Positions 1-64,000 are shown, numbered from the stretch's first letter. The stretch is 64,000 nt of DNA from Plasmodiophora brassicae (GCA_036867785.1 CP145409.1:62001-126000); one strand, 5' to 3'. Program-made: numbers and translations. The notes: generated by a model from the letters alone, not told the origin.

Positions 1-1
1 T

Positions 2-612
2 AAGCACGACGTTCACTGCGCAGGTTTGAGCCTGCCACAACGGTCAGCGACTTGCGCCTCGCGGAAGGATCGTTGGTATAACTTCGCGCTACGCTTCCAA
101 ATGGACGGCGCGTCCTCGGTGCAGGCACGGGTTTGTCAAGAATGGAGGTAATGGTAAAATCGGTCCGATAAAGAGCCTCGGACGATCGCGGCACAGCTGG
201 GGGGTGTCCCGACTTATTCACATGTGGTTTCCAAGTTCCTGACAACACCAAGATCAATATGTACTCGAGGTCAGCGACCATGTTAGATGGACGGACAGGA
301 GCGGGGAGAGAAGCAACGCCCCGGAGGGTGTTCTTTGGCTAGAAATGCACCTGCGGTCAATGCAGAGATCGAAAAGCGAAATGATGACACAAACCTTGGA
401 GGCGGGAAGCTGAGTCTTATTCCGACATGATCTCTTCCGAGGCCTTTTAGGTTTTACCATTACCTCCATTCTTGACAGCACCCGTGCCTGCACCGTACCG
501 AGGACGTCCCATCCATTTGGAAGCATAGCGCGAATACCAACTATCCTTCTGCGAGGCGCAAGTCGCAGACCGTTGTGGCAGGCTCAAACCTGCGATACTG
601 AACGTCGTGCTT
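2..612. repeat. Long imperfect inverted repeat (arms ~2-160 and ~451-612); potential long hairpin RNA
   Basis: The reverse complement of 451-612 (aagcacgacgttcagtatcgcaggtttgagcctgccacaacgg...gtcaagaatggaggtaatggtaaaac) aligns to 2-160 with few substitutions or indels. The left arm may extend beyond the window start. Confidence 0.9.
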
Positions 613-1172
613 CTCGGTATCATGCAGATCTACAGGAGGTAGAACGTGTAGACGGGTGCGACATTCCTCGGTCACCTGCTAGCTCCAGCGTAGTCGCACT
701 GGTGACGTCAAGACTGAGTAGCGAACAATTCACTCCACAATGTTGGCGAAGCTCTTCAGGAACACAGACGTGGAATTGGAACGAGATACGCTGGAGACGC
801 CTGCGAGGTCAAAGCAACTCGGTTTCTGCGCTGCAAATATAAATTGTTGAACAACAGTACTATCGAGGCGTTCCCGCGAGAAGGAACACGACCAATACTT
901 ATTCTTCATACAGCGATAGGAGAGAAAACCCACCCCCGGCGATTGCGACGATCATATACGTCGCGACAGACGCCGCCATACCGCTCCACCTACGGCCGCC
1001 ACAGAATCAATTCGACTCGCTTGCCCATGAGGGGTCCGACTCCGTGAACCCCCAAAAATCGGGCGACGAATCGGTCAAACGACAGTCCGAACGACCCCCG
1101 GGGGTGAATCACACACACAGCCCATCTCGCAGACAGACGATGGTACGCGGCATGCAGGTCAATTGATACAGT

Positions 1173-2891
1173 TTAGAACGCATTTGATGATGACGTTACG
1201 CTGGCACTTCCAGTTGCGTTGCCTTCCGAGTTCGACGAATCGTCTTCGCCTAAATGGTCTTCGTCTGCCCGCTGCTCATAGCCCTGTTTTCTCAGGGCAC
1301 GATCGGCACGTTGCGCGTCCTCCAGCTCGACCTTCTTTGTCTGTGCCAGGTCGAAGTTGCCCTCGGCGAGTGCGACCAAGTCAGCCCTAAACCTGGAGTC
1401 CGACGGCAGCGGGTCCGCTACCGCCTGCGCAAAGACGTTGCTTTTGACGCGCGCATCGTACAGGACCGTGCCGTTGCTCTTGACCTCGTTCAGCCACGAT
1501 CCTTCTACCTGGGCGACCCTCGATCCCTTTCTCATAATGTCGCCTCGGAATATGTCTGAAGGCGACGAGCTCGATACGAAGAAGCTCCTGTAGACGAATG
1601 TTCAGCCACGGTGACGACCGACCACAAAGGCGCATTTCGACATTACTTTAGGTAACTAACGCCATCGGGGTTGAACACGATTTTGCAGTCCAGCTCGTTC
1701 CTCCTGTCTGCGACCTGCATTTCTCCTAGGTACTCTGAAATGCGATCGCCGTACCTATCCGATATCAGTCAGCATGGCGCTTCAAAGACACGCATGTCAG
1801 TTGCTTACAGAATCCCACTTAGCCACAAATAAGGAAGAGTGTAGGACACGCGGGAGCCATCTTGAAATTCAACAACGTTCGGCCCGCTTTGCGATCTGCG
1901 AAGCCAATGAGTCGACAGCCACGGCCGAACCGATGCGAACTACGTTACCCTTTCAGACAGTTCCCCCGCCACGCTGCCGCGAATGTCGCATACCCATACA
2001 GCTTGTCTTTCCAACGACAGTCAGGCCGACTCCATCACAACAATGAATACGGCGAGGCCCTACAAAGGTTGTTCGGGCCGAAGACCTGGTAATGCGATAC
2101 AGGCGGGTGGTGGCTGGTCTGCTCCAAGTACATCTGTGTCCCGTCACCGAACTCAGCTTGGTACGTCTCGCCAACTGCACAACGGCTGTCAGAAATTAGC
2201 AGGCGGGCGGCGACATGCACGTCGTACGGATCGGGTTGAACGGCTTCCACTGGCGCACGCTAAAGTGCAATCCCGAAATGGCAAACGCGATGACGTATTT
2301 CATGCGTTCGACCGGGTCCGTCTGCTGTGCCGCTTTCGTCAGCAGGTCAGGAGCGCAAGACCATCCATCGGACAATCGCTGGAGGAAAGAACGCGGCTCG
2401 AATATTCGAACCGGAAGCGACATCCTGAATGCTGATGTAAGCCCAGCGTCACGCAACGTACACATTTCGAAGCAACGTACGACATGATATTGACAGCGTT
2501 TCCAGACAGCACATTCCAGCCGATGGTCTTGATAGCATCCCAGACAACCCTCCGCTGACAGCACAACGTCAGTGTGGAGATCTGGGCAACGAACAGTATG
2601 CACAGAACCTGGACGTCTATCAGCATCGCATCACTGAACAGCACACCACCCTTGTCGGCAACATTGCTGACGTCGCCCAGCGTATGGCTGTCCTTCTCTG
2701 GGTGGTTTGCGGCAATGAGCTGGTGTAGGCAGATAGGACAGTGTACGTGGATTACCGAGGGCCACACGAAGGTCCTTGTCGAGCTGCTCGCGGCCGGTCG
2801 CATCCAGCTCCTCATCGAAGCGCGCCGCCTCCTCCTTGATCTTCGTATCGTCATCGAGCGCATCCGGGCCCTTGCCGCTGGAGGCCTTCAT
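1173..2891 (-). CDS. Oxysterol-binding protein (OSBP/ORP family), multi-exon
   Basis: Exon translations include MSLPVRIFEPRSFLQRL, KPFNPI, YLEQTSHHPPVSHY, and LPSDSRFRADL...AQTKKVELEDAQRADR, all OSBP-domain signatures. GT-AG introns. Confidence 0.9.
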
Positions 2892-3422
2892 CGCGTCCAC
2901 GGCCGCCCCGACGCCACACACTGCCGCCGACAGTCACCGCCGACGGGACAGTGGACACGGTTACCATTCTCCGCCCGTGGCGTTACACGGGGGATTCAAA
3001 ATGGGTCCCAAAACGAGGCACGTCCCTGCTGCAAAACGTGGTTGTCCGCGTCCACGGCGACTTCACACACGCCCGCACCGCGCAATGCATCTCACGACGC
3101 ATTGCACGTACGAGCCCGAGACGCTGGAGAGGCCTCACACTGGCCCAGATATGTCGGGGAAGTTTCCCGTGTTGAGTCCGGGTTCTCCCGTCCCCAGGGC
3201 ACCATGCTAAATAGGGGAACCGGGCGACAGGGCCGGCGGGCAACGATGCAGAAAATTGCGTGAGCCGGCGCTGGAATTTGCCCAGTCCCAGGGCATCGCG
3301 TTTTGGTCGGCGGTACGGTTGCTGTGTGCGACGGTGCGGCGCGGTTGCCGGGTGGATTTTCATTTGTTGATTTTTGTGTGCGCGAACGAGGTCGGGTCGT
3401 CGCCACCGTCGCCCATCGCCTG

Positions 3423-4420
3423 ATGTCATCCGCAACGCCAGCGACACCGGCCAAGCCGGCCTTCGTCCCTGTCTTCTTCAAGGACTTCGGCAAGACCGTT
3501 ACCGGTACGGGTATCGCCCGGCGGTGCCGCACGACCGCTCACCGCGACTTGTGTCACAGATATCCTCAAGCCGAGCAAGTACGAGCTCGGCAAACAGGTC
3601 GAAATCAAGACGAAGGCGCAGAACGGCGTCGTACGTGATTTTCTGGTCACGTTTGTCTGTACGATGCCGTTGCTGACCGTTGCATATATAGTCGTTCACT
3701 GCGTCGAGCTCGCTGCTGGAGGACGATGTTCCCGGCAAGCTCCTGATTAAGTCGAGCGTCTGCAAGGCGACTGACGTCGAAGGTGAACTTCACACGAGCG
3801 GCAAATTCGTCGGCAAGGTCACGTCGGAGCGGGTCACCGACGGTTTGAAGGTCATTGCCAGCAACGAGGTTCTGCCCGGCAAGGGTTCCAGCGTGCACGT
3901 CGTCGAGGCGCAGTACGCAAGAAACAACGTTGCTCTGACGGCGGCCGTCACCAGCAACCTGTTCAAGGACTACAAGCTGGACGGCTCGTTCGTGTTCGGG
4001 TACGAAGGCGTATCGTTCGGCGGGCAGACCACGTACAAGGACAATGCGCTGACGGACTACAACGGCGGTATCGAGTACGCCAACCCCGAGTTCAAGGTAA
4101 CGCTGAAGACCGCAAACAAGGCCGACAAGGTGGTTGCGTCGTACTCGCACGCCGTCAACAGCACGACGAGCGTCATCGGCTCGTTCGGCTACGACCTGGG
4201 CAAGGCGTCGCCCGGCAAGGAGTTCTCCATTGGTGGCACACACAAGATCGATGACGTGTCAAGCGTGACGTCGGTGTTCACCAGCAAGGGTTCGTCCGGC
4301 GTTCTGTCGGCACTGTACGAGGTCAAGGTGCAGCCTACGACGACACTGTCCCTCGGCACGGTTGTCGACCTGCACGACACGACTCGTCAGAAGTTCGGCT
4401 TCAAGCTGACCCTCGGTTGA
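3423..4420 (+). CDS. VDAC: Mitochondrial outer membrane porin (VDAC), 3 exons
   Basis: N-terminal PVFFKDFGK, a beta-strand alternating pattern, and C-terminal KFGFKLTL beta signal. Main ORF 3845-4420. Confidence 0.85.
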
Positions 4421-4523
4421 TCAGCAATGCCACGAGTTGCAGCTGCGCGCGCCAGTCCAATTTCTTCTCGCTTTCAAACCCTGATTGCCGAATAAAACAC
4501 GAGCGCACCTCGGTGTATTAATG

Positions 4524-4545
4524 GTGTGTGTGTGTGTGTGTGTGT
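4524..4545. repeat. (TG)n microsatellite
   Basis: gtgtgtgtgtgtgtgtgtgtgt lies between convergent genes. Confidence 0.9.
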
Positions 4546-4555
4546 ATGTGCACCC

Positions 4556-5452
4556 CTACTCGATATGACGGGACCTGTTGTGCTTGATCAGCAATGATCG
4601 AACGCGTTCATCTTGTGCCGCCTCGATCGCAACCTGTATGACCTTCCGGCGCACGCTCTCGTCCTTGATTTGCGCAACAAGGTACTGGACAATGGCCAGG
4701 TGCCCACCTCGGGACGCTAGGCGGACATGGGCACACCTCCAGGTTACCCCAGCTTGAACGTTGCGACGCACGTCGGCAATAGACCCGTTGCGAATCGCTC
4801 TTGTCAGACTGGTCGGTGACGGGTTCCCTACGGTCGTCACGTCCGATTGCTTCGCAGGCCCACGTATCAGACCGCTGCCCACAGCCTTTGGTGGGAACCG
4901 TTTGACGTTCGTCGCACGCTGACCGCCGCGGATACCACCTGCCTGGCGGCCAGCATCCACGAGATCATCGCCGGTGATCCCAGAAACCGATTTGCGAGGC
5001 ATTCGTAGACGCCGATACAGCGGGCCAGTCTCATCCAACATTGTTGGCGCATATGTACACCCGCCGGTGGTATCGTCCTTTCTCGACGTGATCGGTGCGC
5101 AGATCGTGAGGCCATCGTTGACGTCTGCCTTGGATATAGCACGCTGGGCATGTGCGGTCCCGTTCGCGCGACAGCGCAGGTCGGCACGCAGCGGTTGATT
5201 AGGCAGGGTGCCCGTGACCTGCCCCACACGGAACATGTCGCGGCTTAAGGTTAAGATGTCGGCCTCGTGCTCGATTATGTCGACAGTGGCGTCGTTGTCA
5301 CGGCCACATCGCCAACCATGACGTCCTGCGTGACTCAATGTCTCCCGAGCGAATGGGTTTCCGACCGGTTTGTATTCGCGTCGAGGAGCCGCTTCCGATG
5401 ACGATGACGGGCGTGCCGGGTCAGTCATGTCGACGCTTACGCCTGTCACCAT
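4556..5452 (-). CDS. Hypothetical protein with C-terminal ankyrin-like repeat; 5' exons uncertain
   Basis: 298-aa ORF containing LTRAIRNGSIADVR...LASRGGHLAIVQYLV, which resembles an ankyrin repeat. Confidence 0.55.
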   Translation of the reverse strand: MVTGVSVDMTDPARPSSSSEAAPRREYKPVGNPFARETLSHAGRHGWRCGRDNDATVDIIEHEADILTLSRDMFRVGQVTGTLPNQPLRADLRCRANGTAHAQRAISKADVNDGLTICAPITSRKDDTTGGCTYAPTMLDETGPLYRRLRMPRKSVSGITGDDLVDAGRQAGGIRGGQRATNVKRFPPKAVGSGLIRGPAKQSDVTTVGNPSPTSLTRAIRNGSIADVRRNVQAGVTWRCAHVRLASRGGHLAIVQYLVAQIKDESVRRKVIQVAIEAAQDERVRSLLIKHNRSRHIE

Positions 5453-5900
5453 CGGTCAAATCCCATCGCCTCAAGTTTAGCTGGCGTCTGACGAGACATG
5501 CACCTCGTGTCGCTTGACGACGACCCAGAAGATTCTGGATCAGTCTGTGACAAAACCGAGCTAGTTAGCGGGCGTCCAGCGGCGGTGGAAGAACGGATCC
5601 AGGTGACCTTGTCAACGCATCGCGTTTCCGCTAACAACGAACACGGTTAGACGCGCCATGCCAGTATATATCGGCGCCGTGCATACCGGCCCAGTCGACA
5701 ACTGTGCAGCCGTGTGACAAGTACTGTCGACGTGTAGGCGGATCGGGTTCGTCATCGTCGACGGGACTGCAACTCGTTCCTGTTCCCTCAGCCTGCGTAT
5801 ACGCCAATCAGAGAGCAGCACGGTCTGGCAAGCAATCGGGCATGATCCGCACATAGGCCGCCCTGGTTTCACCTAGACACCACAGTGAGAACGTTTGCCG

Positions 5901-6425
5901 TCACAACAGACCCAGCCTACGCTGCGTACTAGCCCACTCGGAGACAATGGTGCTCAGCGATGGGGCCGGCCGTGTTGCCGGTGAGCGTGGACGTGGTTCG
6001 GCACCAGGCATGTCGCAGGGTTCAACTCCAAACTGTTTCGAGTATCGTACCGGCGGCTGGGGTGGGCCAACGTCCCCCGTGCGGTCGAGACGTCGGTGCT
6101 GACGAGTGAAGGGTCGCGTGAACAGCGCCAGGTACTTCTGATAGGTCTTCAGCCACAGATCCCTGGTCGACTCGTGTCGGGACACCGCCGCCAATGGGTT
6201 GTTAAACAGAATATCGTCCTCTTTCTCGACGAATCGGTTACTGAACCTGGGAACGGGGGCCGTCGAACGATCAGCGTTCAGCGCCTCCTTCGCAGGGGGA
6301 GCAACCGTTACATTGTGTCCATCACCGACGGCGGATCCTGCGCCTCGTTCGGCACTGGATCGCGGCGTCGGCCCTGGTCTGCTCTTCGCGGTCGCGTAGA
6401 GCGGACCCGTCGCCCTATCGGGCAC
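5901..6425 (-). CDS. Hypothetical protein
   Basis: 174-aa ATG-initiated ORF with a protein-like core (DDILFNNPL...LWLKTYQKYLALFTRPF). No family recognised. Confidence 0.45.
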   Translation of the reverse strand: MPDRATGPLYATAKSRPGPTPRSSAERGAGSAVGDGHNVTVAPPAKEALNADRSTAPVPRFSNRFVEKEDDILFNNPLAAVSRHESTRDLWLKTYQKYLALFTRPFTRQHRRLDRTGDVGPPQPPVRYSKQFGVEPCDMPGAEPRPRSPATRPAPSLSTIVSEWASTQRRLGLL

Positions 6426-6669
6426 GACCTGGCCGCCGTCGGTCGCCGCGCCCCCGTTAATAACGGCGCACGCATTGTCAGACTCGCTGAGCGACCTGCA
6501 ACGAACTCTGTATAGCCCAACGGATCCCGGACAAGGTGCAAATGGTTAACGAAAGCAGCAGTACGTATATTGGGACAAGCGTACGAATCACTTGCTACGC
6601 CTGCCTGTTCGGCGGCTGCGAACCGAGCCACCAGCGCTACTGGACCTCCCGGGCGGCAATTGCGGCAGG

Positions 6670-7650
6670 TCCTCAGCGACAGTCTCTGGGGGCAGCATAT
6701 GCAGTGAGGGCCCTGCGCGACGCTGACGAATGCAACGATTCACCTCCGGATGCGTCGACGAACCCACGCGGATGCGAAGAACCCAGCACTGTACCAGAAC
6801 GGACATCCTGCTTACAAGGACGTGTCAATGGTGGCGAGCGGGGCACAGAATCGTGATTACCTGGTCGTCCACGACCTCCCTTGTGTGGCCTAACACATCA
6901 AAGCGCAATTCAGACGGGCGATGAGGCAGAATGATGACCACACGAAACGTTACCAGACGAGTCGGTGACGCTTCGTCGCGTTTCACGGCGGCCGTCGGGC
7001 GTGACTCGCGTGTCTGTCCTGACGGTTTGCCTGCCGTCTGAGAAGACAGTCATCGAGCTGTACTGCGTCCCTCCTGCCCCGCCAAAGAAGTCATCGTCGT
7101 CGTCGCCATCATCTTCGTCGCTGTCGACATCATCAAAGTCGTCACTGGCGTGCACGATTCCCATCTCCCTGGAAGCGCGGGCGCGTGCAGCCGGGGTCTC
7201 GTCCAGCCAGTCGTCAAGGTGGTGCTTGACCTTGTCGAAGTCCGAGGTGAACTGGTCGATTAGATTCGGGTCCGGCTTCTGCACGGCCTGCGGTTTCCAC
7301 ATGAGGCAATCCAGGCCGGGATGGATAAAGGAGTCGTCATCCCTGCACCCAAACGCAGACCCAGTAACCATCGGGTGCCAGCCAGCCCGCGAACGGTATA
7401 CACATACCAAAGATCGATCATACGCCGGGCCGTGGCCAGCGGCGACTCGCCGTATGGAATCGGCTCGCGATCCTCGACGACCAGCTGGCGACGTCGCTTC
7501 TTCGCCGCGCCCCAGTCGTCCTTTGTATTGTAATCGTATCGCGGTGGCCTGAACCTCGACGACAGCGTGCGCACGGCGCCGCCCGCACGCCACCACGGCG
7601 AGGCTCGCGCTTGGGCACCAACCCCGGTCAGGAACCAACCACCCATCCGA
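6670..7650 (-). CDS. Hypothetical multi-exon protein with acidic tract, weakly MLF-like
   Basis: Exon contains FTSDFDKVKHHLDDWLDE, a DDDD tract and QYSSMTVFSDG...TPDGRRETRRSVTDSSG. Intron donors are visible but boundaries are uncertain. Confidence 0.4.
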
Positions 7651-7913
7651 AAGTGGCGACGGCCGCCGACCCGGAGCTGCACCCGGACTAACCAGTTGAG
7701 GGTACCCCCCACACACAGTCGCCGGCCCCTGTTGCAGTCGGGCACGGCCGTAGGGACCAGGGAGGCGGCGGCAGGCGACCGCAGCGCACTGCCAGAGACA
7801 GAGAATCCGTGACAAGGCGAGGTAGTGACATTGACTTGTATAGGTTTGCTGTGTGAATGAAGATTCGGCCGCGCAGGAGTTTTCACCCGCAAGGGCGGGC
7901 ACTTGGCGGGTCA

Positions 7914-10116
7914 TCACCTGGCGCCACTGTCCGAGCCGTCCTTCGACGACGCGTCTTTCGCCGAGCTCCGGATGAACTTCCTGAGTTCGTCCGTATCGAT
8001 CTTGCCATCCTGCTTGATGTCGAGCGCTTTGACCTGCGCGATAAAGCGTCAACAGCCGACGGGAACCATACAAGATACGCGGTACGTACAATTTCCCTCG
8101 CCTCCTCGTCAGACTTGCACTCCTTCAGCGAGTTCCTCAATGCATCGACAACCTCCTCGTAGCTCATGACGCCGTCGTGGTCCTGATCCAGCACCCGCAA
8201 CTTGTCGCCGATCTTGGAATCCGCGCGATCGATATCGCCCCGCAACTCAGCCAGCATGCTGCCGACTTTCTGCTTCAGACGCGCCTGCACAGCGCTCTCT
8301 GCTGCCTCCTCCTTTGTGGGTTCGCTCGGTGGTTCGTCTTCCTTGGCAGGGACCTGCTCGAGTTTCGGTGCCCGGTCGAACGTTTCGGGTAGATGGTGGT
8401 CTTCCCTCGCTGAGGCGACCTTCTCAAGCTCGGACCACTTCGCAGTGAGCTCTTCCAGCTTCTCGCGCTCCTGAGAGACGGCGCTCTCGTCGGACAGGAC
8501 GGCGAGCTCTTCACCAATTTCCGTCAGCTTCTTGAGACGGGCACGGGCTTCTTCCGCGGTCAGCTCTCCGGCTGCTTGCTCCCCAGGCACGGTTGACGGC
8601 ACAGCAGGCGTCACTGGTGGACCAACGAACGAGTCGTCCGGGAGCTCCTCCTTCGGGCTGGTGCGAATCTCTTCGGCCGCGTTCTTCTCTTTCGTCTCCT
8701 CCTTCTCCTTCTCCTTCTCCTTGATGATCTTCTCCTTCTCCTTCCAGTCCTCCTCTTCCTCCTTCAGCAGCTCGAGCTGGAACTTGACGTCCTCGAGCTT
8801 CTGGGCATTATCCGCTGGCTTGGTCGTCTCGTCGATCACATCCTCGACGATCTTGTCGTCAAGACGAGCGAGCGTCGATTTGATGGCCTGCAGTGGTGTG
8901 CCGGGTCGTTCGGCCTGGTTCAGCGTGAACACACGCGACAGCAAAAGTAGGCCAGGAGGAATCGATTGGTTCAGCGACAAGTCCAGCCACCCTTGCAGCT
9001 GCCCCTTCAGAACGTGTTCGGGCACACCAAGGGCCCGCATGCCACGCTGCCCGACAGCAGTACGTAATTCGGACAGCGTTAACGAATCGATGCCTTCCTC
9101 GACGATCGCACGGTCGTCTTCCCGAATCTCCTCCAAACGCTTCAGCAATTCGTATTGCAGTCGAGAGCTACGGCCGTACGTGTTGATGCCCATGTAGCGC
9201 GACAGGCTGGCGAGCTGTTCGCGTGATAAGTGCTCGAGCGTGAACTCATCCTCGAACAGGGACGCCAGTTGGACGACGTCGTCATTGGTGATGTACTTGC
9301 CTTCCCGAACCCGCGCCAGCAAACGAACGAGGCGGTCGGCGCGTTCACGAGCCTCTTTCGACCCTTTGTCCGTCATGTTCTTCGCGACGACCTCCGTCGT
9401 CTCCTGCAGGAATTCGGCCAGTTCGAGACGCAACTTCAGCTGCTTCTTCATCATCTCTTCCTTCTTGTGTTTGTCCTGGAACGTGGACGGAAGCATGTTC
9501 GGGAACAGGTACAGGAACAGCGGCAGGGCCAGCTCTCTGTAAGGAACGACAATGCGTAAGCGTCAAGCCGATCACATGGGACCGTTCAACAGTTGACGTA
9601 CAGGAACGGAATGATGATAAAGAACGCGAACGGAACGAACCGCGCCAAGTCAGCGGCCGTTGTCGTCAAAAGTTTACGCTCCCGCCGGGTTAGTTTCTTC
9701 CCCGTCGTCGATTTGCGAACCAGTTTCACGGCGGTCGACACGTTAGCCGCCAGCAGTTTGCAACCATTCCAGTAGTGCCACATCGTCTCCTTCGCATGTT
9801 CCCATTTCGACTTTGGCGGCGGCGGCTTGTCGGCAGAGGTGACTGACGAATCCGATTGCGTTGGCGAGGTCGACAGCCAACGATACGAACTCATGCGGTA
9901 CGGGTACCCGTCGAGGAAGGACGCCCTCTGTAACGATAGCGGGTACCGTGCAGGAGACCATGGCGTCGTACGACCACAGACAAGGAGGATCGTTGTCCGT
10001 CTTGGGTGCGTTGTCATTGGCGAATACTGTCGGGCGGACGCGAGAGCGGGACGCGACGCCGACCGCATCACGGCCGGCCGTCCAGCGGCGCCGACAAACC
10101 GACGAATCGTCAGCAT
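7914..10116 (-). CDS. LETM1: LETM1/Mdm38 mitochondrial inner-membrane protein with EF-hands
   Basis: HYWNGCKLL, LTRRERKLL..T.ADL.RFVPF, FPNMLPSTF, WLDLSL...IPP.LLLLSR, EF-hand LDQDHDGVM, and an Arg-rich mitochondrial presequence. Confidence 0.93.
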
Positions 10117-10689
10117 GGCAACTCGACCGCCCCGACGCAAACCGTCGGCAACCAGCAGTGGGCGGCGTCGTCCTAGGCAACGATGGAATCGGCGGGGGGA
10201 CGGGCACGACGACACGACGACGACAGCGCCCAGACAATCGACTCCCCTTGGTGCGGGGCTACCGTCAGTCAGTGCGCAGTCCGCCCCTCCCGCCCCCTCC
10301 GACACACGGGCACACAGCCCTGCGCTTTGCGACGCGCGACCTCGATTGCGTGCGGGGCCCGCCTCGCAGCCGCAACGTTCGACTGCCGTCCCACGGTTCA
10401 CGAACAGGACGTGCGTCGATCGGAAAACCGGCTCATGTCCCAGGCCGTGGGCAGGCCATGTATGCGCGCGTTCTCAACGGAATGGCGAAGGTCCGTCAGC
10501 TGCGCGTTGCAAAGTCAGTCCTCGAATCGTCCCGTTAGTGGCTGGCAGGCCGGGGGCGATTGGCAGTCATCTGGTTTAGACAGAAACGCCATGTTTCGCC
10601 GCACAGCGTACATTCAACACACGCGGTACGTAACGCCTAGAGTGTAAGTTCCAATCGTATCGACGCGCCGTCGGCCGGGTTTGCCTACA

Positions 10690-11800
10690 GAACCGCATTG
10701 ACTCGAACGCGCTGAGATTACAATACGTTACGTTCGTTTTATCATTGTCTAAGACTACTGTTTCGCTCGCTATGGTACGCTGCGCATGCGTTGCTTTTGG
10801 TGGACGGAGCGCAGGACGAACTCCTCGGGTGGGGTCGTGCAGCGAGCCTTGTTCCGTTTGCCGGGGCAATCGGATCTGCCACAGATCTCCCGGAGGCCCT
10901 GTGCGTTGATACGCCCATTGCGGCAGGTCGGGCTGGCTCTCTGTCGACGCTTGGGTGGTTCGCTCCGTCGTCCGACCTGCACATTCCCGACATGCTTACC
11001 GACATGTAGTAAATCGGCAACGACCAAGACGGTACGTACCTGGGGCGTGGCTACGCTGCCAGCGGTAGTCGCCATGTGCACCATAAATCCACCCTGTTGC
11101 CATGCGACCGATCAGTGCCCGCCCGGTCAAGCCACCTCGATGGATTACCGACCGGGTCGGCTAAAGGCGACGACGGCAGCGGATCCGAATGCGCGCGCGT
11201 CAGGAGCTGGCACAGCGTGAACGCGGCCGATTCGTCGCGGTCCCGTAACGCAACCGGCTGCCCGGCGTCTGCTATTACCGCTGCTGCTGCCCCACCATGC
11301 GCCTCGGCAGACGCCGACATTTGCCCCACGTCCAGGTGCTCGGTGCCGACGATGCAGTCAATGATGATGGCTGTGGGGTCGTCGGACGTTGGCCCCACAC
11401 GAAGCCACTTGCGTTTTGCGCGCAGACACCGAAACCGCGTAAAACGAGTTTGCGCAGTCCGCCAGCTGCGAACACCCACGGCCCACGGGGCGGGGGGACG
11501 CTGGCGACGGACACCGGCCTGTTTGACGTATGTCGAATATCGATCCGCAGGCGCGATGGTCAGTACAGAGCTAGGCCTCGGTCTGGTCAGCTCACATGTG
11601 TATTTGCCCGACGTACGGCGCCATGTCGACGGGAACCAAACGTACCCGCATCAGCAGCGCTGACAAACCCAACCTGACTGAATGAATACATCGAGAGCAG
11701 GACGATGGTGCCTGCACCGATACCCAACTGTGTAGGTACGTAAGTACATGCGTCCACATGTGCAACAACAACAACAAACGAGAGGTATAGTCGACAGAAA
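10690..11800 (+). ncRNA. Candidate large structured non-coding RNA or structured leader
   Basis: No credible ORF. Many nested helices seen by eye, e.g. 10791-10869 (G.U-rich), 10923-10932/10971-10980, 11263-11272/11307-11316 and 11412-11422/11436-11446. Confidence 0.45.
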
Positions 11801-11855
11801 AAGGGCAACGCGTGACACGGTTGCGCGTCCGCCTCCAGAACGCGATCGGCATGAG

Positions 11856-13847
11856 ATGACCGCCGATCTGCAGGCGGTGCGGGACCATGTCCTGGCCGTG
11901 CTGGACGCCGCCGACCGGCAGGCGGCCGAGATGGGGGCGGGACGCGCGACCGGTCATGTCGACCTGGCCGGGCAGGTCGTCGCCGACCTGAAGGTCGTCC
12001 TCGGGCGGGTCGTCGCCGACCTGGACCTGATGCGTGCCCGGATCGGCGCGCCCGCCGCCCCCGTGCAATCCGTCGGCATCGCCGCCTCGATACGCCTGCC
12101 GACGCACGACATCTGCATCGCCATGTCGCATCAGTTCAGGGCCGACCGCGTGAACCACCCGCCGAACAGGCGCGCCGTCGACCTCATCGTGTCCCGCATG
12201 GACGACTGCCTGGCCGGGTTGCATCCGTTGCTCGCGTCGGAGCGCCGCTCGTGGTGTCGCATTCGGTGCAACGCGCTTGTCGTCGAAGTCGGCAAGATCG
12301 GCGTCCTCGGGGAGATGCTGCCGGCGGCGGCGGCCGTCCCGGACGACAGCCTGGTGATGAGGCCGCACAGCGCGTTCGTGCGCGACGCGTTCGCCGCCGG
12401 TGACCATGACCACGTCCGGCTGACCCGGAGCATGCGGCGGTTCTACGCGCGCCTGGAGAAGCTGAAATGCATGGCCAGGGACGCGTGCCGGTACCGGACC
12501 GTGTACTGCCAGTACCTGTCGCTGATGGCCGGCGCCGTCTACTACTCGGGGAAGCCGGAGCTGGCCCGCGTCGAGTAGGCTGGGCCCGGGGCGAGGCGTG
12601 CACTCGGCGCGTTGGGGATCTGACGCGGGGCCCTGCCCGTCGGTAGGTCGGAGGCGCTGTCGGTCAAGCCGGACATCCAGATGGTGAAGTACATGTGGAA
12701 CATGTCGGAGCAGGCGGCCGGCCGCGTCCTGTTCCATTTGACGTTCCCGCCGATCGGCACCCACTTCTGCTTCGTCGTTGACGCGCGCGACCTGCCTGAC
12801 GCTGAGCGAGCCGTCTGCGCTGACCAGCCTCCCGTCACGTGCCGCTTCCTGTTCGCCAGGTGTGCCTACCGCGCCCCCCGGGACGCTGCCCGACACTGAC
12901 ACGTGCGGTGTCCATTCGCAGAAGCGGGCTGACGCTCGGCGAGTCGTTGTCGCTGTGCCCGTCCTGGCCGCTGTCGCGTGACATTTGGCGCAACGTGCAG
13001 GGGCCCCTGGCTCTGAACGGGGACCCACCCGGTGCCGTCGTCCTGCATTTCCACGGGGGCGGGTTCGTCGGCCAGACGTCCTGGTCGCACCAGACGTACA
13101 CGCGCAAGTGGGCGAACAGCACCGGCTTCCCGGTCCTGTCCTGCGACTACAGGCTGGCGCCCGAGCACCGGTTCCCTGCGGCCGTCGACGACGCCTGGCT
13201 GTGCTACCTGTGGGTGCGCGCGCATGCCGAGCGCTGTCTCGGGGTGCCGCCGTCGCGAATCATCCTGGCGGGCGATTCGGCGGGCGGCAACCTCTGCGCG
13301 GCGATCGCCGTTCGCGCCATTCAACGCAACGTGCCGCTGCCGATGGGCCTCCTTCTGGCGTACCCTGTCATGTGCGTGTCCCGCGACGTGTTCTACCCGT
13401 CCATGCTGAGCTGTCTGGAGGAGACCATGGTCCCGTTCGGGTTCCTCCTCGTCTGTCTGGACGCGTACGTGTCCGACAGGCGGGAGGCGATCAGCAACCC
13501 GGAACTCAGCCCAGGGGTTGCCACCGACGACATCCTCCAGCGGTTCCCGCCGACCCGGCTCATGGTCGGCACGAACGACCCGCTGCTGGACCAGTGCATC
13601 GAGTTCGCCGAGCGCCTGCGCCACCTGGACCGCAACGTCGACCTCCAGGTGTACCCGCAGTTCGGCCACGGGTTCCTGTCGTTCGACAACCTCTGTACGT
13701 ATGCGTCGTCGATGTGGGGGCGGCGTCGGCGTGCGACCTCTAATCGTCGTGTGCCCCGTCGCAGTGGTCGGCATCCGGCAGGCCAGGACCAGCATCGAGC
13801 AGTGCAACACGTGGCTGCGCGACCTGGCCGACGTACCGACGGTCTAG
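11856..13847 (+). CDS. Hormone-sensitive lipase-family alpha/beta hydrolase, multi-exon
   Basis: HFHGGGFV oxyanion motif, DYRLAPEHRFPAA, GDSAGGNL nucleophile, DPLLD, HGFL, and an extended N-terminal region. Confidence 0.9.
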
Positions 13848-13914
13848 TACTGTCCACTGTCCCGCCTACCCTTCGCCCGTAATGTATTCCTAGACGAGCA
13901 CCGGCGTGTGGCCA

Positions 13915-15687
13915 CTAGGCGGTCGCCGGTGCCGGTTTACGTTGAGCAGGGGGCGCGATACGATGCGACAGGGCGAACAGGTCGTCCTCGGTGAGGACGC
14001 GCTCGACGGATCGCTCGAGGGTGTCGGCCGCGTCCTGGCTGGGCGTGACCCGGTAGGGGACCTTCCTGCTGCGGACCAGCTCCGACACGATCGCCCATTG
14101 GCGCTGGTACTTGCCCCAGTTGACCCGGTCGTCGTCCGCCCGCGACGGCAACGAATCCAACTGGAACAGGTCCTTCAGCGTCACCGCCAGCATCGGCACC
14201 TGCGCCTTGCCGATGCCGTCGCGGAACGCCTTCCGGTAGGCGGCGAAGTTGTCGTCGTCGGCGACGGCTTCCGTGATCCGCACGAACCTCGCCTTGGCCT
14301 TGGCGTTCAGCGCGCGCCAGTCGTCAGCGAGCCGGTAGACGGGCGTCAGGCCCAGGCCCGTGACGATCTCGGCCGCGCCAAAGTAGTTGCACATGTCGAG
14401 GCAGATGGCGGCCGCCTTGATCAGGTGCTGCATCGTGCGCTGCCGGGCGCCCGCCTCGGCCACCGACAGGGTCTGCGACGCGACCCAGTAGCTGACCTGG
14501 TTGAAGCGTCGCGTCATGCGCTGGATGCCTGCCGGGTGTCGTCGTCGTCAGCGAGTGGCGACGACGATGACGCCCCCACTGCCGCCCGCCCTACCGGGTG
14601 CCTGCGAGCGCGTCCACGCGCGATCCACGAATTCGATGGGTCGGATGGCGCGCAGCAGGTCGTGCTCGACGGCCGTCATCCACTCGGCGACGTCCTCGGG
14701 CGCGATCCGCGTCACGTCGACGGGCCCGTCGGCCAGGGACGCGCCGCGCGCCGACAGCCGCTTCAGGCGGAACTCGGGCGCCTGCTTGGCGCGTCGCGCC
14801 GCACGATCGTAGACGGCCTCGACGTGCGACTTGCTGATCGCGACGGCGCCGTCGGCGTCGGCAACGGCCCGGCGCAGGAACGCCCGGCATCGCTTGCGCA
14901 GCGGGCGGTCGAAATCGTCGAACGACGCCTCGATCCACTGGCAGACCAGGTGGACGACGCCGACCTTGCGGGCGGCGTCGTCGGCGGCGGCGTCGAACGC
15001 GGCTTCGAGGCGCGCCAGCAGGTCCCCGGCGCTGATGAACGCGCGGCGGTACAGGAGGAACGCCGCCTGGAACTCGGGGTCGGCCGCCTCGACGACCAGC
15101 CTGTCCACGAGCTGGTCGACCGTCATCAGCGACGTCGCGGACGATGGCGCCGGGTCGGGCGGCCCCGTTGGTGCCAGGAGCGCGCTCAGCCGCCGGCCGC
15201 CGCTGTCGTCGGCCCAGGGCACGGCCCGGGCGACGATGACGACCGCCGCCGCCGGATCATTCGTGGCGCCCGATGGCGTCGACGGTCCCGGTGCCGAGGC
15301 GCGCGTCTCGCGTATGGCGCGAATCCAGTCGAGCTTGATCGGGCGGGACGGCGCCCGGAGGGCGATGGAGGCGCCGCCCGTGCGCAGGTAGAACTTGGCG
15401 TCGTCGCTCTTGGACGACTTCAGGTCGACGATGTCGCCGACGGGGACGGTGCCGAGCGCCGGCACGTTCGCCCTGTACGCCGGCTCGTTCTTGTAGTAGG
15501 CGAGCTGGGCCTGGTCCAGCACGAACCAGCGATCCCTCCAGGTCTTCCACCCGCCTGTCCACGCGCGCGTCTGTGTCAGCGTGGCGGTGCCTCGGGGGCG
15601 CACAGGCAGGCGCGCGCGCGCACCGTTGCGCCCGCCCTGCTTCGTCAGCTGGCCCTGGCGGGTCGGCTGCGACGACGACGACGTCAT
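13915..15687 (-). CDS. PH-domain + REM + RasGEF (CDC25-like) protein
   Basis: GQLTKQGG..WKTWRDRWFVL...LAYYK (PH), AFLLYRRAFIS (REM), and RRFNQVSYWVASQ, NYFG, NFAAYRK, VNWGKY (RasGEF). Confidence 0.88.
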
Positions 15688-15935
15688 CGCGTCGGCATCG
15701 CCATCGTCATCATCATCAGCGTGCGGGTTCGATCTTCGATCTAGGCATGTACGGACGCGCTATCTATGTGTACATGGTTGGTATAGGGTACGAGCATCGG
15801 GACCCGCCGCATCGACGAATCACTGGGTCTGTTCCCGGGTGCGACGACGCTTCGCGCTTCGAACCACCCATCTGCCGATGGGCAACCTGCTCGTAGAAAT
15901 GAATGAGTTGCAGCAGGTAGGCGAATTCCCATTTG

Positions 15936-18900
15936 TTAAGGTCTTGTGGATGATGAGGCGGTACAACGTGCCGATTCGGGCGCCTGCCGCAACCGCTTCG
16001 TAGGCGGACTGGACGACGGTGACGCAGAGGAGCGGCGATCGACGAGAGGCAAGTAGGTGTGCTTGTCGCAGACGACGGCCTGCTCGTCCGCCGAGACCAG
16101 CAAGCGTAGGCCGGCAGCGGGATAGTCACGATACTGATCGCGGTTTCGCTCGCGAGCCCTTGCGCCGAACGGACCAGCGTCGTTGTCGCTCTGCGGGCAG
16201 GACGCGCAGGACGGGGGCGACCCGTCCCGTTCCGACATGCGAACGACGGTGAGTCGTTGGCGGCCGACGTTGCCGGACGACGACGACGACCACAGGTACT
16301 GGCGGAGGTCGTGACCAGGACGCAGGCGCAGGCGCCGCCGGCACCGACTCACAGCGACGTACAGCAGGCACAGTTCTTCGCGAACGACCTCTTTAGGGCA
16401 ATCGCGTTTCCTGCCCTGCTCGAGCGCCGCAATATCGATGAAATCGTCGACCAGGTCGACATCGTCGAACTCCATCCCCTTGGCCTGGTGGACGTTGGAC
16501 ACGATGACGTCGGCCTGCTCGCCGTCCGGGACGACGGCCGCGCGTAGGTCGGCCATGCGTTGGGGCAGGTCCGGGAATTCGTGGCAGGCGTCATCGTGGA
16601 ACCATCTCGCGCGAGACAGGTCCTCGTCATCGCCCTTGTCGGTCGTCCGGATCAGCGTCTTCCTGGTCAGGTTCTTGAGCGACTGGTGCGTCGGCTTAAA
16701 CGCCCGGCCGGACATCATCATCGCCACCTCATAGTACAGCGTAAACAGGCTGCCAGCCTATGCAGTCCCACACGATCGTCGCTCAATGCCCCCGTTTTAG
16801 ACCGAGGGCATGCACGATCCACACATACGTCGTTGTTGATGCCGCCGACGATGTGCACCTTCTTCCTCTCGACAAAGTGCGCTCTTAACGCGGTGAGCCA
16901 GACCTGAAACGGGGCGGTTAGCGCACCGGTCCCCACGTGGGCAGTATGCAAACGTTGCACTGAGCATACGTTTGCGTTGGAGCGCGCGATGACCGCGTGA
17001 CGACCGCGGAACGCCTCAGACTGCACCTGGTCGGCACAGGTCGACCCGGTAATGGTCGCCTGGGACGCGTCCGCTTCGTGCGCCCGAAGAACGCCCAGTA
17101 TGATGTTGCAGACCTCTGCAATCGCGGACCTGCACGACGACGAGCAAACGTCATCGTTGGTCTGAACCGCGGGCCAGGACGGGAAGCAGGTACCTACCCG
17201 AAACGAAAGCTCCTGGAGAGCGTCAGCGTCGAATCGGCCGGCGCCTCGCGCAGCAGGTTATAGCATCCCCGGAATCCATAGACTGGCAGGGGGACACAAT
17301 CAAGCGGCGTCGCACATCGGAGCCAGGGTGCGACGACCACGTACTATGCTGGTAGATGTCGCCGATCAGCAACCGGGTGACGTCCTGTTCGAGGATAATG
17401 TCCTTCATGGCCTGAACCGAAGTCAGCGAACGCGCCGCGGAAGGGACGGATCCGTCGTCACCGCATTGCAATCCTGGCTCTCGTCGACAATGACGACGTC
17501 GAACGTCGTCTTCAGGTCCGGCCGGCCGAGCTGGTATATTTTCAGGTACACATCGTGGGTGATGGCGATCCTGCCGGCCTGCGCCGCCCGCCACAGTCGA
17601 ACCGCCAGGTCGTACGCGGTGCCGTCATCGTCGTCGGCACGGGAAGGAAAGTCTCGCGCGTCCGACGTTAGGAATCGTGCGACGATCCTGTTGGCGGCCT
17701 TCCCCGTCCGGAAGTCGACCTTCCAGCTTCGAGGGGGTTGCAGGTACCCCTTGATGCCCAGTCGCTGGCATTGCTCCAGAGCCTGCCTTCCTGAGGGCCT
17801 GAGACGGACACACACATACGCTGGGTCAGTGGTCGCTGGCCCCATAACGCGACGACGATGCCGACCCGAGACCAACGCCGCGTAGAGCAAGACTGTGTAT
17901 GGTGCGACAGTCGACCGTCGTTGACGCGAATCGCCGTCTAGCGTCGCTGACGGCCTCCTTGTTGAACGCAAGGTACAGGATGCGGAGCGACGGGGCATCG
18001 CGAAGCCATCGACGCGCCGCGCTGTGAACGGTCGTCGTCTTCCCTGCCGGGGTCCACTCTAGTGAGCACGGATGCCATCGCGAGCAACGCGCGCGCGCAC
18101 GATACCGGATCCGGCAAAGGCGATCACGCGGAACAGCTGGTTGCAACGCGGGTCGATGCCGACCACGCGCCGCTGCTCGTGCGTCAACGCCCTGTCTGAT
18201 CCGACGGCGCAGACCCGATCGAAGAGCGCCGCTTTCACAGCCTGGACTATGCGACGCATCGGTAATGAGGCGGGCGCCCAGAACGACACGCGTTACCGTC
18301 TTGGAGGAGGCGCTGCCGCCGGGAGCACGAGCTGGGCGTGTCCCGCGCCGCCAGCTCCACGACATGCAGGAGTTCAGCGACAATCGGGAGCTGTGCGTTC
18401 GGCAGGCGCAGGACGCCCACGAGCGACGCAACGATGCCGTCGAGCGGTTCGCCGCAGAGGAACGCAACGTAGAGCGCCTGGGCCATGGAATTCACCCGCA
18501 GCACCTTCCTGACGTCGCCATGCTTCCCGAGGAGGCGGTCGACCGCTTGCCTGGACAGGGACGGGTTCGACGGCAGGTACCGCGATTGGCACTCCAGCCA
18601 GGCCAGGACGTCGTCCAGCGCGGGCCCGATGGCCGGGCGCGGTTCGCCGAGGTACATCATTCGTCGAAACCGAAAGCCGCGGACGATACGGCTGAACGTT
18701 GTACAGGTCGGCGCGAGGCACTGGAACAGCAGGGCGTCGCATTGGACCCGGGCGAATATCGCAGCGAGCAGGTCCTCGGGGAGCGACGTCAGGCGCGCGC
18801 GGGACGGCGCCCCCCGCAACGCCTCGTCACATGCTCGGTCGACCTGGTCGTTCGACAACGCGTGGACCGCGGCGAGGAAATCGTCGCCGATATACGACGG

Positions 18901-19062
18901 CGGCTGACCGTCACCGTCGCCCGCCGCCGGACCCGGAGCAGCACCGCTAAGCGCGGGCGACGACGCTGCCACCTGGTCGGCGAGTGCGAACATGGCGGAC
19001 AGGTCGGCATCGGACAGCTGGCTGGCGGCGGACGGCAGGTCGCTGCCGGCACCGTCGAACAT
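15936..19062 (-). CDS. FBH1: F-box DNA helicase 1-like (F-box + UvrD/SF1 helicase), multi-exon
   Basis: F-box LTSLPEDLLAAIF, LTHEQRRVV, Walker A AFAGSGKTT split by an intron, VDESQDCN, LIGDIYQ, SNVHQAKGMEFD and LLYVAVSR. Confidence 0.85.
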
Positions 19063-19160
19063 CACGCGCGGAACGATCGACGCCTACGGACGGTCGTGCG
19101 GGAACGCGGGCGGACCCCGAAGGCAACGGGCCGAACAGCCCTTACCTACAATCAATCGTG

Positions 19161-21139
19161 CTATATACATATGTTGGTCGCGTTCCTGGGCGGCCTGCGA
19201 CGACGTTTCTGGGCGGCGCAGGCGGTGCCGTCGAACAGGATGGCGCGCGCGCGCTGAAACTCTCGGCTGGCCAGCAGGGCGCGCTCGGCGTACCCGGTCG
19301 TGCTGATGCATTCGTGGACGGACGGCCCGTCGTTGCTGTCCATGATCAGGTAGTGGTCGACGAAGAAGCCAAAGGCGACGAACAGGAGCAGGTCGAGCAG
19401 CGTGCCCGTGTCGGTCAGGTGCAGGTCGGACTGGGCCGCCTCGCAGCACCGGTTGACATCGGCGGCCAGTTCCGCCAGCTTGTCCTTGCTAACGGTGGCC
19501 TGCGGGCCGCTGGTGTCGAAGAACAGCAGCGCGTCGTCGCACAGGGCCACGTGCCCCCTGGCCCGCTTGCTCGGCGGCGCCAGGCGATGCCCGCCGGGCA
19601 CGATGTACAAGGCGATCCCGCAGCGCTCTCGAGCGTCGACATGCGAGAGCCACTGCCGGCCAACGATCGTTTGCCCCTACGACACGGTTAGCCGGGATGG
19701 CATCGGACCCGAGCTAGGACGACAGGTCCTGACCGCAAACGTGAACGTCACCTGCATGACGATAAACGGGTTGATGACCGCGCCGACCGCATCGACGTAC
19801 GTGACCAGGCCGTCGCGAACGAGCGTTGCGGCTGTTTCGCGGTGCGCCCGGCCGACGTTGCCGGGGTCGACGCTGTTGAAGAGCGCGAACGCCGACCGGA
19901 CCAGGCGCATGGTGCCCAGGACGGTGGAAGCCATGGACCAGCCGAGAAGCGGCTCGCAGAAGACCCGGTGCAGAAGGTACGTCAGCGACGCCCGGCATGG
20001 ACGCGATCGCGCGTTGCGCTCGAACGGCTGGACAGCCACGTCCGGGCGACGACAGCTGAAGAACCTCGGCGCCGGACGGACGACGTCGACGACGCGGTGC
20101 AGGATGGATTCGCAGGCACGCCGGACGGGTCCCTGTGTGGGCGGATCACACCTCGTTACGACATGGCCAGATTCGGTGTACGCGCCTCGCCGTACCGGTT
20201 CCTGCGTGAACTCGAACGGCGACAGGTCCATGCCGGTCGGTTCCGGCTGGTACTCGACGACGATGACGTACATGTCGAGGTGCAGGGCCGGCGGCCAGAA
20301 CGGCAGCATGGCGCGCAGGCAGGCCAGGAAGACGGACAGGTCGCGAAGGTTCCCATCGGACGGCACGGCATGGTCGCTGGGCCTGAACACGACCTGCTTC
20401 GAGCGCGGGCACGACTCCAGGATCGCCTGTGCGGCGACCGGGTCCGGGCGGTCGCCGCGCGCCCCCAGCAGCTCCTTCAGGACGTCCTCCAGAACGGCAG
20501 GGTTGACGAGCCCGCTGTACCACGCTTCGCGCCGCGAGTCGGGCTCCGCTGATCCAGTGTGCATCAGCTGGAACGCGATCTGGACCGTATAGCCGACCGC
20601 ATCCGGGCCCTGCGGCCGCCGAAGATAAAATACGATCGCGTCCTCGTCGTCGTCGCGTCGGTTGTCGCGCGTCGGCGGAATGCGCCTCAGATGGCGTTTG
20701 ATGAGGAGGTAGTTGCCCGATTGCATCGCGACCAGGAAGGCAGTGGACGACTGCCAGCCCTCGACGTCGATCCATGGCACGGGCAGGTGCGGCAGCCCAG
20801 TCTCCATGGCCGCCACGATACGGTGCCGTTCCTGGAAGGCCGCCGGGCACGCCTGGTTTCGCAGGGACCGGGCGTACAGGTCGGCCAGGACCCCGGCCAG
20901 CTTCGCGTGCAGGCATTGCAGGTTGGCACGCGCCGTCGGATCCCCGGCGACGTCCGCGGCGGCCAGCACCTCGCGCGCATAACGCACCACGCCGCCATGG
21001 GACACGGGCGCCAGCAACTGGTTCATATGGCGCGAGACGCGTAGCAACGCGTTGACCGTGCATAGGTCGAGAACGGGCATCAGCGATCGGTGCACGACTT
21101 GCGCCGGCAAGTGCTCCATCATGGCCACGAGACCCATTG
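19161..21139 (-). CDS. Hypothetical protein with F-box-like N-terminus, at least 2 exons
   Basis: Long ORF 19677-21566 with probable start near MGLVAMMEHLPAQVV..LDL..VNALLRVSRHMN. Second exon lies in ORF 19161-19610. Confidence 0.55.
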
Positions 21140-22029
21140 TCGGGGGCGGTGCTGGGGGGCTCGGCACCCCAAACGGTAGCCCTTGGTCGTGGAGCGCTGA
21201 CGTCACCCCGAGCGGACCCGGCAGCTCGCCGCCACCACCCGCGGGCCAGATCGTGTTCGTCACAGAGCAGCCAGGCGGGGCAGGCAGGCACCTCTCTGCC
21301 CAGTGGGCGGGCAACTGCGGCGAAATGGCGGGTGGGCCCCGGTCCGTCTGCTGCCCCCTCCCGCACCGGCACCACCCCGTGGCGGGAAAGACGACTGGCG
21401 CGCACGAGCCGCGCACCTCGGCCCGGGCCATGCAGCCAGCACGCGACCCCGTCTGGATCGGGGCCCGCAACCGTACGATTCGCCTCGACGGGGCGACCTT
21501 TGCCGATACGTCCTGTTTGCGCGCACAGTGAACGTCATGCGCGCCCAGGTTCACGTTTTCGCGCACCGCCGACGGCTCGCTATGATCCCGTCGTCATTGG
21601 TCTCCGAGGTCTTCTGCCGCGAGTTCGCATTTGAAACCCCAACGGTTCCTGGTGCGTATTCGCCGTTCGCGTCACGTCCTGCCCGGGGTCGCCGCTCGCG
21701 ATCAGCATACGCCGACGTACGCGGGACACGATCACGACACGCGCCCACAGCAGCGCCGTTCCGCCGTGCAGGCCCTGGCGCCGAGGAGCGACCCGGTGCA
21801 AGGCTGCCCGGGATGGGAACCTGGACGTCAAGTCCTCCAGACCGGGTGGCGGCTTCCTTCGCAGTGTATGCCGACCAGTAAACGACCTGGGCGGCTATAA
21901 TTCGTCGCCGGGTCTGGTGCGAGAATAGCATCAGCGCGGACGTTGCGTCCCGTCCAGTCGTCGATGTTAACGTTGCACGGGCAGCCAGGAGGAGATGGTT
22001 GCACCCGGGTCGCCCCGCGGTGAGCGCTG

Positions 22030-24616
22030 ATGGCCACGACGACGGATCCGGTGTCGGGTGTAATCGATCATCCACTGCTGTGCTATCAGCGTAGGGACCC
22101 GCTGGAAAGCAGTGCTACGGGATGGTCTTGTGACCAGGGGGGCGCTTATCCACAGGCGCAGGCGACATCGTCCATGGCCTCCTGTCCAATGACATCGCCG
22201 TCGCTATCGCCGCCTGCGACCGTTTCCTGGTTGTTGGAACGCAGTCTGGCGCCGCCCATATCGTCAGTCCTGCGGGCGCCCTGATCCGATCCACCTCCCA
22301 GTTGCACAGCGCTCCAGTCACCTCGATCGCCATCGACGACGCCATGCAGGTGTCGTCGATTTCTGTAATTAAGTAGACAACGCTCCCGCCTGAGGCCCTT
22401 ACCAGGAGATCGCAGTGGCGTCCTCGAACGGTACGATCGCCATCCTCGACACGACGCATCCAGATCGTCCTGCGTCGCGATTGCGCTATCCGACACGGGT
22501 CACCGCCCTGGCGTACCGGCCGTCGCATACGACCCTGGTGCGATCACTGACGATCGGCGATGCCGCCGGCAACCTCGTCCTGCACAGTGCGAGCATGTTC
22601 GCCAATAAGGATGTCACCCTGCACAAGGGCGAGGGCGCGATCACGGCTATCGCCTGGAGCGGGTCGTTCCTGGCTTGGGGCAACCAATGCGGTTTCAAGG
22701 TACGCAGCGCCACCGAATCCCGTTTCCCGTAGGAACGTAACCGGGAGCCAACGCCACCAGGTGTTCGACCTATGCGATAATACGCGACTGGCGTTCATCC
22801 AGCAGAACGCACCTGCCGACGTTGCATGCCAACCTAGCCTAGCCTGGCACGCACCGGATACGCTCGTTACCGCCTGGCACAACGTCATCCACGTCCTGCA
22901 GGTTCGTATCGCGCCAGAATCGCAGCTCCTTACGACGCCTGACGTTCGGGTTAGGTTCGCGAGGGCGTCGGCACCCTTCTCGGCCGGTTCGTCGTCGACT
23001 TCATCATAGCTGGATGCGTCCCGTTCACGATCGACAATGACGAGGACCGGGACCTGTTGGCGTTGCTTGCCGTGTTCTGCGACGGACGATGCGAGATTCG
23101 GATCGTGGACACTGGCAACCAGGTGCGATCGGCGGACGCGTTGTCGTTGCCGTCGGCGCGAGCGCTGGCAGCATCCGCTGGGCAATTGTACGTTCTCGAT
23201 GCGGGCGACGTCATCGTTGGCAGGCGATGCGACGAGGACGACCACGTGACGTACCTGCTGGATCAGGGCCGTCTGGGCGATGCCGTCGACCTGGCCGTCT
23301 CCCTGGGCCAGGCCGCTCTGCGTCGGCATGACGTGGAAGAGCTCGCTGTCCTGTACCTGACCACGTTGCTGAACGCCGGCGCGTACGACAACGTTCTGCA
23401 GCAGTCGGCACGTTTGCTGGGTGGATCGATCCCGGTCTGGGAGCGCTGGATCCGGTTCGTTGCGAGCGTTAACCTCGTCCGCGTCATCGTGGACGGCATC
23501 CCCGCCGGGCTGGACAGGGACGTCTACGACCTCGTCCTGGTGCAGTTGTGCAGCACCGACCACGATAAGCTCCTGCACCTGTTGCAGACGTGGCCGGCCG
23601 ACAGGTACAACGCGTCCGTCGTCCTGGACGCCTGCCCGGCATCGCTGAAGCAGTGCCGGGCGATCCTGCTCGAACGGGTCGGCCGGCACGGCGACGCGAT
23701 CCGACTGCGCCTCGACCTGGGCGACCCGTCCGTCTTTGACCTGATCGGCGCGCATCCGGACGAGGTCGCCGACCTCGACCTCCACGCGCTGACCAGGCTG
23801 GACCTGTCGAAAGCGGTCTCGCGACTGATCGCATCGCACGTGCCGCCGGATGTCGTCGTCGCACAACTGGAACAGGATCGTCTGGCCCTGCACCGGTACC
23901 TGCACGCCCTGTTCGAGTTCGACCGGGACGCCGGCGCCCGGTACCACGAACGGCAGCTGTCGCTGTACGCCGAGTTCCAGCCGGATGCGCTGCTGACGTT
24001 CCTGGCGCAGAGCAGCCACTACAAGCTGGAGGATGCGCTCGCAGTCTGCCAGGTGCGGGGCCTGCACCGCGCGCAATTGTACCTGCTGAAGCGCATGGGG
24101 AACAACGCGGCGGCGCTGACGCTCCTGCTGAATGCGCTGGATGACGTCGAGGGCGCCGTTGCGTTCGTCGAGGAGATGCGGTCGCGTCGCCTGCGGGATC
24201 AGCTCCTGCAGCACCTCCTGCAGAACAGCACCTGGGTCGGCAGGGCGCTGATCGCGCTGCGCCCGGGCTTCATCGACCCGGTCAAATTCATCAGGGCGAT
24301 ACCCGGGGACATGCAGGTCGACGACATCAAGCGGAAGTTCATGGCACTGGTCGCCGAGTACAAGGTGGAGGTGTCGATCGGCGAGGTGGCCAATCAGGCC
24401 ATCAAGGAGGACTGCGTGGCATTGCTTCGCGACGTTCGCCGCCTGCAATCGACGGCGATCGTTGTCGACCCCAGCGCACCGGCCCGATGCGCCGAGTGCT
24501 CCTGTGCGATTGGCTACCGCGCCAGCGACATTGTCGTGTCCTGCGCCGCTGAGATCCGCCACGGCCAGTGTAGCAGTCGACGGGCACCCAATCCTAAATC
24601 GGACATTAACGGTTAA
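22030..24616 (+). CDS. VPS41: HOPS subunit Vps41 (beta-propeller + CHCR repeat + degenerate RING)
   Basis: HPLLCYQR, LHKGEGAITAIAW, DDHVTYLL, YHERQLSLYAEF..LLTFL.QSSHYKLEDAL, YLLKRMGN and a C-terminal CxxC. Confidence 0.88.
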
Positions 24617-24698
24617 GATACGCTGTCTTGATCGTTTGGGGAGTACGTTGTCGCGAGCGTGTTGCGCGTCGTCGTGTTGGGTGGGTGCCCGTCGCGGA

Positions 24699-26141
24699 AT
24701 GTGTTCGAAGCTGGATCAGACGTTATCGTTGCTGTATACGCACGCCGCCCATGACAACGTGCCCGACGACGCGCCGAACTCGTTCACGACCGCGTACGGG
24801 CGCGGCATCTTCGCCAAGATCGTGGGTCGGTCGTCGATCGAATACGCCCGCTGGCCTGACCGTTCGAAACAGAGCGGGTGCCTGAAGGATCGCGCGAATG
24901 TCGCGGTGCGCGTGAAGGCGCTGCGGCAGCTGGTCGACCTATGGCACAACCCGATCAACATTGTCGAATCGATCCCCTATGGTCAGTGTGCAGGGTAGAC
25001 GTATGTGGGCTCTCGCCATGTCAACGTCTGACTGGCCTTCCCCTGCCAGCACTGCTCGACTCGCTGAGCATGATCCTGGAAGGGAGCGCCGACCCGGCCG
25101 GCCGCGTCCTTGCCAGTCAGGCGCTCGTTCTGTTCTCGGGTACGACATCGTCGTCGCCTGGGTCTGTATCGTCGTCTAAGGTCCCGAAGGGGTTCGCTCT
25201 GGACGGCAGATAATTTACACGAGTAAGCTGACGATGAACCTGGTGCTGGACCTGGTCAGGCGCATTGTGTGTCGTCGGTCAGCTGTCGTGGAACCGCTGA
25301 CGCTTGCCCTGGGTACACAGATGGCCGACCCCGATGATGAGGTCAAAGCAAACAGCTACACGATCCTGGAGAACGTGTTCCTGGACGCCGCCGGCGTGGC
25401 GGCCGCTCTCGAGGAGCGCCTCATCTCGCGGCTGATGCTGCGCGGGCAGAACGAGGAGAATCCGGCGCTGCTCGTCAAGGCCCTTACCGCCCTGTCCCAC
25501 GTCGTCGGCGACAAGATGGGCATTGCCACCCTGATCGAACGTGGGAGGCGCGCGTGCCGCCTGTCTGCGCCGCCGGTCGTATAACGGGAGGTGCGTTGCA
25601 GTGGACGCGTCGCTGAGGTGCGTGGTGTCGCACACGCGCTCGGAGGACGGTGCGACGCGCGCCGTCAGTGCGCTCTGCATGGCGCAGATCAGCCGGGACC
25701 CGGAAGGACGCAAAGTCATCCTGCAGTCGAACGCCATCTTCAAACTCAACAAGCTGCTGTCCGACGACGTTGAGGAGGCGCGCGTCAATGCGGCACGGGC
25801 GCTGGCGCTCCTCGCCGTTGACCTTCGGTAAACGTGCCAGGCGCGCGCCCGCAACGCCTGATACGCGTTCTGATCGCCCGCCCAGAGGCAAGGCCGAGAT
25901 CGTCGAGCTGGGCGTGATCCCGACGTTGCTGGCGTGCCTGGGGCACCAGGGCGCCAGGCAGAGGTTCCTGGCCATGTTCGCCCTGCAGTGCCTGGCGGCG
26001 GTGGCCGAGAACCCGCGCGGCCGGTTCCTCTTGAACGACAACCGCGACGCGGTGGACCTGATCGAGAAGGCCGCTGCCGACGATCCCTGCCTGGATCGGT
26101 ACGCGAAGCGGGCCATCGCCAGCATGAAGTGGACGCCCTGA
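24699..26141 (+). CDS. RSPH14: Radial spoke head protein 14 (RTDR1)-like armadillo-repeat protein
   Basis: TTAYGRGIFAKI, ARM repeats, LAAVAENPRGR and C-terminal AIASMKWTP. Confidence 0.75.
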
Positions 26142-26242
26142 GTGAGTGCCCTTTATTATACAACTGACGCGAGCCCTGTGGTTTGTGCATTCGTTGCCCA
26201 GGGCTTCTCTGCTACGAGGTCGGCATAGTTTATAATAAGGGC

Positions 26243-27851
26243 CTAATCGAATACGTCCTTGGCGAACCTCCATTCGACGCTGTCGCTGGACCTGAACGGC
26301 GACTGCCCGATGCCATCGGCGGCGCCCTCGAACAGGTCGGATTCGGCGGGCGTCATCCAGTGGTGCCGGGCGGACGACACCGACCGTGCTTCCTCTTCGG
26401 GGCCGTCGTTCGGCAGGATCGACCACTGGCGAACCGATGTGAACTCGGCGGTGCCGGCCACCGTCGCGCCTGACGTCGCCTGCGCTTGCGACCTTCTCAA
26501 CGAGTCCAGGACCTCGGCGGGTGGTTCGCGCGGTACCCTCCCCGCGTCGGTGCGGTCGTCGACGTCGCCCGACGGGCAGATCCACATGCGCAGGCGTGCC
26601 GCCAGTTCGTCGGTGGACTCGGGAGCGGCGCCTTCAGGACGAGGGGGGCCTGGCGGCACCGGGCGATCAGAACCTTTCGCCGGCGTGTCGCGCTCCAGGC
26701 CGAGTTCGTCGTGATCGGGAGTGCGGCCGACGAACGGCGTCATGAGCGGGTTCTTGAGGAACGAGTCGGCAATGCCCAGGACCGTACCGGGGTCGGCGGT
26801 CGGCTTCGGTCGCCCCGCCTGCGATTTCGCCGCGTTCGCGTCCAGGCCGAACATCATGACATCGCTCATGGCCTTGTGTAGGGCGGTCTTGTGCTCGGCG
26901 GCAACGGCGCGATCCTGCCGGACGCGCTCCTTGATCTTCGACTCGACGTGTCGCAGGTGTCGTGGCACAGCGTGCTTCGCCCTGGGCTTGGACGACGTCG
27001 TCGCGTTCTTCTTCAGCTTCGCCCTGGCGCTCTGCTTCACTGGGATCATCTCGTCCGCCATCGCATGCAGTGACCGGCTCGAGGGCGGCACGTCGACGAA
27101 GCGCGACGTGACGAGCGTATCGTCGGCAGGTTTGGCATCCTTCGGCACGCTGTACGCCAGACGAGGCGGCTCGCGAGGTTTCGGTTTCGCTGGCGCCTTG
27201 GCCTTCGGTTTCGTTGCCGGCGGGGCCAGCACCTGGGCAACGGTGCCACTGTCGTCGTACAGCCCGTGCACGGTCTGCCTCGAGTACTGCGACCGCGCCT
27301 CCCGATGGTGAAGCCGGGACGTATTGTTCCGCCAGCCGGGCGCGACCCTCGACCTCGTCGTTGCCGGCCGCATCACCTGTGTTGCGGGCGCAGGCGGGTT
27401 GGGCCCGGTAACAACGGCGGCGGGCGGTGCCGCTGGAGGATTCGGGTCAACTTCCCCTTTCAGTGCCGAGATCTGGCTCCGCACGTCGTCCAGGGATTGT
27501 GCTAATCCGGGCAAGGCCTCTCGAACCGCGGTAGCAACGGACCCCTGGGCTACGAAGACACCACGATACAAGAGTAAGCGAACGATACGCACGGGGGCGT
27601 CCACGACGGCGTACAGCAATATTCCCTAAGCTTATCGATGGTGAGCGTCTGCTTTTCGTACTCGTTCAGCTTCATGCTGTGCACGCCTGCACGGGGACGC
27701 GTTCAGCGATGGCGGGCGACACGGGGCGCGCAACGCCCCGCCGACCAATGATCATGGTGAGTTTGACGACTTCGGGCCAGTCGCGCTCGTCGAAACGGTG
27801 CAGGTACTGCCTGAGCAGCGTGTTCCGGCGCAGCGCATCGAGGGTCGACAT
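26243..27851 (-). CDS. Hypothetical protein, 3 exons, largely low-complexity
   Basis: First exon MSTLDALRRNTLLRQYLHRFDERDWPEVVKLTMIIG is spliced to the long ORF 26243-27619. Confidence 0.6.
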
Positions 27852-28318
27852 GCGCGCGACGACCGCGGCGGGCGCGCTTCGCCGCTGCCGCCTACGTTAC
27901 AGGATTGGCGCCGCCCGACAAAAATAAACATGCGCGCGCGCGCGCGCCAAAACCGGCCGAGAGAGTCGAGCCGTGGACTGGGCGACTACTGCTGACCTCG
28001 CAATTTCGAGTTTCGGTTCGTCCGCGTCACGACAACCGCTGTGCAGGTAGCGCTGCGCGGTCCATTTTGGGGCAGCGTCGATCGTCGCTCGCGCCCCCAC
28101 GTCCCGGGCGGTGGGCGCGCCTCTGCGATTGCCGCTGGGCGGCCCGCCGACGCCTCCGTCGTGAGTGCGTTGTTGTACCCCCGATGCGTGGGGTATTTTG
28201 TCCGGTGTTCTTCCGCACGTACACGACGCCAACGCCGGTGGTCATGCATTGACGACCCCGGTCGATATATTCGCCGTCGTCGCTGTCGTTCGTTAGCTGC
28301 CTGTCGTGGTCGATCCGA

Positions 28319-28760
28319 ATGCCGCCGTTCATCTGGGTCCAGTTTATAACGGTTATCCTTCTCGTCTGGCCTCCTGCGTCAGGTGCAAACGTGGGCGACG
28401 GGACAAGTATGGATCGCGTGCTCCTCTTGGACAACGCCTACCTATGACGGAGCCTGCCACTCCTGTCCTGTATCGTCAGACCGGCACCATTGACATGATG
28501 CTGGCCGCCCGTGACGCCAACCAAACCTATGTTTTCAGGCAGCGGGGTTTCCGTTTCTTGCAGCAACGAAGGCACCGTCCATTTTGCACCGTCACAGTAT
28601 CCAGCTCTGCGCTTCGTCAGCCAGAACGGGAACTGGTTCAGCACAGGGACACCGACGCAGCCGCAGGGCGGGGACGTCGACCGTTCACGTAGCTGGACGA
28701 TCGGGGTGGCGTCGGGCCTCCTGACCGCGCATGACCCATGGCGCCGTCGGGCCGACGCCA
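28319..28760 (+). pseudogene. Possible frameshifted gene for a secreted protein
   Basis: Signal-peptide-like MPPFIWVQFITVILLVWPPASGA stops at 28447. Protein-like text continues in two other frames (TEPATPVLYRQTG..; SGVSVSCSNEGTVHF..ALRFVSQNGNWF). Confidence 0.3.
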
Positions 28761-29020
28761 ATGACGCCGGTTCGACCGGCTGCCTTCGCGGCGCACCGGT
28801 TCCTGCTACTCGCCGTCGTCGTCGCCGCCATCTGCCATGTCGCGTAAGCGGGTCTTTTTCGTTGACGCCGCGATACCCATCGATTACATATACACGGTTC
28901 TACGACAGCTGTCGCAATGGGGCCCGCGTGCATGTCCTCGACTCGTCCGCTGTCCACTATGCACCGTCGATGACCGAGTCCGTTTCCTCGATTGCGGTTT
29001 CCGCCCACAGTTTCCCATTG

Positions 29021-32000
29021 ATGGCTTTCCTTTTCGCCAATCTTGGTTTCGTCCTTCGACTGATGCCGGTGTGTGCAGGTATGCTGTGCAGACCAAGTCT
29101 ATATCGTCGATCCTGCCTACGCATCGCTACTCGACCCAGCACGCTCGAAGTGCCCTTGAACGCATCAAGCACATGTTCGACCATGGATTCGAGAACTACA
29201 TGCGCCATGCGTTCCCTCGTCCGTATATACGTTCGCCATGTGCTAGGGCCTTGACGTTCATGTCTGACGCAAATAGATGATGAGTTGAAACCGATCAGCG
29301 CAACATACACGGATTCGCTGTGTGAGCTGGGCGGGTCGGCGCCCGCCGGCAACGAATACCAGGGCGTCGCTATGACGCTTATCGATGCCTTGGACACGCT
29401 CGCTGTCGTGGGCAATTACACGGCTTTCCGTGATGCTGTCCGATACGTGTCGAATCATGTCACCTTCGACCATGACATTCGTGTCAATGTGTTCGAAGTC
29501 AATATTCGCATTCTTGGTAGGGTGAGCGTCTGGTGGACGGTTCGACGTCGATGCGATCTTAGGCTTGAACCTAGGCGGCCTGCTATCTGCGCATTTGCTG
29601 GCGGGCGACCCGGCGCTGAGCAAGATGACCGACTACGATGGAGGTCTGCTCAGACTAGCAGAGGACCTAGGGCGACGGTTACTGGCCGCCTTCAAGAGCC
29701 CGTCTGGGATCCCGTACGCGTGGGTGAACTTGCGGCATGGTGTGATGAACGGAGAGACATCAAACACGTGCACAGCGGGTGTTGTCAGTGGCGCATGTCC
29801 TCTGTGGGAGCGGTTTGATCGTTTGTAACACGTGACGTCCCAGGGCACGCTGATTCTGGAGTTCGGCATGCTGTCGAACCTGACTGGAAACATGGAATTC
29901 TATGATTCAGCGTATTCCGCTCTGATTACGCTGTGGGAAATGCGGGATAGCAGGACCGGCCTTGTCGTACGCCTCCTCTGGAGTCGCTCTTTGTGGCGTA
30001 TTGACGACGTATATGCTGCTACAGGGAAATAACCTCGATGTCATTACGGGAAGGTGGATAGACGATTCTGCTGGCATCGGCGCCGGCATCGATTCGTTCT
30101 ACGAGTACCTTTTCAAGGCATTTGTCCTTTTCGGCAACGCTGAGTTCCTGAGAATGTTCGAACAGGTACGTTACAAATAATCGGGGTCGCCCTGAACTAA
30201 CCTCACGCGCTGTTAGTCGTACGAGTCCGTTATGAAGCATCTTCGAGTTGGCCCTTGGTATCATGAGGCGTCCATGTCGAGCGGCTTGCCGACGTACATG
30301 CAGTTCAACAGTCTCCAGGCATTCTGGCCGGTAGGTGCCGGCGGCATTGGGCGCGGCAGTAAACAGGTTGTTCAATGCGCTTGCCTGCAGGGCCTTCAAG
30401 TCTTGTCGGGGTCGCATCTGCAGGAAGCGGATCTTTCACAGCGTGCTTTCTTTTCGATATGGGCAAAGTATGGGGCGCTTCCTGAAAGGTGATCGGTGCA
30501 CCTAGCTGTGCTGCGTCAGTTGTTAATGTTGATAGGTTTCTGCTTGGCACCATGTCTCTGCACTCGACGGAACGGTACTATCCATTGCGCCCGGAACTGA
30601 TGGAGTCGACGTACATGCTGTTCCTCGCGACGGGAGATTCAGTGTATCGCCACGTGGGTGGAGTACCGGTCCTCGTTGTAAGCTCCAATTGGTCACCGTT
30701 TAATGTTCCAGATGGGAGAACACATGGCCGAGTCTCTCTTCAACACGTCCTACGTTAGGAACGGGTTTGCATCCATTCGCGACGTTGAGCACCGGGTTCT
30801 CGAGGATCGAATGCCGAGCTTCTTTCTTGCAGAGACGTGCAAGTGCGATAGTAGATTTCATCTCATGCTTCTGGGCGCTGCTAACATTTCGTCTGTCATC
30901 CAGGTACCTGTACCTGCTGTTCGACCCGGACTCGTTCGTTCATCGCCGTGGCAATTACGTGTTCACAACGGAGGGGCACCTGTACGCGCCCGAGTGTACC
31001 CTGCCGACATGCCGACTCATTCGTGGTAGGTTCCCTATTGATATTGGCCTGCACCGCCAGTTCGCCAATCGGAAGCCGCGCATACGGACGCCGGCTGCTG
31101 CCGAAATGGACAGGCAGCCCTCGCTGTCCACATGCTCGGCAGATTTCCGATGGTTGCCTTTCCCGAGGGTACGAGAACATGCTTCTCTGCCCATCTGTCC
31201 GATTAGCGACGAACCTGATCGACCTGTAACCGGGCATGGGTTGGCATGCTGTACCGTTCTGATGTGCCTCGGACCGTGCAGGCAACTCGTGTGCGGGCGT
31301 ACGTCCAAGACAACGCATTCTACCTGGAAGGCAATGACGGCAGCCACGCCGTCATCCGTCACCTGGGCACACCAGTTATCGAGTTTCTCTACGAGGACGA
31401 CGACTTTACTCGACTCTTCCTCATATCATCTGACATGGGTGGTACGCCCTCCCCCGCCCGCATCAATGCCCACATTGGTTATCATCTGATCCTTTCGCGT
31501 CGTGCAGTCGTGTTGTATACGGTCGAGGCGCTAGGCAAGTGCAACGCCTCGTTCGCGTCTGCTGGTTCCGATTTCGGGCCATCTCCCGACGCGATCAATG
31601 ATGTTCAAGGTCCTGTCGTCATTCTCTCCCCGGCTGACGGTTGCGACGACTACCAGTCCGACACCGACGTCCAGGGCAAGATCGTCGTTGTTGACCGCGG
31701 CGGCTGTACGTTCATGCAGAAGGCGCAAGTTGCCATGAGGGCGGGTGCCCGGGCACTGATCATCTCCAACACGCTCGTTGAGAACGACGTGTTCTTCATG
31801 GGTGGCGACGGATCCATCAAATCCCTGCCGCTGCCGACAGTGATGACGACTGGCCTCGACGGCAAGCGCCTGTCGAACTGCCTCGATCTGCATGGACAGG
31901 TGACGGTCAGGCTGAACGTTCAGTATTCGGTCTCCCAGGACGGCAACAGCAAGGTCCAGTCCGGCCCCGTTTCTGTCATGGGATCCGCCGATGCGTTCCT

Positions 32001-32073
32001 TGTTGACACGGGCGGGTGGAAGGTGCTCTGTCAGCGTCGTGACCAGTCCTACTCGCTAGCGTTCCTGTCCTAG
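29021..32073 (+). CDS. EDEM-type alpha-1,2-mannosidase (GH47) with C-terminal PA domain, many introns
   Basis: [72 protein letters not shown] and the PA-domain motif [14 protein letters not shown]. Confidence 0.92.
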
Positions 32074-32222
32074 CATGGCCTGCCGCGCCCTGTATCTACT
32101 GCATATGTCTTTATATATGTGTTCGATTTGGCGACCAACGTCTGCAGATGGGGACGATCGCATATTCTGCAGGACCGAGGTCATCGAGAGGAGACCCGGC
32201 GCGATCAGGGACACGTTTTCCA

Positions 32223-32861
32223 TTAGAGACGTCTCCGACGGTGACTGGCCGCCGGCTTGGGCCTGCTCTGCTCGATTTCTTTCGTTCTGTCGCGCCACCG
32301 CTTCAGGTCTGCGAGCATGCCGCGGAACACGATCTCGCACTGGTCGGTGGTACTGATGATGTTGTTCAGGACCCATGTGTCCTGATCCAGGGCGTCCTGC
32401 AAGGCGTGCGGCTCCACGCTCCCTTGCGCCAGGCGCTCCCAGAAGTCGGCGTCGACGTGCGCGTTCTTCCTCAGGGACACCGGCACACTGGCCGCGTCGC
32501 AGCGACTCGTCAGGCCGCGGATCATGTGCTGGTATCGCCGGACGGTCTTCGGGCGCGGCACGGTCGTACGCGGGTCGCGGAACTCGTCCAGGATCGACCG
32601 CTTGATCAGGATGCTCTCCTTGACGATCCGGGCAGTTTCGCGCATGCACTTCAGGTCGTATCGGGCCCTCTTCGCCCGCCGCCGACCCTCTCGGATCAGG
32701 CGGTCGAGGTCCTCCGATTTGGCGGTACACGCGCCCGCCTCGTGTCGCATGGAGTCGCACTGAGCGGGGTCCGGCTTCGGCGACTGGCCGGCGTCGTTGG
32801 GTGCCGCGCCCGCCTGCCATACGATAGCGCCCATGACGCACACGGCGACTATCATCGTCAT
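32223..32861 (-). CDS. Secreted helical protein, candidate effector (paralog 1)
   Basis: Signal peptide MTMIVAVCVMGAIVWQAGA; homologous to the adjacent ORF. Confidence 0.7.
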   Translation of the reverse strand: MTMIVAVCVMGAIVWQAGAAPNDAGQSPKPDPAQCDSMRHEAGACTAKSEDLDRLIREGRRRAKRARYDLKCMRETARIVKESILIKRSILDEFRDPRTTVPRPKTVRRYQHMIRGLTSRCDAASVPVSLRKNAHVDADFWERLAQGSVEPHALQDALDQDTWVLNNIISTTDQCEIVFRGMLADLKRWRDRTKEIEQSRPKPAASHRRRRL

Positions 32862-33238
32862 TCCGGATCGACGGCAGGTCGGGACGACGTCGTACACGCC
32901 GCGGCAGGGGCTTCGCGCTTCTTCGCCGCCAGCTACAAGTACAGGCCGGTGATATTTCGGGCACCCGCCCTGAAGTTGTACAGTCGCACAGACGGGCCAG
33001 GGTCTGTCCAGGGGCGCGTTTTAAAAGACGTTGCAGGGTCAGATACCCGCGACACTCGACCCGTCGCTTCACGACGGTGATCGGTAAGTTTGGCAGGGGA
33101 CCCGATGGGCATGGGTGCTGTCGACCTCGAGAGACGACACGTGCAACGGCGTCCCTGTTCAGTCTCGGGTCATTGGCGCGCGCCATCGCGCCATCTCAAC
33201 GGTTTGTATTTCGTACGTCAGAGATCGTGGGGGAGGGG

Positions 33239-33928
33239 CTAGTTGACGTCGAGAATGTGAGCCACGATCCAGGGAGGGAGCAACGCGGCAGCGCGCTGAT
33301 CGACAAGGGCGTGGAACGTATCGAAATCAGGCTCGAGTGCATTCAGCATGTCCTCCGTATTGTAGAGCTGGCTTAGATGCAGGAACGCCTTCGTGTCCTC
33401 GGCCTGACAGCGGCGGGTGGCGTTAAAGATGCCGTCAACGATGACCAAGTCCTGTTGCATGGCCGTCCTTAAGGCCCGCCTGCCAAGGCGACCTTCCTCG
33501 AGGCGTCGCCAGAAATTGTTGTCCACGTGAGCGATCTCCATCAAATGTCGTCCCATACAGAAATCGCTGCATTCAGATTGGAACTTGCGGATCTCCTCCA
33601 GGTACGGACGAACGAGGCGAGCACGTGACAGGGTCCTATACTTGTCCTCGAATTCCTCCAGAATGCATCGCTTGATGTGCAGGCTTTTCCTGATGAGCTC
33701 GTGCGCGCCGGTCAGACGGTCCAGATCGAGCGTGCACTTATCAAATATTTGTTCACTTTCGCTGATGGCGTGTTCCAGCAGGCGCTTCTCGCGCAAGTGC
33801 GACGCCAGGGCGTTCAGCGTATGCTTCGTGATCGCGTACACCAGATACGGGGACTGCCCGGCCACCTTCGGCGATACCGCCTGCGCCTGCGACGCAACGA
33901 CAACGACGACGGTCACGACCGGAAGCAT
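33239..33928 (-). CDS. Secreted helical protein, candidate effector (paralog 2)
   Basis: Signal peptide MLPVVTVVVVVASQAQA. Shares AGQSP, IKR.IL.EF.D and AHVD..FW.RL..G with paralog 1. Confidence 0.72.
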   Translation of the reverse strand: MLPVVTVVVVVASQAQAVSPKVAGQSPYLVYAITKHTLNALASHLREKRLLEHAISESEQIFDKCTLDLDRLTGAHELIRKSLHIKRCILEEFEDKYRTLSRARLVRPYLEEIRKFQSECSDFCMGRHLMEIAHVDNNFWRRLEEGRLGRRALRTAMQQDLVIVDGIFNATRRCQAEDTKAFLHLSQLYNTEDMLNALEPDFDTFHALVDQRAAALLPPWIVAHILDVN

Positions 33929-34022
33929 GCACGAGGCCGGGGACACGCGTTCGGGCCTCATCCTCAGTGAATCGAGACACGCCGACCGCGGTTCCCGGCG
34001 ATTTGCTCAGGGGCGCTATTTA

Positions 34023-34942
34023 GAGCATCTCCACCCGGCTAGCCATAGCCATAGCTAAAATGCCCGTTTTGCGGCCATTTTGGCGATCGCTATTTTCCCA
34101 ATCCCCATCCGGTGATAGCCATAGCTATTTTACTGTGCCAGCGTTTCCTGCCCATTGTACTTGTCGTCGGATGTAATCCTCGATTCCGTTTCAATAACAG
34201 CACTGGCATCGTTCAAAGAGGCTTCTGCGGCGAATATCCAGTTTCTCGAGCTAGCCTGGCGACACCACACGAGCAAGAAGAAGCAGAAACCCGTATCTGG
34301 TGGGTCCAGACCCTGTCGCAGGCCCAATGCTGAACACACTCTGAATACGGTACGGAACGAAACATCCGCGAATAATTTGCTGCAGGTGCGATGTACAACG
34401 AACATCTCTGTTCAGGCGGCGCTTCCGTAGAAACCTTTGTTCGCGAGATCATGGACGGGGTTCTTGGACAAGATCCATGGTTTCAGAACAGAACCACTCA
34501 TTCACCGGCGGGCTTCCAGGTGTTACGCTGCAGAAAGTTGTCGCAGCCATGCGAATCATCGCGTACGGGTGTGCTGACGCTTGTAGCTAATACGTTCGTT
34601 TAATTTCTGCCCGTTTCTGACACCAGGATCATGGGAAATGACAACATAGGCACGCCCCAATGACATGTCTTCCTTTCCGCCCCACTCCGAGCCTCTACGA
34701 CCTTTCTTCGCCTCATATCGCCCATGGTTCCCTCGATCAACAGGAACCACGAGGCCGTCCCCACGATCTCCCAGTCAGACAAAATGTGCGCAACTCCGTG
34801 GCTAGAGATTTGCTTGCCTAGCTATTTCGTGCCGAAATGGCGAGGCAAGTCAAAAAATATAGCGATAGCTAGCCCGGGTGGGGCTGTTTTCTAGCTAAAT
34901 TTTGACTATAGCTAGGGATATAGCTACGGGTTGGGGATGCTC
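34023..34942 (+). mobile_element. Non-autonomous PIF/Harbinger DNA transposon (internally deleted)
   Basis: TIRs GAGCATCTCCA.../...TGGGGATGCTC, flanked by TA on both sides. TAGC-rich subterminal repeats. Frameshifted transposase N-terminus GGSRP.RRPN, FRRRFR, DPWFQ, LQKVVAAMRIIAYG. Confidence 0.85.
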
Positions 34943-35132
34943 TACGGGCCCAAGCAGCAATGCTGATTGCTGACAGCACACGCCCCCATGCCGCCATGCG
35001 GCATGGCAGGCCGGCTGACCGCCTCGACTGCTATATTTGGGTGCCTCGGCCCCTACCACCCTTGAAGCTGCAAAAAAAAAATTTAGGGCGCAAACAAGCG
35101 CAAACAAGCGCATACTTGCGCAACGTTGCCTC

Positions 35133-35350
35133 AAAACTGGTACAACTGGTAGCAAAACTGGTACAACTGGTACGCGAAACTGGTACAACTGGTACGCGAA
35201 ACTGGTACAACTGGTAGCAAAACTGGTACAACTGGTAGCAAAACTGGTACAACTGGTAGCAAAACTGGTACAACTGGCAGCAAAACTGGTACAACTGGAA
35301 GCAAAACTGGCACAACTGGAAGCAAAACTGGTACAACTGATAGCGAAACT
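35133..35350 (+). repeat. Tandem 21/22-bp repeat AAAACTGGTACAACTGGTAGC (~10 units), left subterminal array
   Basis: Read directly from the sequence. Confidence 0.95.
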
Positions 35351-37221
35351 AGCTCCTCCTTGGGCGAATGTTCGGTCGGGCGGTCGTGTTGGGGAAAGCT
35401 ACAAACGCTTAGACCTCATCATAAAGAACTTAGCACATTGTCAATGGGCGCGCGTCGTACGTACCCGCCCTGGCGGTTTCGGCTGCCGCGCCGTGCTTCG
35501 AATCGCATTCGTCGGACGCCCTCGTGACTACCACGGGACCAACAATGGCTAATGTTGTCTGTGTGGTCAGCTGCGGAAGAGCAGGTCGTCTGTGCCGATG
35601 TTTGCGACTCGACGGCGGTGAGTGAGGGGCGCTATCGCGTTGCTGGTGCAGACGGTACTGCGATCGATTCCTGATAGGCGCCCGCAGCCACCTGCACCAG
35701 TACAACCTGGCATGTGTGGATGGGGTGTACAGCAAATCCCCGCTAAGGTCGTTGGGTAGTTCCCCGTCAACCACGTTGTGGCGACGTATGCTGTGACTCT
35801 TTGTCAGGCTCGTTTATACAAGTGTCTGTGTTCGTAAGCGGCCAGGCGCGGGCGTGCGAACGACGTTGACCGCGTGCGCCGCGCCGAGGTCAGTGACCAG
35901 ATCGAGGACGAAGAACAACTATTGGGCCTCCAACAAGATATCCCGACGACGATCACGATTAGGACCCATCAGGTACGCGCTGTGGTAGTCGTTGTCCCCG
36001 TCGTCGTGCACTGAACCGTGTCGGTAGAATGAGCGGGATCGTGTCAACCGTGATGAAGCGGTCATGGAGATAGACAACGTGTTCGACGGCAATCTCCACG
36101 AAGGGAACCCGGATGAACGCGACGACGACCGCCGAGAGCCGGGCGACGACGACGATGTTGGAGACGACGAGGAGCTGGACACAGCGATAGGCGAGCATGA
36201 CCCAAGGAAAACGTCGTCGACGAGCAACTGTTCGTACCGGGGTGTCTTGTCCCATGGAACGTACGACTCACGGTGTGCCCAGGTTGGATGATAACGTTGA
36301 TAAGGAAGATGAGGTACTGCTCGACGCTAGAAGCTGGAAGACGACGAGAAGGTGGAGGGCCAGTGTCCGGATTAGTTAGATATTGGTGCTGGTCTCGACG
36401 ATCAGGTCGGCCGAGATGCGCAAGGTGCCGATGCCCAGCAAGCATCTTTCCGATCTTCCCGAACGTGTGCACAACGCCAAAGCTTCCAATAAGGTGGGTG
36501 CTTCGCGTGGTGTGCGGGAGGGGGCGCAACGTAGGGGCCTGTTAACCACCGTCAGTACTTCGAATATCGCGGTCGACGCTTACTTGAGTGTGGTGGTGTC
36601 CGCTATCGCGATTCTGCAGCTTCACAGACTGTTCGTCAGCAGCCGCGTGGCGTCTCGCTGAACCGGAGTTGGTCATTGTGTGGGATGCGGTAGGTGCCTT
36701 GCTGCGTTGGGTCGGTGTGGCGTGTCGGGTCAGACGCCGGTTCAGCGCGCGCGCAGAGCTGCTGACGAACAGCCTGTGAGGCTGAAGAACGGCGAAACGG
36801 ACACCAACCTAAGTAAGGAAATTCTATGTTTAATCGTAATGAATAAAAGGTAGGTGTCGCCTGGAGTTGCTGTTATGCGGCGCCGGATCGTCAGCGATCG
36901 CCGGTCGCCCGAGCAGGTGATGGTACGCACTGCGCCGGCTGTGCTCGGTCCACGCAGCGGGCGTATGCACCGCAGCGCTGGCTTAAAGCAGCAAGTCGAC
37001 ATAGCGGTCTGGTTCGTGCTGGACGTGCTCGACGACGGCCTCGGCGGCGGGGACGGGGACGGCGGCGGCTTGGTTGTCCGGATCGTCCTGCAGGCCGGGT
37101 TCGACGAACGCGATGCAGTGCGGTCCGGCCAGCGATGCGACGCCTGGGCCGACATCGACAACGGCGCCCCATGCAGGCACTTGGCGACGGTTGCCCGGGT
37201 CGCCGTACCCAGCACGTGCAT

Positions 37222-38860
37222 CTACCGGCGCTGTCGGTCAGACAACCTGAAGGTCGGATCTCGCCAGGTCGGCATGATGCAGGGCACCGTCGTCGAATCG
37301 GCCGCCTCAGGTTCATGTCTCAGTAAAATGTGGTATTCTTGGAATTGGAGCGCGAGGTAGTCGAAGGCATCGCGGTAGTCGGCCCGCTCCGGGTGCATTA
37401 GCCAAATTCGCCAATCGATCAGCGGGTGCAGCAAGCGCATGGGCTCGACGCAACCCCCCCAGGTGGAACTGAAACGTCGGGTAACACCCGACACACCCCT
37501 GGCACGGGATCAGGCAGACCAGGTACCGGTTGCAGATCCAGGAGAGGACAGCGTACGCGTGCTTCGAATTCGCCGGCACATCGCTCCACGGGATGCGGCT
37601 GGGTGTACCGCTGGACCTGCAGCGCCATCAGCTTCCCCTTTGCGCCGTCCCACGTCCGCTGGTGCAGCTTCTGTAGCAGGGCGCTCTCCCGTCGGCAGCG
37701 GCGGCAATCTCGGCACACGTCGACCCGTGCGCTTGCACTCGTCGACCAGCTGCTGGCGCACGCGCTGCGCCGGCGCGCCGGCCGCCCACAGCTGGTTGCA
37801 GCGTGCGAGCACCGGGCACCGGCGCGTCATCTTCACGACGTTGCTGTGTCGATCCGCGAGCGCCCGCTTCGCCGTTAACGGCAGGAACTGCACATTCTCG
37901 CCGACGATCGGCAGCGCATCCATCGGAACGGACGCCGCGATTTGCTCGATCTTGAAGAGACGAGTCGCGCGCAGCCGAACGACGTGCGGCCGCCGGTGGG
38001 ATGCCGGCTGCGCGCAGCATCAGGACGTTGCCGCGCACGATACATTGCCACCGACGACTTCATCAACGAGTCTATGCCCACGAGCGACGCTTACGAATGA
38101 TCCGAGAAGGCCAGGCCATACTCGGCGCGGGCGCGGACCCAGATGAAGATGAGCAGTCGCTTGCGGGCCAGGGAGAAGTGCTTGGTTGCAAGGGCGCCGG
38201 TCCGTCCGATCGCCACTCGCCAGAAGCAGCGACTTGGCCTTCCCCGTCCTGTTCGTGAGCTGGGCACCATTGGCGAAATCACGTCGCGTATCACCATTCC
38301 CAGGAACTTGGTAACTTGGTCGAAGACGCCAGGTCGGCCTCGTCCGGGATCTCGTCTCCCATGGTTGTGAACGTCGCGCCGCGGCGCGCCGGGTCCTTCG
38401 TCACCTGTGGCTTTCGAGCATTGAATACGAACCGGTGCCGCCGGTCGTAATCCTCGCGGTGATCCAGCATCCGCTGCGCGACGTCGTCCGACAACGCGTA
38501 AAGCGACGTGTCGTCGGCGAACATCTGCGCAGAGATGGGCTGACCGTACAGCGAGGGTGCAACGCGTCCGAAGACGCGGCACAGCCCGACCGGCAGGTCG
38601 TCGATGTGGATGTTGAACAGGAGCAGGGACAACACGGCTCTCTGGAAGACGCCGACCAGCACGTCAATCGCGCTCGACAGCTGCCTGTCCAGCATCATCT
38701 GGAACGTGCATCCGTCGAACTGCGACTGGACGACAGCGACATTAACGTGAGCGGGGACGCCGCGCGCCAGCAACTTCTCGTTGGCGAGGGCGCGCTCGGT
38801 CGTGTCGTACGCTTTCTGGTTGTCCAGGAGGATCGTCGTGACCGGCTGCTTCAGCCGTCG
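37222..38860 (-). pseudogene. Decayed non-LTR retrotransposon (LINE) ORF2 fragment: reverse transcriptase + CCHC knuckle
   Basis: ILLDNQKAYD, GVFQRAVLSLLLFNIHIDDL, MFADD, FNARK and FLGM, followed by CQGCVGCYPTFQFHLGGC. Multiple frameshifts and stops. Confidence 0.85.
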
Positions 38861-39059
38861 TTACTTGTCGATCAGCTCGTTGGCGACCAAGAATCGATAT
38901 TCAGTACGTAGGGGCCGTGGTTCAACCACGTTGACGTCATCGAGAACAACGGCGCAGCACCACGCCAGACCACGTCGCCGACCCCCCAACATCGACGCCG
39001 GACACCAGCCGAGCTTCGCAGCGAATTTCCGGACGCTCTGCGTCTGACCCCAATACCGG

Positions 39060-39165
39060 TTTCGCTACCAGTTGTACCAGTTTCGCGTACCAGTTGTACC
39101 AGTTTTGCTACCAGTTGTACCAGTTTTGCTACCAGTTGCACCAGTTGCACCAGTTTTGCTGGTAG
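39060..39165 (-). repeat. Inverted copy of the 21/22-bp array (~5 units), right subterminal array
   Basis: gctaccagttgtaccagtttt units. Confidence 0.95.
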
Positions 39166-39799
39166 TCTGCCGTCGGTCCGCCATGGCATCGAGCGCCGAC
39201 CGCCGACCGGCGACCACGGTAGGCCGACAAACCAATGAAACCATGCGCAAACTTGCGCAACCTTGCGCAAACTTGCGCAAACTTGCGCAACGTTGCGCAA
39301 CGTTGCGCGCGCAACGCGCCGTACCTTGCGCGCGCAACGTTTTTTTTTGTAGCTTCGAGGGTGGTTGCCGCCTCGGCATACCCTGGAGACATCACGGACT
39401 CGGCCGCGGACTCCGCCACGGTTGGCCTGTACCTACATACGTACATACGGACACCGGGAAGGTGATGTCCGGGAAGGACAGTAGATAGCGAGCGCGGCAC
39501 ACACAGCGTCTTGCTACGCCCGTCCGTTATGCATCTATCCTACAGGAACAATGTCCTGCGCACCTACGAATCGTTTTCAGCTACATGCGCATGGGGCATT
39601 CGGATGCAAACCGTATTGTCTGCCACGTTGGTTCCTGACGCTCCCGGATCCGCTATGTAGATAGGTATCGGTATTTGCAGCGCCATGCAGTCCTGTACTG
39701 GTGATATGCCGAAGATGATCAGCGAGAAAACCAAAGTCGAAGAGAACAGCGGTACCGGTGATCGCGGACTCCGTGGCGGACTTCGTAACGTCCAACAGG

Positions 39800-40232
39800 A
39801 TGCCCTCGTTGAAATGGGAATTCCGGCAGGCCTCGCCGACCGCCTTGTTCTGCCCGTCATGCCAATCCATCATGAGGTTGCCAGATGAGCACGACGTCAT
39901 ATCGTGTTATGAATGCCCGTTGACCTGCAAATCCGACGGTGGGTGCAGTCGTTCCCACCATGGGCTCGTTGGCATCTGACCGTTCGCGTTCAGACCTCCA
40001 TGTCGCCAAACAGATTGATTCAGCGACGTCTGCGGCTAACAATGCGGCAACGACGCTGGTGTCGAACAACGCTATGGCAACTGCTACGCGGGCCACAGTA
40101 CAGGAAGAATGTCCATCGTGCGGGCACCCGGAACTGTCGTTCTACACGATGCAGATGCGCTCCGCTGATGAAGGCCAGACTGTTTTCTACGAATGCATGA
40201 AGTGCGGCCATAAGTATTCACTAAACAATTGA
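39800..40232 (+). CDS. RPA12: RNA polymerase I subunit A12 (2 exons)
   Basis: FCPSC...CYEC N-terminal ribbon, then RATVQEECPSCGH...YTMQMRSADEGQTVFYEC..CGHKYSLNN. Confidence 0.92.
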
Positions 40233-40376
40233 TCTTAGCTCAGTACTGGCATGGAAATGGAACAGGATGCGCGCTACACGCGCCGTAATTCTGGAATAAT
40301 CGAGAGCATTGGCCATAGTTCGAGAGCAGTTTGGCTCTATGACTAGTGTGCTACCCGTGGCGAACCACGGAACGTT

Positions 40377-41540
40377 ATGGGAGCATCGTCATCATCATCC
40401 GCGACGCGGGCGAGCTCTTTCACGACGTCATGCTACCCGTTTAGGCTGTATCGCCCCAGCTGGCGCGCAGCCTATCGACCTACAAAGTTGGAGGACGACG
40501 ACAGTGATGGCAGCGGTGATCAGATAGAAGTCACAAGTCTGCCGAGGAACCCGACGGCTCTCCTGTCATGTATTACCATCGATGATGGGGTCGCGGTTTC
40601 ATCTGTGGAACTTCCCGCTGGATTACAGATCTGCCCGTTAGCAGATGCGATCGCATCCACAGTCACGAAAACGCGTTCCCAGATCGACGCGTTGTCCACA
40701 GACCCGACCCGTATGCCAAACTACCGGCTGCTCGGGCATGACCAGTATGGCGTCAGCCCGTTCCCGCATTCGTGCACGCCCAGTGCATGGGTCGTCGGGC
40801 ACTTCATCGAGCTACGCCGAACAGTGAGAGCTGGCGACGCGATTACGCTCGACTTCACGTTCTTCGAAACAGAATCGTCCTTGTACCATGGCCGACCGTG
40901 CATGTGCGGATGCGGCGCCCCGGCTCTGGCCTTCGACAAGTGGCGGGACGTTGGGCTCATGAAGATTGCCAGACGGCACGTTGGCCGGCTGATCGCTGCC
41001 AAGTTCAAGGAGAACGGGTGGCATGACCCGCGGATTGAGGTCAGGCACTCGAGAGCATCGGGCATGTTGGGACTGCATTGTCGAGGTACAACGATCTCGG
41101 CAGGCGAACTGATCGCAGTGTTCGCGGGGAAGACGATCCACCGGAAGTACATGTTCAAGCCCGGGGCGGTATCGTCGCGTGACTATGAGATGTCGCTGCA
41201 GATCCAGGACGAGCTGTGGCAGATCCCAAACGAGGACGGCCCGGAGACGACCGACTACATCAACCACTCGTGCGCACCGAGCGCAGGCATGAAGGATTCC
41301 GTCTCCCTGGTCGCCATCAGAGACATCGTCCCGGGCGAGGAGGTCACGATCGACTACGGGATGGTCAACAATGGCCTGCTGCAGAATGCCAGCGACAACT
41401 TCGTTTGCCGGTGCCGTGCGACGAACTGTCGAGGTCGAATCACCACCAACGACTGGCAACACCCTAACGTTCGTCGCCTTCAGCAGTATTGTTCTCCATT
41501 CGTTCAAGAGAAAATGTCGGCGACCACATCAATCTGTTAG
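40377..41540 (+). CDS. SET + post-SET domain methyltransferase, intronless
   Basis: GMLGL, DYINHSCAPS, IRDIVPGEEVTIDY and FVCRCRATNCRGRI. Confidence 0.88.
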   Translation: MGASSSSSATRASSFTTSCYPFRLYRPSWRAAYRPTKLEDDDSDGSGDQIEVTSLPRNPTALLSCITIDDGVAVSSVELPAGLQICPLADAIASTVTKTRSQIDALSTDPTRMPNYRLLGHDQYGVSPFPHSCTPSAWVVGHFIELRRTVRAGDAITLDFTFFETESSLYHGRPCMCGCGAPALAFDKWRDVGLMKIARRHVGRLIAAKFKENGWHDPRIEVRHSRASGMLGLHCRGTTISAGELIAVFAGKTIHRKYMFKPGAVSSRDYEMSLQIQDELWQIPNEDGPETTDYINHSCAPSAGMKDSVSLVAIRDIVPGEEVTIDYGMVNNGLLQNASDNFVCRCRATNCRGRITTNDWQHPNVRRLQQYCSPFVQEKMSATTSIC

Positions 41541-42127
41541 AGACGTCTTCTACGTACGTACCGGACCTACAAGTATAAAGAGCAGAAAAAAATGTGAAAC
41601 TCGGCAAAAACTGAGGTCTAATCTCAATGTGAATATGGGTGATCTGGGCGTCCATTCAAGTCAGTTTTCCTTCCACTGCTGACGGTGGGAAGTTTTCCCT
41701 GCTCCGTTTCCGGCCTTAGGCGGTACCTCCCTCATTATCAACCACGACGCCCCGCCCTCCGGCGGGTCGCCATTGTTGGCCGCCGGCTTGGAATGGGCCG
41801 ACCGTCAACATGGACCTCCCAGGCCCAACATCACAACGGATTATCCACACAGTCTTTGTCCCCGCACGGGTCACAGGATATCGCTACTACCCCGACATTG
41901 GACCAATGTTCCACCTGGCCCTATATACCCAGCCACTTCACGCACTGCCACAGCCTATGGGACCGGCGCGAACACACTGGCGGACTCGGACTGCCCATGT
42001 CGGATCAGCAACAAGGTATGGCAACCTGACCCTATTAACGCAGTCCCAGAGCCTACGGGAGGGCCTGGGCCTAAACCGGTGAATAATCCAGTCGAATTCT
42101 GGAGCCGAGATGAATATAATACATTAA

Positions 42128-44956
42128 TTATGACCGTGGTGATAATTGGTCTGAGTGTGATATGGCAGAAACGGGCATCTGGATGTGTGTTCCGCCTTCA
42201 AAGTCGAGACGTAGTGATCGCATCTGGACCGGTTGCGATAGCGATCGGGCGCGGCGAAGGGCGAATTCGCTCTCGACAACCGATACGCGACTGCGCCGCT
42301 GTTCGGCGGCAATGGCTTCCATGATCTTCTCCTTCGTGCGTTGCATCTGCATTTCAATCTGGCTTTCGCCAATGCTGGCCTGGATGACATCTTCCTGCTG
42401 ATGCCGCATGATTCGCCCGATTCGCGATATGCGAACAAGCTGGTAGATGCGAAGCAAGACGATGGTGGTGTAAATGGGACTAATCCCGGTAACGAACAGC
42501 TGCAGGATCGAGAGGAAGAATGCACTCATAACGATGGTTATGTCGAAGGCTACCATAACGGTACGCTTGAAAAACTTTGGTCCAGCTGCGTACAATTTCA
42601 CAATTCTGCCAAGAAACCAATGTGAGCACTTGAAGAGGCGAATGATCGTTACAAAACGTACATCTCGATGACAAACAATGTGGGAATGATAGGCGTCAGG
42701 TACGGAAGATACGCCTGGGGAGCCAGATCCGGGAAGTAGATCAACGTCATGATGGTCACGTGAACCAAAATCAGCCAGCAGATAGCAACCTGCATGCGGC
42801 CGCCAAACATAACGATGGATAGTTGCATTCGAATGCGATCACGTCGGCTCATCAGCATTAGTGTGGAGGCACGTCGCAACTGAGTTGGCGTGATGACAAC
42901 CGATGACAAGTCATCGTCCTAAAGCGAACAACGAGAATCAGTTGACAGGGCATCGTAGACAGCCCAACGATGAACACACAGTAGCCTTCTTGATCCCCTT
43001 CCGTCGGGCTTCTATGACAATGTCCAAATCCACGAGCTGTCCGACGTGAATGATGATGGTGTAAATAGGAACCGTTGACGAAAAGCACAGGAGGAGTACG
43101 GTTAGGGGCGTTGCCACGATGGGAACTGCACACGCAACAACCAGATTTAGGTCAGCATTAGGGGCAGACCAGAACGAAGACTGCATGCACGTACGCATAG
43201 CCAGAGGGGGCCAGTTGACAGGAAGCAGATCGGCAGAGAAGTATATAGCAAGAGAAATGAGGCACACCATCAGGAAAAGGGACACTTGCATCATCCTATG
43301 AAACTTCAATAAGAATACAACAGGAATCCACTGTCTGCATGCAAACCTGAGCATGAACACATGGGAATTGAACCAAAACAAGTTCATCTGGGAGAACTCA
43401 ACGTTGTGCAGAGACTGAACTCTGGCTAATCGAGTCGGTGCATCTGCGGGATGCGCCTCACTGGATTCGCTGGACTCTCGTACAACGTCGTCGTGCCCAG
43501 GAAGTAAAGCTGTACATAGGCGCGTTAGCACCAGGCGTGCAACAGAAATGGTAAACTTCGGATATTACAAGTCTGTCCCCAGTGGTCAACCTGGAAGGTT
43601 CGAGCAACACGGCGAACCGCTGACTCTGCCGTAAAATGTGCAACAGGTCGCCGGGCCGGCTTGTCTGCGCCGTTGTTTTCGTACGTATACGAAAGGGACC
43701 TCTCTGGTCCTTCTTCTTCATCTTCCTTCCAATGATCAATATAATACCTGTAAGGGCCCGCATCAGCCCAGAACACAGATGCGGCGCAACGCGATCGTGC
43801 CTTGCAGCTATGGGGTCGAAGTCAATCATCTCAGAATGACACAGAATTTCGGCAAGAATGTGTCGAGCCTTGAGAAGAACACCCCATGGGACCAAACACA
43901 ATATGGCTGCGATGACCACGCAAGCTGTTTGGTAGAATGGCTTGCTGAGCCCCTGAGCGTCTAAATAGCGAGTCTCAAATACTGATACCCGCATATGCCA
44001 CGATGTGGTGCGCCATACATGTGAAGAGCGGTACAATGGAATTCCGCTGAATCATGTCGACCAACAGGATGACAAGCATGGCCATCCAGCACGACGTATG
44101 GATGTCTCCAAACTGAAGCATGACGTGGCTCTTGCATTTTCGCAAATATCGAGCGAACGAAAACGATGGCTGGAGGTGGTTCGAATGCAGGAAATGCAAC
44201 CTTAAGTCATGGAACGATATCTGTTCGACAAGCTTGAAGTACCTGGAGATGATGTTAATCAAAGCGGCCACGAACCAAACGCACTGCAGCGACTCACTTC
44301 ATTCGCAAAGGAATGTGTAACACGCGGAACACAGGGTTCAACGATTCGAACGATTGTCGAACTTGTTCAAACTGCATCTTAACGGCCATGTAGTCGGCGT
44401 GATCCTGAGCCACAGCAGTCAACGGGCACTTCTGCAACTAGGTCGAGAAGCAATACCTGTTTCTCGTAACTATCCCACAGCTTGGAAATGCGGACAGACA
44501 ACCACATTAACAATCCGGTGATCAATGTATAGCTGATCGCGATCGTGAAGATCTGTCGCATTCCGTTTCAGATGGTGCCCAAACGAACGGCTATCGATCA
44601 GGTTACCATGATATGCATGAGCTCAAACTGCGATTTCTGCGACCAAACAGAAGCGCCATGCGACGTCCTCGTCTCCAGAATGAACAGGCCAAATGATATC
44701 AAACCGAGGACCATCAGCTCCCGGTAGAGGTGGTGCAGCATTTCCGATAAATGCTTATAACGTTTAAGAACCTGGTTCGCTGGTATCAGGCCACCATTCC
44801 ATATCGATCAGCACGCCCGCTCCGACGTACCTTCTCGAGCTTTACAGACAGCGAGTGCAGAAGCAGCGTGATCAGTATGGTGAAGACGGCGATCAGCTCG
44901 CCATCGTTATAGCCGGAGCTGCCCTCCTTGGCAGCGGCCGGACCCCCGCCCGACAT
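42128..44956 (-). CDS. MLO-like multi-pass membrane protein with C-terminal voltage-sensor-like domain; 3' end uncertain
   Basis: YRELMVLGLISFGL, FELMHIM, LRLHF...FSFARYL and LFWFNSH (MLO motifs), followed by a four-helix segment ending LLRIYQLVRISRIGRIMRH. Confidence 0.7.
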
Positions 44957-45959
44957 TGGCGAGTGATGGCGGCGGCGGCGGCGGCGTCGATATCAGACGT
45001 ACCTACTGTCCCAGTCGGTCGGATACCCTTGTGGGCAGTGTCGAGCCCAACCACCAGCAAAACGCTCCCACGCATGAACGGAATTAAGGCCTGGGATTAA
45101 TCCGCATCACGGGGACCTCCCGCACAAACCGGCACAGTAGACTGACGCTCGCCGAGGAGGCACAGTCGTCCCGAGTACTGACTCTGTATAGGCAGATAGG
45201 AGAGCCATGACTTATCACCTGTGCAAGCCAGGACATTGGAGGAACTTCTTCACGCCAAGCGCGCGCCCGCCTTGCCATGTCTCCGGCGTGGAATATTCTT
45301 CAGCTGGGACTGCCTGGTGACCTAAACCTCACCTGGTACAGTGGCACGTTATGGCACCTTATTGCATCATTGAGCTCCGCGTCAAATGACAGGCCACGGA
45401 AATTCCAAAGGGACGACGCTGTCCAGAGTTTCAACTTGGTGACGCTGTCGACAGCTTCGTTTCGCATTCGGAGTGAGCAGCGCAAGTAGGGTATATTGAA
45501 GGCGATCCCAATGATAGTCAAGTGCCTTGCCTGACGGCGCTCTTGGTACGATTGCCGGAATTGGCTGTGACTCGTGGAACCACTCACCAGCGACTCGGCC
45601 ATGTCCTGAAGGCCATGCATGGGCGACAGTAATGCCCCAATGGCAGCATGCGCATGCTCTCCCGTTCATTGGCAGTGATCCGACTCTACATCGCCAGCAG
45701 CAGCGTAACAAATTGCACGACAATCGAGGATAACCGCTGGCCAGTGAAGCGCAGCCCCGATTTCGTTATTACGCACGTTGACCACGCTACGATACCGGGG
45801 ACGTGAAACAGCGAGCATTGGTCGAGTAGGTATCAATCTGCCCGCGCCGGACTTCCCCTGGCCAAGTTCTTCTGACTGAAATTGAGAAGTGCTACGTTCG
45901 AATGACGAAGGCAGGAAGCTGTCTGAAAAAGGAAGGGTTCGGCGTGACAATGTATTTAT

Positions 45960-46451
<492 letters not shown>

Positions 46452-46597
46452 CTACCAGCGCACACGCCTCGAACGAATCTGTTGAAGACACGCACTGCAA
46501 CTCCGCGACGCACTCCGCGACCCTGTCTCTGTATATGGACCATGCCCTAATATTGCCATACTCCAGGGGCCGGCTGTGTACGTTGATCAGTCCTTTG

Positions 46598-48388
46598 TTA
46601 CATCTTCTTCTTCGGGACAGTGCGTTTCAGGTCGTTCCAGCGCTCGAGGGCGAGCCGTTCTGCCTTATCAAGGGCGGCCTGCGTGTCGAGTTGATGACGG
46701 CGGGCAGTCTCGAACTCGGCAGATAGCTCGACAGACTGGCGTCTGAGATCGTTGATCTCCTCGATGGCCTGCTGCTGGTCGCGGATCGACGTCTCGACCC
46801 GAGCTCGAAGCGAATCCAGCATGGATGCGGAATTGTCATGGCGGTCGCGAAGCGACGCGACCAGTTTGAGCTGGGCGGCGTGTTGGGCAACCGGCGCGTT
46901 CGCCTCGACCACCGACGCCTCATAACGCTGTGCATGATCGCGTTGCAAACGTTCGAGTCCCGCTAGCTCGGTCTTGGCAACATCTAACGCCGCCTTCGCA
47001 TCATCAACCTCTCTTCTGAGCTTGCTGATGGTGCTCTCAGACGTCTCCGCTTCCAGTGCTGTCACTCGCTCCGTCTTGCTGGCCAGTTCCGGTTGAATTC
47101 GCGCATGCCACGCGTTCTCCTTCACGATGTCGTCCTCGGTGGCGCTGAGGTCAGCAAGCAGCGGCGACCGCTTCCGCTCCATGTGCCCGCGGATCAGTGT
47201 CTCTTGCCGAGCGACCGTTTCAGGTGACTTGGCTTTGAGCAGGTCGCGCACCTCCTCCAGCACCTCCAGCCGTTGCACCGCTTCGTCCATTGCGATCCTG
47301 GCCATGCGCTTCCTGTATCCCTTCAGCGACGGGTGATCTACCGTCAGCGTGTCCTGGGCGTCGGTATCCTCCGTATCGGCGACATCAGGGACTGTGTCGT
47401 ATTCGGTCGTGGCTGCCGCCACACGATCCCGCTGGCCGCGAATCGCTGCCTCGACCTCGTTGATGCCGCCCTTCAGGACCAGGCGTACGAGATCCGTCTC
47501 CAGCAACGATATACCCTTCAGCAGCGCTTCCGTCGTCGTCTTTCGATGTGCTAACGCGGCGCCCTTGGTTCTCGATTCCAGCACGAGACGCGAATGCTCC
47601 TGGATCTCCCGGCGCAGCGTCCCCATCTGTGCGATCGCACCCTTCAGCGTCACCGAACTCGACGCCAGTCGCGCCTGTGCATCCGCAAGACGCTGCTCGG
47701 CGGGCACCACCTTGTCGGCACGTTGGACGTCCACCGCCTTGTCAGCGTCATCGGCCGCCTGTCGCAGGTTGCGAAGCCGATCCCGATCGTCGTCGATGCG
47801 CTTGGCAAGGTCCGCCAGAACGTGTTCCTCCTTGGCGATCTTCTCCAGGCGCGCGGCAGCGCCCTTATCCGCTTGCTCCGCCTCGTTCAGGAACGCGGTC
47901 AGCAACGGCGCCATCTTGTCCACAACGGCATGACGCGACTTGTACGCCTTCTCGAGCGCGTTGGCGCGCTTGCCGAGGCCAGCGACGATGTTGGATGCGG
48001 CCGTATAGGCCTGGCGACGGTCGGCGAGGTCGACGAGCGCCTCGTGGAATTGCTGGGCCGGGCCGGACGCGGATGCCTCCCAGGCGATCTGCGTCGCCTC
48101 GCTGGCCAAGGCTTTCGTCATGGACGAAAGGTCAAGTGGGGCATCACGAGCGTTGAGTATCGCGCGAACGGTCGTTCTGAGGTCGCGCTCATCGGGCTGG
48201 CCCGACAGCAGGGACGACGCGGACGGAGCGGCGGACAGGTCCACCCAGGAGGCCGGCACGAAATTCAGCGCGACGCCGATGACGACGCCGCTGACGACGA
48301 ACGCGATGACCTGCGACAGGACGGGCACCGACTGCTCCAGATGACGGGCCTGCTCGCGCTCGCGCAGATAGTCTTCAACGCCCTGCAT
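46598..48388 (-). CDS. Long coiled-coil protein with N-terminal transmembrane segment
   Basis: 596-aa ORF with hydrophobic VIAFVVSGVVIGVALNFV, then heptad-rich Ala/Glu/Leu/Arg sequence. Confidence 0.75.
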   Translation of the reverse strand: MQGVEDYLREREQARHLEQSVPVLSQVIAFVVSGVVIGVALNFVPASWVDLSAAPSASSLLSGQPDERDLRTTVRAILNARDAPLDLSSMTKALASEATQIAWEASASGPAQQFHEALVDLADRRQAYTAASNIVAGLGKRANALEKAYKSRHAVVDKMAPLLTAFLNEAEQADKGAAARLEKIAKEEHVLADLAKRIDDDRDRLRNLRQAADDADKAVDVQRADKVVPAEQRLADAQARLASSSVTLKGAIAQMGTLRREIQEHSRLVLESRTKGAALAHRKTTTEALLKGISLLETDLVRLVLKGGINEVEAAIRGQRDRVAAATTEYDTVPDVADTEDTDAQDTLTVDHPSLKGYRKRMARIAMDEAVQRLEVLEEVRDLLKAKSPETVARQETLIRGHMERKRSPLLADLSATEDDIVKENAWHARIQPELASKTERVTALEAETSESTISKLRREVDDAKAALDVAKTELAGLERLQRDHAQRYEASVVEANAPVAQHAAQLKLVASLRDRHDNSASMLDSLRARVETSIRDQQQAIEEINDLRRQSVELSAEFETARRHQLDTQAALDKAERLALERWNDLKRTVPKKKM

Positions 48389-48745
48389 CGCACGTCGGGC
48401 GACGACGGACGCAACCCAAAACGGGCGCTATCGCCGTTGGTACCCTATACGGAGGCAGGCACGTCCCACCGGGGTCGATGCGCGCGCAGCTCTGCGCCAC
48501 CCGTCGTGGTGCACGAACTGCCTTCTTCACCAGTCGCCAGTCGCCACTTGTGAACTACCTACCTAACTACCCCTGCCAAGAGGACTCTACGTACTACTGT
48601 TGTTCCTCAAAATGCATCACCAAACAATCGCGGGGGGCCCGCCACGAATCGGGAAAAAAATCGTCGCCTGACGACGGGCGGACCCCGGGGCGAACGGTTG
48701 GTGGTGTATCCATCATTTTGCCCCGGCTGTGGTGATCGATTCGCG

Positions 48746-49660
48746 ATGCTGGCGAGCGAGTTCGGCGTCGCGGGCGGTGCGGCGCAGATGCCACGGACGC
48801 ATACACAGTGGGTGGCGTTCGGCGCCGGCTGCGTTGTGTGTGGGCGCGTTGTGGTGATCGGTTTCGTTGCGGGCGCAGGTCGCCGATTGTGACCGGGTCG
48901 TCCGTGCTCGGCATCGTGTACAAGGACGGGGTCATGATCATGGCCGACACGCTCGGGTCGTATGGATCCATGGCCCGGTTCCGCGGCTTGCAGCGTATCC
49001 GCAAGATTACCGACACGACCCTGATCGGCGCTGGTGGGGAGTACAGCGATTTTCAGGAAATCATGCACATCCTGAAGGACCTGACCATCAGGTTTGCGTA
49101 CTCCACATTCGCACGTCCTATTCCACATCTGATCGATGGTTGCGTGTATCGTTCAGGGATTGGGCGAACGACGATGGCAACATTCTTGGCAGCTCCGAGG
49201 TGTTCAACTATCTGACGCGTGTCATGTACTCCAAGCGGTCGAATGTCAACCCGTTCTGGAACCAGTTGCTGGTTGCTGGGTTTGAACAAGGCAAAAGGTC
49301 GTACCCCACAGCCAATCGTCTACGTTATCACCGTGCTGACGAGCTCTTCCACCTAGCCTTCTCGGCTACGTTGATCTGTACGGGACGTCGTACAAGGACG
49401 TGGTGGCCGCGACCGGGTTCGGCACATATCTCGGCATCCCACTGCTTCGTAAGGCGTGGCGCCAGGGTCTGTCGGCAGAGGAAGCCAGGAAGATCCTCGA
49501 GGATGCCCACCGTGTCCTGCTGTACCGCGACGGGCGGACGCTGAACAAGTTCCAGATTGCAAAGGTGACCGCCGACGGTGTCAACATCTCCGAGCCGTAC
49601 TCGCTGAAGACCGACTGGGAATACCGCCGCTTTGTCGACCCGGATGATACCGCCATGTGA
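48746..49660 (+). CDS. PSMB4: 20S proteasome subunit beta-7 (Pre4)
   Basis: TQ-SPIVTGSSVLG...ADTLGSYGS, GEYSDFQ, YLTRVMY.KRS..NPFWN, ATGFG and VLLYRDGR. Confidence 0.95.
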
Positions 49661-49743
49661 GCGCGGCTATCGTGACGGCCGTACTCTGCATATCAATGTA
49701 ATCCGCTCAAGCATCGGCACACGCTTGCCTGCTATGCTGCTGT

Positions 49744-51303
49744 TTATGGTGAACAGTTGGCCGGCGACCTACCGGTAGATCGTTTCTGTTGCCGAAGGTT
49801 GTACATCATGACGGCGGCCCGCCCGGACGGCAACAGGCGCCTTTCGCCCATCTCCTGCAGAATGCCCCTGGCCGCATGGTAATGCCCTTCGCGTAGGAAC
49901 AGCTCCAGAGCAGGCGACAGCGTACGACTTGTGATTTCTCCGACTCGAACGCGTTTCGCGAACTCGATGACGCGAATGCAGGCCTCGCCCTGCTTTGCCT
50001 TGCAGCACCCGAGCACGCACCCATCGACAACATCGCTTTCCGACGCGCCCGTTGACGAACACGCCAGTCGGGTCACCAGGTCCTCGATCCGCGTTGACGG
50101 GTACAGGGCCAGGTTGGCTTCCACGAACGCAGCGACCGCGTAATGGTTCGGCCGGAGCCCTGCACCTGGAAGGTCTCGCGTGAACACGCGCATGGCTTCA
50201 CCGGTTTCGCCCAGGCGGATCAGCGTTCGCATCCAGGTGCAGTACACGACATCGCCGGCAGCGAGCCGCTGTGCGCTCTCGAGATACTGTCTTCCTTCGT
50301 CGACCGACTCGGCGACCTCCAGCATGATGGCGTAGGTTCGTGCGTCAGGGCGTAACGACGACGACGAGGACAGCAACCTGAACAGGTATCGGCAACGTTC
50401 GCGGTTGCCGGAGCGCGCGTACGCCTGCAGGATGATGTTGCACGTCAGGATGGACGTCTGTTCGCCAACGGCGTCGAACACGCCGACGATGTCCTGGACG
50501 AACCCGATAAACCCGAGCCGGGACACCAACCCGAGGAACGGCAGGAACAGCGCGCCCGATACGACGACATCGCCGTTGCTGGTGACGGCGCGCATCAGGA
50601 TCGATCTCGACAACGCAACGCAATCGGCGCGGGCCAGAGCACGCAGGACGGCAATGTAATCGCGCGTCTGTGGTCGGTGCTCGCACCGGTTCAGCAGTGC
50701 GCTCCAGGCGCCCATAATGACGTCAACAGACGTGCCTGCGCGTTGATCTGGCGCGGCGTAGGACAGCAGCAGGTACCGGAAAGCGGACGGGTGCACGTCG
50801 AGCCCATGGCGGAGCATGCGATGGACGCACTGTTCGCAGGCGCGTGATGATCGTCGCGTCTCATGCAGGGTCAACGCCAGGTGCGCACCGGGTGACACGA
50901 CGCGTCCGAACCGGTCGTAGAGCGTGTCGATGATGGCAGCGAGCTGGGCGAATTCCCTGCGTCGAACGATCTCCATGATCACCGGGCCAGATGCTCGTGC
51001 GAACGTCGACGCGGAGCATGGCGATGCCGCCAGATCGAGGAGAGGGCTCTTCCACGACGAAGGCGAGAACCGGTTGGCGCGGCAGACCGACACGAGCGCC
51101 TTGACGCTGACCGGGATCGACCGTGCCCGCATCTGCTCGACGATGAAGCCGCATTTGTCGGGCAGGCGGCGTCGCGCGTACCCGTCCAGGACGACCTCGT
51201 ACGCGGCGGACTCGGGGATGCACTGCCAAAGCGCCGACTCCGCGTCGCCCAGCAGCCCCGCCTTGCATAGCCGCGTAACGCGCTCCACGACGCCGCTCCG
51301 CAT
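49744..51303 (-). CDS. Pentatricopeptide-repeat (PPR) protein
   Basis: Degenerate ~35-aa repeats: AYEVVLDGYARR, TCNIILQAYARSG, RPDARTYAIML, VVYCTWMRTLIRLG..EAMRVF. Confidence 0.8.
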   Translation of the reverse strand: MRSGVVERVTRLCKAGLLGDAESALWQCIPESAAYEVVLDGYARRRLPDKCGFIVEQMRARSIPVSVKALVSVCRANRFSPSSWKSPLLDLAASPCSASTFARASGPVIMEIVRRREFAQLAAIIDTLYDRFGRVVSPGAHLALTLHETRRSSRACEQCVHRMLRHGLDVHPSAFRYLLLSYAAPDQRAGTSVDVIMGAWSALLNRCEHRPQTRDYIAVLRALARADCVALSRSILMRAVTSNGDVVVSGALFLPFLGLVSRLGFIGFVQDIVGVFDAVGEQTSILTCNIILQAYARSGNRERCRYLFRLLSSSSSLRPDARTYAIMLEVAESVDEGRQYLESAQRLAAGDVVYCTWMRTLIRLGETGEAMRVFTRDLPGAGLRPNHYAVAAFVEANLALYPSTRIEDLVTRLACSSTGASESDVVDGCVLGCCKAKQGEACIRVIEFAKRVRVGEITSRTLSPALELFLREGHYHAARGILQEMGERRLLPSGRAAVMMYNLRQQKRSTGRSPANCSP

Positions 51304-51718
51304 CACTGACGACGCCGCCTGCGACTGCGCGCATACTAAGAATGTGACAACGCGGCACGGGCTGTAGGGTAGCTCGTGCGCACCGTTCGAGCAGCTGCAG
51401 CTCTGAGTCGCGGGACCCTGCGAGTCTACCTTCCTAGCAGCCGCAGCACCCGGCAATGGTGTGCGCGCCGTAGACGCAGAACGAATCGCGTCGATGTGTG
51501 TAAGGATGGGAGGGACGCCACCCGTGGTGAAGAGCGTTATCGTCGATGGCGGCCGGGCCAATGGCAGACGTAGACCCAGGTTGCAGTCGACATGACGATG
51601 ACGGACGACATTGCGATTGCGATGATCAGCAAGCGGTACCGGGGCGCGACGTAGAAGGCGGGCGGCGGCGGTCGAGCACGGTCGTGGTTCGCAGGGGGTC
51701 GTGGTGCGCGACGTGTTT

Positions 51719-52227
51719 TCATAGCAGAAGCAAGCCCCGCACCGACGGCGGCCGCTCCTGCAGCGATGGTCGCGGTGGATACCCCATCCGACGGCATGGG
51801 AGGGTCGCGTAGCTCTCTGGAGGCAGGCCACAGCATGCTCTGGGCAACTGCAACGCCGGCGGCAACTGCTCCAGTTCCAGCAAGCAAGGTCCTCTAACAC
51901 ACGCGACATGACAGTCAGCCAAACGCCGTCGAATATGAAGCATGCAGCGCCGAATGCCAAGACCTGCTGTTGCAAATGCCGCGAGCGGTTACGTTCGGCG
52001 CCGATATCGCGTTTCAGCAACGCTGACGTTCGACGGCATTCGTCCAGCAAGTCGTTGCGGCTGTTCAGTGCGGCAGCCAGATTCTGACGCCGGCGATGCA
52101 GCGCCTTCAGTAGGAGGACCTGGGCAGCGATCTGCTGGGTGAGATCATAGGATGCATGTTTGATCCGTTGGGTCGACGTCTCCAGATCGGAGTCAACAGG
52201 ACGGCTGGTAACGGGATACGCTATCAT
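51719..52227 (-). CDS. Small hypothetical coiled-coil protein; structure uncertain
   Basis: MIAYPVT...LTQQIAAQVLLLKALHRRRQNL...HLQQQ, with a likely intron after it. Confidence 0.35.
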
Positions 52228-52555
52228 CTTGGGAGCTTCGCGTGGGGCGACCCTCCCGTGTTGCAGCTGTGGACAGCAATTCGCACTTTAACGTGTGCAT
52301 CTAATCCCCCTTTGACCACCCACCTCTTTGTATAGCCGCATCAAGCCAACGGGTATGACGTTCTGGTCGGCGAACACCTGATACATGTACCATTCGGGTT
52401 TTCCACAGCCAATTTGGAGATAATCGTAAGCGTGTGAAACCGAGATGGTTATTGAGGACGCTCGGCACGTCGAGTTCTCCGGTCCTTGCCGTACGTGGAT
52501 CTCATCAAGCAGCAGGTTGCCGGAGAAGACGAAACTATGGTGAACAATGGCCCCG

Positions 52556-52957
52556 TCACTCGGCACGATCCTGCCACTTGAAACGGGGAACAGCCGATGA
52601 ATACCTGACAGACAGCTCGCCACGCGCGTTCGGCATGCACCTCCATACATCGTCTACGTTGCCGTTCTTCAGACGGTCCACCTGGCCAGTTTGTCGACCT
52701 GAATCGAATGCGTTCGTCCAGTTCACTTGCTGGCGATCACCAGTCGACGATTTCGTATAGAACACTGCAGTTATCAGTTCCCAGCACTTATCTCCAGCGG
52801 CCACAGAGTTCCTTCTCAGAGTGCACGTCGTCCGCGTGGGGAACCACGACACGCAATCAGCGGCAATGGACCTAGTCGCATCCTCGCCAGGGGCAGCGTG
52901 ACCCGTCGGCGCAGACAGCATGAGAAGGGCGATCACGGCCAGCACAACCAATGTCAT
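52556..52957 (-). CDS. Small secreted Cys-containing protein, candidate effector
   Basis: Signal peptide MTLVVLAVIALLMLSAPTGHA; ~133 aa with 4 Cys. Confidence 0.65.
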   Translation of the reverse strand: MTLVVLAVIALLMLSAPTGHAAPGEDATRSIAADCVSWFPTRTTCTLRRNSVAAGDKCWELITAVFYTKSSTGDRQQVNWTNAFDSGRQTGQVDRLKNGNVDDVWRCMPNARGELSVRYSSAVPRFKWQDRAE

Positions 52958-53279
52958 GGTCCGCCTGCAGGCAGCGTCCATGTGTAGGTTCCAGGTGCCA
53001 GTGCTACATGCCATCTGTCAGGTGTCGACAGCACTGTGTACGCAGGATTGCTAAAAACGGACTTCACAGGATAGGCGTCGACATTTAGCGCCGGGCGACT
53101 CATTCGGGAGGCAGACTTGTATTACATGCATGTGTGAGCCGGCAATTTCGTCAGAGCAGTTCTTTACAGGAGCCTCCATCTAATTGGTTGGAGCTTGGAT
53201 ATACAATTATTATCACCGTAATATCCAATTACGTGCCGCGTACTTAGTCCCTTTTCAGTCGTCGTCTGTTAATATCGCT

Positions 53280-54050
53280 CTAGCCAGCGAACCGGTATCA
53301 CAGTATGGCCAGCATGCACCCAGTATACGGATTTAAGTCGGACCCTGCCGTAGGGGGGCGAAGCGTATGGATAACGATCATGTCATCCGATGTGGTTCTG
53401 CTACTTGAGCAGACAACAACAACAAATAACGGATGCCTTACTGAGAGCTCGCCGTGCCTTTTCGGAGGCCACCTCTACATGCATCGTATACGTGCCCAAT
53501 CGCTCAGGACAATACATTAGCTGGCGTCGTCCGCCATGGGACCACCGTATTGTAGTCCCAACGTTCTTTTCCAGATCCGACAGAGTTCCCCATTCAGGTG
53601 CCTGTCTTTGGGGAGCTCGCTCATCTTACACAGTGTGATTGACCACCTGTTAGGCGCACAGCCGGGTCGTCCTCCAGATAGGCCAGAGACTTCAGGGGAT
53701 TCTAAGCGCGTCAGTGGTGCGACCCGCCGGGCCGGCATGATCAGAAGAACGATTATAGACAGGACACTGGTTCGTCTGGTGGCGTTGCCCACATTTCGGT
53801 CCCAGATCGCAGTGCCCGCTAGTCGCCAGCGCCGATCGATCGGTCACCGATGGCGGCAACCGGGCGCAGGACCCGCTACCCGTCAGACGAGCCTGGGATA
53901 TGGGAGTAGGCAGATGCGAAAAGTTCCAAGTGACATACCTACGTACGTAGCATCGGCCCGTTTCCTGGCTATTCCTCGATGGGCGGTGCGAACACGCTAC
54001 TTCGGCCTGCGTGTTCGAATCGTGGAACGGGCAATGCAAATGTGTAGTAG
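53280..54050 (+). ncRNA. Candidate large structured non-coding RNA
   Basis: No credible ORF. Helices at 53283-53525, 53583-53618 and 53769-53782/53880-53893, plus a UUCG-capped hairpin at 53456-53469. Confidence 0.45.
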
Positions 54051-54076
54051 GCGAATCGGAATGGAACGTAAACGAC

Positions 54077-57000
54077 TTACGAGGTGGTCTGGATGGCGAT
54101 CTCCGACTCGCTGTCTTCGTCGATCAACGGCTGCATCGACAGGGACGACAACTCGATGAAACTTGAATAGCGCCGCGCGAACGTGGAGATAACCGGGTGT
54201 TTCGACAAGCGATCAGCGAGACGGAAGGCGCCGACTTTGCACGCTACAATGACAAGGTTAGCACTTGCTCGCTCGCAGTACTGGTGGGAGCACTGTACCG
54301 TCTTGGATGATGAACCAGACTAGGCAATAGATCCAAATGAAGATGACGTTCTTGAAGTGGACGGGTTCGGCGCCCTGGTCGAACGGCCACGTTAACGACA
54401 GGATCGTCGACATCAGCACTGCGAAGAACGCTGCCGCGAGCAAGGCAATGCTGTTACACGCACAGCCTATGAGCGCCCCCTTCCATCAAACGGCGCATCA
54501 TTGTCAACCTCGGGCGCGACGAATAGCACGGTGCGGCCCCAGTTCGTGCCGTGAATATCGTCAGGAAGTCGGACAGGCTCACTTTGACTGCACCACCGAC
54601 GACGTCAGCTCCGTAATACGCGTCCTGCATTGGACCGCTTACGGTAGATAGAGGTGACAACGGACCCATAGGTCATGGGAGGCAGGCCCAGCATGTGGAA
54701 CATGGACCCGGACCTAACAGGGACGCACATGATTCGCGGGACACGCTCTGGCAACGCGCGTGCCACGTACGAGACCGAGTTCAGGGATAGGTGCAGCAAC
54801 ACGAGGGATGATGCACAGGCAACAGATCCCAAGGTGAACGCCATGCCCCACAGTTTCATCAGGTTCCACGAATCCGGTTGCTTCGACGCCGTCACCCGGT
54901 CGTACGCGATGCTGACCTACAGCACCACGATGAATGCCATGCAGTTTGAGGCAGGGTGGGCAGGCGCACGATGGTGCCGTCATTGAGGACGGTGATGACA
55001 ATGAGGGCAATAACGGGCATCTTCCAGAAGGGCGGGAACGACGGGTCGTACGCGGCTGGATGCACGAACAGAACGCCAATAAAGAAGAACGTAAGAAGCT
55101 GGATCGTCGCCGCTATGCGGTACACGAGGAACGAATGCATGCGCGCGAAGATACGTCTAGCAATGATGACGGCCTAGCGCGAAACGTTCAGCGTATGGAA
55201 CGCGGCGCATGGTCACCCGTTACCGCACCTCGACAATGGCGCCGAGGCCCGGCTCTGTCAGGATGATATCAGCAGCGGCTCGTGCAGCGTCAGTCGCCCC
55301 ATGAACCGCCTACACTCGCCCTGGTCAAATTCTGACGGTGCCCAGACGACGTTCAGGCCACTGACGATTCCAACGCTGGCCACCTTCAGCGCGGGTGCGT
55401 CGTTGACGCCGTCACCCGTCATCCCGACGATCGCACCCGACTGCTTCAGTGCCTCGACGATGACGTACTTGTGCTCGGGGAGCGCCTGCGAGAACCCGTC
55501 CTTGGACATGACCAGCGGTGCGTAATCGCGCCCCAGCGTGTCCGGCACGCTCAGGTGCCCGCCCGATAAATCGATCGTTGGCAATTTGCCGAGCGTGCAC
55601 TGCATAATGTCGGCTTGGCCCAGCCCCAGCGCCTTTGACGTCTCCACGGCCACCAGTTGATGGTCGCCCGTGATCATCTTCACGACGACGCCGTACTCGT
55701 TCGCCTTCTTAATGGTCGCTTTGGAATCCGGCCTGGGTTGCAATTGATGAATGATGGCATAGGTGGGCGCCTTGCCCGTACTGGCAGTACCTTGGTGGAT
55801 CCAGGAACGACAGGATGCCCATGATGGCCCACTGGCCATCCGGTTCAGTTCGCGCCACAGCCAGCGAACGCACCCCACGCGCCGCCAAGTCGAGAACGGC
55901 GTTCTCCACAGGTCCCTGCCGCGCTCGTTCATACCGGGGGCACAATCGCGGCATCGTCCGCCATGCCACCCGTACCTCGAAACGCTTCCGATTCTGGCAT
56001 AGCTCCAGGAGAACGTGCGGGGCGCCTTTGGCAACGCGATACGTGCGACCTGCCGAACAAAGCGGTTCACTGATCGCCGATGGCACGATCGAGGCCGTTC
56101 TGGCACGCACCGGTTGGGTCCCGCACGACGGCTTCGGTCCGTTTCAGCGACGGGTCGAACGGCGTATAGTCGATCTGCTCAAACTGATTGCACCTGTCGA
56201 AGTCGGTGACGCCCAGGATCTGCCCTTCGCCTGTCAGTTCATCGACGCCGTTCTCGGTGCTGTTGATGACACACGTACCATCGTGTCTAGCGCGTCTTTC
56301 GGCGGCTCCTTCCATTTCGTCGCGAGCGATGCGTGCAGGAGGACATCGGCGCGCGTCACACCTGGCAGGTACGTCGGGCACTCGTTCTGGATCACCATCT
56401 TGTTCAGCGTCAGCGTTCCCGTCTTGTCCGAGCACAGGACTGTGATCCCCGACAGCCTCTCGATTGCTGACAAGCACGCCACGATCGCCTGACTCTGCCT
56501 GTCAACTGCTGCTCCTGCCCATGGTCCCCGTCGGCGACACGCAGGCCCTTACCGATTCGGCAGCGAGTTCACGGCTGCCAAGCGCTAACGTGGCCGTGAC
56601 GACAACCTCCATCGCGATCGGGATCGACGCGACCATCAGGACGACGACGAACCCGAGCGATTCGGTCACGTTCTCGCCGTTCAGGAGCAGGTACAGCAGC
56701 GTGATGCCACAGAGGACCGTCGATGCGCCCAGAAGGACCAGCACGACCCGCAGCAGCAACTTCTGCAGTTCGCCGAGCTCGTCGACGCCCGCCTGGAGCA
56801 GCGCGGCCGTCTTCCCGTAGAACGTCTGCATGCCCGTCAGGAACACGGTCGCTTCGACCTCGCCCCTCGCCACCGTTGACCCCATCCTCACGGTCATTCC
56901 TTTGCCCATGCGCACCGGCAGCGATTCGCCTTCGCGCGTGGACGTTAGCCAGGGTGCGACGGCGATGCCAGGCACGCGTACCTGTTAACGACGACTGGTC

Positions 57001-57733
57001 GACGTGGACGATGCCGCTGTTGACGACGCAGTCAGCGGGGACGGCCGTCCCCGAGCTGAGCGTGACGCAGTCGCCAGGGACGAGCAACGCGGCGTGGATC
57101 GTCTGCCAGACGCCATCGCGTTTGACCTGCGCGACTGGGTGCGCGCGTTAGTCGCCCCGGCCCGCACCCACAAGGCAGCCGCGTGCACCACGCACCGGGC
57201 TTCAGCGTCGCTTTCAGGGCGGCGACGGCGTTGCCCGCCTTGCGCGCCTCCAGGAACCCGACGGTGCCGTTGATGCATTGCAGGATGAAGAGAATGACGG
57301 CGTCGGCCCACTCCTGCAGGCTGGCCTCGACGACGATGGCGATCCAGATGCCGATCGGCATCGGCGCCGTGAACTGCTCCAGGAACAGCTTCCACATCGG
57401 CTTCACCTTCTCGACCAGCTCGTTGCGCCCGTACCTGCGAAGGTACTCGGCGGCTTGCGCTGATGTCAGCCCCGACGAGAACGGGATCGGCGGTGCGGTG
57501 CCTTCGTCGCCCATCATGGACGACCGGTGCTTATCGGTGCGCGCCGAATGGAACGTCGCGTGGACCTCGTCCTCATCGGGCACCAGGGCCTCATGTTCGT
57601 CACCCTCGGCGGATCGTTCGACGATTCCCGCGTCGGAATGTGTCGCCCGCAACAGTGTCTTTGCTGAGGCGGGCCCAACGTCGTCATCGTCGCTGAACTT
57701 GGACCCGACAACGACCACCTCCATGGACGGCAT
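54077..57733 (-). CDS. PMA: Plasma-membrane P3A-type H+-ATPase, many introns
   Basis: YGRNEL, VDQSSLTGES, SIPIAM, CSDKTGTLTLN, KGAP, MITGD, GMTGDGVNDAPALK, YRIA and LNDGT. Confidence 0.95.
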
Positions 57734-58051
57734 TAGGCTATGTGAACAACGGTACGGCACACACCGAAAATCGGTACCGTACGGTGGGGGTATGACCATC
57801 TCCAGAATATCAGCGCTAATCACACGGGTCGCCCCACAAGGCAAATGCCATGTACGGGATGTGATCGCGCGGGGGGAGGGGGCGCTGCCCCACAAGGCGC
57901 CGCCATGAACGGCACGGGTACTACTACTAGTAGTACGTCGTACGGTAGATGTTGCATGTCGTACGGGAGGCGTCTGGAATGCTGCGAGTCATATGACAGC
58001 GGCACATCCGTCGTTGCCAGAGTGGATCACTGAAGAGCGTTCGTCCCCGGT

Positions 58052-59300
58052 CATGGCGAGCGCGAAGAGGCGGCGTCTGATTGAGCCCACGCTGGATGCG
58101 TTCCCCGATCCCATGCTGGACGCCGTCGTCGCATTCCTGAACGCGCGCGACCTCTGCCTGGCATCCGTCGTGTCGCATCGGTTCCGGCGCCTCTGCGACT
58201 CGGACCGGTATAGTCACCCGATGATGCCTCCGGCTCTGACACGGTCTGAACGCATTCGCAGGGCGTGGGCCCGACTTCTCGATCCGGCGTTCATGGAGAC
58301 ACTGGCCGGCCTGGACACGGATCGTCAGCGCCCCGCCAGAGAGTTGGTCCAACGAGTTCTGCAGCCGGGCCGGTTCTTCACCCGGCTCGCATGGGTGCCT
58401 CTGCATACCACGTGTCCGGGTGCCAATACGGGGCCTCCGCCTGTCAAGTTCCACACGGCGACGTACCTGCCGCACCTGAACGCCATCTTGCACTTTGGTG
58501 GGTTCCTGGGCCCTGCGTTAACCGACGATGCGATCGTTCTGCACCTGGACTCGCACACGTGGGAACGCGTACCCACGGTGGGGGCGGTTCCCTGCGCGCG
58601 CGCCGGCCACGTATCAGTTGCGATTGGCACACGGGTCTACGTTATGGGAGGGCTGACCGACGTCGATGAACCATCCGATTCGGTCCACGTCCTGGAGACG
58701 TCGTCCGTCCCGATGAGATGGTCGAGTCGGACGGCGAAAGGCGACCGCCCAAAGGTTCGAGTGAACCGGTTCCTGCACAGGGCCCACGTTGCCGGTCATG
58801 AGATCGTCGTCGCTGGAACCTGGGACGGCGCATTCGTTGCTCGCGACTGGATCCAGGTGCGAGCGCTGGACACGCGAACAATGTCCTGGCGCTTCTGTGC
58901 CGGGTTCGGCGCCAGCGACCTCTATAATGCCAGCGTGGTCATCAACGGCAATCTGCACGTTATCGACAGCAAACATCTGACGCAAGTCGACATCTGGGGC
59001 AAGAGCACGCCCCATCAGGTGATTACGTCGGAGACGTGGCCGTACGACGAATCGGAGGAGATTCATGCTGTGGCGGTTGGGAACAAGGCGATCTGCTGGC
59101 AGGCGTGGATGCCGCGTGTCTTCGATGTCGAAGCCAGGCGATGGCTCCCGGTTACCATCGACAACAGGCACGACACACCGAACCTGGGCCGAGGGCTCGC
59201 ATTCTGTTCAGCTGGTGCTAGCCTTATCGTCACCGGCATACAAAGTAACACGAGAGGGGCGACAATGACGGCATGGGCGCTAGCTCCCGTTACTTTTTAA
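58052..59300 (+). CDS. F-box/kelch-repeat protein
   Basis: F-box LDAFPDPMLDAVVAFL..RDLCLASVVSHRF, then kelch repeats HFGG and PCARAGH...VYVMGG. Confidence 0.85.
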
Positions 59301-59339
59301 TACACAAGGGTTGCCTGACATTCACTCGGGTTGCTGGAG

Positions 59340-60480
59340 ACGGCGGAAACTGACAAGCCTGAACGACATCACGAACAACCGATCCGCAATGTCCATCGGC
59401 AATCGCATTCGCCAATCTCAGGTGACGGGTACCCTGGGTCGCTAGCGAACCGGGTCGACGCGTCGCCTGAGAGCTGAGTCGAATGCGAAAGACGATGGAC
59501 ATTGAGGAACGACTGCCCGTGATCGCATGATCGCCGCTGTTCAGATTATCGCCGTTGCTTTGAGTTCGTCCCTGCTTGGCTCCGCCGTGGTCTTGTGCTA
59601 CATCGTTGCGTGTGGTCGCCGTGGCCTTATGTACTGGAATGACGGGATCCACAGGAACGACCGCTTCGGAAGTGATGTCGGCGGCAAAGGTATACCAAGT
59701 TCCGACGGCCGATTAATCCGGCCGAACGAACACCTGCCGAAGCGGACCGGCCGACCGGGGAGGACGCAACGTCGATGAGGGGCCTGGTTGATCGCGTTGT
59801 TGTGGAGGGTGGACGGAATTAATTGTGGCCCGGCGGAGTCCGCGATGTCCGCGAAGGACTCGACTCTCGAGGTTCCCCGCGGGTGTGGACGTGACAACGA
59901 CCCGCGGACGCCGTACGGTGTTTCCGGAGTCCGCGGTCCCACCGAAGCTCGGCGTCTGCCTGCGGAGTGCGTGCGGCGTTGCTCGGGCCGGCGACTTGAA
60001 GGGACTACTGGTACATAGGTATGTAGGTAGTCTCGCTCGAGAACGCTTGGGCATGGCTTCACATGGCGCAGCTGAATGGCGTTATTGAAATCAAGAACGA
60101 TTGATCCGCAAATGTCCATCGGCAATCCCATTTATCTCGTTGGCATAAACTCCATCCCGCAAAGGGCAGACACATGGCAGCGAGCCGAATGGGACTGCTG
60201 GTGGACATTGAAAACCGGTGGGTCGTGATCGGATTACCGCAGCTCACAGGCAGTTTAGAACATGTTTCTGAAACATGATACGGAGCTGCTGGGAACAGCA
60301 TTAACGACACCAGGATTCATCGATCCGCAATGTCCATCGGCCGTCCCATTGGACTGCCGCCAGATGTCCGAAGCAGACGGTCACGATGGACAAGTCCAAT
60401 GGGGAATTTGGACGATGGACATTGAGGACCGCTTGCTCATGATCGCGCATTCGTCGCTGCTCTGATACCCAGTTGTTCCG
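59340..60480 (+). ncRNA. Candidate polycistronic pri-miRNA-like locus with three paralogous hairpins
   Basis: GATCCGCAA(A)TGTCCATCGGC at 59381, 60103 and 60322, each paired with a downstream (GA/GG)TGGACATTGA arm near 59494, 60200 and 60414. The inner stems differ in sequence but still pair. Confidence 0.65.
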
Positions 60481-61110
60481 ACTCCAATGTCTGTTTAGGC
60501 AGTATCTCTTGTCGGTGACGTCAACATTGTCGTCGACCAGGGCACCTGTGTCTGATGCTCACCAGCTCGTACGGTCAGTACTCGCTGTACAGCTCACTCG
60601 GCTGGTATGCCATCGTATTCAATAGAGAGACGACGTACACCTGCTGAGTCTGGCTTCAGGGATGCACCAGCGTCATGCTCTGCTACCTTTCAAGCCTACG
60701 AATACCATCCACTCGCATTAGCCACCAAACCTGCATAGAGGAGCTACGTCGACGGGCCGTTCGGATGCCGCATCGGCCGTACCAGGGGCCGTCCGCCGGT
60801 ATAACACAGCACAGCGCCGTCGACGACGCCCAACGCTGCCACCAGGGCGATCGCCGGACAGTAGAACTCGACGACCGAAGGCTCCAGTTGCGCAACCTGA
60901 CGTAAATGCTGAACTGATCCGGCACGACGAGATGCAGCCACAGTGTATTCAATCCTGGCCAGGCCATTCGAGTCTGATCAACGACAAACTACAGCGCCTT
61001 GAGGGGAGAGGCACCCTTTGCAGGCTGGACAACCGCCGGAACAGGCAAACACCGCCTGGTCGCCAAACTGGCCGCGATTGTACGGAACCGGCGGAGCGAA
61101 AACAGGGACG

Positions 61111-61560
61111 ATGCGTCGTCGTCGGCGGCTCCTGGCTAGCCATGAGCGCATCCGGCAGCAGTTGCAGGGCGCACACGATAGCAGCACCGATACCGAAAAT
61201 GCCCTCGTGATACCATCAGGCGCGCTACGGTGCACACAGGATCACGTCCGGTGGGTCGAGGCGGAGACACCGGCGAGCACGTCCCAGGCATCGCTATCCA
61301 CGGCTGTCGTTTCCGATGGCGACACCGAAGACGACGATGATGGCACCCGCACGGATGATGTTTGGGTTCGCTTTCTCATCGGGCGCGCCCGATCTGCGCT
61401 GTCGAAGCCGAATCTTCCAGAGCACGTCCGCCATCACCTGCAGACATTGCTGGCGACCCGGACGGACCCGTTCCGCTTACGACTGTGCTGCCTGGACATC
61501 GAGTCGGGCCGCATCCCGTCGATTAAGTTGGACGCGTCGTCCCGAACCGGGCTCGCGTAG
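61111..61560 (+). CDS. Hypothetical protein (probably part of a multi-exon gene spanning ~60.7-62.0 kb)
   Basis: Protein-like ORF (acidic tract, VWVRFLIGRARSALS..LPEHVRHHLQ). Exon structure unresolved. Confidence 0.35.
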   Translation: MRRRRRLLASHERIRQQLQGAHDSSTDTENALVIPSGALRCTQDHVRWVEAETPASTSQASLSTAVVSDGDTEDDDDGTRTDDVWVRFLIGRARSALSKPNLPEHVRHHLQTLLATRTDPFRLRLCCLDIESGRIPSIKLDASSRTGLA

Positions 61561-62115
61561 GTTCTGTACCGGTCGGTCGTACCGAGGCTGTGCAAGGGCC
61601 ACGTGCCCCCGTTGAGTGTTAACGGTGCCAGTACCACATACCCTCTTTGGTGGGCTCTCAGGTGCGTGCAGGCGTCGCATCGCGTATCGCTGGCCCTCGC
61701 ATCCTCTGTCGCCGACCTCCTCCAGCCGTTCGGGCACGTGCCTCGCCCCGATTTCTGAAACTTGTCTCCATGGCTGGCAGCGACCTGATGTCTTGCTGCT
61801 GAACTGATGCGGGTCACCGTTGGAGACGCTCCGTTCGCAATACCTGGTTGCGTCTGATGCGACGTATAAAATGTATTCTGGCAGTATCCAAGTACAAAGA
61901 ACAACCTTTCGTTATCGCTGGCTATTACTCGCGCATCGACCGTCCCCCACCGCGTCATTCAACGACACGCAGCACTGCCCATTGGGTCGACAAAAATCTG
62001 CCGAAAGATGTCATCTGTTTTTCGGGTGGCCCGGCTCCAATCAGTGGGTAGCACGTAGCACCGCTGATCGAGGTGGCATCCCGGCCGGTCTAACCAAGGC
62101 CCGTGTTTACGCGCG

Positions 62116-63994
62116 ATGCTGGCGCGAACGCTGCTGATGCGACGACCGCATCACTGCATTCGAACGATGGCCAAGAAACCGCCACCGACGCCACCGCCGT
62201 CGGCGCCAAATCTGAAACCCGACCGGAAATCCGCCTCGGTGACGAACGTGAAATCCCCTCCGGCGAACGCGAAGCCTCCGCCCCCGTCGAACGCGAAGCC
62301 TCCGCCCCCGTCGAACGCGAATTCCCCTCCGACTTCGAATGCGAAATCGCCGTCTAACGCAGGGAGCGGTGGTGGATCCGGTACGGGCACGAAGTTGCGG
62401 TGTACTTGGCATGTGACGTCATTCATCTTGTGCTTGCTAGGACCACCACTGCCCGTTGTGGAAGGTGCATCGAAACGGTCTTGGTTTCGTCGCTTCTTGG
62501 TAGTTGGGGGCGTTCCTGTTGTGCTTGGAGGATGTGCTCTGTATGCTTATCATCAGGACGAACGTGTTCGCGCAGTGGTTGACGATGCGATCGGCCCGCA
62601 ATATGCCGAGGTGGACCCATGTGCATCGTTGCGTTCTGTCGTGAATGTCAACCTGTCCAAAGGTGCTGCATGACGCTGTGCTGAAGGTCCACGACACTAT
62701 CCGTACGTTGTCGGATGATGCTCTTAAGGAAGATTACCAGTACGTAGCACACCGGACGACTTCCGGGCGCGTCTGACAACCGGCATGTGTTTCTCAGGAA
62801 GGCACGAAATCCGGATATTCCGCCTGAAGATTTAGAGGAAGGTGATGTTGTACAGCCAGGTGCGGTTACAGCGGAACCCGAGCCTGCACCGAACGATGCT
62901 GCTGCTCAAGTGCATGCGCTGGTGGGAAGCCTGGGACCTGTTGACCGGAGCGACTGCTTATGAGTGCACCCCATGACTTAGTTGCTTCAAAAAGAGGCAG
63001 AAGTACGGCACGAATACGACACAATGATTGAGCAGCGGGTTATGGACGCGCTGAAGTCGGCCATGCATCTTCGCGAGAGCGAACTGAAGGTCAAATACGA
63101 AGAAGATTTGATTGCGCAGGAGAAGGTGCTTCATTCGGTCAGATTCGCGTGCCTGTCAGCTGATGTTGTTTCAGGCCGTAAAAGCAGCGTTTGCAGAGGA
63201 GCGTGCTGGGCGTATGAAACGAATGTCTGACATTGAGGACAAAGTTGATAAAGTCGAGAGGATACTGTCATGGCACCAGGAGAAGCAGAGACAATCCCAT
63301 AAGGTCGTCAGTCATCGCCGTCTTTAACAGTCAGTCTGACATATACTGCAGGCGCACGTGCTTGCTGCGTCTGTAATCACCATGGACTCTGCACTCCAGT
63401 CAGGGTCGCCACTTGAGAACGGGTTCCTCGGCTTGAAGTCGATTGACAACGACAGTGCTGTCACGACAGCGCTTGAAACGGTATGCCGCACACTGTGACG
63501 CGTGATGTTCCCTGCAAACTTACGTTTTCGAATCAGCTACCTGCTGACCTTGTTGAAAGAGGTGCGCCTACTCTGGCTCAGCTTCAAGAGCGTTTCAAGG
63601 TCGTATCTGCCGCATGTCGTCGTGGTGCCCTGGTCCCGCCAGATGCGGGCGTTGTCGGTCATTTCCTAGGTATGTGCTGTGGGGGGCCCTGATTATATTG
63701 TCGCTAATGCTTGCATTGAAAGCATTCATATTTTCCATTCTTCTCGTCAACCGGAACTACTATTCGGACGGGTCTGACGATATCTCGAAATTGTACCGAG
63801 CCTCGTATTTCCTTTACCAAGGTGACCTGTACAACGCTGTCGACGAGATTGGTGGCCTGGAGGCGGACGGTCTCCCACGAAGACTTGCTGCTGATTGGCT
63901 TGCTGACGCCAAGAACCGGCTCATTGCAGTGCAGACCGTGCAATTCCTGAAAGCATACGCGTCGGAACTAGCCACCACGAATGCGCTTGCTTGA
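62116..63994 (+). CDS. MIC60: MICOS subunit Mic60 (mitofilin), multi-exon
   Basis: Mitochondrial presequence, single TM and coiled coil, then GAPTLAQLQERF and L.RA.YFL..GDL..AV.E...WL.DAK.RL (mitofilin domain). Confidence 0.9.
62265..62345 (+). repeat. 24-bp coding tandem repeat (NAKPPPPS) in MIC60 N-terminus
   Basis: aacgcgaagcctccgcccccgtcg x2, plus degenerate flanking copies. Confidence 0.85.
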
Positions 63995-64000
63995 GACTGT

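Follow-up and report, generated by a model that had tools for sequence, protein, structure and literature searches.

Three paralogous foldbacks in the genome of Plasmodiophora brassicae probably form a polycistronic locus of the microRNA (miRNA) type, i.e. a hairpin small-RNA locus with a predicted small-RNA output; the probability of this reading is put at roughly 0.62. The window analysed here is a 64,000-nt stretch (GCA_036867785.1, CP145409.1:62001-126000), and all positions are counted from its first letter on the strand presented (Table 1). The original prediction, made from the sequence, had proposed such a locus. A single contig over all three hairpins, an intron on the plus strand, family-like conservation and the lack of an Rfam match speak for that proposal, and the fourth structured domain that had been part of it did not hold.

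Table 1. Coordinates of the hairpin locus, of its neighbourhood in the window and of the contigs aligned to it.
Feature	Position	Strand	Remarks
F-box/Kelch gene	57993-59300	+	Pfam; stop codon at 59300, upstream of the hairpins
Hairpin 1	59364-59525	+	Repeat unit 59350-59546; ~64 nt per arm from conserved block to apex
Predicted 5p small RNA, hairpin 1	59380-59400	+	CGAUCCGCAAUGUCCAUCGGC; most conserved block of the family; putative register
Predicted 3p small RNA, hairpin 1	59493-59513	+	CGAUGGACAUUGAGGAACGAC; pairs with the 5p block; putative register
83-codon ORF	59527-59778	+	Longest plus-strand ATG ORF of the transcript; ~30-residue hydrophobic N-terminus
Spacer between hairpins 1 and 2	59547-60071	+	Holds the claimed fourth domain and most of the 83-codon ORF
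Hairpin 2	60089-60235	+	Repeat unit 60072-60252; most diverged copy
Predicted 5p/3p, hairpin 2	60103-60123 / 60198-60218	+	Putative register
Hairpin 3	60305-60445	+	Repeat unit 60291-60466
Predicted 5p/3p, hairpin 3	60321-60341 / 60413-60433	+	5p identical to that of hairpin 1; putative register
Intron	60605-60659	+	55 nt, GT..AG; joint 60603>60659
Contig X11	59302-60760		1,482 nt; bridges all three hairpins; intron retained
Contigs X16	59313-59810 and 59922-60593		
Contigs X17	59269-59802 and 60191-60605		
Contigs X19	58036-59478; 60027-60603 joined to 60659 onward		

A repeat search combined with alignment resolved the three units as direct repeats, each of which is an imperfect, near-complete palindrome of approximately 200 nt. 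As plus-strand RNA, every unit folds into a single long hairpin with a foldback length of 141-162 nt. The minimum free energy (MFE) was -96.1 kcal/mol for hairpin 1 (z -8.03), -72.5 kcal/mol for hairpin 2 (z -4.68) and -84.9 kcal/mol for hairpin 3 (z -5.22), and none of 200 shuffles was as good for any of the three, which bears out the claim of three paralogous fold-backs. The details that had been described for them are all present in the sequence as well, including the 3´ arms, a G-A mismatch common to hairpins 1 and 3, the G.U pairs of hairpin 2 and the paired inner stems. The apical 68 nt of hairpin 1 remained more stable than their shuffles when folded alone (z -4.32, 0/200 as good), and the apical part of hairpin 2 behaved similarly (z -2.52, 2/200 as good). 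The stability of the apical 43 nt of hairpin 3 was not above that of shuffles (z +0.46, 127/200 as good). Hairpin 2 contains an additional A midway through the 5p block, seven G.U pairs and a 4-nt asymmetric loop basal of the duplex, and its basal side is poorly paired. It is the weak member of the trio and may be a decaying copy. Minus-strand RNA folds slightly better for hairpins 1 and 3, whereas plus-strand RNA folds better for hairpin 2, so the strand is not readable from G.U content or folding energies. Downstream of hairpin 3, the region 60480-61050 contains no extra hairpin (fold z -0.64).

Other structured sequences were observed elsewhere in the window. A strong long hairpin at 36592-36808 has 38-nt arms that are 87% complementary (z -9.30, 0/200 shuffles as good) and may be another hairpin small-RNA locus. 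A 470-nt foldback at 72-541 comprises an outer stem of approximately 90 bp and a perfect 26-nt arm pair (134-159/452-477; z -10.61, 0/100 shuffles as good). The 64-nt stretch 39245-39308 is a palindromic run of GCGCAA(A/C)(C/G)TTGC-like units, the 32-nt arms of which are 84% complementary without a spacer. A signal recognition particle RNA gene is located on the minus strand at 41606-41896; it matches the Rfam family Plant_SRP over its full length with 153.1 bits (gathering score 105) and is the only Rfam match of the window at gathering scores.

The 5´ arms of the three hairpins share one short block. Exact copies of the 20-mer GATCCGCAATGTCCATCGGC lie at 59381 and 60322 and a copy with one inserted A at 60103, and the common 5´ arm with an optional A was thus recovered in all three hairpins as originally described. 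Elsewhere in the window, matches to this 20-mer with up to three mismatches were found only on the opposite arms (4 matches vs 0.01 expected). The best register predicted from the stem layout gives 21-nt strands, each with C at its 5´ end and a 2-nt 3´ overhang, and the borders of the invariant block coincide with the borders of the predicted 5p strand. The predicted duplex of hairpins 1 and 3 has two mismatches in 19 paired positions; that of hairpin 2 is worse. In all three copies, the stem reaches 14-16 nt below the predicted duplex, and the stem above the 5p start extends over 53-64 nt to the apex, which in hairpin 1 corresponds to approximately 3 x 21 nt. A foldback of moderate length that carries a candidate duplex with few mismatches in its stem is one of the criteria for a miRNA gene, and the locus contains such foldbacks. 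A target search of the 64 kb with the predicted strands returned nothing at or below a plant-type score of 6 apart from the hairpin arms, a result that says little because the window represents a minor fraction of the genome.

The conserved block stands out from the rest of the arms. In pairwise comparisons among the three copies, identity reaches 20-21 of 21-22 positions in the 5p block, 14-18 of 21 in the 3p block, 15-24 of 30-33 in the basal part and 8-23 of 63-68 in the apex. Hairpins 1 and 3 are identical at 21/21 positions of the 5p block and at 18/21 positions of the 3p block; the corresponding values for hairpins 1 and 2 are 20/22 and 14/21. The conservation maximum lies mid-arm and not at the unit termini. 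A mature sequence conserved above the rest of the hairpin is a further criterion for a miRNA gene, and this pattern was observed among the three paralogues. A consensus structure, which admits a pair if it is predicted in two or more copies and was built from the same three sequences that it scores, has 94.5% of its 109 cells paired, compared with 25-46% after displacement of the partners by 1-3 columns. Changes on both sides occur in 3 of the 37 aligned pairs, for example in columns 57/138 (GC, CG, CG) and 62/133 (CG, UG, GC), and 18 of 500 column shuffles reached the observed pairing and covariation values. Covariation gives modest support and is weak with three sequences. The near-invariant 21-nt block, together with the double-sided pair changes, agrees with the earlier description of a conserved duplex joined to diverged, compensating loops.

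Contigs of four runs (X11, X16, X17 and X19), none of which is on record as RNA, were aligned to positions 54500-63000; the runs X21-X24, which contain almost none of the sequence words, were left out. Four GT..AG joints in the downstream gene, 52-60 nt each (62381-62440, 62611-62662, 62740-62797 and 62922-62981), recur in all four runs, which are therefore treated as spliced RNA. The window has a GC content of approximately 60% and five GT..AG introns of 52-60 nt, features that fit P. brassicae, and DNA records in which the sequence occurs are labelled plant metagenome. The joint 60603>60659 was observed in two studies, in an X17 contig that carries hairpin 3 and in an X19 contig that carries hairpins 2 and 3. 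Because of this GT..AG joint, the RNA with hairpin 3 (X17) or with hairpins 2 and 3 (X19) is read as made from the plus strand. Plus-strand transcription, which the original prediction had proposed, is supported by this joint; the fourth domain and the G.U pairs contribute nothing to it. Transcription of the hairpin-forming strand also belongs to the criteria for a miRNA gene, and the hairpins are covered in 4/4 runs, the RNA nature of which is presumed. The contigs do not show strand, ends or a single molecule, and the span 59302-60760 is taken as the minimal extent of the primary transcript. There is no contig cover over 59803-60190 in X17 or over 59479-60026 in X19, and nothing is concluded from these holes. 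Depth in X11 is 70.9 over the hairpin contig vs 3-4 over the small Kelch contigs; since depth cannot rank genes, this is not counted as evidence.

Several further features of the contigs were observed outside the hairpins. An X17 contig skips 87 nt at 60694-60782 with CT..AC ends, which correspond to a GT..AG intron on the minus strand; this skip suggests that a transcript from the minus strand converges on the hairpin RNA and overlaps its 3´ end. In the F-box/Kelch ORF, 58 nt (58203-58260) are replaced by four other letters in X19, a net loss of 54 nt that is in frame, and the ends (GA..CA) are not intron-like. In protein searches, the Kelch protein matched itself and one weak hit, and a LETM1-like protein fell into broad eukaryotic clusters only. 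Two short stretches in a minus-strand P-type ATPase gene (55384-55422 and 57326-57382) are matched in 4/4 runs by contigs that are unlike the window on both sides, and these matches probably stem from other organisms in the samples that share conserved ATPase motifs.

The alternative that survives best is a transcribed structure that gives rise to no precise small RNAs. The hairpins would then belong to a structured lncRNA or to a UTR element of either the F-box/Kelch mRNA or the spacer ORF, and might serve as sites of RNase III cleavage or decay or release only heterogeneous hairpin siRNAs. A long 3´ UTR of the Kelch mRNA is consistent with the X19 contig that runs from the Kelch ORF (58036) into hairpin 1 (59478), and with the start of hairpin 1 approximately 50 nt behind the stop codon at 59300. 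However, the contigs of X11, X16 and X17 begin at 59269-59313, which is outside the Kelch ORF. Since the X19 contig joins the Kelch ORF to hairpin 1, the 5´ end of the hairpin RNA is located either near 59270-59310 or inside the F-box/Kelch transcript. Heterogeneous processing has precedent in Phytophthora, where hairpin loci range from precise to heterogeneous according to the available text of PMC3804510. A mere cleavage or decay site would not be expected to keep one 21-nt block at 20-21 of 21-22 positions while other parts of the arms have an identity of 55-70%. Given this conservation pattern, a transcribed structure devoid of precise products is regarded as unlikely, and a hairpin small-RNA locus is the preferred reading.

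The spacer between hairpins 1 and 2 bears on the same alternative. The hydrophobic N-terminus of its 83-codon ORF favours a coding role, and the strain differences at 59602-59721 cluster in this ORF; four of the six differences are synonymous, and an inserted TAT is in frame on a codon boundary. However, the same differences are equally synonymous in an antisense ORF (59598-60131), so the plus-strand ORF is not singled out by this pattern. A search of the protein collection with the 83-codon ORF found neither a homologue nor the ORF itself as a called protein, and none of the ORFs over or near the locus on either strand belongs to a Pfam family. The transcript is apparently non-coding. The fourth structured domain that had been placed in the spacer, and used as evidence for the strand, was rejected. 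The 12-bp complement 59626-59637/60008-60019 that was to close the domain is present in the sequence. The region 59600-60045 folds at the level of shuffles (z -0.38, 33/100 as good; minus strand z -1.69), and the helix is missing from its MFE structure. The 3-nt insertion is located behind 59631, inside the 5´ strand of the helix, in contigs of two runs.

Strain variation is low over part of the locus. The X11 contig exhibits 12 differences from the window in 1,459 nt, none of which lies in 59722-60617. Two differences fall within the hairpins, one in the apical internal loop of hairpin 1 (59448) and the other at 59524, where a basal G-C pair is converted to G.U. X19 is more divergent and exhibits no differences in 60027-60603, whereas its flanks differ at 19 places (1,218 nt, upstream) and 23 places (1,721 nt, downstream); a hand estimate of the chance of this invariant stretch gives P ~5e-4. 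Haplotype structure could explain the invariance as well as selection could, because 59722-60617 also spans 367 nt of spacer and alleles are shared between the runs.

Within the window, the three units are confined to this cluster. A profile of the three copies recovered only these three in 64 kb, and three weaker matches on the minus strand represent the same palindromes. The segment 60771-60797, which matches hairpin 3 with 78% identity, was missed by this profile. Tandem Repeats Finder reported no arrays in 58000-62000, and Rfam gave no match at E<=1 on either strand of 58000-62000, which answers the earlier concern that the locus might belong to a known family such as a snoRNA cluster. In a metagenome scan with the 16/17-mer core CCGCAA(N)TGTCCATCGG, at least 117 stretches matched; among the 117 stretches listed, none includes the complete 20/21-mer or lies within 300 nt of an opposite arm, and these core matches are therefore considered chance matches rather than relatives. 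Pieces of 15 letters from both arms, written as DNA, RNA or reverse complement, were not found in the literature text searched. These results also bear on a second alternative, in which a neighbouring transcript happens to read through mobile-element copies of the foldback or MITE type or through a tandem inverted duplication in decay: each unit is indeed a near-complete palindrome, and two other strong foldbacks, unrelated in sequence, are present in the window (72-541 and 36592-36808), but there are only three copies in 64 kb, all in the same orientation and within 1.1 kb, no flanking target-site duplications were seen by reading the unit ends, conservation peaks mid-arm rather than terminally, compensatory pair changes are present, the listed metagenome matches lack the full block and the opposite arm, and the repeat content reported for P. 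brassicae in the available text of PMC4471660 is low (5.4%), which makes this explanation very improbable.

A mechanism can be proposed for the preferred reading, a polycistronic hairpin small-RNA locus, in which every step after transcription is inferred. Pol II would transcribe the non-coding primary RNA of approximately 1.5 kb from a start near 59270-59310, directly after the F-box/Kelch stop codon. An RNase III, possibly the published Drosha-like PbDRL, would cut each stem 14-16 nt above its base in the base-to-loop direction and free a 21-nt duplex with 2-nt 3´ overhangs, as predicted for hairpins 1 and 3 (Table 1). Its conservation, the highest of all blocks, marks the 5p strand as the likely guide; an Argonaute would take it up and, directed by it, slice complementary mRNAs from genes at other loci. 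Further phased duplexes could arise from the long stem of hairpin 1, which offers approximately 3 x 21 nt per arm.

A more far-reaching proposal is held only tentatively, with doubt outweighing confidence. The locus could be the first polycistronic miRNA cluster described in Rhizaria, in which a tandemly expanded family is carried on one spliced transcript and converted into 21-nt 5´-C duplexes by a lone Drosha-like enzyme without Dicer. In a bolder version, the same RNA would also code for a membrane peptide of 83 residues in the spacer that separates hairpins 1 and 2. If the arms yield small RNAs, the locus would show that tandem duplication within a single transcript enlarges miRNA families in this deep-branching lineage, as is the case in animals and plants. 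The three hairpins would then be natural substrate variants for Dicer-less, Drosha-like processing, which differ in stem length and quality and share one guide. The measuring rule of the enzyme would thereby become testable, both as the distance from the stem base and as phasing along the 64-nt arm. The locus has no practical weight until its targets are known.

The closest parallels in organisation are found in animals and plants. In the miR-17~92, MIR395 and MIR166 clusters, paralogous hairpins reside on one primary transcript that contains an intron, and the mature strand is conserved while the loops have diverged. The locus described here resembles them in that paralogous hairpins appear to share one RNA with an intron, the putative mature strand is kept and the loops have diverged. 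Unlike these clusters, it belongs to another lineage and bears no sequence relation to them (no Rfam match). Its stems of 53-64 nt per arm are far longer than those of animal pre-miRNAs, and its processing is a prediction.

Two types of loci in Phytophthora provide a comparison with plant-pathogenic protists. The MIR8788 family, as described in the available text of PMC3804510, is a conserved foldback family with paralogous copies, the arms of which are more conserved than the loop, and the present locus shares these features. In contrast to the tandem cluster on one RNA proposed here, the MIR8788 hairpins are single and located at separate or inverted loci. Membership in MIR8788 was rejected, since the published pin-miR8788 probe is unrelated to either arm (PMC3804510). 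The hpRNA or inverted-repeat siRNA loci, represented by pin-IR2758 of P. infestans in the same text (PMC3804510), also possess a long, near-continuous stem on which 21-nt phased dicing is possible. Unlike in such loci, one 21-nt block is selectively kept across the paralogues here, which suggests a single preferred product instead of a mixed population.

The most direct comparison is with P. brassicae itself. The view that miRNAs are poorly characterised in this lineage, expressed in the original prediction, is outdated, since 234 annotated miRNAs and their pathway were published for this species in September 2026, with Pb-miR002, Pb-miR041 and Pb-miR045 validated (main text of PMC13547706). 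According to that text, 90% of the small RNAs are 21 nt long, with 21-nt phasing, 2-nt overhangs and a strong 5´-C bias. The genome is described as having neither Dicer nor RdRP and one Drosha-like RNase III (PbDRL), which is needed for small-RNA production (main text of PMC13547706). Two slicer-type Argonautes (PbAGO1-2) are reported in the available text of PMC13547706 and PMC4471660. The main text of PMC13547706 contains neither the word 'polycistronic' nor any of four 8-letter pieces of the duplex core; the locus may be either already among the 234 annotated miRNAs or an unlisted family. Like the miRNAs described in that text, it comprises putative hairpin precursors in an intergenic region and, as predicted here, 21-nt duplexes with 2-nt 3´ overhangs and a 5´ C. 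Judged by these predicted features, the locus corresponds to the class of small-RNA genes with hairpin precursors that the main text of PMC13547706 presents for P. brassicae (2026).
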